A DNA stretch of 64,000 nucleotides from Vitrella brassicaformis CCMP3155. Its lineage: Eukaryota > Protista > Chromerida. Below, in pieces: positions 1 to 64,000 of the stretch. Both the position numbers and the translations under genes were made by a program. The stretch covers positions 1-64,000 of the forward strand of contig CDMY01000422.1 in NCBI GenBank assembly GCA_001179505.1, read 5' to 3'. The stretch's first letter is position 1; every line of letters begins with the position of its first letter. Under the pieces are notes generated by a model. That model was not told the origin of the DNA. It saw only the letters and a program-made list of their open reading frames with translations, and searched no databases.

Positions 1-163
1 GCTTCAGTGTGTCAAGCTACATAGCTTGGAAGCGAACAGAGAACAACGGCTAGTAGCAAACCCTGATCGGACGCTTCTTGCCCACTGGGCGAGCCAGAGC
101 AAAAACGTCAGGCCCAGTTGCATTCAAGGAAGCACCCTAGGCGCAGGACCCTCCTCTCCGCAG

Positions 164-3100
164 ATGCGGCGCATGCTCCTGATTTCTCCTCTGTGCCTGT
201 TCAGGGAAGAGTGCCACGCCGCCTTCGTGACGGCGCCTGAACCTCTATCCGCCACCTCGCTTCAAAGCGTCAAGTCCCGGAGATCTCCGAGACCCTGTGC
301 TCTGTCAGCCGTCTTTACTGAGCAACATTCCTCTGCCTCATCGTCGCTGAACGACCTCTTGCAGGCGCCCGGCGGTTCAACTTCAACGCGTCTTATCCTT
401 TTCGGGGGCAAGGGAGGGGTTGGGAAGACGACAACAGCAGCCGCAACTGCTGTTCGCTTCGCAGATGAGGGCCTGCGGACATTGATTATTAGTACAGATC
501 CAGCGCACAGCCTCGGAGATGCACTTGGACAGCAACTGCATGCCCCGCCGGATGAGATGACGGCCGTCGAAGGAGTGGACAATCTATGGGCGCTGGAGGT
601 GGACGCGGGGCAGGCTGTTATCGAGATGAAGGCAGCGCTGGAGACTTTCGATGCCATCGAGTTGTCGCGAAAGCTCGGCATCGGAACAACAGTGCTTGAA
701 GGCATCGGAATTGGTGACATGGTGAAACTCTTCGAGAACCCGCCGCCCGGAATCGATGAGCTTGTGGCCATTGCAAAGGTGCTGCAACTGACGAGAGGAA
801 AGGGTGGTGGTAAGCGGACGAATCGTACGCGATCTAATGGTAGTATGTCGCTTTGTCTCAGGAAGTTCCGGGGGCTCTCGATTTGATCGCCTTGTCATCG
901 ATACGGCTCCGACTGGTCACACGTTGAGGCTTCTAGCGGCACCTCAGTTTCTCGACGGCTTTTTGGGCAAAGTGATTAAGCTCAAGAATCAGTTAGACGC
1001 ACTAACGAGAAGTCTGAAGAAAATGCTGGCGTCTGTCAGCGGGGGCACCGAAGGTGCAGAGCCATTGCTTGACCAGGTATCTGGCACGTTTGTGTGGAGG
1101 TGAATGCTGTATCTTGCGTCGTTTATGTGCTGGTATAGGATGCCGCCCTTCAACGTATCGAGGCTCTTAAGGATCGCTTGCTAGGGCTACGTGGCCTCCT
1201 TCGTAACAGCGAAACGACAGAGTTCTGTGTGGTCACGATCCCAACAGAGATGGCTATCGCAGAATCCAAGCGGCTGCTGGCATCACTTAAGGTGGTGCGA
1301 CACCGCATTAGCTCGCAAAAACAACACTCTCTTTCGCGTGTCAATGCGTGCGTATTCAGAAGGAGGGCATTGCAGTCAAGCATCTCATTGTGAACAAACT
1401 GATGACAGCAGGCTCCGCAGAACAAGTCGGAGAGATACAGGAAACTCGCCGGGTGGCTACTCTTGCGTCCTTTGTCGAGCAACTACAGAGCGATCAAGTG
1501 AAGAGCCTGCAACGGCTGCATACACTGGCACAAGAAGCCAACCTGAGGCTCTCATTCGTGCCTTACTTTGATGTCGAGGTGAGTAGAGAAGTGAGACCAA
1601 CACGTCAACCCGCGGGCTTGCGTGGGTGTAGGTGACGGGCCCTCTCGGTCTGAGGTACTTTGGAGAAGAGGCCTTCGGCCGAGCCAATGCTCCCATGTGG
1701 TGGGCACGGCATGCAGCTGGCTTACAGCTGTCCGTGCGGCGTGTGCCCTTGTGTGCTGCAGGTCGGATCTGTTTGAGGACCCTAAGCGCCGTTGTATCAT
1801 CATGGGCGGGAAGGGCGGAGTAGGTAAATCATCTTCCTCAGCAGCACTGGCGATCAAAATGGCTGAAAAAGGGTACGAGGAATTAGCTTCTGTCTTTTCC
1901 TACTCCTTGATGCTATGTGATTCAGTTTCAAGACGCTGGTTGTGAGCACCGACCCCGCACATTCCCTTGGGGACGCACTGAAGGTCAACCTTGGTGGTGG
2001 CCAGCTTGTCAGGATCGACTCGGAGGGTAAGCATGCAGCACAAGGATGAGGCTCACAGACTGCAGCGTGACGCCTTTTAGGTACGGACCTGCGACTATTG
2101 CTGGAAAGCGCTACCAGTAGAGGCCAGCTTTTTGCACTCGAGATCGATACCGAAGTAAGAGAGGAAATCCCAGGACGGTCAGTCGGCGAATGCATTTGGG
2201 TGCTATTCCAGGGTACAGTGGCAGAGTTTCGCGAGGCGCTTTCTACCTCTCTTGCGACTACAAGGGCTTCTCTTAAGAGCAGCCGCAACTTGCGAGCACT
2301 GACGGGCACAGACGGCGTAGGTAAGCGTACGCATGAAGCACGAAGTTTATACACCACTGCAGTTGTCTAGGGTCGTTGTTCGACATCGAGGACCTCTTCG
2401 ATACTGCCCCCCCTGGCACAGACGAACTCGTTGCACTATCAAAGGTACCCAGCTTATAACTCATATGGCCGGCCCTCCTGCACTGCTGTCAGGTGTTTGG
2501 CATCCTGAACCGTCCCACGGATGACGGGCGCCCATTCGATCGTCTGATCATCGATACAGCTCCAACGGGCCATACACTCAGGCTACTTGCATTTCCGGAG
2601 TTCCTCGACAGCTTCTTCCAGAGGTTGCGCGAAATCCGCGATAGGTTCCAAAGTAGTGGCTTCGGATCATTGGGAGCAATGCTGGCAGGAGAGATGGAAG
2701 ATATGGATCTGACCAGAAGGAACGGTGGGCAACCAGAGACGGCTGGGCAGGGCGAAGAACATAATTGGAGGCATAGAATGGTGTTTGTAGACTCTTCATC
2801 GGATGGGGCATCCGGTCGTGATCGTTTGAAGGAGTTCCAGGACAAGATGGCTGAGCTTGATGATCTTTTCCACGATCCCGCACAGGCGGAATTCTGCATT
2901 GTGACCATTCCTACGGGTATAGTAAATGAGCGGTCATGCTATGAGTAAACGAGCACGCTCAGGCGTCTGTGTTCTGCTCAGAGTTGGCAGTGGCTGAGAC
3001 GGAGCGTCTTGTCAAGTCACTCAAACACGAGGGGATGCTCGTCAGACGCCTGATCGTCAACCAGGTAAGTTGTCTCGGTGCCCTATTGCGAGGTGCACAT

Positions 3101-3449
3101 AAGTGACCTTCTTCAGGTGTTTAGTGTAGATGCGGATGAGGACGATGGGCAGAAATTCGCGTCACTATCTGAATACGCGCAGCGCTTCATAGAGGGGCAG
3201 AGCTCAAAGGTTGATGAAATCAACCAGGTAGAGAACGTGACATCTACCCTTTGCACCCTGGTGTCCCTTGTTTGTTTCACCCTGTAGTTGGCGAGGGAAC
3301 GAGGTGTTGGGGTTGTGTACGTGCCTTACTTCGACCGCCAGGTGAGTGGGTATGCATGCCTCTTGGACATTGCCCTGTCTGAATGTCCCTTCCAGATTGA
3401 TGCGATTCAAGGGTTGAGAAGAGTCGGTCATGCACTCTTTACAGGGTAG
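164..3449 (+). CDS. GET3: Tandem two-domain GET3/ArsA-family ATPase (GET3b/c-like) with N-terminal extension; multi-exon; true start may lie upstream
   Basis: Two P-loops (FGGKGGVGKTT, MGGKGGVGKSS), two STDPAHSLGDAL motifs, two DTAPTGHTLRLL switch motifs, PPGIDELVA/PPGTDELVA and two EFC(V/I)VTIPT motifs, joined across GT-AG introns (e.g. 810-861, 1077-1138). Ends ...GLRRVGHALFTG, stop at 3447-3449. Confidence 0.9.
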
Positions 3450-3760
3450 TCACCGACGATATGGACCGTGCCCTGTTGAGTGTACGACAGAGTGTGTTCT
3501 CTGTCTTCTAACTGTTAAGGGAAACTATGTGCATTGACACTTCATTCAGCTGAGGGATTTCAGCATTTCATGAAGAGAACGAGCGTATGTGATTGTAGAA
3601 ACGCGACAGTACACAACGAGAAGGCGTTACTCGAAATCTTCTGCATGTAAGGGACACGTAGTTTGCAGTATGGCACATGTAAGAGTCATTAGTCAACAAC
3701 AGAAAGCGACAATTGCAGTAAGCAATCGGTAAACCCCTCGTTGGAACACAACAAAATCAT

Positions 3761-5595
3761 TCAATCGATGGGTTCCAGAGAAGCACTATCAGCGTCTTCT
3801 CTACCAACGAGCAAAGGGATAGCAGCTTGTCGTACCCTCACATGCACTTCACCACTGTGATCGTAGAATTCACCGTCCACACAGAAACGCCCTGGAGACG
3901 TGAGAAAAATACTGATCTGTCGGACAGCGAACACTTCCACTGCTGGATGGCTGAAGTGAGCTCCTCTGTCAAGCTGGGAAGACCAAAGGAAGAGTGTAGG
4001 GTCCTAAGGAAAAGTGTACTTGCCTGGAGCATCAGGGTTAGCAGCTGTCTCCGAGGAAGCAGTGCTTTCACACACAAGACCTATGTCATACACAGCAATC
4101 GACCTCGTCACAGGCTGGCACTGCATCGAATCTCTTATACCTGTGCGATGCCGTTGTCAAGCTGAGTGTTGAAAGCGACGCGCTTGTTGTCAGTCCAATG
4201 CTGTACAGCATTGTTGTTGATTAAATGACTATGTCGCACGTGTCTCATGATGTAGATCGACTATATAGATGTGCATTGACCAGTACCTGCACTTTATCCA
4301 CTGACAATAAGTGAAGCAACTCAGTCCGCTCACGCTTCTCTCCCTCGGGTGTGACATACTTCATGCGGAACAAATACGCGGGACGTTGCATGATACACCA
4401 AAGTCCGGCAACATCGAACCGCTTTGGGCCTGATATGAGGATAGGAAAAAACATATGTGATGAGGTACGATTTCAGATGGTACGTACCGATCCACCGCAA
4501 CCGCTCAGCAACGAGATTCACGTCCAACAGCATGCCCAGATAGACACCATTGCTCCCCCAAACCTTGCCATCTGCTCGTCCCTCTCCCCCGCCATCGCAC
4601 TCGAGCAGGTCTATGGGCACCGCAACTCCCTGGACGATTCGATTGACAGCCCATCGCACAACATCCTCCATCCCGGAAAGCCCCTTGCTCCACAGCGCAC
4701 GCTCCTTGTTTCGCCCCCCAACAGACATTGGCGCTTGTGGTGCGAACAGGAAGTCGCTTGCGAGAGAGTTGGCAGTCCCCATGGGAACAATGCCTACTGG
4801 GGGAACTCTTAAGACATCGGACGACGGGATAGCAGAACAGTCGAATACACTCATAAGGCCGCCAATGACCTGCCCAGCACGGAAACGTAAAACCATTGCA
4901 AAGAGAATGAGGCTGTGCAAGGATGGATCTATCTACCTCTTGCATGGTTCCATCACCCCCGACCACCACGACGGCTGACACGTCTGCACGATGATCACCG
5001 GGTGGGAGAAGAGGGATTGTCAGGCACTCGGCGGAAGCAGCTTCGGAGGGATCTGGAGTACGAATGGCCAATTGCGCATGAGATGGCTCAAACAGACGCC
5101 GCGTGAGCTGGACGCCAGAACCGAGGCACGTCGTGTATAGCACTTCGATACAAGCACAAGGCAGCGTCTGAAGGAATAGGTAAAAACTCGCATCCTCAGG
5201 CACCACTCCACGTGCATGGTGTCACTAATTCCAACCTGGAGTGTCGGTAGAACAAGGCGCTCCGTTACTTCTCGTCCTCTTCCCGCTCCCGCGGTAGGAT
5301 TGGCTATTATCACCATCCTCGTTCCATCCCAAATTGTCGACGTTGTTCCCCACTTCCCTGACAGTGGCTGATAGTACGGCGCAGAGGCGCCGGAGCTGAG
5401 ACCCTCCGATACAGGGCCTGAAAGCCACACAACTGCTGTAATAACACCTCCGACGAAGGAGATCACTGCCAGAGCTGCCAACAGAGAGGGGACAAAAAGC
5501 GCAGCGGAGAAGCGAGGAAGGCTGATGGCCAAGGACGCGCAGATAGCGGGTTGAACGAAGGTGAAGTAGAGCCACACCCACAATGCGCGCCACAT
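3761..5595 (-). CDS. Diacylglycerol-kinase-catalytic-domain lipid kinase (sphingosine/ceramide kinase-like) with hydrophobic N-terminal segments; multi-exon
   Basis: Motifs IIANPTAGAGRG, VVVVGGDGTMQEV, GIVPMGTANSLA, VPIDLL, ERLRWIG in successive minus-strand exons. N-terminus MWRALWVWLYFTFV...LLAALAVISFVGGVITAVVWL. Last exon ...EDADSASLEPID, stop at 3761-3763. Confidence 0.8.
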
Positions 5596-6288
5596 CAGAG
5601 GACAAGATCTCACGAAACCCGTCCCGCGTCGTTCGCCCTGAGCAGGGCGAAGGTTACACGGGGATTCCGAGTAAGGGGCACCCACGGCGTGGGCGCGCCC
5701 TGGGATCTTTTCCTATTTCTCATTTCATCTAATTTTCTTGTGAAATGCTGTGCAATTGTTATGCCGCGAATCGGGCGGGGGTCGAATGCAGCGTGCGTAG
5801 TGGTGGTTGAATTATGGTTCACAGAGACGTGCACACGAGTGTTTGCATACCGACGCATGCAACAATGGCGAGAGTTTCAAAAACATGAACACAACAATGG
5901 CGAGAGCTCGATAAACATGCAGATCTTTAAGACAGACGTGGCGATAACATGCAGGTACTCAGACTGGCTGCACCAAGTGCACCAAGAACACAAGAAGCCC
6001 CCCCCCTGCTGCTCCCGTTTTCAAGACGTGCTTCGCGAAGTATATCAATGCATCGCTGGATACAATTGGATGTGCCTGTTGAAGGGGCTATCGAAGACTG
6101 CCCTCGATGACTATCAATCGGCTTGTCAATCAAATGCGAGCCGCCAGGATCAGCCCAACGATGACCTGCACCAGCAACGCAACAAGCTAAGTGAAATCGG
6201 CCACAGCCGCGGCACGTCAGATGAAGTAAGCCTCCTGATTGAGTAGCTTCTCTCCGAGTCAAATCTCTCCACACACGGTGGTCACTCG

Positions 6289-6830
6289 ATGAGTGCCGCC
6301 GATCTCACTCGACTGCTGGCGCAGCCGGCGTCCGCGTTCAAGCCGCCTGAGACAGTCTACGACAAGGCCTTCTCCATTGAGTGGGCGAGCCGTTACCGAT
6401 TGAACGAAGAGCAGATGCGGGCGTTCCAAATCATCTGCAGCCACTCCCTGAACCACCACAAAGACCTGAGGGACAACAAATACATCGCGCCATTGCGCAT
6501 GTGCCTTTCACCGGCAACCGTCATGAAAGCCGTGAAGGCTTAGTACAGGCACTTACCGGTGTGGCTGCAGACAACACCGAAGGCTCGAATTCGCTTCTGC
6601 GCCTCTTTGATGACTTCGAGAGTGGCGAGAAGAGGCTACCGCGCCAAGCGGGGCAGCAGCAGACAGATGGTGACCGCATTTGAGCAGAGAGGAGTCCTGC
6701 AAGCATATCCACTACATGATAGTTGGCGAGATCTCTTTCGTCAACCGCCAGAAGCTGGAAAAAAGGCGATGCGGCACTGAGGGACCTGCGAAAAGGCACT
6801 CAAGAAGGACATAAGGGATGGCGATATTTC
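6289..6830 (+). pseudogene. Decayed PIF1-family (Helitron-type) helicase fragment
   Basis: LNEEQMRAFQII...PLRMCLS with the expected GxxGTGKS P-loop missing; then, in other frames, LTGVAADNTEGS (motif Ia-like) and HYMIVGEISFVNRQKLEK (Walker B IxDEIS-like). Interrupted by stops and frameshifts. Confidence 0.75.
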
Positions 6831-7363
6831 GTTTGGAGGGAGTATGATCCTGTATTCGTTTTTGCGTCACGTGTCCTCCCTCCGAACGCGAGCTTTCTAC
6901 GTTCACTTAGGGTACATCAGTTTAACGTTCACTCACATAAAAAAAGTAACACCACACCGCTACCGTTTTTCCTTTTCTCTTTGAACGTTTTGCTTCCGAA
7001 CGCGTTGAAGACTCATTCATTCATTCATTCATTCATCAAGCGTCTCCTATGAGCGCATGAAAATGCATCCATGGAAACGGTCTAGCAACCCTGCGAAAAC
7101 GAGGGCGGCGAGTCCGGCTCACCCCTAGCTGGGTTTCGGAGAAAAATGCCAGTCCGTTTTTACCCCGATGGCGCGGGGTATACTTCCCCCGGGCGAGAGG
7201 AGGTGGTGTGCCAAGTATATGTTGTGGGGGTGCGTGTTGTGTGTGTACTGGTAAGTGTCCATCTCTGTCTGCCTCCCCTCCTGCGTGTGCCAGGTGCCTG
7301 CCTCCCTCTCCAATAAAAGAGCCGCATGCACACCCTCCGTCGCCTCGTGTCTCAGTTTAATTG

Positions 7364-7445
7364 CCGGGTTGCCTCGCGTTATGCGTGAAGAGACCGGGTT
7401 GCCACGCACTATGTAAGAGTGTCGGGTTGTCCCGTATGCATGCAA
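7364..7445. repeat. Three imperfect ~28-30 bp tandem units (CCGGGTTGCC...TATG...AAGAG) inside the element
   Basis: Units begin at 7364, 7394 and 7422. Confidence 0.6.
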
Positions 7446-8023
7446 GTGTGTTCATGGGCGTACGGATATCGTAGAAGTGCGCCGTCCCCTTCGGTGCGCG
7501 CGCGCATGCCTTCTTCTGTCCACTCGTCTGCTACTCGTGTGTTCTTCTGCAGGGACGTGGCTGTCGTGGAAAGGCTCTTCTATCTCGGGCTGAGGACGCC
7601 CCCGTCGCTTCGCGGGGCTTTCCACTGCAAATCGCACATCGTTGTAGCCGTCAGGTGGAGGCGGATGCAGCGGCGAGGTTTTGGAGGCGTCATTCGGGCA
7701 TACAGAGGAGAGTTTCCTCCTTCTTGTCATGATCGTCTGCGAGCTCACACACAACATGCGTGTTCTCACTCGCCCTGCAGTGAGGCATGCTTGGCGTCCT
7801 CGAAGGTCAACAGCATCTCCCACACCGAAGGTATTTTCGTGTATTTTCGCGCAAACGTAACACAAAAACATGAAGCTTCTTTTGTTGATGCATTGCCGTG
7901 TCCATAGTATGTAGAAGCAACACGTCACGGCTACTGATTTGCCTTTTCCTCTCATACGATCGTGATCGAACGTGGACGCGTTGTTTAGACGCAAATTGGC
8001 ACTAGCCCAATTCGCGGAAGACC

Positions 8024-11000
8024 ATGGCGTCACTTCGCCCGCCACCGGCTGGTGCAGCATCAGGGAGCAAAGCTGCTCTTACGGAGCCCCCCAATGGCAA
8101 GAGCATCATCGCCCCCCCAAGCCCCAAGGACGCTAAAAAAAAAGACCGGCGCATCATCAAGGAGTTAGTCAACGAATCGGCACCGTCAAGGCCAAAGAGG
8201 ATTCGCCGCATCAACCCCTTCCTAGCGTCTATTCCAGAAGAGACCGAGGCCGACCTGTCGGATGAGCCCCCCGGCAAGCAAAAAAAGAGAGACGGGATGG
8301 AAGGGCCCGAAGGGCTGGGCTTGCAAGAAAGCGGCATTCCTGACGAGATGATGGCAGCGGTTGACGAAGGAGAGGGAGAGAGCGAGGAGGATGGAAAGCA
8401 GAAGCGGGTGTTCCACATCTATCGCGACATCAAGCAGGACTTCCCTGACCTGCTCAAGATATATTTCAATCGTGTCAAGACCACAGAGGAGTTCTTCGAG
8501 TACTTCATCCACCAGCTGGAGAGCCCCAAAGCGAGAGACAGATGGATCGTCACCAAATACCTGGGGGTGAGGAGTCGGGTAACCGACGACTCACCGCTGG
8601 AACTGTACTTGTCCTGCCATGATGTGCAGGTCATTGCGATTTGCGATGCCAGCTCAGCTCGCCTGTTCGGTCAGCTCAAGGGAATGGACCCACTGCTCAA
8701 GTGTCTCAAGACAAATGATGACCTGCAGGAGCACATCCCCAGCCTGCTCGCAACTCTCTGCGTTGACGACAAGAACCGCCTCGCAGTCATCAACAAGGGC
8801 GGCCTCAACAGCCTTCTGCGCATCTGCAAGAAGTTCCTTCATGCTCCAACGCATCCCCAGCAAAGTATGGCAGGGAAGCCTGCGGCGGGTCAGCCGTCAT
8901 CGGCTCCTCCCTCTGGCGCTCCTGCCACCGGCATGGATGTGTGTGCAACCGCCCACTCTGTGTCTCAGCGTCTGGTGTCGGCATCGTTTGCCTTGGCCTC
9001 GTTGGCGGCATACGACGACAGCGCTTCAAGACTATCGGAACATCTGGTAGCCGTTCAGTAGGAAGCGGGTGCCGTGAGCGTGGGCCGTGGGGGATGGATG
9101 GCATGCACTTGTGCGCAGGGCATCACATCCTTTCTGGAGTTGTGCAGCCATCCGTCTCCAGTGATTCAGACCAGCACGGCCTCTGCCTTGTGCCTGCTTA
9201 CTCAGTCCGATGCAAATCAGAGCATGCTCGTCTACAAAGATGGCCTAGCCCTTATTGGTATAGTGCGCGTGTCCTCTTGATATTGTCGTCACGACTGGTG
9301 CTGGCTGTTTCAGGCCGAATGATTCTTTCGTCGAGTGATCCCCGTGTGTTGCAGTGGACATCGGCCACTCTCGCTAATCTTGCTAGAAATCCCATGAACA
9401 TCCGGCAGATGGTGCGGCCACACGTGTTGGAGACCATACATGCCGTCGCCACGTCAAACATCCCAATCGTCAGGAAGAACGCTGCGTGGACGCTGCTTTT
9501 CTTGTCACTCCACAAGGCAGGTGCATGCGACATATGGGTCTCTGCTCCTTCATTTGCCATTGCTTCTCTCCCTTCTTCCAGGTGCCTGCTCAGAGCTTCT
9601 CGGTCGAGGCCAGTGCAGGCATGGAGCAACGAACATCACAGAGCAGCGATGGCACGGCAGAACCATCATCCGGTACGACAAGCAGTGCTGCTGACAACCT
9701 CAGCGTGGCGCCATCGGATGTCAAGAGTGAGATCAGCGCCGGCCACGATGAACCGCATGACGAAGGCCGGCCGTCTTCACCTCTGCCTGAGGTCAGCGAA
9801 GCCGGTGAGTCGAGTAGCCTCTGTCGTCACGGCAACCCCATCTACATGAGTTGGACCCGGGATATGCTGGTGCTGAGTTTGGGCCACGGGCCAGGGGCAA
9901 GCGAGGGGGGCGAGCAGCGGCAGGCTGAGCAGGGCACACTGCACATCCTGCATCTGGCTTTTGCCAACTTCACGGCCATCGAGAAATACAGATTTGTCAA
10001 CCCTCCTGTCGTCCAGCAGTATATGGTTAGCAGTTGAGTGTGCCTCTTTCATAGTGGCCATTCGCATTGTGTGCTGTCGTCTGGCCGTTCTGTGTCAGTC
10101 CGCTCTGCGTGCCAAGCAGGATCTTGTGCAAGACACGGCAGCTTCATTCATATTCAGTGTCGCTCAGAAAGAGCCACAGGAGCTGCTGAAGGTTAGGCTT
10201 CTCCCACACCACAGTGCATGAATGGACATGGTGTCCGTCTGTGTCTCTCCGCTGTAGTAGGCCCTGATATCTCTTGCATGTGACAGCGACTCGACCGTTT
10301 CCCGAGTCGCCTTGTGGACTATCGCCACCCTGTTCCTCAACAAGCAGTTCTACCAGACTGTACTGGACAACGGAGGTCACGTCACCACACATTGACTATC
10401 TCACAAGCACTAGACTAGTCGCATCCGAGCCCAACAGTCCATTGTTATATTGCGCTTCAGGCATAACTCCCCTGATCCTCTTCACTGCCCACCGCAACCC
10501 AGAGATCCAACAGCTGTGTGCGAGGACTTTTGTCCGCGTTGCGCTGGACAAGGCCCTTTTTGTCAGGGTCAAGGACCTCAATCCCATCGCTGGCCTCCTC
10601 CTGCTCTGCGACTCAAAAGTCACCGAGAGAAATGCATGGAAATCTCAACCACAATGATTAAATGAATGAATGGATTCATCTGCATGTTATATGTAGGAGC
10701 CGGAAGTGCGTCGCAGCGCCATCGTCTGCCTGTGGATAGCATCCATCATCGCAAAGGAGAATACGGTAGGCGAACGAGGGGGGGCGCATTGGGGATGTCG
10801 ATTGTTGTGTCACCTTGATGCAGGAGATGACAGCGTCGATTCTGTCGAGCTGCCACATGGATATTCCGCCAGGGCAGCTGAGGGATGTGCTCCTATCCAA
10901 ACTCGAGCCAGCAGCAGACACCTTCAGGCGAACACACAAACTGCCCTCGGTCAAGACACGGAGGGGGACCCGACAGCCGCACCTCACTGTATGTGTCTGT

Positions 11001-14000
11001 CTCACGGCTGTACGTGTCGGTGTGTGTGCAGGGTTCGAAGCGGCACGCGGGTCTGCAGTGTTTGTGTTCGCTGGCTCGTGACGCCGGTCCAGACGTGCAG
11101 GGTCGTGTGGCGTACCGCATCCAACGGCTCATGCAGCACCTCAAGGAGCTCACGCCCCTGTCAGTGCGGTGCCTCATATTCGCCATGATCGCGCTGCAGT
11201 CGACAACCATAGAGGACGTCAAGAGCACCATGGTGTCGGCCTACAGCACTCTCATCAAGGGCGCCAGCGACCCCGATACCTTCGCCGAGCACTGCGCTAA
11301 GGCACTCGTCACTGTCATCACCACACCCGGCACATCGGTACAACTCAGACAAGAATCATTTAGAGTCCTACACGACGGTAACAACAAGACGCGATGCACG
11401 CCCATCAAGCGTACACTCGACCCCCTTTCTGTTCATGTGTCTGTCTCGTTCTAATTCAGTTCTCGCGAGTGATGTCGCGTGTCGGTATTTCGGCCAGCCG
11501 TCATGTATGGAGCAGCTGCTCGAGTGCGCCACACCCGGGAGGCTGCTGACCAACACGCCTGTGTGGTCGGTGTTCTGCCGCGTCATGTGCCACCCCCACA
11601 ACACCGCCAGGGTCAACCAATACATTCCCACTCTCACCGCTATCATAGACATGACCACCAAGGGACAGGTCAGTGAGTCAGTCAGCCACTCAGTAAGGGG
11701 GTCGCTTCAGCATGCGTCTGTGTCGTGTGTTAGGACCTGGCGCCCCTCGCATTCGATCTGTCCCGCCTCATAGAGAAGAGTGCCATCTTGCCTCAAGTGC
11801 AAGAGTGCGTCCGCCACAAAGAGACATACATGTACGTTGTACCATCGAATCGAAGTTATGGCTGTTTGTGGCTGATATGCAGGCTGTTGTTGAGCCCATG
11901 TCGGTTCCGTTTGCTGCTGGACATTGTGCAGATGGGTCTCAAGCCGCCCCCCAACATGGCCATGCTGCAGTGTGTCTGCACCGCCATGGCCACACTCACC
12001 ATCAGTCGCAGACCAACGTACGCGACAGCTGTCATACGAGTTGACAAAGCTCTTCCCTTGACTCTCTCTGTGCACGGTGCAGTGTGTTTGAGAAGATCCG
12101 TTCGTGTCTGGGGGACTTGCTACAGCTGCTGGCCGATGTGTGCCACATGTGTCTCACGCAGATCCCCACGAGCGTCGACCGGTCGGTGGCTGGGGATCGG
12201 CTGGCCGTCAGGGACAGCGGGGCTAAAGGACATGGCTTGAGAGACGGCACACATGCCGGTGGGGCCGAGGCGAGCAGCCCTCCTGCCGTCGTCGTGTTTG
12301 CGCTCCCGAAGCATGCACCCGGCAGCCAGTGGCGAGCCAAGCGAAGCGCCACGCAGCGGCTGGCTACACAGGGGCCGCCGATGGACATGGACAGTGGACC
12401 GGGGAGCATGTCCGACGGTGGCCCGTCCCTGCGGGTGGCGGGCGGTGACGTGAATGGTTCGAGGTACCATGTGCTGCTGCAGACTCTCAAAGTGCTGGCC
12501 GCCCTGGCCTCCTGCAATGGCGAGGGGCACAACGGTCCCAGGCACCAGATCATCAGGCAAAACAGGGAGGGGGGGAGAGGGAAGCCGAATGGATGATGAA
12601 TGGATGGAGCTTCGCATGTTATGCATTTGCTTTGTATGTCGGTGCGTTCATTGTGTCCAGTGTTGGTTTGTTGGACATCCTGTCCCCCCTCGCTGCCGAT
12701 CTGTGCAGCCCCCCTCCTGAACTGCTGAGGTGGGCACATCTCAGTGCCTATTGCTTATCTCCGTGGAACCCCGCCCCTTGATGCTGTGTATTGCAGCTGT
12801 TACTTGCAGCTGCTGACGTGCCTGTGCCGGAGCAATGACCTGCGCTCGAGGCTCATTGCGCCCTCCAGACTGACGTCCCTGCTCAGCCACTTCCACAGAC
12901 TCCACACACGCTATGTCAACACCGCACACCAGCCAATCGCCGACGTGTCGCTCAGTGATCGGCCGCATGAGACGCAGACATCCAGCAGCGAGAGACAGGT
13001 ACGCCGGTGCATAGAGTATGGCCGGATAGCAACTGAACCAAATGTGGTGATCTACAGGTGGATGATTCTGTGTGATGTGTGCAGGACATCGAAGCTGTAT
13101 ACGTTGCTGTGGCACAACTGCTGCAGTTGTGCACCGTCAACGAGGAAAGCTCGGCGTGAGCCAGGGGCTCGAAGCACATCAGACAGAGTACACTGGACAG
13201 ACTCCTGTGTCGGTCTGTTGTCGGTTTGCAGGTTCCTGCGTTACGATTCCTCTGCCATCAGTGCCATATTCAACATCATATCTTACGGACCGCCACCAGC
13301 ACAAGTCAGCGAGCGCATTATTGATGGACATGATTGCATTTCTCAGCCGTGTGCCGTTGTGTGCAGGAGGGCGGCATCAAGGCCCTGTACGTGGTAGGTG
13401 TGGATGAGAATGTCAAGAAGCAAGTTGTGCGGCAGAACGTCCTGGACACCCTGTGCAACATCGCCAAACAAGTACGCAACAGCCACTGCCATGGTCGCCA
13501 ATGCATGAACAACACATCCATTAGGGTCCGGCCAGTGTGCAAGGTCATGCGGCGTGGGTGGTGGCTTCACTGGTCGTCCGGGGCGAAGCCGTGGAGGTCT
13601 TCTTTGACAGGAGAAGCCTCTCACAACTCCTGGCACTCCAGGAGGCCAGCAACCCCAAAGTCAGAAGCCAAGCCCTATGGGCCCTCGCGTACATGCCCCC
13701 AGGTGCGTCAGCACCGCACCACACAGACAGCACACATGTCCCTTGTTCGAGAGGTCGTATGATGTTTACTCCTTCGCCATCAATCAGAGACTCCACTCAT
13801 TGAGAAAATGTTAGTGTGCGGTTTGATGGAGGGCTTTGAGGCAGCCGTCTGCCCCCCATCGGTCGACTCGTCCCCGAGTGCAGCCATCGAGCCGGGACGG
13901 ATGACAGACGAATGGGCTGTCGTAGCACAAGCATGCGCAGCGCTGGCCAGGCTGGCCAAGTCGGAAACCTTCAGAGCCGCTGCAGTCACCAGGAGAGAGC

Positions 14001-16132
14001 AGCACTCTCACTCCCGGCAGCAGCCCCAAGGCCAAACGCTACTGCTAAGTCTCATGGACAGTGGACGAGTGGGCGTGGGAGAGGCCATTCCAGTCCTGGT
14101 GGTCCGCATGTCGGACCTGCTATCGGCAATAACCCTGTGTGCGGGTGGGGAGATCGCCTATGACGTGCACCCTCCGCATGACAAGAGTGGCAACAGGCGC
14201 GACAAAGACATCAAGGAGATCGTCGACCTAGAAGACGTTCAGGTGACCTGTCTGCTGACTGGAGTGCTGCAGCCACACACAAGCCTGCTCCCCGGTCACT
14301 GAATGTGCAGGTGGGTGCATTTGAGGGGCTGGCTGAGCTGTGTCGGACGCACGAGCTGGCTGCACCCTTCTTGGCGCACGGGGGGGGTGAGAGGGTAGTA
14401 TCAGCCCTCAGCGACGCACGTGTGAGGGTGCGGGAGGCGGCACTCAAGGCACTGGTGCGTCTGATGGACCACGCACAGCTGAGACAGGACTGGCAGGCAT
14501 TGTGGTCCTCGTCCACCACCGCCCTGTTCCAGTCGCCGGCAGTGACTGCAGGGGGTGAAAGAGAGAGGGGGGAGGGCGCTTTGGCTTCCGTGTGGACGAT
14601 CGACGAGCAGCGTGGACTGGCCAAGGCAATACGGCTGATGGGTGGGGACGAGACATCACAGAGGGCGCTCATTGACGATGGGGCCCTCGCAGTGCTCATG
14701 GAGCTGGCTGAGAGCAGCGACACTACTGTTCAGGTGCGCTGGCCAAGCCTTACACGCACACACACCCCTCGGGCAGCTCCGTCCCTTCGCCTGTCTGTCT
14801 GTCTGTATGTATCTGTGTGTTGTGTGGCTGCCTGCAGGTTGAAGTAGCATGGGCGATCGGGGTGTTGGCTGCCCACCCTGAGCTAGAGGTGGCCCTAGCA
14901 GAGGCGGGGGCCATCGAGGCACTCATCAAGCTGCAACAAGCCAAGCGGGAAGACGTCCGAAAACGGGCCGATTGGTCTATGAGAATCCTCAGCAATGAAG
15001 CACTCACGTGAGCAACCAAAGCAAGATGCAGGGTGTCACCCTCCCTCTTGCTACTTACTGTCTGTGCCGTCAATGTGCCCGGCAGTTACAACGACATCCT
15101 GTCGACGACTCGTCGGCGTGCGGAGGGGCCTCAGGAGCCTGCCAAAGGCACCAAGGAGGTTGCTGGATTCCCACGCTTACCCGTGGCTGCCCCGGCGGCA
15201 GGGGGCGAGACACCGATGATGGCGGCATTGGGGCCTGATGAGGATGAGCCGGAGGCGTCCGATAGTGAAGAGTGGAGTGATGCCATGGACAGCGGATCCA
15301 TCCCTAGCGGGGATGACCAAGACACCACCAACACCACTGCGCAAGACACCAAGGAGAGACCCGCTGCTGGGACTGTCCTGGAGGCGCCGTCAGAGCAGCT
15401 GCATGAGCCCCCGCCAGCAATGTCGGACAGAGTGTTATCCTCCTCTGCGGCGAGGCGAGGCTCGACAGTTGTTGCCTCGCGTCCTCTACCCAGGCCACCC
15501 TCCACGACTTCTCCGAGGTTCGAGGGCCTGTGGAGAAAAGACAAGACACTAAAAAAAGGTACATTCAATTTGTGTTTGCTTCCTTGCACTGTTCAGGGTG
15601 GCCGCGCTTCGTCAACAACGTCGTCGACATCAACGTCAATCGGGAAGGAAGGACGCTATCAAAGAGGTATCACCGTTAAGCGCGCGGTTCACGATGATCT
15701 GCATTCCGTTCTTCAGATTCGAGCGCTGGTCGACCTCATGCTGGCTAATGCCTACCCGGCTTCTTTGTCAGACAGGGAAGCGACGAACCCTGCCCTGTTG
15801 TCAACGTGCATATCACCCACCGAGACAGCGAGTCCGGCAGCCAGGCAGCGGCTGGCGCCTGGCGCATCCATAGAGATTGCCTCGTTGCTGGCCAAACGGG
15901 TGTCAACAGCTACCCCCAGAGACAAACAGTAGTAGCCAGTCCAATGTCGGTGGCGATTGGAGCTGATCCTTTCGCAAGTTATGGTGCAGGGGGCCCACTC
16001 AGTATCATTGCGCAGTACATGAGTATATATCATGTGTCTATGTATACGCAGGTCATGCTAAAGCGTCGTCCAGAAGCCTTAGGGCAGCGCGTTGTTCCGT
16101 GCCAGGCCATGCCCGTTGATATGGACGTGTAA
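8024..16132 (+). CDS. Large multi-exon armadillo/HEAT-repeat protein, specific family not recognised; 3' end approximate
   Basis: ARM-like repeats throughout (GGLNSLLRICKK, WTSATLANLARNP, NAAWTLLFLSL, GGIKALYVVG, SQALWALAYMP, DDGALAVLMELAES, VAWAIGVLAAHP, AGAIEALIKLQ). Intron 15008-15085 links to a low-complexity C-terminal region. Confidence 0.8.
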
Positions 16133-16348
16133 GGGGCTATGAGTGATGATTCCCAGGAGAAGGAAGGACAGGGGGAGGTGGACGAGTGCAATGATTGCAA
16201 TACACTTCATTGCAATGCATCATATCGAAGCCAAAAAGGAGTCGCCACCTTGTTGGTCGCTAATATAAAAAACCGTAACAAACCCTAGCGAAACCCTGGA
16301 CGAGGCTCGCCCAGGCTCGCCCTGCAGGCTCGCCCTACGATCGCCGAG

Positions 16349-16975
16349 CGTTCCTTCGTTCGTTCGTCAACCCCGGCCCCCCGAAGGGGTACGCAAGAAA
16401 GGGTCTGTGTGAGTCCATAGAAAGTCACAAGTCAGGAGAAGGAAGCACCGGATGCAACGCAACCCACCGCTTACGCAAGGCCTTCGCAGACAGTAGAAAA
16501 CTGGCTACCGCTTCATGCACACGCAGTGAGCGAGAGGTGAGCAGAGAAAAGGCAAACACAAGAGGATCACAATAATTGAGATCCCATCGAAAGTAAACCT
16601 TGCCATCACGCGCCGCAAGGCCATACATGCGAACAACACGGAATACTTCCCCTCGTGCAGAGCTATAGAGCGGACAGTAGAAAAGAATGTGCAGCTCATC
16701 CTCAACAGGTGGCACCCACATGTGAGATAAGAAATGAAAAACGGTGCAATACGGGCAAGAGCGTAGCAGTCGTGGAGGGCCACCGATACGCCCATCAGTA
16801 ACTGCACAAGGATATGTACCGGTCCGAAAAGCGAACAGCACACGACGCTTGGGTCTAGGTAGTGAGAAGTAGCATGGAAAGGTGGACAAGGGCTGGATGA
16901 GGCGATGAAGCCAGTCTTGGCCTGACTCAATAATGAAATCACGCAGAAAAGGAGGTACGTACGCAGGTAGAGAGA
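16349..16975 (-). mobile_element. 5'-truncated non-LTR retrotransposon fragment (C-terminal Cys/His finger plus 3' end)
   Basis: RSCPYC...EDELHILFYCPLYSSAR, a CxxC...H...C finger typical of LINE ORF2 C-termini. Stop at 16425, then a GC hairpin and (GAAC)n-like tail. The last 40 bp recur at 41259-41298. Confidence 0.75.
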
Positions 16976-16981
16976 GTAGAG

Positions 16982-17037
16982 CGTTCGTTCCTTCGTTCGT
17001 TAACCTCACGGGGACCTTGCCCCCCGGCCCCCCGAAG
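16982..17037 (-). repeat. Repeat terminus with GC-rich stem and (GAAC)n-like tail
   Basis: Similar to 16349-16389 and, in opposite orientation, to 39051-39092 (GGGGCAAGGTCCCC...GGTTA(A)CGAACGAA). Confidence 0.6.
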
Positions 17038-17379
17038 CGTCACAGTAGAGAATGAAGAAGGAAGAAGGAGGAGAAGGGATGTGACGCAGGGAGAGCGTTG
17101 GCGCTCCGCTGCTTGCGGAGGGAGGGAGGAATTCTTCTTGCAAGCCCGATCGCGCTTCTTTTCCTCGGCTCCCACCCGATCGGGTTTGCACGAAGAAGTG
17201 CGTGTTGCAGACTGAGATTCTGTGTGGTCACTGTTGGCAGGCGCCTCATGGGCCTCCGCCTACGTCTTCGCTCCCGTTGGACGAGGATTGGGGGACCCGG
17301 GTGGACACCACAATTGGTTTCATCGATTTTTGGCCTCACACACCTCACACACCAGGGCAGATGGGAGCCAATGCATGAT

Positions 17380-17830
17380 GTGTGTGTGTTCTCTGTGTGT
17401 GTGTTCTCTGTGTGTGTTGTCTGTGTGTGTGTTGTCTGTGTGTGTGTTGTCTGTGTGTGTGTTGTCTGTGTGTGTCTGTGCCATTCGTTCTTGCAAAGGC
17501 GAGGCCCGAAGGGCCGAGCCTGAGCTGGCTTCTTTGGTCCGTGTGAGTTCTCTGTGTGTGTTCTCTGTGTGTGTCTCTGTGCATCACATGCAACCTCCCA
17601 CCCGCCCCCTGCACACACCGGTTGTCTCTCTCTTTCGTACGAAGGCGAGGCCCGAAGGGCCGAGCCTAAGCGTGGCTTCTCTCGTCTGTGTGAGTTCTCT
17701 ATGTGAGTTCTCTGTGTATCTGTGCATCACATGCAACCTCCCACCCACTCCTCTCTCTCTCTCTCTCTCTCTCGCTATTTGTGTGTGTGTGTAGTTGATG
17801 CGAAGGCGAGGCCCGAAGGGCCGAGCCGAG
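17380..17830. repeat. Compound tandem repeat: three exact 25-bp AAGGCGAGGCCCGAAGGGCCGAGCC units separated by TG/CT-rich related spacers
   Basis: Units start at 17496, 17642 and 17803. Spacers share GCATCACATGCAACCTCCCA. Preceded by 13-bp TGTGTGTGTT(C/G)TC repeats. Confidence 0.85.
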
Positions 17831-18473
17831 CCAAGGCATGGTGTGTGTATCTGTGTGCACTAGCGTTGTATGTGTAGTGGAGAGACGATGTTGTGGAGAG
17901 ACGACAAAAGAGCGGAGAGAGCTGCAACGATATGAAGAATGCAGTGGAGAGACGCCAGCTCACTATGGAGAGGGCGGGAGAAGTCGGAGAGACGGCTTCG
18001 TAGTGCCCTTTCTCACCGTTGCTTTCTGCCTCCGCCTGCAATAACTGTTTGTTTGGCTACTGAGACGGCATTGGGTGCTCAAAGCAACCTTTTTTGTACG
18101 CTTTGAGGGGCAGACGTGTGGCAGCGTCTTTCTGCGTGCGTTTTTCGTCGTTTCTTTTGCCTTTCTTGCGCCAAGCGTGCTCTATGGGTTTCGTTCGCTG
18201 GTGTGTGGTCTCCTGCGTGCCTTCTGCAGTGTCCCTTTGGTTCCCTCTCTGTTTGTCCTGGTGTGTTCCCCGCTTCTGGTGCTGTTTTCACCGTTTTTTC
18301 GCTCGTCCTGGACGCCCCTGAGGTGGGGGGATCTGCTGTGTGCTGCTGGTGTGCTGAAAAGGGTGCGGATTTTTTTTCCACGGGTTTTCTGAAAAAGCTA
18401 GCATAGCTCGCGGTAAAACGACCCGTCTACTGGTCCCGATGGTCATGATCACCTTCTGCACTCATCGGTTGTC

Positions 18474-18480
18474 TCTCTCT

Positions 18481-18514
<34 letters not shown>

Positions 18515-18566
18515 ATTCCACACACCCTCTGCACACATGGGTTGTCTCTCTCTCTCTCTCTCTCTC
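18474..18566. repeat. (CT)n and (TG)n microsatellites
   Basis: Dinucleotide runs seen directly. Confidence 0.9.
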
Positions 18567-19471
18567 CACCAGGGCATGTTGAACCTTTACTAAGACCATT
18601 TCACGAGTGATTCAACATGTCCTTTGAGATTCTCCTCTGGAACAGACGCTTGCCTGCACCGCCGCGACGTGGCCAGCGACCGAGCCCTGCGCGCTCCGCC
18701 GCCTGCTAACCGGCCAGACAAACTGGACAAGTGGGAAATCGCTCCCTATCTCCTTTTTGTTTGCTCTCGTTCACGCGCTTTCATAAAATTTCCCCTGACT
18801 CGCTCGCGTTCGCGAAACGAAATGCATGCAAAGCCCCCATGGCCGCATGCGAGCCCCCAGCCGAAGGGAACCGAAGGAAGTGCTAGTTTGGCGAGCTTTT
18901 GGCGTGTGTGACCGCCCCTTTTCTCCTTTGACGATGGCATGTCGCCGTTTTCGATCACCTCGAGTGCAGCGCTGATGCTCGTCAGCATCCTTCGATTCCG
19001 TTTCGTCAGCAGAAAACTACGAGGGGCGTCTCGAAACATATCGCACGTGTTTCTTGTCAAATCTTTTCTGCATCTCAGATCAAGAGGACTTTCAGGTGCG
19101 TCGGTTGGCGAATGACAGCTCGTCACGCAGCGGGCTCGAGAGGGACTAACTGACCATCCCTGCAATGTCTAGATGCATGTAGGTTGACGGAGGGACGCAG
19201 GGAGATCTAAATGGGTATGTAGGGCTGCCTGGCTGAGTGCTGCATACAGTACATGAATGCGCGTATGCATGCACGTTTGATGAATGAATTCGGAAAAGGA
19301 GGGGGATCAGCTCGGCCGCTCAGTTTGTTGTGTGTTCGGTGTGTCGGTGTGTGTGGATGGATGGTTGGATGTGCCCATGTATATTGATTGTTGTGTAATC
19401 GAGAATACATACTGACAAAATAATGACAAACGTTAGAGTACAAATGCAGTCAATCCGTCGAGTTGCCTCAC

Positions 19472-22400
19472 TCACTCGGTCTTCTTGTTGCTTGCTTCTC
19501 TGCACACAGAAAAAGGCAGCAAAGTACCCAATGACGTCGCCACGATGCACTCGAATTTACGTTGGTATGTTCCGCGAGTGGTCATCTGCAGGCGACGCTG
19601 TGGTTGCGCCCTGGCCTCCCCCGCCCCCCACGGATCCCATCAGTAGTGAGTTGATGAGCGGCAGGTTGGGCAGCAGAAAGGCATCGTAAGCGAATCCCAT
19701 GGCCTTAGATGCGAACTGGTTCACAGCACTGAGCCACCCGGCCAGCCGACACAACCACGACATGCAATGCATCCCGGAGCGGACCCCGGTAACCACCGCT
19801 CCTTGACGCTTACCGCTGGTGCCCCGTTTGGTATGCGACCAGAAGCGCCACGGCAAGCCCCAGCACCACATAAATGATGAACACGCGACACGACATCAGC
19901 TCGTCCCAACCTGAGAAGCCAAAAATGAAACGAGAGGCCATGCACATCGCTGGCTGGTCGTCTTGCTCGCATCGCATCACAATCCTGGACTGACCGACAA
20001 GCAGGAGGAGAAGCCATACCCACCACGGCACATTAGCAAGGGAATTCTTGGAACTGCACAGAGAAAAGGAGAGAGAAGCGGATCATTCGCATACATGATG
20101 TTTCCTTGTACGTGTTCGCACTTGTTACCCGCCAGATGCGCGCATGATTTGTGCGTTTTGACAGGTCTTGACCATCGTGCGTTCGATCTGATCGGTCCGA
20201 CACCCATCAGCCAGAAAAGCGGTTTGCGCAGCTGATGTATTGAGTTACTACCCGTGTTTGTACAGCAGCCTTCATCGTGTCGGTAAGGAGAGGAGTCTCA
20301 ACCCCTGCAGAGCACACAGCAGCATAGTCCACAACCAGCCAACATTCGTTCGCGAGTGCGTACACCGCTGCACTTCTCCAGTCGGGTCGGAGTATCCCGG
20401 GATGACCTTGTCCAGACTCACATCGAAGGTGATAAAGGTGCCCAGGGACTCTGTATGGTCAAATTACATCCGGGACGACAACAAAGGTTCATTGGAGAGG
20501 TCTGCAATGCATGCAGCCCATTGCCGCGGAGGCACGCCGGCCTTACCCATGGCCTTTTCCTTGGCCTTGAGGAAGTACTGACTGATCCGCTCCTGAGATA
20601 TGTCGGGCCACTGACACACAAACAGACAGGTCTGTCCCAGGAAAAGCGACCTCCTGTGTCTGCGTGAGTACGTGTCTGGGCGTGCCATCTTCATTGATTT
20701 CGAACTCGGCTTGGAACTTCTGTATGATGGAGTGATCGAGGGAGTGTTTGACGAAGTGCTCCAGCTTGGTCCGTGCCTCCTTGACGCACTCCCGTCCCAC
20801 CAGGGCCTCCAGCCCCTCACCCAGGCCCTCCGATGCAGCTGCGCCGCTGGGTGGTGCGCTTGTGCTGCTTGAACCGCCCGACACCTCCACGTGGTCGATG
20901 TTAACCACGACACGACGAGTCAATCCTATTCACACACACATTGCACACGGATGGGCAGTTGATGCCGCGCCTGCATGCATGTGCCCTCGTACCTTTCCAC
21001 GACTCGCTCATTTGCTGTACGGCAACTTCTTTCGCCTTGCAAATTGCGTCTGTTGCCATCGTCCAGAAGACTTCCTTGGCCACGGTCGTCTGGCTCACCA
21101 GAATGTCAATCTGTGTCAACTCCTCCGATATCGGACCCTGAAGCGGAAACGGACCACAGACACATGAGCTACGGCTTATAGACGGTATCGGTGCGGTTTC
21201 ATTCTGGCCTGTAATGCTTCCTTGAAGGCAGCCAACTGTGCTTGGCGAACCCGATTGATCGAATTCTCCAGCGCATCTGACAAGACCGCAGACCAAGGGC
21301 TCTCGCGTCATCCTCGAGAGACAGTGCCTCACGGACCTGTGAGTGACTGCAGCGTGTGGGATACGTCAAACGTCCGTGGCCCATCGCCAGGTACCGCGAC
21401 GGAGCACGCCAAACCTGCCTCTCGCAGCTGACGCAGAGAATCCTGCTCAGCAGTGCCACTGCAGCACACAACCGGACAAAACATAACACTCTCGCGCTCT
21501 CGTGAAGATACAATCCATCCATGCCGTGGGGTCTTACCATGTGTCGGCGAAGTTGACCCATTCCTCGCTCTGTGTGACTCAGACAGCAACTCAGCAGTGT
21601 ATGCGTCTTAGTCAAGTGAGCTTTGGCATGTTGTTGTACCGTACCAGCTTGGCGCGCGAACCGATGGCTGCGAAACGCGCGCTGCAGACAACACGACGTT
21701 AGCACAGACATGCCAGCACGTCACGGCTGGCGGCGCGACGGTCCCCGGCTCCGTGCTCACTCGAGCTGTTTGGAGAAGTCCTTGGCGATGGATGTCTTGA
21801 TGTGCATGAGATGCGCTTCGACGACCTGCTGCAGCTCGTCGCACAAACTGCGTAGGCATACACGCATACATACACAAGTATACCCACATGTGCAATTCAT
21901 TCTAAGCGGCCGGGTGGGTCTTGGTTCCCTACTGCTTACGCGTTGATAAGTTCAGAGCGTTTCTTCAAGTAAACGGTCTCCTGTACACAAAGACGCCAGT
22001 ATACAGACACAGGCATATGAGCGCGAATCTCATTTGAGGAGACCTGGTAGCGCGAGGCAGGCTCCTCGTAGGCGGCTGAGACAAAGGGGAACGCAGGAAC
22101 CTACTTTTTGGCGCCAGTCATGCACGCCGTGCATTCAATTCCCTGCATACCCACTACTTGTTGGATGAGGTTATTGCCCCAGCCCTGAAGGTCGGGCACG
22201 GGTCCATGATGCGCCTACACACGACAAAGCATGGGGATGCCTTCTCGCACACAGCAAGCGATCACAGGTAGGCCCGCTGCGTCCCGATCACCTGATTCAC
22301 TTTGGCGGTTATCTTCGGCTGAGTCTCGACCAACAGTGCGCTCTTGATCTCTTCACACCTGAACAATAGATGGACATAGAGCGAGTGAGGGAGGGAGGGA

Positions 22401-24091
22401 CACGACATGCCTCATGCACCACTGCGAGCGAGGGACGCTCTCCTTACCTGTATGTGGCGAGCATCTCCTTCTGTGATGGAATGTTGAGCTGAGACTCGTG
22501 CACAATGGTGTCCTGGTCAGACAGGGCGAAAAATACCAACAAGCACCATCGATTGATTCCTTTCGTGGCCAGTTCCGTTCATTGTCGTACCCACACGCTT
22601 TTGCAGTAGTGCGCGAAGCCGTCTGCGGGCACGCGGCGAGAGTACTGCGCGGGGCGAAGACTTGTCAACCACCTGAAATACATAGGGCGAGAGAAGCAAT
22701 GCCAACACACATATACATGCGACAGCGCAGCATAGGATTGGTTTGATGGTTTACTTCCGCCTCAGGTCTTGTACACCCTTCCGGAAATCCTCCAGCGACG
22801 CGAAAAACGAAGGCAAACCAACTGAACAACATGGACACACCGGATGCAAACAGAAGCGATGCAAGCAGAATCAAACAGAAGAATACAGTGGCCAGTCCAG
22901 CAATCCCCACTTGTGTGGAATTCGAAGAAGTCGTCTGCCCCTGTGTCTTCGAAACACTTTGGCTGAATCAACAGACATAGACGGCAAAGAGAGGAGGAGG
23001 GGTGCAGGTCCGCGCCAGCCAGAACGTGTACCTTTTTGATCTTTGTCCATATCTTCCGTATGTCATCTTCAAGCATTGTCTCGAGAGTAGCTGACAGGAA
23101 GAGGCATCAAGCAACAGAGCTAAGTCATGGACTGGAGTTCACGTGGCTCATCCCCATTTAGTCCGTCACCCAGTGGTGTTTGCATTTCGCTGTGGTCTCG
23201 AATCACAAACAACATGACAGTCCTTTTGGACCTGACATGTTTGCCAAGGCCCACAGCCAACAAATGACGACACATGATACAGCCCTGTCTGCTCGCACAC
23301 GCCCGGATTTCTTTCTGCTCACTCATCTGATTGTTGGAACAGCTCCAGATTGACCGCCAGCACCTTCTCCAGCAGCTCGTAGTTTGACGCTGTCGCGCGG
23401 CCGATGTCCTACATGGATATCCATGCGCGACAGCACAACCTGAATTCAGGCTACGTGGTTGCGTACGTGCATCCACATGTTGATGACCACCAGGTCGGCC
23501 ACTGCGAGAGAGAAGAGGGCCGCGCGATGCTCGAAAGTCTGAATATGAATCAGCAGTCAGGAACAACAGGCAGACTCGGCTCGGCCGTGGGGTTGCATTG
23601 GTGAGTCCTTACATGTCTGTCTTCGCCCCTTTCTCTGCTGTCGGTGCCTTCCACATCGACGATGATCGTGGCCGTGCCTTGTCCCTCGACCAAATCCCGA
23701 CCCAGCCACAGACCCTTCGTGGTCTGGCTACGCCCCAGCTGGGAATTCATCACCTGGAACCTCGTGCCGAACAAATGATTCAACAGGGTGCCTGGTGACA
23801 AGAACGCAGCACCACCAGGCAGAGAACGAACAGGAAAAACACTACTCTCATGCTTGGGTGCACAGATCTGCCTCTTCGCTCCTACTTTTCCCGCTCGACT
23901 GGCATCCCAGCACTGTGACAACGGAGTAGTCGAAGCCGCACCTGCTAAGATGCTTCTCCTCCAGCCACTTTTCAACCTCACCACTGACAATGGACACAGC
24001 ATCATTGTGTCTTGCACCTCGATGTTCTGTTGTCGGCTTACACGAATCGCCCTGATTCGTCGATGATCTGGAGAAGCATGTTGTCCTCCAT
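19472..24091 (-). CDS. SEY1: SEY1/RHD3 ER-fusion GTPase; multi-exon
   Basis: Spliced N-terminus [23 protein letters not shown]...[26 protein letters not shown]...SQTTKGLW...[16 protein letters not shown]-terminal hairpin [20 protein letters not shown]. Predicted end ...ASNKKTE (KKxx ER-retrieval-like). Confidence 0.95.
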
Positions 24092-24165
24092 CTTACGGAA
24101 AAGTGCGTAAACACACGCGAACTGGCAAGCCCTGTATCGGCTCGCGAATCGATGAATGCTGCCGG

Positions 24166-24766
24166 ATGAAACCTTCAGTCGGTCAAAGGATAATTAAGCT
24201 TGAATCTGGACCGTGCGTGATAATTCACATTCTGTTCGGAAGCTCAGCGTTGCTGCTGATTACAGGGAGGATGGGATCCCTGGTATGCACACAGGGGAGG
24301 GCGCAGAGCGCAAGAGCTTGTATGGAGCTGTGTGTATCGAGTCCAGAGGGCCCTGTTTCCTGCAGATCGAAGTCGTCCACATGACCCCGAGAACAATCAG
24401 ATGTTAGGCGGGAACATTCGTCGCCCTACAGTCTATGATCGGTTCTCTATCAGGTCCAAGACGCATCTTCTTGACGCACGCACTCTTGCAAAGCTCTTCG
24501 CTGAGCAAGGCGGCGGCAGGAGCCATAGGGCGACCCGAGCAATGGCACAATGCGAACGAGTAGCGTCTTGTTCGTGTCAGGCTCCGATAGGCTCGTATTG
24601 TCAATTGCTCTCAACGTAAGTAAAGAGGAACACACACACACACACCGACAGAGATAGACAGTGCCAGCCTTTGAGGGGTTTTCTCGTGTTTGTCTGCTCT
24701 ACATAGGACGACAGCCGGGACGCGTTGCAGAAGATCACTGGCTTCGTCTCTCCTGAGTTCTGTTGA
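24166..24766 (+). CDS. PSMG3: Proteasome assembly chaperone 3 (PAC3)-like; multi-exon
   Basis: MKPSVGQRIIKLESGPCVIIHILFGSSALLLITGRMGSL resembles PAC3 ...TQFGKMGTL. C-terminus DRLVLSIALN|DDSRDALQKITGF resembles PAC3 VLLAVAVKDKSMEGLKAL. Internal exon phases are uncertain. Confidence 0.6.
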
Positions 24767-25844
24767 GACTGGACAAAAACTTCCCGCACTGGAGTGCAAC
24801 TGATCGTGTCCTGGCAGATTAGCAGGTAGTGCGTGAGAGGTAAGGGCACGGGGAGGAGAAAAGGATGACTGACTGGATGACTTTCTCTGTGGTTGGGTTG
24901 CCTGTGTTGAGTGTAGCTGTTTCCCATCGGGACAAAAGCAGGTGCGAGTGTCGCGTGCATCTCACGCACCTTTTGGGAGGCACTCGCCTACAGAAATGCC
25001 TTCGTTGAGAACATCGAGCGCTCCCGAGGTTCCGAACAAGACGGAGGTGGTGCGTCAGCTGTGGCAGACATACAGACTGCCGGCTAGGGGGGACGAGATG
25101 GTGTGGAGAGACCAAGGAGAGGGAGGGGGAGAAATGAAGGAAACGAGCATAGAGAGTCTGAGACTGTGAGAGCAGGCGATGAACTTTTTTGGAACTGGTT
25201 AATACGTGTGTGTTCGTGCAACGTATACATGAGTAACGAGTTTGACCTAAAGGGCGGGAATGACTAAGGAATGACTAATGGTCTCCAATCTAATGAGTGA
25301 ACCTACTGTCTCTCTCAACGAAAGTGAAACCTGAGAGGCAACAGAAAGCATAGCCCCACTCCCCTTGCGACTCCTTCCGCTTCCTTGTGCCTCCCTCGCT
25401 CCCTACCATTGTGTGTGTGTGTTTTGGATGAAGATGGTGAGTTTTTCCGCAGATAGAAACGGAAAGCGTAGCTTATTTTATGTGATGGACCGTGGACGGC
25501 TGAAGACATCCTCGTCCTGTTGTTGAATCTGCGAAGGCGAGAGGTCTGCGATGATGGATTTCTAGACACTTATTCACATTTATTCTGTTGCGCCACTCTA
25601 CCTTAGGAGAAGTAGCCAGCTGCAACGATTCGCCCCCACTTATCCTTCAGACGCGACTCATCCAAAGGTTTGAAGCCGCCGTCCCTCGTGAGCTCGTAGA
25701 CTGTCGTGTCAGGAGCTCACGACCCCAGATAACAAACTCCCCGCCATAGCCATGCAGCCGTCTGTTCATCACACGTACCCCACATGGTAGAAAGAAGATT
25801 TGTCAACCATCAGATGGTCATTGACTAGATCACTGAGTTGTCAC

Positions 25845-26150
25845 ACGCCTGCTCTGGGTGTAGTGCGCACAGAGCCCAGCAACCGCCCCGCATACTTGAT
25901 CCCCTCCGCAGCTCCTATCGCCCTGAACAGACGATCCCCGACCCACCCGTCTCCTCCCTGGTCCCCTCCAAAAGCACCTCCAAGGGCTGAATGCGCTCAG
26001 GAATGACCTCCACAGCCATGTGCCGTGAGACTCAATCAACCCCCTGGGCACATCATATGTGGCCTCGACCGTGAGCAAGGCGCGCGAGATGCAGCGGGGG
26101 GACAAAAGAAGTGGAAAAAGGCGAAAAAGGATAACCGCATCCGTCTGTGC
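25845..26150 (-). pseudogene. Decayed copy of a dispersed lineage-specific coding family, paralogous to 39495-39800
   Basis: Colinear nucleotide similarity (GTGTAGTGC...GCCCAGCAACCGCCC...CTTGATCCCCTCCGCA...CATATG(T/C)GGCCTCGA...ACCGCATCCGTCTGTGC). The frame is broken here. Confidence 0.65.
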
Positions 26151-26463
26151 GAGCGGTGCATTAGGCTGGACAGCGACTAATGTCGCAACACCAACCTTTT
26201 ATTGCCCATTTGAGGTGCAGAGAACGCTCTGCCCGCGCAGGGTTGCAGACGGACTGTGGGATGACTGTGTGGACGATGACTGACATGATGGATTTTTGAC
26301 TGGCTCCTTCATGTGTTCCGTGAATGCATGTACCTGTTCGAGCCATTCATTCATGAGTTCGATCACGTCGCACAAAAGTCCGATTCACGTGAAAAAAAAG
26401 TCCGTTTGCGAAGAAAGCGAATTATGGGCTGTCGGCGCTATATACATATATATATTCTCCCAA

Positions 26464-26737
26464 AAGACAGGCCGTGTGCATGCTTTCTATGCATGTCGCG
26501 TGGACAGGATCCATCAGCCCCCCAAAAGGAGCACGGGAGGCACCTCTCGTCAAGTCGTAAAAATGATGGGTGTATAGGTTGGTTGGTTGGTTAGTGTGTT
26601 TAACGAGACTCGTGTCTGTAACCCCGGAGGGATCCTGTTGTCTCACGCACTAAACTAGTATAGGTAGACAGGCCGTGCTCTGCATGCTCTGCATGCTCAC
26701 AGGATCGGCGAGTCTCGTTAAACACAATATAACCAAC
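26464..26737. repeat. Cluster of three fragments (+,-,+) of a short repeat ending GAGTCTCGTTAAACACAATA...(CAAC)n
   Basis: 26578-26660 closely matches 46862-46930. 26662-26737 and 26464-26511 match the reverse complement of 46862-46980. Confidence 0.75.
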
Positions 26738-26771
26738 ACCCCAGAGAGGCGCCGGGATTGATCTGAAGCCC

Positions 26772-29700
26772 ATGATTCAAATCACGGATTCGTGCGGCAA
26801 CCTGCTCTTTTCTCTCCCGCTCAGAAATTTTGCCACGTCGGGCATTGTTCATGCCCTCCACCAAGCGAGCCAGTACCATAGCTGTTCTCCGGCATTATTC
26901 GTCACGGACAACAGCAGTGTCGTGGCATACAAAAGATTCGGTACAATTGTATGCCGTGGCCGTCTCAATGTTGAACCGGTCTTCACACGTGTGGCCTCCC
27001 TCAGATCTTGACCGACGCGACGACGCGTTCCTCGTCCTGGCAGTCGTCCACAGTGGCGGCCTTGTTTCTGAGAGCATTCCCTCACTGGTGATGGAGCGGC
27101 TCAGGGGGTGGCTCTCGTGTCTCCACCGGGCCGTTGTCTTGCTTCTAGGAGCGTGTCCACCCACACCGATGGCTGGGGCTAAAAAGGCGCTGCAGGTCAG
27201 CCCGGCAATCGTACGCAACTGAATGGAGTTTTCACCCCCGACATCTATCAGACGTTGGGACCTTTGTTGCGCTGCCTACTTTCTGAGGGTGTAGACCCAG
27301 GTCTGTCACCTGCTCCCATACACGTCGGGCCTTCGCTTCAGTGCGCCGAATACGTCGGTACGTCCGCCCGGAGAATGTCCGTCACCCACAGAGTTAGGCA
27401 TTTTGTCAGGCTTCTCTGCATCAGCCTGGGAGCTGCTGCAGGAGGTCCAGAAGGGGCTGCACGAGCTCGATGGCGGTGCAGATAAACGGGTATGTAGGCA
27501 ATCAAACTGCCGCCATGGTACGGCATTCTGTATATCCCTTCACTCCTGGGCCAGGAGCCGCAACTCTGTGCGGCGTTATCGTGGAAAGGAAGAACGCTCG
27601 CAGCCACACCCAAGTGGTTCGCAATGGTTGCCCGGCCAGATCCATCTGCGGACATATCTGACTGCAGCACATTGCGTGTCCTTTGCAGGAAATCCCAGGA
27701 CACCATCGACCAGTTACTGCTTCTCGCTCACGCAGACACCGTTGGCGTGCCCCGTAAGGGTCATGGTGGATTCCCTCTTTGACATTCATGTACCGGTGCG
27801 GGCTCCTCTGCCTTTAGGATTCGGTTCAGCCCTTGAGCGCAAGGACGCTTCTCAATCGAGCCAATGCCCCGTCCGTGTCCCTACAGCGCACGGAGGCTAC
27901 GATCAGGAGCCAGACGATGCATCGTGTCCGAAAGTGAGGGCGTAGTGGATGAGCCACGTCGGTGCGTGTCCGTGATTGCTGTCTTCCTCACCGTAGAGCC
28001 TCACGTCGTTGACATGTCTTCGTCTCTATGGACCTTCAACTCGGTGCCCAAAAAGGACAAAAGATGCATCATTAGGAGCCCAAGGTCAGGATAGAGATCG
28101 TATCACGTGGGCTTCACCATTTCACATCGCTGAGTGTGTGCAGACGATGGTGCAGCCTGCCAAGAGGAATGTGGCAAGACTCGTATGATCCCTGAATCGT
28201 TCGCATCCGTGCCTCTGCCATCCGGGGCTCCCAGTCGGGTGTATCATCGCGGCATGCCATCGTTGACCAGCAGCATCCCTGTGCCTACCCGTGAGCCGGT
28301 GCCAGAGGATGACAGCAGCATCCCATCGTATCCGACTACACCGAGAAGCTGGCGAGGGGAAGCAGGGCACAACTTGGTGTTGTTCCAGATGCCCTCCAGG
28401 CCTGGACAGGAGGAGGGTGACGAGGGGGACGGCGAGGCAAGTGAGCTCATGTCGTTGAGAGACGGGGAGGCCAACCCAGCGCCAGCGGGCGGGACGGCGC
28501 AATCCAAGGACAGGCCGCACTCCATCGAGGGAGACAGCGACTCCTCGTCATCGCACGGCGGAACGGACAGGTCCGTGCAGAGCGCTGTGCACACGCCGCC
28601 AGACACACAATGCGCTCTAGACTGCTTTGCGACCGGTGCGGACTGCGTTATGTGCAGTCCCATCCCGATGCCCTCACAGCCCGGCCAGGGCCCGCCCTAC
28701 GGGTTTGCGCACCTGAGACAACTCTCAACGGGCCCAGCAGCAGTTCAAACATCTGACGGCTATCCCTCCTGCATCGACACGTCTGCCATCCGCTGTTGCC
28801 GCCTACCGAGAGGCATTAGCCCCGTCTTCGTCGCTGATGCAGGGCAAGTAGATGCGCCGCCGGGGGACAAGGCAGGCCAGTCCGAAGCGCCTAGCAGTGC
28901 CGAGCCTTTGCCTGCTGATGGTGAGTGCGAGCGCTCACTGGTCCTGAGCGTACTGGAAGATAGACAGGAGCGCAGTTCCAATATCAGTCCCAAGATGCTC
29001 CATCAGGTGAGCGCAAGGGAAAGGAGACATGCCGTCCTGCCGTGCATCTCTGCGTTGTCCATGCAGGTGTTGTCTAGTGACCCGTGTCGTCGTCGCCTAC
29101 GTAGCTGCCTCGGGGACTTGTGCACGACCTGCATTCCAATGCCTCAACACGTGGACTGGTAAGGCCGCGCGCAAACGAGGGTGTGTGGTGGGATTCGCAG
29201 GTGGACCACCCTTCTTGTTGGCAGCGCTTTGCTGATCGATACAGCCAGTCACGAATCCCTTGTACAGGTCGGCATTTTCATATGAATCCCTGCCTGATCT
29301 CCTCGTTCCGTCTACTATCCTTCCCGTCTTTTTCTGCCCTAGCCCTCCGTGGCCGGGTGCATTCCACAGCAGTCTTCCAGGCAACGGAAGCTCATTTGCG
29401 GCATAAGGTGCGCAGTAGGGGATGCATCAGGGGAGTGAATACGGACGACAGGCCAGGCCGGGTCACTGATTTACAATACATCACCTGTTTTTATTGCATG
29501 AAGGCGCATAGCCCTATGGCGTTCTTCTCTGCCTCCCCTGAGCGCCTGCCGGCCATTCCATGTGGTGGGGCTCTCCAGCTATACTGTCGTCGGGGGCCGC
29601 AGAGATGACGATGGGCTCGAAGTATGGATAGCGAGCACCAGAGGGGCGCGACTGGATGGCCCGGCGCATCTGTTGGAGAGGCCGACTTACGGCACTCGCG

Positions 29701-29876
29701 TGGCGCTGTCGACAGTGAAGAACATGCTCCAGACGGCGCCGTCCTTGTTGCAAGTGCGGGAAGTGCATGGAGAAGAACCCGATGCGGCTGCGAGCAGTGT
29801 CCCGCACGAGACCTCCGCTCTTTTGTGGCTGGTGGAGACGATGAGCAGAGGATGCACGTTGCCTGTCACGAAATAG
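26772..29876 (+). CDS. FUZ: Fuzzy-like tri-longin protein (CPLANE/Mon1-HPS1 superfamily) with a long low-complexity insert; multi-exon
   Basis: Spliced segments match Fuzzy as I recall it: MIQITDSCGNLLFS, FATSGIVHAL, TDNSSVVAYKRF, LHRAVVLLLG, AKKALQTLGPLLRCLL, LQCAEYVAWELLQEV, AALSWKGRTLAATPKWF (cf. SLVVSGRVVAATEGWW), CPVRVP and C-terminal PTYGTR (cf. PTHGLR). Confidence 0.75.
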
Positions 29877-30628
29877 ATGGAGACACTAGTTCATGGATGG
29901 GGACTACTCCAAACGGAATGACGACATTGAAAGAACCCGGGCTGGACGGGGAGTCATGCCGTCCAATTTGATGCCGTCTCGCAGGACACCTGGCATCTGT
30001 GAGTACCAGGGTACATTACTGGTGGCGGATACGGACTCGGACAGTGCCGGTGGTTGCTTTTCTTAGCTAGGCGGTGGTGTGGGTGGCCCGCTTTGTCCAG
30101 TGTGTGTGTGGAAAAATACTGTTGAATGAAAAATGGATTGGAATAGTTTGACGCAAGATGAAGTTTGGGAGAGCTATATAATGCGAAGGGCAGCGAAGGA
30201 GCGCCGACGACAGGTCAGTTCATCTGAGTGATGCATGTGTCTCCGCGCCGGTCTGCGCTTCGTGCATCCCTCACTCCAGCAAAGGGGCCGAGAGTAAACA
30301 ACCTTCACTGTCTGCAGATACGTATCGTGACAGGGGCTGGATATTCGTGAGGCACCACACAAAAAAGCACGTGCCGTAGGGTATGCACGGACCTAAGACA
30401 CTGATGGCAGGCTCCTCTAGTACATATATATCTCAGCTTGAAAAGCCAGACAGAATAAAGGCCTACACCCACCCGTCCACCCCATCTCGGTCATCCATCA
30501 GTCAACAAGACCTACATATGTCGATCTACATATTGGTCTACGTAGAGAATCGAAAAAGGTATCAACGGGGAAAATTTCCCTCACCATATGAAATACACCA
30601 TACACAGATAGGGAGTGGGCAACTAATC

Positions 30629-33057
30629 TCATTGACAACACTTCGTGCCCAACAGATGCTCGTACTTGAGCAGAAGAGCTTCCTTAATTGCTTCCAGCTT
30701 CCCATGGGTGCTCCATGGAAAGATCGCTCTGCACTCTTTCTTGTTGCGCTGGTGCTTCATCACACAGCGCTTGTTGGCCGAATCGAGCGTGCACCCTGTC
30801 TTCTTGAGAGGTGGCAGTTCGTGTTTGGCGATCACATCGAGTGCAGCTTCGACGGCCGTCAGCTGCCGCCCATCCAGGCCCGTGAGCTGGGGCCCTGCCT
30901 CCTCGGTGTCATGCATGTCAACCGATGGCGCACACTCGCCGCACTCACCATCCTCCAGGTGCTGCCGTTTGCGCAGGAGAGCAGCAAGCAGCGCTTCCAT
31001 GCTGGTGGGGTAGTCGACCGTGCCTGAAGTGAACGGACTCCGTGTGGCTCATCAACTGCACGCACGCATAGAACAATACTGCTGATGGGTCAGATCTCAA
31101 CGAATCTACGTGATATGTTTCTATTCGTACCCATGCCGACGGAGGCCTGTGGGAAACTCCAATCCGAAAGTGAGGAGACACCTCACGTCGCTCTCGTATG
31201 GCGGCCTCGACCTCCTCGATGACACTGTTGATGCACTTGACTTTCAGACTCTGAGTCTCCTGTTTCTTGAATTCCTCCCACCCTGGCCCCCGTCAATGCA
31301 TTTGGGACAGCCATGGCCCTGCAGGTGCTGCTTCCTGCACTCCAGGGCGGCCAGCAGTGCCCCCCTCTCTCCGTCGTACAGTTGATGTTTGCGGAAATAA
31401 CGCTGACACGTCGAATGCCATGCAAGCCATCCTCCCGTCCGACCGTGGGTAGGGCGATGCTGCCGACGTCGACCGACTTGTTGTTGGTCTCCTCGATGGC
31501 CCTCTCGACGTCCTTGATCTCTCGCTGCTGGTACTCCTCGTACCGTTGTTGCGCTGTCTGCGCTGCCTGGCGGAGGGCTGCTGCCACCTGGCCACGACGT
31601 GTGTGAGTGGCGGGGAGAGGGGCGGGGGAAGGATCCTGGGGAGGGGGGAGGGGGTATACTTGCCGCGGGGAGGGATCTTACGCAGGTCGGGCTGGGGGTG
31701 GCCATCAGGGACAGGGGAGAGAGGAACAGTGCGGGAAGTGTCTGACTTGACCTAAAACAGCACAAGACACTCGCGGCGATTCGTATGTGCGGGCTGATTC
31801 GTACCTCGCCATCGATGCCTATGTAGACTGGGTACACGGGCTTGTGTCGGTTGTAGTACCTCAGATCCTCGAACTCCTCGGGCAACTCCGTCTTGTCAAA
31901 TGCATCACGGCCAGCGCCATCGCGAGGGACAATGCACCAGCTCATCACCTGCCACAACACAGACACGACAGTGGATAGATCCCTCAGACATATCAGGTTG
32001 TGCCACAGCTTCGTACCTGCGCGATCGATGGCGGTTCGCCCCCATTGTACTTGCTGTACTGGTTGTCGACCATCGTGAGGAAGCAGTGGGCGGTCATCCT
32101 CATCCCAGGAAGACGATAGCGGTTCGAACAGGAGCAGAAGACGTCGTACAGCTGGAGGGCCTCTGCAGGAACAAAGAACATCAGCCCATGAGTGGATGCA
32201 AGTGCGTGTGTTGCATTGTGCATTGATAGATTGCCAACCTTTCGGACTCTTGAAGCTCCACCTTTTCTTGACGACATCGAAGAACTTCTTCCAGTTGTTG
32301 CGCTCGTGGTTCCTGGCCCTTCCGTCCGTCCACACTGAGTCCACTGCTGCAAAGGGAACAGAAACAGACAAGATGATGAGGGCCGATGTGTCCTTCTGCC
32401 TTGTTAAGACTTACCTGCAGCGGTGTGATGCTGTCGTCTCCCTGCAATCCAGCAGCCTGGTCGCACTCGGCTGCCTCTGCAGTATAGCCTTGCTGCCTGA
32501 GGTAGTCGCACACCGCCATGACGCCCCCTGTGTTGGTAGTCTGCCGTAGCACGGACACGTCCTCGCGGAAAGCGAGGGTCTGCATACAACACATGCCAAG
32601 CAGCCACGTCCAAGCCGCCTGTTTCGTTTGTGAGGGGGTTTGCAGTTCACCTGCTTGAGCGTTTCGTAGAGTTTGTCGAACTCCTTCTTGATGCAGGTGG
32701 GGTCGATAGAGTGGAAATCGTGCACCTTCTCAGAAACAACGACTACCTGAATCGACACGCGGACAAGGAAGAGATTGTCTGATTAGTGCGGTATCGCCAG
32801 GTGTTTCCTTTGTTTACGTGGCGCTTGTGAGCTGCTTTGTGTGGCTTCAAGAGCTCTTCAAAGAAGGAGGGAAAGTCCATCGGTACCATCTCTCGCAGCT
32901 CCGAGTCGCCCTTGAAGAGGCCGTATTTCCATGCCGCAGGATCAGACTTGCCCTTGATAGGACGGCTCTTCCACCAATATGGGTAGACCTGCGATGGTGT
33001 AGAGCCCGGCTCCCCCTGTGGACTACAGATGTTGCTCACGTCCCATACGACGATCAT
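30629..33057 (-). pseudogene. Frameshifted multi-exon gene of a lineage-specific family with C-terminal tandem AP2-like/Cys-His modules
   Basis: Spliced exons with clean splice sites, but a +1 frameshift just before MEALL relative to the paralog at 47390-48003, and a phase conflict near 32350-32420. Modules GALLAALECRKQHLQGHGCPKC, MEALLAALLRKRQHLEDGECGEC and KLEAIKEALLLKYEHLLGTKCC. Confidence 0.6.
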
Positions 33058-33687
33058 GAGCTGTCCAGGTGGAAAACCCAGCGGCCTGGAGGGTGGGTAA
33101 TGTGTTTGTGCAATGGTTTGACCTGAAAAACCAAAACGGTCAGCACAATACCATACCGAGACACGGGATTGAAGAAAATCTATGGGGATGAAGGAAAGGC
33201 TTGCTGGGTTCCTTCCTCATGGCAGTTCATGTCCATATGTCGGTTGCGCCTCCTCTGTCGACCTCCGCAGGCGGCCGCGGCCCTTCTTTTTCCTCCTCTT
33301 CATCGCCGTGCAGACCTCTCAGTCGGTGCAGACCCTCTGAAGGAAGGAAAGAGAGGGAAAGGCCGAAATCGCACTGACGCAGTGGATGCACAGAATGAAC
33401 GGGAGGATGGCTGGGCTAGAAGTGCTCGATCAGCTCTGTCTCCAGAATTTCGTGGACGGCAGAATCCCCTCTCCTCCACGCATTTGCGTCGGAGAATGCA
33501 TGGGAGAATGTGATGAGAATGCTCTGACGGCGAGAAGGGAGTGGGCCCAGCCATAGGCAGACGACATAGGAGACGGCCCCATCGAGAGGCTAAACTACAT
33601 CCCAGGTTGGCAACGGGTGTATTCCGAGTCGTGAGGCGTAAATTCAAGGAGTCCAGGGAGAATTAGACCCACGATCAACAAACCCGG

Positions 33688-35454
33688 TCAAAACGGATCT
33701 CTATTTTGTGGTCGGTCACCCCCCGATGGGTGTAGCTGCTGTGGCCAGCACTGGTGACGGCTTGGGCAGGCAGGCACTCACCAGTGTGGGATTGACATAC
33801 GGACGAAGCCGACGAAGGTCCTCCAGAATCTTGGGGTCATTCCACGGACCTGAACACACACACACAACACCGTCACGTCACCACACACTAATCCCCGCCT
33901 CAAACGCATTCGTGTGCGTGTGCGTGTGCGTGTCGTCTGTCATTTGTCCTCTGTCTCGTGTCGGCAGAAAGTGCCTGACTGGCTGGCTAGCTGGCTGCGC
34001 ACCTCTGTTCCAGCTCATCCATTCTTCAGGATTTGAGTACTTGTTTGTCCCACCTGACGGAGAGACCGACGCACAAGCATCACATAACAATTGCCTCGTC
34101 TCACACAAGCCTGTCCGACCAAGGAAGTCCGGGAGCTGGTCGTCATCGGCAAACTGAGATAGAATGGGCCTGAGATGGACATATCACAGACACCCGCCCG
34201 CGCACACCGCACAAGCACACCAGTGAATATCTTCTCCAGCCATCCTTTCATGTGGATTGTCACTTGAAGCTCTTGATGTCACCGCATAGCTGAATCTTCT
34301 TGACCGTCTTCTGAGATGCCAGGGCACGCGGGCACTTGTGTGAAGGAACAGAGGGGTATGATCCGTGTGAGTATGTGCTAGCTCACTTCATCGAGGAGTG
34401 GTTTGACGAACTGCCATATGACGTTGAACACGGTTGGAGTGTTGACGATGATCATATTACCTGCGGCCATCCATTCCATCGACAGCTCCTTATCAAGCTC
34501 TTTCGTTTCGCTGGCGTGGCTGTCGCCCCCCTCCCCCTCTCACCCAGTGATTCTGGGTAGTAGTCTTGACAGACACCCGTGAGCTTCTTGACGATGGTGC
34601 GAGTCTGCGTCCCAAAGTGGCGAAGACCTGCACAAGACATGTATGCACACATGCGGACAGGCCAGAGAGAACAGACATGGAATAGTTCGTCGTCCGTAAA
34701 GGAGGATGGACGTACGTACCCAGCCCCGAGAGGTCGAGGACGGTGAGTGACTGTGAGATTCTCTTGCCCGACTTGACACTGCAGGCGGGGAAACGGACCT
34801 CCAACACTGAATTCACATTAAGTAGAGGGGTGCTTCACACCCTGTGCAGACTCCTTGTGATCCCGGCTGCTTTCGCGCGCGCCCTCCTTGTCTCCCGCCC
34901 ACCCTTGTTGTACATTTTTCGTAGTCTTGCACCCAGTATTCCAGCAGGCGCTCGAAGTTGCAGTTCTCGAGCAGAGATGCGACATCGATGGAGCCTATCC
35001 GTTCGACGTAGATGGGGCGGCCTGAGCACGCAGACGAGAAAACGCAGTCAGCCACCCAGCCAGATGCACGGCTGGACCCGTCTGCACGTGACAATTGGTG
35101 GGTGAGAGGCTGACCGTCTTTTGCCACTCCGTGATAGCCGTGGGGGTAGAACTTCCTTATGACCCTGGTCTCGGGGAACTCGCCCTCCTGACCACACAAC
35201 ACAGATGACATCCATCCATCATCAGGTTGGTTGGTTACGTTGACGATTCTGTCGACTCCGAATTCCTCCCTCCACTTGATGTAGTTTTTGATCATGATGA
35301 GTGATTTGTCGAGGTCGAACTTCCTCGCGCGCAGGAAGCGAAGCAGGAATTGGTCGTCGTACCTGGGGTGGGATAGGAGCTCTCCGAGAGAACTCTTAAA
35401 GGCCATCAGCGTTCTCTCCTGCTCCTCACTCAAATCACCCACGAAACCTGACAT
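33688..35454 (-). CDS. SEC14: Sec14/CRAL-TRIO lipid-transfer protein; multi-exon; last exon ambiguous (stop at 33688 or 33716)
   Basis: [12 protein letters not shown]...[19 protein letters not shown]...[57 protein letters not shown]. Confidence 0.92.
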
Positions 35455-35882
35455 CTTGACTCGGTACACAAGATGCTCCGTAGGATCTAAAGAAAGGAAG
35501 GCGGGAGGACCGGGCGGGAAGCAGATACACGCTGCAATGGCTGACGGAAGTCTTTCTCCACGCTGTTCAGCTGCGGATCTCCACCCATGAGGTACATCCA
35601 AGAAGATCGCATGCGAGCCTAAAGCCAAGCTCGCGGGAAATTTGTTCTTTCTCCGGTTCGTGATGAGTTTCCGCATACAACACGCAATACGTCTGTGGCT
35701 TCAACAATTGAGCCCTTCTCACGCGCGAGCTAAAAAAGCAGATCTGCAACAAAAGAACGGGTGCACAGCCAGAATTTGATGAGACTGGAGACTGGTGAGA
35801 ATTTGATGAACAAACCAAGACAGATCTACGAGACATGATGTGATGTATTGATGGGTATTAGTTCGTTAGCATAACGCGGAGA

Positions 35883-38753
35883 ATGGCTTTCGCATCGACC
35901 TCTCACACGAAGGTTGACGCCAACAGTGTACAACGTGCGGTAGGAACGTGCTGCCACAGCTGCCCACATGAGGGTGTCCATGTGTTCTGTGTGTACGGCA
36001 GCTGTCCGAGTGTCACCCTGAGGGTGCGCGTGAACTTGGTGAGCTGTTGGCGATGGCCCGGCAGGCCGAGGAGGCCACTGTGCGCCGAATCGCGGTCTTG
36101 GAGGAAGCGCTGGCACCCACCTGGGATCCAAGAAAAGACGTATGGGCCCACGATACGCCATTGTGAAACGTATGACTGCACCACGACCTGACTGACTGTA
36201 TTTGGGTGGTTCAGTTCGATATGACGGCCGACCGCCCAAAGCAGGACGTGAGCACTCGAGCACAGATGTATGTATGAATTCACTGCCGCACGTACGTCCT
36301 TTTGTTTGTGTGGTGATGCTGTCAGCCTGGGGTGTGCCGGCTCCGTGTGTTCATCTACAACAGCGCTACTAATCAGCCACGGGACCCTGATGGGGGACTT
36401 GCCAGCTTCACCCACGAGGCACGGAGGGCAGGGAGGAGGCTGTCCGTATGTTGGATGGATGCATGAATGGAGGACAGGGGAACGTAAATATCTGTGTGTG
36501 CGGGTTGCTGGGGCATTCACCCCCCTGGTGCAGGATTGGAGTCGCAAGGACCCTCCTTCCTGGACACTTCGCATACAGGGGACCGTTGACGACACGCAGG
36601 TACGTCAAGGCGTAGTACACGGAGCCCGTCGCAGCGGCAGCGCAGTAGCTTGACAACAGCCAACGTCCAGAGCACCTTTGTTGTTTGATTTACTGTCAGA
36701 GAGCCCTCGGCGCGAAGCTGACGTCCTTCGTCAGCAAGATAGTGATCATTACGAAAGATGAAACCATCATAGTAAGTTGCTCACGGGGTGGTTTAGGACA
36801 GAGGCAAAGAAGGTGTGTCCCTCTCATGGGTTTGTTGTGCGTACAGTGGGACAGGAGGTCTTACGAGGGCCCTGACGTCGATGGCATCGAACTCAAACGT
36901 ACAGGAAATCAGGTACGAGGCACAAAGGAGGAGAAAGGGAGAGAGGAAGAAAGGACACGGACAGAGAAGGAGGCACAGGTGGTGGAAAACAAAGAGCTCC
37001 CTCGGCCGCTGTCTCCGCGTATGGTCGCCTCCACAGGAGATGGCGGTGCGCGTCCTGCTGTTCCTCGATTACAAGACACCGCAATACACCGTAGGCAGCT
37101 ATCCACATGCAGCCGGGCACCGACGCCTCCATCCAGTGACACGAGCCAGCCATTCACTTCCCCTCCCATCCTCCCTCCCCCGTTCCCTCCTCGTGTTATC
37201 ATCCAACACCTGCAGTTGAGTCAAGAGCTGACGCAGCTCACAGGGGGGACACAACAGGCTTCACTGGCTGGTACGCAACTGTGCGCCACTTATATGGCCA
37301 CGTACATTAATGCATACGAGGGGATTGTGTTTCATCCGTGCGGTGGTGTGCCAGGCGTAATCAAGAAGATATGCGAGTACGCCAGGACGAGGGGGGGGTT
37401 CCTGCCGGGCCCACATTTCGCCATCAAGGCAGACGCAGCCATCAAGAAGGTATGCATGGTGGTATAACACAAACGGATATGAAGTTATGATTGAGTGAAT
37501 GAATGGATTGCCCACGTGGTACAGCTGTTTCCGTCGGTAGGGGATTCAGTGTCCCTTTCGAGCCTGCCTGACCTGTGCCGGCCTCACCTGCGGCCGCCTA
37601 AGCCCATCGAAGTCACTCACCAACTCAAGTGAGTCAATCTGTCCTGATAACACAGTCAGGCTGGACTGACCGACCAACTCACAGATCAAGGCAGTCAGGT
37701 GGCAGGCAGGCTTACCGGGAGTGTATGTGCAGACTGCATTGTGACTGGATCGACACGGAGACGTCATACGAAATATGCATAGAGGTAAACAAGCTACATC
37801 TGAGGTTGATACATATGTACTCTTTACGATGCACGAGGCGTCCACGCCGCTGCCCTCCCTCTCCCCCTCTCCCTACCCCGCTCATTCCCTCGTTCTCCCT
37901 CTCTCCCTTGTCTGAATGGTGCTGTGCTGCATGTGTGAGCAGACCCCTCATTTGCTTCATACTGACCTCTCCAAGGCCCTGCATGGCCAGCCTAGTATAG
38001 CTGAAGCCAGGCGCCAGATCGAGGTAGCTGACGAACAGGTAGGGACGCCCCTTGTTGGCCGTGGAGGCGGGCAGGCAAGGTTGAACCTCTACCTGCACGG
38101 CTGTCCTGCCCTTGGCCCTTCAGGTATCCAAGATCCTGGAGCGGATTCAGCATCACATCAGGAGGCGAAACCACATGCTGGCCTTCGCAAACTCACCTGT
38201 GGAGGTAGGCACGGATGTAATTCCACTAAAATCCAAACCCATGTGTTCACATCAGTGCAGGCAGCTCCAGTAAGTAGACACATAGACAGCTCAGGGACAC
38301 ACACTAATGAACCATCTGCGTGCGTGGATCATTCTGTGGCTGCCTATAAGTCTAAATGTGTGTATCTGGGGCAGTTTCTGCACGCGGTCCTCAGCTCGGG
38401 CTCACAAGCAGTCCCCGCGGTCAGTTGACATACGTACTTACATGCTTGACATCACGCCGTACCTGTGATGTGGGATCTTGTCGTTGTGCCATCCCCGCCT
38501 ACGTTGGATGCAGTCCTGGCCTCTGTCCTCTGCCGACGATTGTTTCGAATCTCGACGCCCCGAGAGGGATGCAGTATTCTTCGCACAGGTACCTAGCCCA
38601 GCGACGAGTCAGTCGTCCATCGCCGAATCACTCATCCATCCACGGGTGTGGCTGGCTGTATCTGCGTGGGCTCGTATCGTGTCGCAGCCGTGGGTTCCCC
38701 CGGCGACTCAGCGATATTTGGAGCGTTCCCGTAGGTTGGGGAATCATGACTGA
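35883..38753 (+). CDS. SMARCD: SWI/SNF subunit BAF60/SMARCD/Swp73-like; multi-exon
   Basis: Spliced segments RLRVFIYNS, PPSWTLRIQG, KLTSFVSKIVI, DVDGIELKRTGN, VRVLLFLDY, HLRPPKPIEVTHQL, RRRNHMLAFANSP and FFAQ|PWVPPATQRYL follow the SMARCD motif order. Confidence 0.85.
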
Positions 38754-39050
38754 CCATGACGGTTAGAAAAGGAAGGACAACTGATCTCGCCGACCAAAAT
38801 CGACTACTCAGTAAGTACATTCTCATTGATGATGATGCGCGACTCTTTCCGGTGACACAGCAACACACATTAGCCTGCGCGTTCCTCTCCTGAGGCTGGT
38901 CTGCTTTGATGCCCGCCTGGCCCTTTCTCCCTTTCTCCCTATTGGTCGGCTGTTGCGAGTGGATGGTGGTGTGTGGGCTTGAGCTGGCCACTTTTGGTCC
39001 GCCACGGCCACGTTCAAGCATGATTATCGTGAAGTGACACCTCTACCGCA

Positions 39051-39092
39051 CCCCTCGGGGGCAAGGTCCCCCCGGGGTTACGAACGAACGAC
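39051..39092 (+). repeat. Repeat terminus with GC stem and (GAAC)n-like tail
   Basis: Reverse complement resembles 16982-17037. Confidence 0.6.
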
Positions 39093-39478
39093 TTCTCAGA
39101 GTTGCCTTACCGAAGAAAATCCCGCCAAACGCCGAGAAAAGGGTTTTCACGCGACGTGAATGTTCCCCCTCCCCCGTCATAAACCAGGTAAGGCGCAACA
39201 GCGCAGGGAGAAGCTGTGAGAATATTCTTCTTCCTATGCGGGGTTTCTGCAAACGAGACCCGCCACTTGAGAGATGCGCGCGACATCAAAAATAGAAAAG
39301 GGAGGATTGCAGGAGAAGGCGATAGGAAAGGACGTACAAAGAGAGCACGAATATGGAGAGGAAGGAGGGAGAGAGAGGTGAGGACCTGAGAGATCTCCGC
39401 CGTTGCGCTATGTCAATCTGTCCGAAACCTACTGATATTGTGTGGGTATTTCTATATATATATCGGTGTCTCCCTTGT

Positions 39479-40078
39479 CTACTCCATATTTGACATCCGC
39501 CTCTGGTGTAGTGCATAGCCCAGCAACCGCCCTGCATTGCTTGATCCCCTCCGCAACCCCCTGAACAGTCGATCTCTCGGCCCACCCGTCACCTCCCTCG
39601 TCCCATTCAAAGCGCCCTCCAACCGCTCCAGCACAGGGCTAGGAAGCACCTCCCCAGCCATGCCGTGACCCTCCACGAACCCCTGAATGACGTCATATGC
39701 GGCCTCGAGCTCCATCTCGGCATCGGACAATGCAGTGCTGGGCCGGGCACCCACCTGCTGAGCGGCCGACGACAGAAGCACCACCGCATCCGTCTGTGCT
39801 GCAGACGGTGATGTCGCAGTGGGAGAGGGGGCGGGCGACTCGATCGGGGAGATGGGAGGGAAAGAGGGCCCTTCCCAAGGCCACCCACCCCGCCAGCCCC
39901 CTGTCCATCTCTCCCCCCCCCCTCGCCGAATAACATCTCTTTCTTCTTGCACCACCTTCCCCCCTCGTGAATTCATGCTTTCTGGATCGAGGAGTAAGCA
40001 TGAGGTGACTCCATGCTTTCTGGCATGTACTCCGCGTGCAAGGGACCCACTTTGTCTGTCTTCCCCTCCCCCCGGCAC
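39479..40078 (-). pseudogene. Fragment of a dispersed lineage-specific coding family (ELEAAYDVIQGFVEGHG...), probably not a complete gene
   Basis: Open frame with paralogous DNA at 25845-26150. Its 5' part runs into unrelated repeat A. Confidence 0.45.
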
Positions 40079-41405
40079 AACGAGTCTTCAGACGCTTTCG
40101 AACTGCAATTTGCACCAGCGTGCGACTGCCATGTTGTCTCCTACCTATGAACATTGACACATTGAAGCTTGTCTTTTGAAGCCCCCTCCCCCGTTCAAGG
40201 GGGAGGGGGCGACATTGCATGGTCCACAAGGCATCTGACTTCACACGGTGTGCCTTTACTGCAATCACCCATCAGAAACAGCGATCGTCGGCTTCTGGAC
40301 CAGTGCTACCGCTAATGACTGAGTCCGCTTCATCCGCTCTCCCCGGATCCTTGCAAAATACCGTCAAATCGTTGCATCTCTTGCACGCTCCCTTTCAGGA
40401 TTTACCCTAAAGGTCAGCCCGTGGCCAATCGCGATCACTGGAAATTTGTGTACATTCGACTTTGGTGCGACATTTTGCCTGGTGTCCCTTCCCGATCGCC
40501 TCCCATTACTCGGGGGCCCCTCCCCCCTCGTAACCGTTCGTCGAGCCGCGTTCGCGGCGAGGCCCATCGAGGAGTAGCAAGCATGAGGTGAATTCATGCT
40601 TTCTGGCATGTACTCGCGCGTGCAAGGCCCCACTTTGTCTGTATTCCTCTCTCCCCAGCATAACGAGTCTTCAGACGGCTTTCCAACTCCAATTTGTGCC
40701 AGTGTGCGACTGCCTTATTGTCTCCTACCTACACCCCACCAGGACGAAATTGACTTGTTTCGCACTTGTTTCGTCTCTCTGTAGACTGATGCCTGTGAGG
40801 TAGGATGTGATTGTCGGCTGAAGGTGTGCATTGCGTGTTCGCCGGTGTGTTGCCGACGGCCGCCAGGCAGCAGACATTGGCTATCGGTTGATCATCCGTG
40901 CATCGCATTGATTGAGACGCCATGAGTCGGCTGATCGGCCAGGAAACGCAAGCATGCACCAGGGAGTAGTCGGCGGGCATCAGGCTGCATACCAGCGGTC
41001 ATCAGGGAGCACTCGGCAGGCGTCAGCGGCCCGGATTTCTGCTTGTGAGACTCGGTTTTCCTTTTCAGCCTCCAAAACCCGGTTTTCTGTCCTCAAGACG
41101 GGTTTTCTGTACACTGTACAGGGCTGCTGGTTTTCTGCACGAGCAGCTGCTTTTCTGTAGAGAGGCTGGTTTTCTGTACAGAGACAGACAGTCGGGGATA
41201 ATACGTTCATAACAGTGCAATGACAGTGCAGCGTCCCTTTCACGGTTTAGTAAAACGAGTCTGTGCGAGTCCATAGAAAATCACGAGTCAGGAGAAGGTG
41301 GATAAGCAATATTGGTGCGAAATTTGTTCCTTGCCGACCGCCTCCCACACGGGGGCCCCTCCCCGCTCGTAACCGTTCGTCGAGCCTTCACGGCAGGCCC
41401 ATCGA
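39986..41405. repeat. Interleaved direct repeats A1 (39986-40147), B1 (40462-40570), A2 (40566-40731), B2 (41312-41405)
   Basis: A1/A2 share ATCGAGGAGTA...CATGAGGTGA...ACGAGTCTTCAGACG...GTCTCCTACCTA. B1/B2 share TTGGTGCGA...GGGGGCCCCTCCCC...CGTAACCGTTCGTCGAGCC...GGCCCATCGA. Confidence 0.8.
41259..41298 (-). repeat. 40-bp remnant of the same non-LTR element end as 16403-16442
   Basis: 37 of 40 bases identical, counted by eye; covers the PSPDx-stop region. Confidence 0.7.
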
Positions 41406-41759
41406 TCGATCATGCTCATATACGCAGAGTTGTATTGCCTGTAAAGAAAGATCTCTAGAGAAAGATGGCTTTTGAGTGGCGAGATGACTTTCTGCACTGC
41501 CTTCTTCGATCACTAGCTCGCAACGAGTGGAATTCTCTGGTGAAGCGTTATCCATCGAGAGGGAGATTCGAGTCCCTCAATGCACTGAATTGAGTCACCC
41601 TGCAAAGTACGTACAGAGAGAGACAGAGCAGGCGGATCAATCCATCCATCCATCTATCAACGACTCATTTTTTCTGAGTGTCTCAGTGCTGTGCCGATGC
41701 GTCTCAGTGTTCTCCGGGGCGAAAAACAGGTTTTCCCATGTTAAAGTCGCAAACCCAAG

Positions 41760-44700
41760 GGAGGAGCCTTCAACGAGCAGACCAATGAAAACATTTACGT
41801 CTGACCAACTAGTTGTCGGACGCATTGACTGCAGAGAGGCATGTATGTCCCAGAGGTGCTACGTGAGGGCATCGACCAAGTGTGTGTTATGCATCAGGGC
41901 AGAAGCCTCTTATTTGAAAAACGGAAAGGGGGTGACAAGCGAGGAAGGGGTACCAACGATCGGAAGAGTAGTATTGAATATGAGGGTTCGGCCAACTGAT
42001 ATTGGGGGTGTTTGTTCGGTCAGCTTTGCTATTCACTCAATCTAGTCAATCACATCCTTCTCTCCTTCCTTCCTCGCCGTGTTCACATTCGCCAGCGGGG
42101 CCTACCGGCGCCGTGGGTCCTGTTGAGGTGCATGGGGGTGGGAGACGGCGCCCTGACAGAGACATGCATGCCACGCCACCACAGGTGGGCCGCTGAGCGG
42201 GTACATGGACGGGCATTGCAGCGTCGACTGCCTCCACCGACCATCGGGTGCAAGCGTATATACATGAATTCGTACCGCTTGAGATGGCCTGACAGTGTGC
42301 GTCCCGATCTGCCGCCAGCCGTGATGGAGTGTCCTCCCGCGAACTTGTCCAGGAGCAGCCCACTGCCACCACTCATCGAAAGCAGAGTAGTCGTGGGGGC
42401 AGGTACAGATACACCAACCGCTGGACAACAAATAACGGCGTGACTGCTGTGTTGCGTGTGTATGGAGACATGAGCGTACCTGGCGACGCGGGTCGCGAGT
42501 GGTGCGGTGATGGCGGGCGACCGTTGAGGGTCCCCCGCAAAGGACCAGGAGACGGAGGGCGGCCTGAGAGCGAGTGAGGGAGGAAAAAATGCCTGTGTCG
42601 TCTTGTACGGTCTGTCATCGAAGCCTCTTGTTTAGCGGACCATGTGTCAGGTATGGTCTCGAGGATGGCGCGGTTGATGGCCTCTTCTTGCGCATTGCAT
42701 TGCTGCCGTACTGCTCCTGGCACTCGTCCTCACTGCTCCCCACACGGGCGCTCCCATCACCGCGAGGTCTGAAGCCGCCGGACCGCTGTGATTGGCCATC
42801 TGCACGACACAAAGACATACACACAAACGCACACCCAACACTTGCGGCAACCGAATCGCAACACTGTGGTCGCTTCGGGTAGCGGTCAGACAGGTGCGGT
42901 GTGCGATGAGGTCACGGACCATCTCGGTTGAGGTTTCCGTACAGGGTACCATTGCCAAAGCCGTTGGTCATCTGCACACAGCCAGCGGTGACACACACCC
43001 ACACACAGTTTGGTGCAATGGGACACAAGCGCTAGCCAGACTAGTCCTCCAGCCTCGCTCACCACTCTACTCTTCTCGTATCCGGCGAAGGCCCGTGATG
43101 CCGATGCGTTAGACCCCCCCAGACGAAGAGGGCCGGGCGAACCTTTTCGAAGGGATGCGCTGTTCGGACACAGCAAACAATATATACCAGCCCCTTCCAC
43201 TGCCACGTTAGCAGGGGGCGTCCTCTGGCCCAACTTTATTGACCTGCTTCCACGCTCTCGCTGGCTTGCTCCGAGCATCGGTGACGGTTCGCGGACTCTG
43301 CACAAATATGAGAACACTGGATGGTGGCGATTGGTCACTTCCATCGTGCCCACCGATTCGGTGGCGTAACCCCTGAGTCTCGCCTCGAGCTCCCCCTCTC
43401 GCGGTACGCTCCGTATGCCCCAGTGAGATGCAAGGATCCCCCTTCCGCCATGCGGTCGCGGTTGTAGGTGTTGTTGAGGCTTCCTCCCACTCCGCCCGCC
43501 ACGGACGCACCTGCAGGGTCCCCTCCCAGCCCCAGCCCGACAGTCAAGCCCATCGATGCAGCCTGCCGGGACTCCGCACCATTGGCCGATGTCGGTGAGC
43601 CCTGACGGAGCATCAGTGGGGGCGTCGACGGACGAGCCGAGCGGGTATCCAGTGCCCGTGCCTGCCTTCCGTTGGTGGTGTGCATCGGCAGGAACCCGTC
43701 GGCAGCGCCAAGGTTATGCGGTGCGTTCAATGACAGCGAGGAACCCAGAAAAAAGCTGCCCAAGGCAGCACCACTGTGCGAACCATTCTTCAGCTCACGG
43801 ACAGATGCAGTGTTCCTACGCACATAAAAAGATACATTCATTGCCGCCTGTGGCTGCATTGAATCATCCAGCCATCCATGTATCGGGTACCGGAAGGCAG
43901 CATCTTGGTCAAACACGTCCCGGTAGAGTCCCCGGCCTGACACACGAATGAGAACGTCCAGCATCCATCAACATCAGACAGGGTAGCGCCATAACAAAGG
44001 TCGCATCGGTTCGCGCTCAAGGCGCCCTTACGGAGAATGCTCCGAGCGTTCTCGGACGTACTGCGATGCTCGCCATGGCCATCCTCATCTGCAGGAATCA
44101 TGAAGAATGAATGAAAACGTACGCCTGCCTGGTACGAACCGACTCGACTGACTGGCTGACTGACAATGGCTTGCCACATGAATGAGTGCATGCATCGCCC
44201 GGCAAACGGTGCTGCTGACCTTCGCCAGTAGCCCATGGGAAAACCTCCCTCCTCTGCACGGCTTGCGTGAACCTGCTAGGTGCATGAGAGGCCTCATCCT
44301 GCACAGACAGAGACACAGAGAGACGGACGTGCATGGTACGATGGACTACTCAACCACGGCGCACCTTGTTGTTGGCTTGTGTGAGCCCCGTCCCGTTGCT
44401 GTTCTGTGATGTGCGGTAGTCTCTGTTGGATTGTGCTGTATCTGTGGGCGAAGGCTGCCCGTCATCGACGACCGACGTAGGAGTGTCGATGTCAGCACGT
44501 GCCTCGGCGGGGGGGATGTATTGATGGCGTTTCAACATCTTGAGCTGCAGTCCACGACAGCTGTCACCGGCTGAATAGGGCCCGCTGCTGGTCTTGACAC
44601 CACTCGTGCTGTCGCATACATCTGAACCAACGTAATCTCTACGTCATATCTTCATATTTGCAGTGTTCACCGACCTGATGAGTCCTTTCGGCTACACCTT

Positions 44701-46845
44701 GCGTCTTTAGTAGTGTATAGAGAGGCGGGTGCAGCAGGTGCTATGTCATGCGCACTGGCGCCGGCATTCTTTGTCAAGGATCCCGACTCAGGCCCCACGG
44801 CGGCCCCCGAGACACCGGCATTGAGGTTGCTGGCAGCCGCACCGGACATCTCCTTGCCTGTCCCCTGCCTCTGTGCCCCGCTGGATTGCTCGGTGCCCAT
44901 GGCCACCTCCCGACCCGCATTCAGGGCCCCCGCCACTACTCCATTGGGAGCCTGCGTGCACGTCTGACCGCCTTGAGGAGCCTTCGGCTGAGGCAGCTGC
45001 TGGAAGAACGCAGATGATGACACTACACCGTTGCTGCTCGCTGAAGTGTGGGCCTGGCTACTGAAGAACTGCTCGCCGACGGAACTGGCGCGCAGAGAGG
45101 GCACGAAAGCGGTCGTGTGCTGCGATGTATCTGCACCCACAGGAGACAGACAGACAGACAGACACGTGAGTATAACGAGAGGGACAGCCTCCCTCCAGGG
45201 CTGCCTCGACTGACTGACCGACCTACCCTTCGAGGGCCCTGAATCCAACAATGTGCCACATAACTTATCTCCGGCCCTCTGCCCGTCATCCGCTGGAGCT
45301 ACGGTTTTGCCGGTGGAGCTGCTCGCAGCGAGAGCAGTGGATGATGATGCTGAGGCCGGGACGAAGGTGGCACTAGCTACCGAGGGCGACGGCGTGCTGG
45401 CGCTGGCGACTCTGTTCTTAAGAATGGACTTGAGGGTGGCTTTGGTGCCGTTGACGGTGCTGAAACTGGGCGGGTCCGTCGAGAGGGGAGCTGCTGACGA
45501 GGATAGGTTGGTGGTCTCGAGGCGCTCCTTGTCGTCCGCGCCGCGGTCCGCCCACGCCAGACGACGCGTGCCGTTTGAAGGCTCGCCGGGACCCGGCGCG
45601 CTCGGCGACGACGGCTGCGCTGCAAAACAACAAATAGGTCCCAGGAGTAGGGAGAAAGCGCAAATGACAAATACTAGCGTCGGGGAGCCACAGTTACTCG
45701 AAGCAAGATTGTCGTTTCGTGAGTTAATGTAGGTATTCCTCAGCAAAAGTTCCTCCGAGTCCAGGTCGGCTACAGGGCCGTCTGAAGAAGCACATGCAGA
45801 GTAAGTGAGAGACGTTCGGTGGAAGGCGCTACCGCCTGCGGCACTTGACACACAGATTCGTACCATTCCAATCGACGGATCGTTTTTTGTTGAGGTTGGG
45901 TCCGAAGAGCCTCTTTTCGTAGTCCTCGAGCTGCTTCATGAAGCCCCGCTTGATCTGAATGTCGCCTCGACGAGACGTCAGGTACTCGATGGTCTTCTCC
46001 AGTGACCATTGGTACCTGCATTCACAACACATACAGACCCAGACACGGGGCACCGCACCCATACCGGCAGTGGAGCCATTACATCTCGCGCGGCCCCTGG
46101 CCTCAGGTGTGCACGTCTGTGTGTCTGTCTGTCTGTCTGTCTGTGCCGTCGAGTCACACGCTTGGAGACGTGCATGTGTGTTTTATGTAGGTACCTCTTC
46201 ATCAGGTAGGCGACGACGATGCAACAGGACCGTGACTGCCCCCGGAAGGAGTGGATGAGAACTGACTCGCCCTCATCGACGCTTTCTTGAATAAACGCCG
46301 CCACCTCGTTGGCAACCTGATCTCGGTTGTCCAGGATCAGCTGGGGAAACATATGGCAAACAAGAAGACCCACACAGTAGTGCCAGTCACATGGGCTACC
46401 CAGCGGGTATGGCCGCGCATATATATTTTCCCTACCTGGTTGTCATGGTCCATCCAAAAGTAAGTGAGGTACTGAATGCCGATATTCTCATAGTTGTTAG
46501 GCACCTGGCGCCCAGCGCAATTCACGACGTGAGAGACCTGCCATACAAAACCGCCGTCACACATGTTGCCCGTCCAGAATGAAAAGCCCTTCTCATCCAG
46601 ACTTCTCAGGAACCTTGTTTGCAAGAAGAAATTCAAAATCGTGCGCTGAAAGCTGAGGAAATTCAGTGAGGCCACTGCTATCGTCTACGGCCTTGCACTT
46701 GTGGCCTTGTTTTTCATTGCGTACCTCATCGCCGACAAACAGACCATCTTTGACCTGAAAAAGGCGCAAACAGACACCCACTGTCAAGTACCTTCATCGA
46801 CCGACACGCCTAAGGTACCTTGACCGCGCCTAGGATGTCCATCAT
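41760..46845 (-). CDS. Dual-specificity phosphatase-domain protein, predicted inactive (Cys to Ser), with a long S/G/P-rich C-terminal region; 3' end approximate
   Basis: MMDILGAVK|VKDGLFVGDE|LSAHDFEFLLANK|VSHVVNCAG...YLTYFWMD, then VLIHSFRGQSRSCCIVVAYLMKR|YQWSLEKTIEYL...FMKQL, then EELLLRNTYINS. Confidence 0.85.
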
Positions 46846-46861
46846 TGTCAACAGTCTCCAC

Positions 46862-46980
46862 TTGGTTGGTTGTTTATTGTGTTTAACGAGACTCGTGTCT
46901 GTAACCCCGGAGGGATCCTGTTGTCTCACGAGTACACTAGCAGCACGTACATGCAAAGCATGCACACGGCCTGTCTACCC
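46862..46980 (-). repeat. Short retroelement-like end with AATAAA and (CAAC)n tail, same family as 26464-26737
   Basis: Minus strand reads GGTAGACAGGCCGTGTGCATGC...ACAGGATCCCTCCGGGGTTACAGACACGAGTCTCGTTAAACACAATAAACAACCAACCAA. Confidence 0.7.
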
Positions 46981-47389
46981 CTCCCTGTACTGGCACCGGC
47001 GGACAAAACAGATGGCAACAGAGAGCACTGGCTGCCTTGTAGAACGTTGACAAACACCGATTCCGGCTACATACACAAGAACGGGCGCTGTCGCCCAGCA
47101 AGAGCCATGGCAAGTGTACAGAAGCCAGAAGGGGGAAGTGGAAAAATGAGCGCCCTCTGAGCCACCAAAGCAACAATCAGCCGCTCCAGCGGCCAAGTGT
47201 GGCCTGGCTTTGGGGCAGGCGTGTCCGTAAAACAGCTTGGGGTACCTTGCAAAAAGCCCCCAAGCTCGCATCTGGAGGGATTGCCAGCTTGGCCCCAATT
47301 GGGGTGCACGGACAGGGGCGCGCCGCGCTCACAACGGAGAATTGGACCGACGGAATCTCTTGTGTGGATTTTTGTCCGGACAATTTTCT

Positions 47390-48003
47390 CCTAGGGAGGT
47401 CGAGGCCGGACGCGAGGTGACTCTTCCTCGGAGGATTGGCGTTTACCGTATGTCGAAAACCTCATCGACATGGGTAGAGTAGAAACATATCACGTACATT
47501 CGTTGAGAACGGACTCATCACCAGTATTGATCTATGCGTGCATGCAGGTGATGAGCCACGAAAGGCATGGCGGTCGGTGTAAGATTACCTTCACTCCAGG
47601 GGCCTCGCGCGGGGGCAGCACCAGCATGGAGGCGCTGCTCAAGGCTCTGGAGCTCAAACGGCAGCACCTGTTGACGGGCAAGTGCGCCGTCTGTGACACG
47701 TCACCCGCACGTGGCGACGAGGAGGGGGACGCTAATCTCACGACGCGGGACAGGCGTCAGCTGGCGGCCATCAATGCTGCACTCGGGGTGATCAACACAC
47801 AGCGCGAGGTGCCGCCTACCTTTGGGACTGGGTGCTTCGTCTACGAGTCCCGCAGGCTGGTCATCATGAGCCACAAGCGAGCACCTAAACCAGAGTGCAG
47901 AAAGACTTTTCCATGGCACCATGGGAAGCTGCAAGCAATTCAGGACGCTCTTGTGCTCAAGTACGACCATGTGTTGAAGAGGAGGTGTTGTCAAAAAGAT
48001 TAG
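47390..48003 (+). pseudogene. 5'-truncated but in-frame paralog of the last two AP2-like/Cys-His modules of 30629-33057
   Basis: RIGVYRMSKTSSTW|(intron 47474-47547)VMSH...MEALLKALELKRQHLLTGKCAVC...ECRKTFPWHHGKLQAIQDALVLKYDHVLKRRCC. Same intron position and homologous 3' flank. No upstream exons seen. Confidence 0.6.
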
Positions 48004-48072
48004 TGGCTCACTTACTATCTGTCTGTGGAGGGAAATTTTCCCGTTGATACCTTTTTCGATTCTCTACGTAGA

Positions 48073-49276
48073 TTCCGAGTAAGGGGCACCCACTGCGTGG
48101 GCACCCCGGGCCGCGAATTGGGCGGGGGTCCAAAGCAGCGTGCGAAGTGGCGGTGAATTATGCGTCACAGAGACATGCACAGCACGAGTGTTGGCGAGAA
48201 GCACACCGACGCATGCAACAATAGCGAGAGTGTCAAAAAACATGCAGACAACAATGGCGGGAGCTTGAAAAACATGCAGATCTCGAAGACAGACGTGGCA
48301 ATAACATGCAGGTACTCAAGAGGGCTGCAGTAAGAACACAAGACACGCCCTTGTTGAAGACGTGCTTGGCCAAGTATATCAATGCATCGATGCATTGATA
48401 TGTGAACCTATCGATATCCAGCGGTGATATCAATAGACATGTATCAATCTAGCGCGCCTGTTGAAGGGGCTATTGAAGACTGCCTTCGATGACTGTCAAT
48501 CGGCTTGTCAATCAAATGGGAGCCGCCAGGGTCAACCCAACGATGACCTGCACCAGCAACGCAACAAGGTAAATGAAATCGGCCACAGCCGCGCCACGTC
48601 AGATGAAGCAAGCCCCCTGAGTNNNNNNNNNNNNNNNNNNNNNNNNNNNNNNNNNNNNNNNNNNNNNNNNNNNNNNNNNNNNNNNNNNNNNNNNNNNNNN
48701 NNNNNNNNNNNNNNNNNNNNNNNNNNNNNNNNNNNNNNNNNNNNNNNNNNNNNNNNNNNNNNNNNNNNNNNNNNNNNNNNNNNNNNNNNNNNNNNNNNNN
48801 NNNNNNNNNNNNNNNNNNNNNNNNNNNNNNNNNNNNNNNNNNNNNNNNNNNNNNNNNNNNNNNNNNNNNNNNNNNNNNNNNNNNNNNNNNNNNNNNNNNN
48901 NNNNNNNNNNNNNNNNNNNNNNCACACAGACGAGTGTTACGGTTAATGACAGTTTCCACTCTTGCTTTTTTAAGAAGTTCGCGCCCAGAGATGCCCTTCA
49001 AGCATCAGCGGTTTCATGTAGCACCCTAGACGTCCTGACCGCCAAGCTTTTCCAATAACTTGCCGCTTTAGGGCATATCCGTTTGACGGTCACTGATCCA
49101 AACGTGACAAAAAACATGAAGCTGTTCGACATATTGGCGTGTCTGTAGTAGTGCGAGCAACACATCACCGCTACCGATTTCCCTTTTTTCTTCCATACGA
49201 TCGCGATCGAACGTTTTGTCCGACCGGACGTGTTGTTTCTTAAAGACGCAAATCGGGCACTAGCCCAATTCGCGGA
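48073..49276. mobile_element. Non-autonomous Helitron/Helentron-like element, copy 2 (contains an assembly gap)
   Basis: Perfect 13-bp inverted repeats at 48111-48123 and 49263-49275, hairpin at about 48083-48107, homology to 5664-6240 and 7850-8018. Flanks rejoin to match the empty site at 30536/30537. Confidence 0.85.
48623..48922. other. Assembly gap (300 N)
   Basis: Run of N. Confidence 1.
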
Positions 49277-49634
49277 CCAATATGTAGATGGACATATGTA
49301 GTAGGTCCTGTTCACTGATGGATGACCGAGATGGGATGGACGGGAGGGTGTAGGGTTTTGTTCCGTCTGGCTTTCAAACTGAAATATGTCAAAATGATAT
49401 ATGATATGTATAGAATAATCGGCCAAAATTTAATCGACGAAGCCGTTATGGCGACCCCTGCTAGCATCACTGCCCTCCTCAAGGCGAGGGACAGCGGCCC
49501 TTTCAGGGTTGGGCCCACGGTCGTCACACTTTTCTTTTTTGATTCTCTAGTCCCAATGCCGCCAGGCCTAATGAGTGCTAGCTCCCCATTGCAAACTGTA
49601 CTGCGCTTGTTCCACGGCGATATATGCTTGCCCT

Positions 49635-51960
49635 TCACTCGAACTGAGTACAACAGTTGATGACTTTCATGACTGTCTTTACATGCGCCGTTGTCCCCAT
49701 CCCCTTCTCCCTTGAACACGCGTTAGACGATAGTTCGCGAACTGGAAAAGCACCGCGCAGATGTACAAACCAATGCCATCATCGCATCAATGCCGACCGA
49801 AAGAGGCTAGATGATCCCACAGGCACCTAAACAACCGAGATACCCATCATGCCGCAAGAAAAGAACATCGAAGGGCTCCGGGGGCGACCCGAGATCGTCA
49901 GCGAGATCGGCAGCTGTTCCCTGAAGCGTCACGCAGATCCATATCGTTTGGCAAACCCAGGCACGCTGGTGCACATCTGCTGTGTGTCCGTTGGCTTGCC
50001 ACCATGGTCGGCGATCCCTCGGTACTAGCGTCGTGGCCTTCCTGAGCTTCGTGTTGCCGAGTGGCTGAGGCAGCAGGTGGTGACAATGCTGTCGGTGCTG
50101 GTCGGTTCTCCGCGTGCGGCTCGGCCTGGGCGCGTGCGCGATCATGCGGCTGGGCAGCTCGATGCCACGCTTCTGCGTAGTGGCGGGCGTAAAAATTGAC
50201 TCCCTCGGTGATCGACTGCATTGTCAATGGCCGATCGTTGATATACTTGCCCGCAAAGAATACCCTGACAGAGTGAGTGGTAAACGTAAACAAACGAGCG
50301 GGGCGTGGTCTCTGTCGACACACCCACCTTCTGACCCTGTGGACACTCCCGATCAAGTATGCGATGTAACCAAGGTTGTAAGAAACCATGTGTATGAGAC
50401 TCCGCGCAATGTCCTCCTTCCTGACACAAAACCTCTGCCACGTGTGAACATGTCTCTGGTGTGTCCACATACATGCAAATGCACCCGTACTTTGGTGATT
50501 ACCTCAGGCTTCCTCGCAGCTCAGTTGCCGATACACAGGTGTTCAGGGCGTATATTTTGCCAAAGCTGCTGGCAAGGGTATCGCCAGGAAGCACTCGACT
50601 CCCACCTGGAAAAAGGCAGCGGGACCACTTACAACGCTCTCCGTAACGACTCCCACCAGTTACAACGATGACCACTTACTCCGCTCCCCGAAGAGATCTC
50701 TGACTTTTAGGTCGAGCACGTCCTCTCCTGCACGTAAAAAGGTATCCCACCACAACAGGCGTCTGTGTGGTCTTGTTGACCTTTCTCTGACAGTCGAACG
50801 ACTTCCTCGAAAGACGAGGCGTTGAACAGCAGTCGGGCAAGGCCAAGGACGGTGCCTGCAAGCGCGGTCCAATAGCGAACACGAGAAGGAGAAGAGGAAA
50901 ATGAACGCATGCTTTTCAGCGGCCATCACCACCCCGTCCCTACCTCCGCCGATACACGTTCCAGTGACACGCAGAAACTTATCCGGAGCAGTAGCCTGGC
51001 ATTGAAATGAACACCTCAGTATCGCCGTCATGGATGGCTGTCCATCTACCTTAAGAATCGACACTCCAGACCCAATGTTGACGACAAGGAGGGGATACAC
51101 GTTCTCCTCCTGGTACATACAGCCAAACACCCTCACTCGGCGTGCATGGAAAGCAGAAAGCTACTGACCAGGTCGACAGGGACGCGTGTTCTGCTCGTCA
51201 CATCGAAACGGAACACGATGCTGTCTGTTGCTGAGCAAAAAAAGAAACCAAACAGATCTAATGAGAGAGGGACGTCCGCGAGGCAGACCTGGTCGGCCGC
51301 GGGAACCGAACCCTCGGGAGCTGCTCGCGGACGTCTCGCTCCCCTGCATCCGTCTCGTGCTGTGGCTGTGTTGCCGGATCAGAAAAGAGAGCCCATTCAT
51401 CAGCGACTGCATCTCGTCATTCTTGTGAATCTGAACTCCTGCAACTCAAAAAGCCATTCCCACAGGCGATTTCCGCGCACCATACACAGCTTTGTTTGTC
51501 AATACCAAGCTTCTTGCTGAGGAGGTCTTGATACTTGAATGCTCCTCCTCCGGTAACCTCCAGTGCCTGACCGGGTCTTACACCTACGACATCTGTAGGA
51601 AGCAAGACGGTAACGGACGCACACACACTGAAGCGCAGCGGGAACTCATCATCCTCACCCCTCAAAAATGTGATGAGATCCCCCATCTGTTTTGTCTGGA
51701 AATGAATGAAGCGCAGAGTGCGACCGTCCCCCACTGCAAAACACACAGAAGGAAAGTCGACACGCCCTGTCATTCACGGCCTGCGTACAGTCCAGCTCGA
51801 GATGGTCGTCTGGCGGAGAGAGCCCTTCGCTTTGATTGTGTGTTTCCCCTGTCGAGGAGAAGACGACCTTTGCTAAACTTCCGCCGACATCAAGACCAAT
51901 TTTGGGTGCTCCTGCGAGGGCGGGGGTAAGCGGAGGAGCGGATGACTCACTGGAGCGCAT
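49635..51960 (-). CDS. PANK: Type II (eukaryotic/fumble family) pantothenate kinase with insertions; multi-exon; last exon uncertain (stop at 49635 or 49807)
   Basis: KIGLDVGGSLAKV, VTGGGAFKY, DEMQSLMNGLSFL, YPLLVVNIGSGVSILKV, RVTGTCIGGG|TVLGL, LASSFGK, EDIARSLIHMVSYNLG, VFFAGKYI, FLRHDGYLGCLGA. Confidence 0.93.
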
Positions 51961-52181
51961 GATAGAGCGTCGACAATTGAGTCCTTTTTGTTCTTGGCGA
52001 GGAACGAACGAACGATCGCGTCCAAGAAAAAGGGGAGCAATCCATCTTCATCGTCGTTTTTTCGGCAGAAGTCATAGCACGGAGCCACGTAGGCAACAAG
52101 AACAGGGAAGAAACTCGTTTCGCCCACCTGCTTCCTTGCATGTTGCAGCCGGTCTGCCAGTCTGTCAGCGTGTTTCTCAGC

Positions 52182-55100
52182 ATGTCCCTCGCACTGGTCG
52201 TGAGGCAGACCGTCGAGATGCTGGCGATGGAAGGTGGGATCCACGGACTCCCAGTTGCGGAGCTGTGCGGCAGGCTGGACCTTCCAGAGGAGGTGCGCCG
52301 CAGGGTGAGTATCTGCTGGAGACCGCCTCGTCCGTGTTGTGATATACTGTAGGCTCAGGCGGCGCTGACCGATGCGCTCGCGGCGAGGGATGATATCGAA
52401 ATCGTCGCTGAGGTGATCGGAAAATGACTTGAATCTCCCATCTGCCTCTTGATCGCCTCCTGATGTGCTATGGACTCCTGGACGTATCCAGAGGGGCCAA
52501 ATGAGGGCACGCATTCGCCCAAGCAGCTCGTCCTCACGTCAGTTACTCAACATCGGTCACACCTACCCTCTGTCCAAGCACGAGGTGCGGCTCTGCATCC
52601 TTACTGCTATTGCTAAAAGAAGGTGTGAGAAAGCGATTGCAATCCTGCCACAAAACAATAATGCGGCACTCACCGATTCTTGCAGGTGCGAGGGATATTG
52701 GCAGTTCCAGCTTTCATGGGACCTCGGCATTGATCCGCGAGACGTGTTTCATCACGTCAAGGCCTTGACGCGAGACGGCTACCTTGTGCGCTTCGCGCTA
52801 GCCATTCCATCTTGGGCCCGCAAGCGGAAGGATGGGACGGTCATGGACCACAATGCAGGCAGCGTAGCCTCATCATCACTCATTTGGCTCGAAACTTACT
52901 TTGACCCTCTCCATATGCCTCGTCACGTGTGGGACCTGTTGTTTGCGTCCAAGCTCCAACCTTTCACAGAGAAGATACTGTCGATCATAAGTGCGCGACC
53001 TCAAGGCCTTATGCTCGAGAGCGACCTTGAGCTCCTGTGCCTCAGCTTTCTCAGTGAAGAGGTGTTCGGAGGAATTAATCTCAGTGAACATCAGATTTAC
53101 CAGATTAATTCCTGTTTCTCTTTTCTAGGTGTCGCCGGTGGCCAGCATGAAAAGCGCCAGAAGTCTTTACAAACGTCTCAGGTGGCAATAATTGTCGACG
53201 AGGTGTTGGGCCCTAGATCCGTGTCTGGCTCTCGCAGGCGACGTCTGTTGCACGACGACAAAGCGAGACGCGTTAAGACTTGGTGTCCGGCAACAGAGAG
53301 GACTGAAACTTGTATTTGCGTCAATGCGAATGCAGGGTAAGGGACGACATGTATAGCGATGTTCACTGATCCGTAATGACTCATTCGTTTCGACTGGGTG
53401 CAGCACCGCTGACCAATCAGTTGAACCGTTAATAGAAATGCCAGAGGTGGCGCAGCACGGCGGTGATCTCAAAGAAGAGGATGAATCAAAGTCCACGATA
53501 AGGGGAATGAAAAAGAATGTCTGCCGCACATCTGACACCTGTGTGTGGGCTGTCTCTGAACACCAGACGAAGTGAAAGAGCGGCAACTTTTGTTGAACCA
53601 TCGCCGGCGGATCAGGTGATGTTCCTTCACTCAGACACGCTGCCGCACCAGTTATTCGGTGGCATCAGATTCATAACCTTGTTCGCTCGACGGCATGCGG
53701 CGGCATCTTCACCCCCGACATTCAGTCTACCTCAGCCATACCGAAGAAAATGGTTGAGAAAGTGCTCGTGGTAACAGATGCTCCCCGTTGCTACCATTGT
53801 ACAGACTGTGCAGTTCACTTTGCAGGAGTTAGAAGAGGCGGGACTGGTCGCGAAGGAGTACCATCGACAGCAGGGCCAACAAGGAAACGCAGCCGTGTTC
53901 CGATTTCATGCAATGGACGCCGCTCCAAGGTTTGCATCCCGAACAAAACGCCCGTTGGATTATCCAATTTTTACGACTTCTTCACTCTCATCAGAACAAA
54001 ACGCGCCCCAGCACTTTCCGGAGATGCTCACGACAGGAAAGAATCTGGCCCTGCGGCAACCATTACACACCAGCTCCAGCGGCGGCTTAGATGGTGTGTT
54101 CAATTCATCGAGCGTGAGTGCCGGAGCATGCCCGCAGCTGAGAGTGGAGATGTTAGAAGAGGAAGGGGCGTTCTGATTACTGAGCTTCAAGACGTTGTTG
54201 GGTCGATGGAAAGCAGTGGGATGCCAGACAGGTAGCTTGAGGGGAGACTCCTTCTGCAATTCAAGCGAACGCGTGTCTTGTCATGTGTAGAAAAACTGTT
54301 GTGAAAATGCTTCCATCGATCCAGAAGATTTTGCCGACGCTCAAGATCTGCCAAGTAAAGATGAACAAATCACAGGTGCGAAAAACAGCTGGGCACCTTT
54401 CCAACGGAGCAATTTGGGGATTACATTGCTGCAATAGGCGGTCCGGTACGTGTTTCTTAGCGATGAGCTCAGCCAATCGGAAGCGGATGAGAGTGCCAAG
54501 CAGACAGTAACTTATTTTTCCCGCACAAGTTACTGTGCTATCATATCACCAGAGTTCTGTGCTCTATCAGTTGGGTTTTCGCAAACAAGCAGCACAAGAT
54601 GCAGCACAAAGAAGGAAAGGGAACCTACAGGGGAATCTTGCCACTGTGAGAACGTTGAACTGACGCGGAGAAACTTGATGGCGAAAGCATTTTTTCTTCT
54701 TGCAGGGCATCGTTGGCGTGTCGCTGGCGTCTTCTGGTCCCAGAAAGAGCACCAGGCGGAAAAGGGTTCGTGTGAACAAGACTTATTTTGGCCTAAGGAA
54801 ACACCAACAACAAATGCTAAATACTTAAGTAAGGCCTTTTTATTGCTCTCCGTTTTTCAGAAACAGCCTGACAAACTCAGGTTTCAACAAAGAGTTGCTC
54901 AATATTATGGCTACGTCTCGCCTGCAATGCTACGGCTCCAGCTGTTCCACCGCGCAGTTCTCGACTTAGCACGGGAGGCCCTTTTTCTCTCTGGTAGGAA
55001 ATAGAAAGAAACTCAAGCGAACTTCTCCTTGTCAACATCGCCGATCGGCAGGCTACCAAGAGCCCGCAACAATGGAGGACACTGCTTTGCGAACAGAAAA

Positions 55101-58100
55101 CGTTTTCCGAAACATGACTCTCGACACGTTCCTTCAAGTGGTATGTGCTTCGCAAGTTGATGAATTGTGTGTGCAGCTGCGCACAGTGCGTGGTTGTCTA
55201 ACTTTCAGCTCGGATACGGATCTCCACTGCAGTGGGTCGAGGAATATCTAGTCAGCAGCCAACCGCCCATGCGAATGAAGGAGGTGCCTGTTTTCGAGAT
55301 ACGCAGTTTGTTGGACCCAGGAGGTATGGCACGATGATGTACAGATCCACATACCCTGTCTTTGCTCACGACATTCATGCGCAGGTAGTTCGAAGCAGTC
55401 CCGAGAGAAGTACCTGTCGCGCATATCAAGACTGTTCAGTGCTCTCTGTAAGCACCGTGATTGCAGGACTTCTTTCCTTTTTTCCTCGCATTTCTTTGTC
55501 ACAGGTAACCTACATCTCGTGTCTGCCAATGAAAGCGCCCAACGCGTGTCCTGGATAATTCATCGTCGTGTCTCCCTTCACCGTTTTTCGAACGATCCGC
55601 ATGTACACGGGAAAGACGCGAAACATTCGTACCACGTCCATCGCGTCTGATGGTGTGTTCTTCGCAGCAACCTCAAACGGTCATCGGCTCGTTCGACCTT
55701 TGGGAGCGAACCGACTTTGGCCGCTTTTGGAGCACCTTGCAAGTCTGAGGGAACAAAATGGGGTCACAGGGCTTCAAATGGATATACCATATTGGATTAT
55801 GCTTGTAGGAAGAATCTTTCCGCTGGATTTCCACGAAACAGCCTGGTGTTCTGCAGAGTGTCGGGTCCGGGTCTGTCGAAACCAAAACCGCGGAAGACGC
55901 AATGGCTGAAAGGCGGAGCGAAGCGCTGGCCAGAAAAAAGGCACGAATTTCTTCATGGTTGCAGCGCAATTATTTTCTTTTTCTGTGTCAGAGAAAGGTA
56001 GACTGTCCAGCCAACGTGAAGTTGCGTTACTTGTTTTCCAAGAAGAACTGGAAATCTCAAAAATGCCTTGATGCAAGACGACAAGTAAGACGGGGCAGAG
56101 AACTAAAATACTTCTGTTGCCTCCCCTCCGTTGCCAGGCAAAGATTGAGGGGGTGGCAAAGAGCCTTTCCGACATGCCAGGTGGGAAGTCTAAAGGTGTC
56201 AGGTGAGTTCCTCCTCCGCGTTCCGCAGTTATTTCTGGTTTAGCCACAAGGCTCAATCTGCAGTCACAGGTAGATCTCATAGAATTGAATCAGATAATGC
56301 CGACTGAGCTGCTTCTAGCTGTTTCATGCTTTCTTAGGCAGCGTTCCACCCTCTCGTTCGCCGGCTGAGCTTCAGGTTCGTCAACCATCCGCACAACAAA
56401 GTGGGGCCTGGCACTTTGACGAGTGCAGGAAGTACTCCAACGGATTTCCGAGGACAGCAGCTGGAGCAAAAATTTGGCAGAGACGTCAACGAAGCGGCAG
56501 GAGTAAGAGAACGACCACTGTAATGCAGCTTCTTCTATTGCAACATGTCTTGTGTCTTTGCCTGGGATGCAGCAACCGAACAAGTCCGCGATCCTTCAAC
56601 TACTGCTCAAGACTACAATGCAGAAGAACTCGGACAGCTTCAGCTCGTTAGATGGGATAAGGGAGATGAGATTCGAAGGACAAAATTCAATTCACTGCGT
56701 GGCTGTCCTTTGACTGTCGCAGACTGACCCCGAATGGGCGGATGCCCTGCACCAGTTCAAGAAAGGTAAGGTAAGAGAGCCGTTCTGCATGTTCTTGTCT
56801 CTAAGTTGTCAAAACCCCATCTCTATGCGCAGATGAGGAGAATCGGTTGCTTGCCTACGCCGTGGTGGCGGAGCGTCTGTGCAGAGCACCGGAACCGTCG
56901 AAAGCCATAGGTCTTATCGCTTCAGTATCGCAACGTTCTCGCAGCATCGCTTCCCTAGCGCATCCTACATGGCTGGTAATGAGCTACAGCCGAGAAAGAC
57001 CCCTACAGCCTGTTTTCGCCGCACAGAACATGGAACTTTTTAGCGGCCACTCCAGTGAAAGATGTCGTCACGGTTTTATGATCATCGTGGCACGCACCCC
57101 GTTGGCCGGCCGTCTCTGGTCGAACTTCAGGTCATTGGTCCGTTTCGTGATCGACGAGTACAGAAGAGACTTGTTGTGTTTCCTCGCTGCAGAAAGCTGG
57201 GCATAGGCGCCTTTTGCGACTGGATTTGTCCCCCGACGATTAGTGATGTTGCCTATGAGGGATCTCTTGCGAACGTGACAAGCATTGTGCCCAGTGGCAT
57301 CTCGTTTTCGAAGGTTGTAGCGGAAGCGAAAACATCAGAGCCTGAGCTACTCATGCGTCGAGCATTTCTGCGGGTCTCGTCTCACGAACTATCCGAAGAA
57401 ACAAGCGCCGTAACATACGCTTCGTGCTTGTTTGTTTCATCAGATTCACTTGTTGACTCCAGTTTATGCATACCGAAGAAGCTGGGCGTCGACAAGTGTG
57501 GAGAGGCTGCTGAACCAGGACATCGAAACCACCCTTGCCGACTGGAAGCACAAAGGCTGGGTCACAATCGCAAAGACTGCTTCAACACCTCGCGAAATGG
57601 CCGTGCAGCACTATTTCTTCGATGCAGCAGCGAGAACATACGTCTTGTCGAAGTAAATTGTCAGAATTGAAAGAACGGAGCAGCAGTCTGATTTGGTCAC
57701 GGTGCCTTGACATCAGATCGGCGCGGCTTCTCTTATTTGGCAAATGCCGAGACATCATCAACGATATGACGTTTGACAGAGTTGCCAATGGCTTCCAGTC
57801 AGTCGTCAGTCGGGTGACCAACAGTGCCCGACAACCTCTGCGTCCGGTGTGGCAGCCATCGGATGATTCGACCGTCACACTGCGTGATACCTCTACGAAT
57901 GAAAGGGCGTTCATCTTGGTACTGAACAGCATCCGACTCCACCTTAGGGCAGAAGAGCCGCAGGTATGAAATCACCGAGAATATATGGTACGAAGGACTC
58001 TTGTATTTCTTGTTTCCTGCTTTCAGCCGAGATCATTCCAACGCGGTGCAACTGACGATTTTCCCTCTGGCACTGAAGCCGGAGACAACGCGTAAGCGCG

Positions 58101-60117
58101 CGGCCCTGTAATACGACAATCATCACAGCTACATGTTTGTCCCTATCTGGCCTATTCTTTGACCTCAGAGACGCAACTGAACTTTCAAAGTTTAGAAGGC
58201 GGGTACGACAGGCACTGGGAAGCAACGATCAGCAAGGTCCTTTCTTGGCACATGTCCTCCAAGCCGAGTCCGCAGATGAAGACGAAGTTTCAAACAGCAG
58301 CCGTGAATCGGCCGGAAACACAGACGAGAGGATCTCGCTCTCAACGGGAACGACGACGACGAAAGGATTGGAGAGCTTCCTGTCCGAGACGGCAATTATT
58401 GACTTGCTTCTTGTTGACAGGCTTCAGCGCAACCTCGAGATCCGAAGAACCAGCTTTCATGGTGGGGCTAAGCAGCGGACTGATTGCCCAGACCCTTCCT
58501 TCTTTCCCGTCGTGCTGAAAGCGGCTGCCATCGGGATGGGTTTGCAGCGGGGTCCATGCATCGAGCTTTCTGACGTCTACACGGTGTTGACAAGCGGGCT
58601 CTCTGGTGATGATGGCGTCCACATGTTTCTGGATGGAGTCAAGATATCCCAACCAGAACCCATTATTCCGTGCTACGATGAGGAGCGCGAGAATCAGTGT
58701 TTGCTAGACTCAAAAATGGCGGCGAGTTTGGAAATTGTTTCATCATGGCCCTCTCCAGCTAGCAACAAATTGTCACCAGACCCCAAAGCTGTTGGCGCTT
58801 TGCCCGAAAGATCTGACATCTTGTGTTTTCTTGAGGCGGCGACATCGTGGATGCTTCAACAGACAACCGCAGGCCCTCCTTTCAACTACTTGTCAACTTT
58901 CACTTATCCTCCGCGTTTCTCTCGTGGCGGCACTCTGGGTCCCGGCGAAGTCCGCTTCGACCCAACAGAGGTGCACTCCCTTGGACGTGCTTGTATTCGG
59001 CTTCTTCAACAAATTCAAGCAGGCGGTAGTGCTGGCATTGCATGGAGGGATCTAGTCTCGCTCTGGAGCCGCCAAGCCTGTCCACCTATTAGTACAGATC
59101 CCGAGAAAAATATCGAATATGTTGAGTGGAGATGTGCGCGGAAAGATGGCTACGTTGCGCGGCCAGAACGAGTGTCTGTATGTGACGGAAGACCCTCTAT
59201 CGAACTCACCATTGACTTCGAGGGAACGGCATCCAGGCCCAGCAGGGATCTGCTTTCTCTTCCTGCAGTACTTGGCGGCATTATTCCATTCCATACTGCT
59301 GACCATCAGAGGCTGCGGATTTGCGTACGTTTTTGTTTTCGAGCCTGCTTACAGTTACTGGAGACGCTTCGTCTGGTGGCCGTTTTCCCGTGTCAAGATG
59401 ATTTTCGCGTGGTGGCATCCGATAGCGCTTCATCCTACTGCCTGCCGATTCGCCGGATTTTTAAGTGTTTGCAAAAACCCGCAGCGGCCACAGGTCATCA
59501 GGAACACCCTCTTCCTGCTGCTGGATCCCTCTTCAAAAATACCGGAAGTGCTCACGTGCCTGTCTCTCTTTGGCGTCGTTGGGGCTCTCCTCTTGGTTCT
59601 CAATGCTATTATCACGCCGACGAGCAACAACGGCGATCATCTTCCTTGTATTTGCAACAGCGATCTGGCGCAATTCGCTATCTGAGCTCTCTTCTGAAAG
59701 GGACTTGCGATCTCATTACGCTCGATGACAACCTGGTGCCTGCATCAAGGTACGCGAACTATGTCTACATTTCACTTTCCATGCCTACCTCCTTATTTCT
59801 GTCTCTCACCGCTTCCAGTTGGGTGCGGCTCGACGGGCACCTGAATGTCATCCTCGTGTACATGCTTTCGCTACGAGTGATGCGTCTCGTTCGAGCTCTT
59901 CCAGAAAGCACTATTGATTCCGTGAGTCTATTAATGGAACGGCTGCCTTATCTGCTACTGTTTTCTCTCTCTCCTGCCTCTTCTGTTCTTTGTTTAGGTC
60001 TGTGGCCGCTTTGTGTTGCTGGACGCTTGCGAGACGAGGTTCTTGATCGAATGCTTGGTGATTGAGGGTTCACTCGAACTAGCAGATGACGGAAGTTTGA
60101 TCAAGTGCACGTCTTAG
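52182..60117 (+). CDS. GTF3C1: Probable TFIIIC B-block-binding subunit (GTF3C1/Tfc3-like); large multi-exon gene
   Basis: N-terminus MSLALVVRQTVEMLAMEGGIHGL resembles the xxEvAlEGldG start. B-block-type winged helix EVRLCILTAIAKR|RCEGYWQFQLSWDLGIDPRDVFHHVKALTRDGYL. Long downstream ORFs. Predicted last exon VCGRFVLLDACETRFLIECL..., stop at 60115-60117. Confidence 0.7.
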
Positions 60118-60305
60118 AAGAGAAGTATGTCACCCATGTCTGATTTCGTACATGATTCTGCCATCGTGCTGCGTACGATCCGAGACAGTCCCACTCCCAC
60201 ATTAGATACACCTCGATTATCACATTCGAATATCCATCTGATATTCCCGTGACAATCTATCTGTGTGAAACATGGCCATCACGCAAAGAGCGCCAGACTT
60301 GCATC

Positions 60306-62256
60306 TCACGTGTATATGCTCGGGTCTGAAAGAAAGTTAATCCAATTCTGTTTAATGTTCCGGTTCCCTTCCTACCGATTGACGATGGAATCGGTCTGAT
60401 CTCGGTGCCCAACTCTTGCTCGATCCTGAGGCCGTGCCAGCAGGGAATCGCAGTTCCACAGGTCGCCAGAGCACATATTGATCTCCACAGGGATGTACCT
60501 GTAGAGATTGAAGCGGTCTTCGAACGTGATGAGGTTGATCGCCAGGCCCAGGTGGCCATATCGCCCACTGCGCCCGATTCTGTGAAGGTACGTCTCGCTG
60601 TTCTTGGGGAAGTCGAAATTGATGACCACGTTGACACTCTGAATATCAATGCCTCGGGTGAACAAATCTGCAGTGACGGCATTATGTGGACAGTTTCCAA
60701 CTACATCGCTTGTGTTGTTTTTCCCTTCACACCTGATGACACGAGGCAACGGCATGCACCGTTCCGAAAGTCATGGAAGACCCGGTTTCGGTGGTTCTGC
60801 ATCATCCTTGCGTGAATGAAGAAGCATGAGTAGCCGAGTTCGGTGATCTTCCTGGCCAGCAGCTCCACCCTCGTGACACTATTGCAGAAGATTATCGCTT
60901 GATTGATCTGAAGCTGGAAAGACGGGGAGACAAACGCCGACAGGGACGGCCGACGGGATGCGAAGCTGATGCCGATCGTCTCAACTCACCTTGGAGAAGA
61001 GGGTATTCAAGCAGTGGACCTTCTGCCTCTCCTCCACGAAGGCGTAGAATTGCGTCACTCCCTGCAACGTCAGCTCCTCCATTAAGTTGATCTCGTGCGC
61101 ATCAGGCAGATACTTGTCCTTGAACTGCTTGACTGTGACAGGGAAAGTGGCCGAGTACAGAAGGATCTGTCGTTCGCTTGGGAGAAAGCGGAAGAGCTCT
61201 TCGATCACAGGCTGGAATTCTGGGGACAGCAGCTTGTCTGCTTCGTCCATCACTAAGATGTTGCAGTTGGACAGATCGACCACGCCCTTGTTCGCCAGGT
61301 CCAGCACCCTCCCTGGGGTGGCAACCACCACGTGAGCTCCCTGGTAGAAGCGCATGATGTCCTCTCTCAGGCTTGTGCCGCCGGTGGACACCATGCAGTC
61401 GACGTTCATGTGCTTGCCAAGCTCCTTCACCACTGCCGACGTCTGTAGCGCCAGCTCACGGGTCGGGACCAGTATAAGTCCTGAAGCAGAACAGAACTGG
61501 CGATGTATACCGTATGTGTGAGATAAGCGCAGTCAGTTGTTCTAATACCTTGTATTGCTTTTTTCATGGTGGACGTCTTCTCCAGAAGAGGGATGACGAA
61601 GGCGGCAGTCTTCCCAGTCCCGTTTTTCGCTCGTGCAAGAACGTTCTTGCCGGCGAGAGCAACTGGTATGCTCTCCTCCTGGATGGGACTTGGCTTCTCG
61701 TACCCCTGACATTACCCGCCGTCTCAAGAGATACCATGTGATCTCCCACCTTGTTTCCGCCCACCTTCTCAAATATTCCCATAAGCAGCTCGCGCTTGCT
61801 GCACATCAACACATCCAACACGTCAATGTGGTCGCAGGAACATCCGGGGCTGTTTGGCGGTTACAGGAAGTAGTCTTCGAAGTCGTTGCCTTTGGTGCCA
61901 GTAACGTCCTTAGTTTTGACGCGGTTGTCCTTCTGGGGCGGCTTGAGAGTCTCCTTCCAGTTGTCGTCGTTTGCAACCGCAGCGGCTGGGTTGGAGGCAC
62001 TGCCAGACATGTTGTAGTTCGACGACGGCATGCCCTGGTATCCCCCCGCGCTGTGCTGCATGCCCATCGATGCACCGCCATAGTTGCTACGCCCAGGTTG
62101 CACCCCAGGGCCACCGTACGCGTTGTAGCCGCCTGTCAAGAACGGGAAGAAACGTTCCACCCAGCAGGAAGACAACCCGAAGGCGGCACGTCTGTGGCAT
62201 CTTCGCTCTGTCCCTTTCTCACCTTGGTGGGTCGAGCGTGGCCTGCCGTAGTGCAT
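60306..62256 (-). CDS. DDX6: DEAD-box RNA helicase DDX6/Dhh1/DOZI; multi-exon
   Basis: [22 protein letters not shown] region, [104 protein letters not shown]-rich N-terminus. Confidence 0.97.
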
Positions 62257-62701
62257 CTTTCACTTCAGAGATCCTCGACAAACTGAGCAGATCTCGAATG
62301 GGGACGTTGCGAGTGTATGGAGAACCTGATGTTCCCGCTTTTCCTATCGACGCGCAACGACGACTGTATGGATCCGGGTCGACGAAAGGTTACGAGGGGA
62401 GAGGGTCCCCAATTTCGCTTAAGCGGCTTTCCGATATGAGGAAATCCAAGGAGGAAACGCCCGGTCTCAATCCCGCCCTCCCACCTCACCCGATCCCGTG
62501 AAGATCTGGCGACAGCGTATGGTGAAGGTGGGATGCAATCACCGTATCGGCGGCATGCAATCTGACAGCGTATTTGTGAAACGGCTGCTACGTGATTCAC
62601 CCGGTGAGCTCGAGCTCTCGGGCGGGACTGGCAGAGTTTCTTCTTTGTCCTCACCAATGAGGAAGATGTTCAAAATGCACGTACTTGGCCCCCCCCCTCC
62701 C

Positions 62702-63001
62702 NNNNNNNNNNNNNNNNNNNNNNNNNNNNNNNNNNNNNNNNNNNNNNNNNNNNNNNNNNNNNNNNNNNNNNNNNNNNNNNNNNNNNNNNNNNNNNNNNNN
62801 NNNNNNNNNNNNNNNNNNNNNNNNNNNNNNNNNNNNNNNNNNNNNNNNNNNNNNNNNNNNNNNNNNNNNNNNNNNNNNNNNNNNNNNNNNNNNNNNNNNN
62901 NNNNNNNNNNNNNNNNNNNNNNNNNNNNNNNNNNNNNNNNNNNNNNNNNNNNNNNNNNNNNNNNNNNNNNNNNNNNNNNNNNNNNNNNNNNNNNNNNNNN
63001 N
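62702..63001. other. Assembly gap (300 N)
   Basis: Run of N. Confidence 1.
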
Positions 63002-63066
63002 ACACATACACACACACACACACACACAGGCACCCACACCACACGCATTCACACACACACACACAA
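63002..63066. repeat. Imperfect (CA)n microsatellite
   Basis: Seen directly. Confidence 0.9.
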
Positions 63067-63149
63067 CTCACGAGACACAACATGCGCAATTTGTTTGTTC
63101 GCATCGTGGCTGAGGCAGATGTTCTCTCAATGTGGTATCTCTGCACAGT

Positions 63150-63850
63150 ATCTCTGTACAGTCTCGGCATTACCCCGCCTGACGACAAGTTGAACCCCAA
63201 CGGCCAGCGCATGGACAGCTATTGTGTGACGTCAGTGACTATTTGGTCGACGTCATTGTCGCCCGCCCCTGCCGCCCTGACAACTCCCCCATCTCCTTCG
63301 AATTCCACCGGACAGTCAATCGGCGTAGCCCACAGCTTCCAGGTGGCAAGGCGGCTCAGCTTGCGGGGAAAGACAAGATTGACAAGTATGGACCAATCAC
63401 CCAAGCAGCCGGCTTCCGCTTCGTGCCTCTCGCTGCGGAGGCATTCGGCAGATGGGGAGACAAGACAATGGATTTTCTCAAGATGCTCGCCAAGCGAAAG
63501 CCTCGCCCCACATCCATTCCCACGGAGGAGGACACATTTTCCGAGAGAGCGTCGTCAACCATTGAAGCCAGCTTCTGTCCATCGAGCTGATGAAGCACAA
63601 CGCCTTCCAAGTGGCGAGTCGTGCACAGCGCGCGCCTGGTGAGGGCCAGTGCGTTTTCGGAGGACTTCGTCAGCCGCGGGCCATACAAGCCACACACCAG
63701 CCCCGCTCCGGGGCTGTGAGATGGCTGGCTGGACTTGGATTTCGTGGATGTGTGTGTTGTGTTACATGTCTCGCGCTTGTTTGCAGTGTGCGACATGTTT
63801 TCGCCTCAACGAACGTTGTCCATTGTTTTGTTTGTTGTTTTTTTTTTGCA
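63150..63850 (+). mobile_element. Decayed 3' fragment of a restriction-like-endonuclease non-LTR retrotransposon (CRE-like); limits approximate
   Basis: PDD...RMD, YLVDVIV, AAQLAGKDKIDKY, FVPLAAEAFGRWG, then after a frameshift LSIELMKHNA. This matches the PD..D..K-x-K-Y / F-x-P-x-A-x-E-x-x-G-x-W-G / LS..L.R.NA C-terminus of RLE-clade elements. Confidence 0.75.
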
Positions 63851-64000
63851 TGCATTGTTCCGGTTTCCTTGCTTGATACGACTGATGCTCAGACGAACTT
63901 CGTCGCCCGTTCATGTATCTACTTAAAACAATGTACCACACAACTATATGGGCGGGCGCATAAGCGACCAGGCAAGAATTAGGAGCAAAGAAACACGCCC

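Follow-up and report, generated by a model that had tools for sequence, protein, structure and literature searches.

The stretch of DNA analysed here (the window) comprises 64,000 nucleotides of contig CDMY01000422.1 of Vitrella brassicaformis CCMP3155, and carries two copies of a repeated element, both lying on the minus strand (Table 1). Comparison within the window shows that the two copies have both termini in common, and they are present at the places where the initial annotation had reported a pair of copies with shared ends. The ends of copy 2 are set by a paralogous, uninterrupted locus in the same window. In inverted orientation, the flanks of copy 2 align to nt 30442–30536 and 30537–30640 with about 87–90% identity, and the alignment breaks at exactly CATATTGG|TCTACGTAG. 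Relative to the empty site, the filled site of copy 2 has gained, besides the element, exactly one T when read on the minus strand (an A when read on the plus strand). The claim that an empty site fixes the ends is therefore correct, and it does so to within one base. For copy 1, previously placed at 5664–8018, the outer limit at 8018 was retained but the start was moved to 5665, following the boundary convention applied to copy 2.

Table 1. Positions of the two element copies, their parts and the empty site in the window.
Feature	Position (nt)	Strand	Remarks
Copy 1	5665–8018	−	Degenerate, 2354 bp; on the minus strand runs from the T-CCGCG end at 8018 to ...CTCGGAA at 5665
Copy 1, 3' hairpin	5675–5699	−	One arm altered relative to the family consensus
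Copy 1, 64-bp insertion	5700–5763		Between hairpin and 3' inverted repeat; absent from 28 other copies examined
Copy 1, subterminal 13-nt inverted repeat (3' ATIR, element strand)	5764–5776	+
Copy 1, PIF1 helicase relic, Helitron-type	6076–6806	+	Broken, with stop codons; 53–73% identical to the 495-aa ORF of C355
Copy 1, segment of ~1.04 kb	6811–7851		Foreign to typical copies; matches C223, C843, C418 and C243
Copy 1, terminal 13-nt inverted repeat (5' ATIR)	8005–8017	−	Terminal T at 8018 (A on the plus strand)
Paralogous empty site	30529–30545	+	Insertion point 30536|30537
Copy 2	48073–49276	−	Ends set by the empty site
Copy 2, 3' hairpin	48083–48107	−	11-bp stem with two G.T wobbles; ends 10 nt from the element end
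Copy 2, subterminal 13-nt inverted repeat (3' ATIR)	48111–48123	+
Copy 2, assembly gap	48623–48922		300 N
Copy 2, 5' hairpin	49246–49275	−	Terminal repeat 49263–49275 paired with 49246–49258

Read along the window minus strand, the consensus element starts with a T followed by the 13-nt repeat CCGCGAATTGGGC, and the repeat begins at nt 2 in 17 of the 19 true ends. Together with the next 12 nt, the terminal repeat forms a 5' hairpin (12-bp stem, 4-nt loop) that is kept in the copies. The order at the 3' end is the complementary 13-nt repeat, a 3-nt spacer, a 25-nt hairpin (11 bp, 3-nt loop) and a final 10 nt, TTACTCGGAA; the 3' inverted repeat thus ends 38 nt from the element end. The asymmetric subterminal inverted repeats of 13 bp that had been described earlier were found in both copies, with one mismatch between the paired repeats of copy 1 and none in copy 2, and the repeat motif occurs five times in the window against 0.32 expected. 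The 3' hairpin was likewise described and is real in both copies, but its counterpart at the other end was missed. In each of the two stems, two of the pairs are G.T wobbles when read on the minus strand, whereas the opposite strand would have C.A mismatches there. The minus strand folds better than the plus strand at both ends and, for the 5' hairpin, the values are −15.3 kcal/mol (z −1.9) on the minus strand versus −10.6 on the other. The wobbles and the better folding suggest that the minus strand is the one recognised as single-stranded DNA, and such strand-specific G.T pairs in both hairpins offer a simple clue to the moved strand that can be read from sequence alone. The hairpins are nearly invariant among copies, so covariation gives no support.

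Copy 1 is atypical of the family in three respects: a 64-bp insertion, a hairpin arm that is altered, and ~1.04 kb of foreign sequence. This foreign segment is low-copy, includes three imperfect repeats of ~30 nt near 7360–7440, and could have been captured from the host or be a repeat nested in the copy. A search of copy 1 against Rfam gave no match. Elsewhere in the window, three copies of a GC-rich palindromic motif of ~26 nt (GGCCC-GAA-GGGCC core) occur at 17473–17827 and sit in TG/TC microsatellite arrays (17.3–18.5 kb), while a unit of ~583 bp is present twice in tandem at 39989–40731, with 87–91% identity.

The genome searched consists of 72,700,666 bases in 1064 contigs, the window representing contig C422. 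Used as query, copy 1 returned 110 matching pieces on about 45 contigs. Pattern searches detected 48 hairpin-side ends genome-wide, 40 of them identical over 22 nt (a control pattern gave 0), and about 40 ends of the other kind. As the original reading implied, the two termini co-occur across the genome; the ends are invariant, and 12 complete pairs were present among the 30 loci read. Typical copies are 1.5–1.6 kb long and diverge from each other by roughly 10–25%, and one additional copy was found on a metagenome contig. At least some copies appear to be transcribed, since an assembly of MMETSP transcripts yields a predicted protein with 83% identity to the family ORF. Many copies are clustered and lie on small repeat-rich contigs, as might be expected of segmental duplications or a dispersed satellite, but 20 or more loci have unrelated flanks, the copies end sharply and identically, and an empty site marks the insertion precisely, all of which makes it scarcely credible that this is non-mobile DNA. 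The family comprises about 50 remnants of non-autonomous rolling-circle transposons of the Helitron2 type; an intact autonomous copy with both ends was not found in the assembly.

The flanks of the copies define the target. On the plus strand, the element is adjoined by an A (T on the element strand) at every one of the 29 distinct junctions on its left and the 19 true junctions on its right. The second base varies, being G (12), A (7), C (7) or T (3) on the left and C (9), A (6) or T (4) on the right, and the base adjoining the flanking T is itself a T in only 6/19 and 7/29 junctions. None of the 12 complete copies shares two to five flanking bases, and the single copy that shares six lies inside a simple repeat of the CACTC type. 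There is one T on each side of every copy and only one T in the empty site, and on C491, where one family copy has inserted into another, exactly one T is likewise added. No further non-self empty sites were present in the loci read, the extra comparisons all being insertions into other family copies. The one constant flanking base, the lack of sharing over 2–5 bp and the single additional T in filled sites indicate that insertion occurs beside a single T, with no target duplication or one of 1 bp at most. The TC target or 2-bp TC/GA duplication proposed in the initial annotation, an idea that came from having only two copies in view, is ruled out by these 48 junctions and the 12 complete copies. 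Flanking GA dinucleotides on both sides are likewise not shared by the family as a whole; the right G belongs to the element and the left G is found at only 12 of 29 junctions.

The same data bear on whether the element could be a cut-and-paste DNA transposon with terminal inverted repeats and a 2-bp TC/GA duplication. The 13-nt inverted repeat and the plus-strand GA on each side of both window copies would fit such an element, but the variable second base at left junctions, and the lack of any complete copy (0/12) with two shared flanking bases, do not. In addition, one of the inverted repeats is not terminal but 38 nt in from the end, the 38 nt outside it being part of the inserted DNA, whereas transposons with terminal inverted repeats carry them at both extreme ends and make a duplication of fixed length. 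Neither a DDE transposase nor a long duplication, the signs that were expected to tell against a rolling-circle element, was seen, and the copies hold a relic of a Helitron-type helicase instead of a DDE domain. A cut-and-paste origin is therefore very improbable.

In the Helitrons that have been studied, the left end, the flank of the right end and the target are all cut by the transposase 5' of a T. By analogy, insertion between any base and a T (N|T), with the 5' T belonging to the element, is preferred here over T|N because a single cutting rule, 5' of T, would serve the left end, the right flank and the target, and would give the usual 5' T(C) start. Sequence alone is compatible with N|T, T|N or a 1-bp duplication at all junctions. 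A minority view, which we regard as a real but clearly less probable possibility, is that the same Helitron2-type family has its boundary shifted by one base, so that the element runs from CCGCG... to ...CGGAAT and inserts at T|N, or that it makes a true 1-bp duplication of T; the empty site has one T and the filled site two, every junction fits either boundary, and the same one-base ambiguity was reported for FoHeli1/2 (PMC5148889).

The PIF1 relic noted earlier in copy 1 was confirmed, as it matches the longest ORF of the family (495 aa, on contig C355), which scores 85 bits against the Pfam PIF1 model. A protein search with this ORF among 1.8 billion representatives returned many long proteins with 34–38% identity, and all five of the long best hits that were scanned (2000–2800 aa) carry DUF6570, Helitron_like_N and PIF1 domains. 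In the genome itself, the relic has matches to helicases at DUF6570-type loci and to no others. By sequence it appears closest to transposases of the DUF6570-Rep-PIF1 (HLE2) type, DUF6570 being a marker of HLE2 according to HELIANO (PMC11417382). Long relics occur on C355 and C81, in both cases at the contig start; they are 98.9% identical to each other and align to residues ~1030–2066 of a 2342-aa HLE2 transposase, i.e., over ~1000 aa. On C355, an element end (4629–4645) in the same strand orientation lies downstream of the relic gene. The distance from the last helicase match (to ~4220) to the end at 4645 is only about 425 bp, which leaves no room for an AP endonuclease; a Pfam search of the family ORFs also found no endonuclease domain. 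Of the Helentron/Helitron2 architecture suggested by the initial annotation, the Helitron2 (HLE2) ends are thus retained while the Helentron assignment is not. The initial annotation had also called for a search for long copies with both Rep and PIF1. Helicase relics with the 3' end are present on C355 and C81, but in the loci read neither Rep nor DUF6570 is linked to both termini. As the C355 relic runs on the same strand into a proper element end, the direction of the gene is from the hairpin-bearing end to the opposite one, a layout termed 'HLE2-reverse'. Reversed layouts are known in Helitron-2_CRe, Helitron-1_DR, FoHeli3-5 and proto-Helentron (PMC3627910, PMC5148889, PMC11417382).

A different kind of HUH single-strand transposon (IS200/IS605-like, Y1), or an element of another sort that had captured a fragment of a Helitron helicase, could also have hairpins at both ends, no duplication and a fixed base beside the insertion, and the relic gene does run antisense to the strand that gives the better-folding hairpins. 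Reversed gene orientation is, however, documented for Helitron2 elements and FoHeli3-5, the architecture of the ends is that of Helitron2 point for point, and the long relics extend without a change of orientation over ~1000 aa of an HLE2 transposase and into the proper element end. A Y1 transposase was not seen, and such an origin is considered quite unlikely.

The typical short copies match the copy on C219 for 259 bp from the hairpin-side end and then pass directly, without filler, into C355-like sequence that in C355 itself lies just downstream of transposase-coding DNA. A single internal deletion of a long parent would produce such a direct switch, and sequence comparison identifies typical copies as internal-deletion derivatives of a long element that would have encoded an HLE2 transposase. 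Other copies retain more of the 3' part of C355 (91–97% identity), so several deletion derivatives exist. C219 carries DUF6570 and Rep domains 4.6–8 kb downstream of the hairpin-side end and on the same strand. When all Rep-bearing loci were checked, family termini were found near C219 only, and there only the hairpin-side end. In the parts read, the 5' part of C219 did not match the 3' part of C355/C81 by DNA or translated comparison. Past the Rep domain, C219 is a mosaic of other repeats, while its DNA after the 259-bp breakpoint is single-copy and could be host DNA. A single-copy, apparently multi-exon coding region without a Pfam match lies on the minus strand of this contig (C219:50300–52060, equivalent to L056:2300–4060), between the family hairpin-side end and the DUF6570-Rep gene; it could belong to the host or serve as an accessory gene in a long Helitron. 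Seven contigs (C30, C282, C328, C335, C565, C715 and C727) begin 130–350 bp inside the hairpin-side end of a copy, near the 259-bp point where long and short forms part, and the assembly probably breaks at the difference between the two forms.

Taken as a whole, the family is best explained (with a probability of about 0.85) as some 50 non-autonomous rolling-circle elements of the Helitron2 (HLE2) type that have T plus hairpin ends, derive from a parent of reverse layout and insert at N|T. By analogy with Helitrons that have been studied, a transposase acting in trans would nick the element strand 5' of its first T, its PIF1 helicase would unwind the strand 5' to 3', and the single strand would be pasted 5' of any T (N|T) without duplication. 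More speculatively, the elements could belong to a chromerid lineage of reverse-layout HLE2 whose transposase requires no more than a T at the nick, which uses the 5' hairpin region of its own copies as a preferred target or alternative joining site, and whose autonomous master, still active as the 98.9% identity between the two long relics might indicate, is hidden in assembly breaks; this proposal is tentative and rather doubtful at present.

Helitron2 was defined by Bao & Jurka in 2013 (PMC3627910), with Helitron-1_CRe and Helitron-2_CRe of Chlamydomonas as examples, and corresponds to HLE2 in HELIANO (PMC11417382). In Helitron2 the 5' inverted repeat is 0–2 nt from the 5' end (PMC3627910), compared to 2–4 nt in HINEs (PMC4067079). 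The Vitrella family resembles Helitron2 in its T start, in a 5' inverted repeat placed 1–2 nt from the end and forming a 5' hairpin, in a 3' inverted repeat just upstream of the 3' hairpin, and in the absence of a target duplication of 2 bp or more, the one-base ambiguity remaining. Its helicase relic appears closest to RepHel proteins bearing DUF6570, and the reversed gene order is shared with some Helitron2 members. It departs from Helitron2 in the distance between the 3' inverted repeat and the end, 38 nt versus ~20–30 nt in the original definition (PMC3627910) but within the overall published range of some 20–60 nt, and in that no autonomous copy has been assembled. The target, a single T without a T|T or T-rich requirement, also differs, but this is a soft criterion; a T|T rule is often applied to HLE2 (PMC11417382), and published HLE2 targets vary, including TNAT|A or no preference (PMC5148889).

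FoHeli3-5 of Fusarium oxysporum and the proto-Helentron of Phytophthora share with the Vitrella family a stem-loop at the 5' side of the gene, outside the inverted repeat, as well as inverted repeats of 12–16 nt and a weak or absent target preference (PMC5148889, PMC11417382). Their terminal sequences are unrelated to those of the Vitrella family, whose host is a chromerid alveolate and which, unlike FoHeli3-5, has hairpins at both ends, as do FoHeli1/2. DINE-1/HINE elements, the non-autonomous partners of Helentrons (PMC4067079), have inverted repeats 2–4 nt from the 5' end and 38–60 nt from the 3' end, with a palindrome 8–35 nt from the 3' end. The Vitrella repeat and palindrome distances match these values, and both groups are abundant, non-autonomous and have empty sites without target modification. 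However, the Vitrella consensus has no variable terminal T run or central microsatellite block, its target is not T-rich, and its parent shows no room for an AP endonuclease. Canonical Helitrons (HLE1) are similar in their TC start, a hairpin ending 10 nt from the 3' end, lack of duplication and a PIF1-type helicase, but the Vitrella elements end in CGGAA rather than CTRR, have asymmetric inverted repeats and a 5' hairpin, and do not insert at A|T, the 5' flanking base being G, A or T with no preference for A.

The genome paper of V. brassicaformis lists 18,147 bp as 'Helitron' and 13 Mb of unclassified repeats, and does not describe a Helitron family (PMC4501334); beyond that paper, no link between Vitrella and Helitrons was found in the accessible literature. 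The suggestion of an undescribed rolling-circle family is thus right insofar as the family is uncatalogued in the accessible literature, but its kind is already known; it is an ordinary Helitron2-type family and not a new class. V. brassicaformis gains a Helitron2-type family with ends defined to within one base, which alone adds roughly 70 kb to the annotated Helitron DNA of this species, and the termini can be used as annotation seeds in other chromerid and alveolate genomes. The general understanding of rolling-circle transposons is unchanged, as the proposed new 'TC' target does not exist. A separate Vitrella HLE2 family (DUF6570-Rep-PIF1) was also noticed, with a conserved terminal block of ~55 nt and an 8-bp hairpin at the 3' side of the gene (L057:6087–6138, L058:5754–5805 and L059:4377–4431, on C347, C239 and C314, respectively). 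It is in the ordinary orientation and ends in ...CTAGCA followed by T.

About a quarter of the junctions (7/30 left, ~6/19 right) fall within other copies of the family, mostly in the final 30 nt that form the 5' hairpin, and the family makes up only ~0.1% of the genome. The loci concerned are L008 (C704), L013 (C804), L014 (C745), L018 (C425), L020 (C872), L007/L017 (C491), L015 (C220), L023 (C214), L030 (C81) and L062 (the metagenome contig). Either the hairpin region of its own copies is a favoured target of the family, or joining goes wrong at this region. Three contigs have in common a dimer junction, head to tail, in which a copy minus its last 30 nt is joined directly to a complete copy (L008, minus strand, 1464–3072; L014, plus strand, 1464–3011; L013, minus strand, at 410). 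The outer flanks differ in at least two of these three contigs, and so the dimer seems to have moved as one unit via the end of the inner copy.
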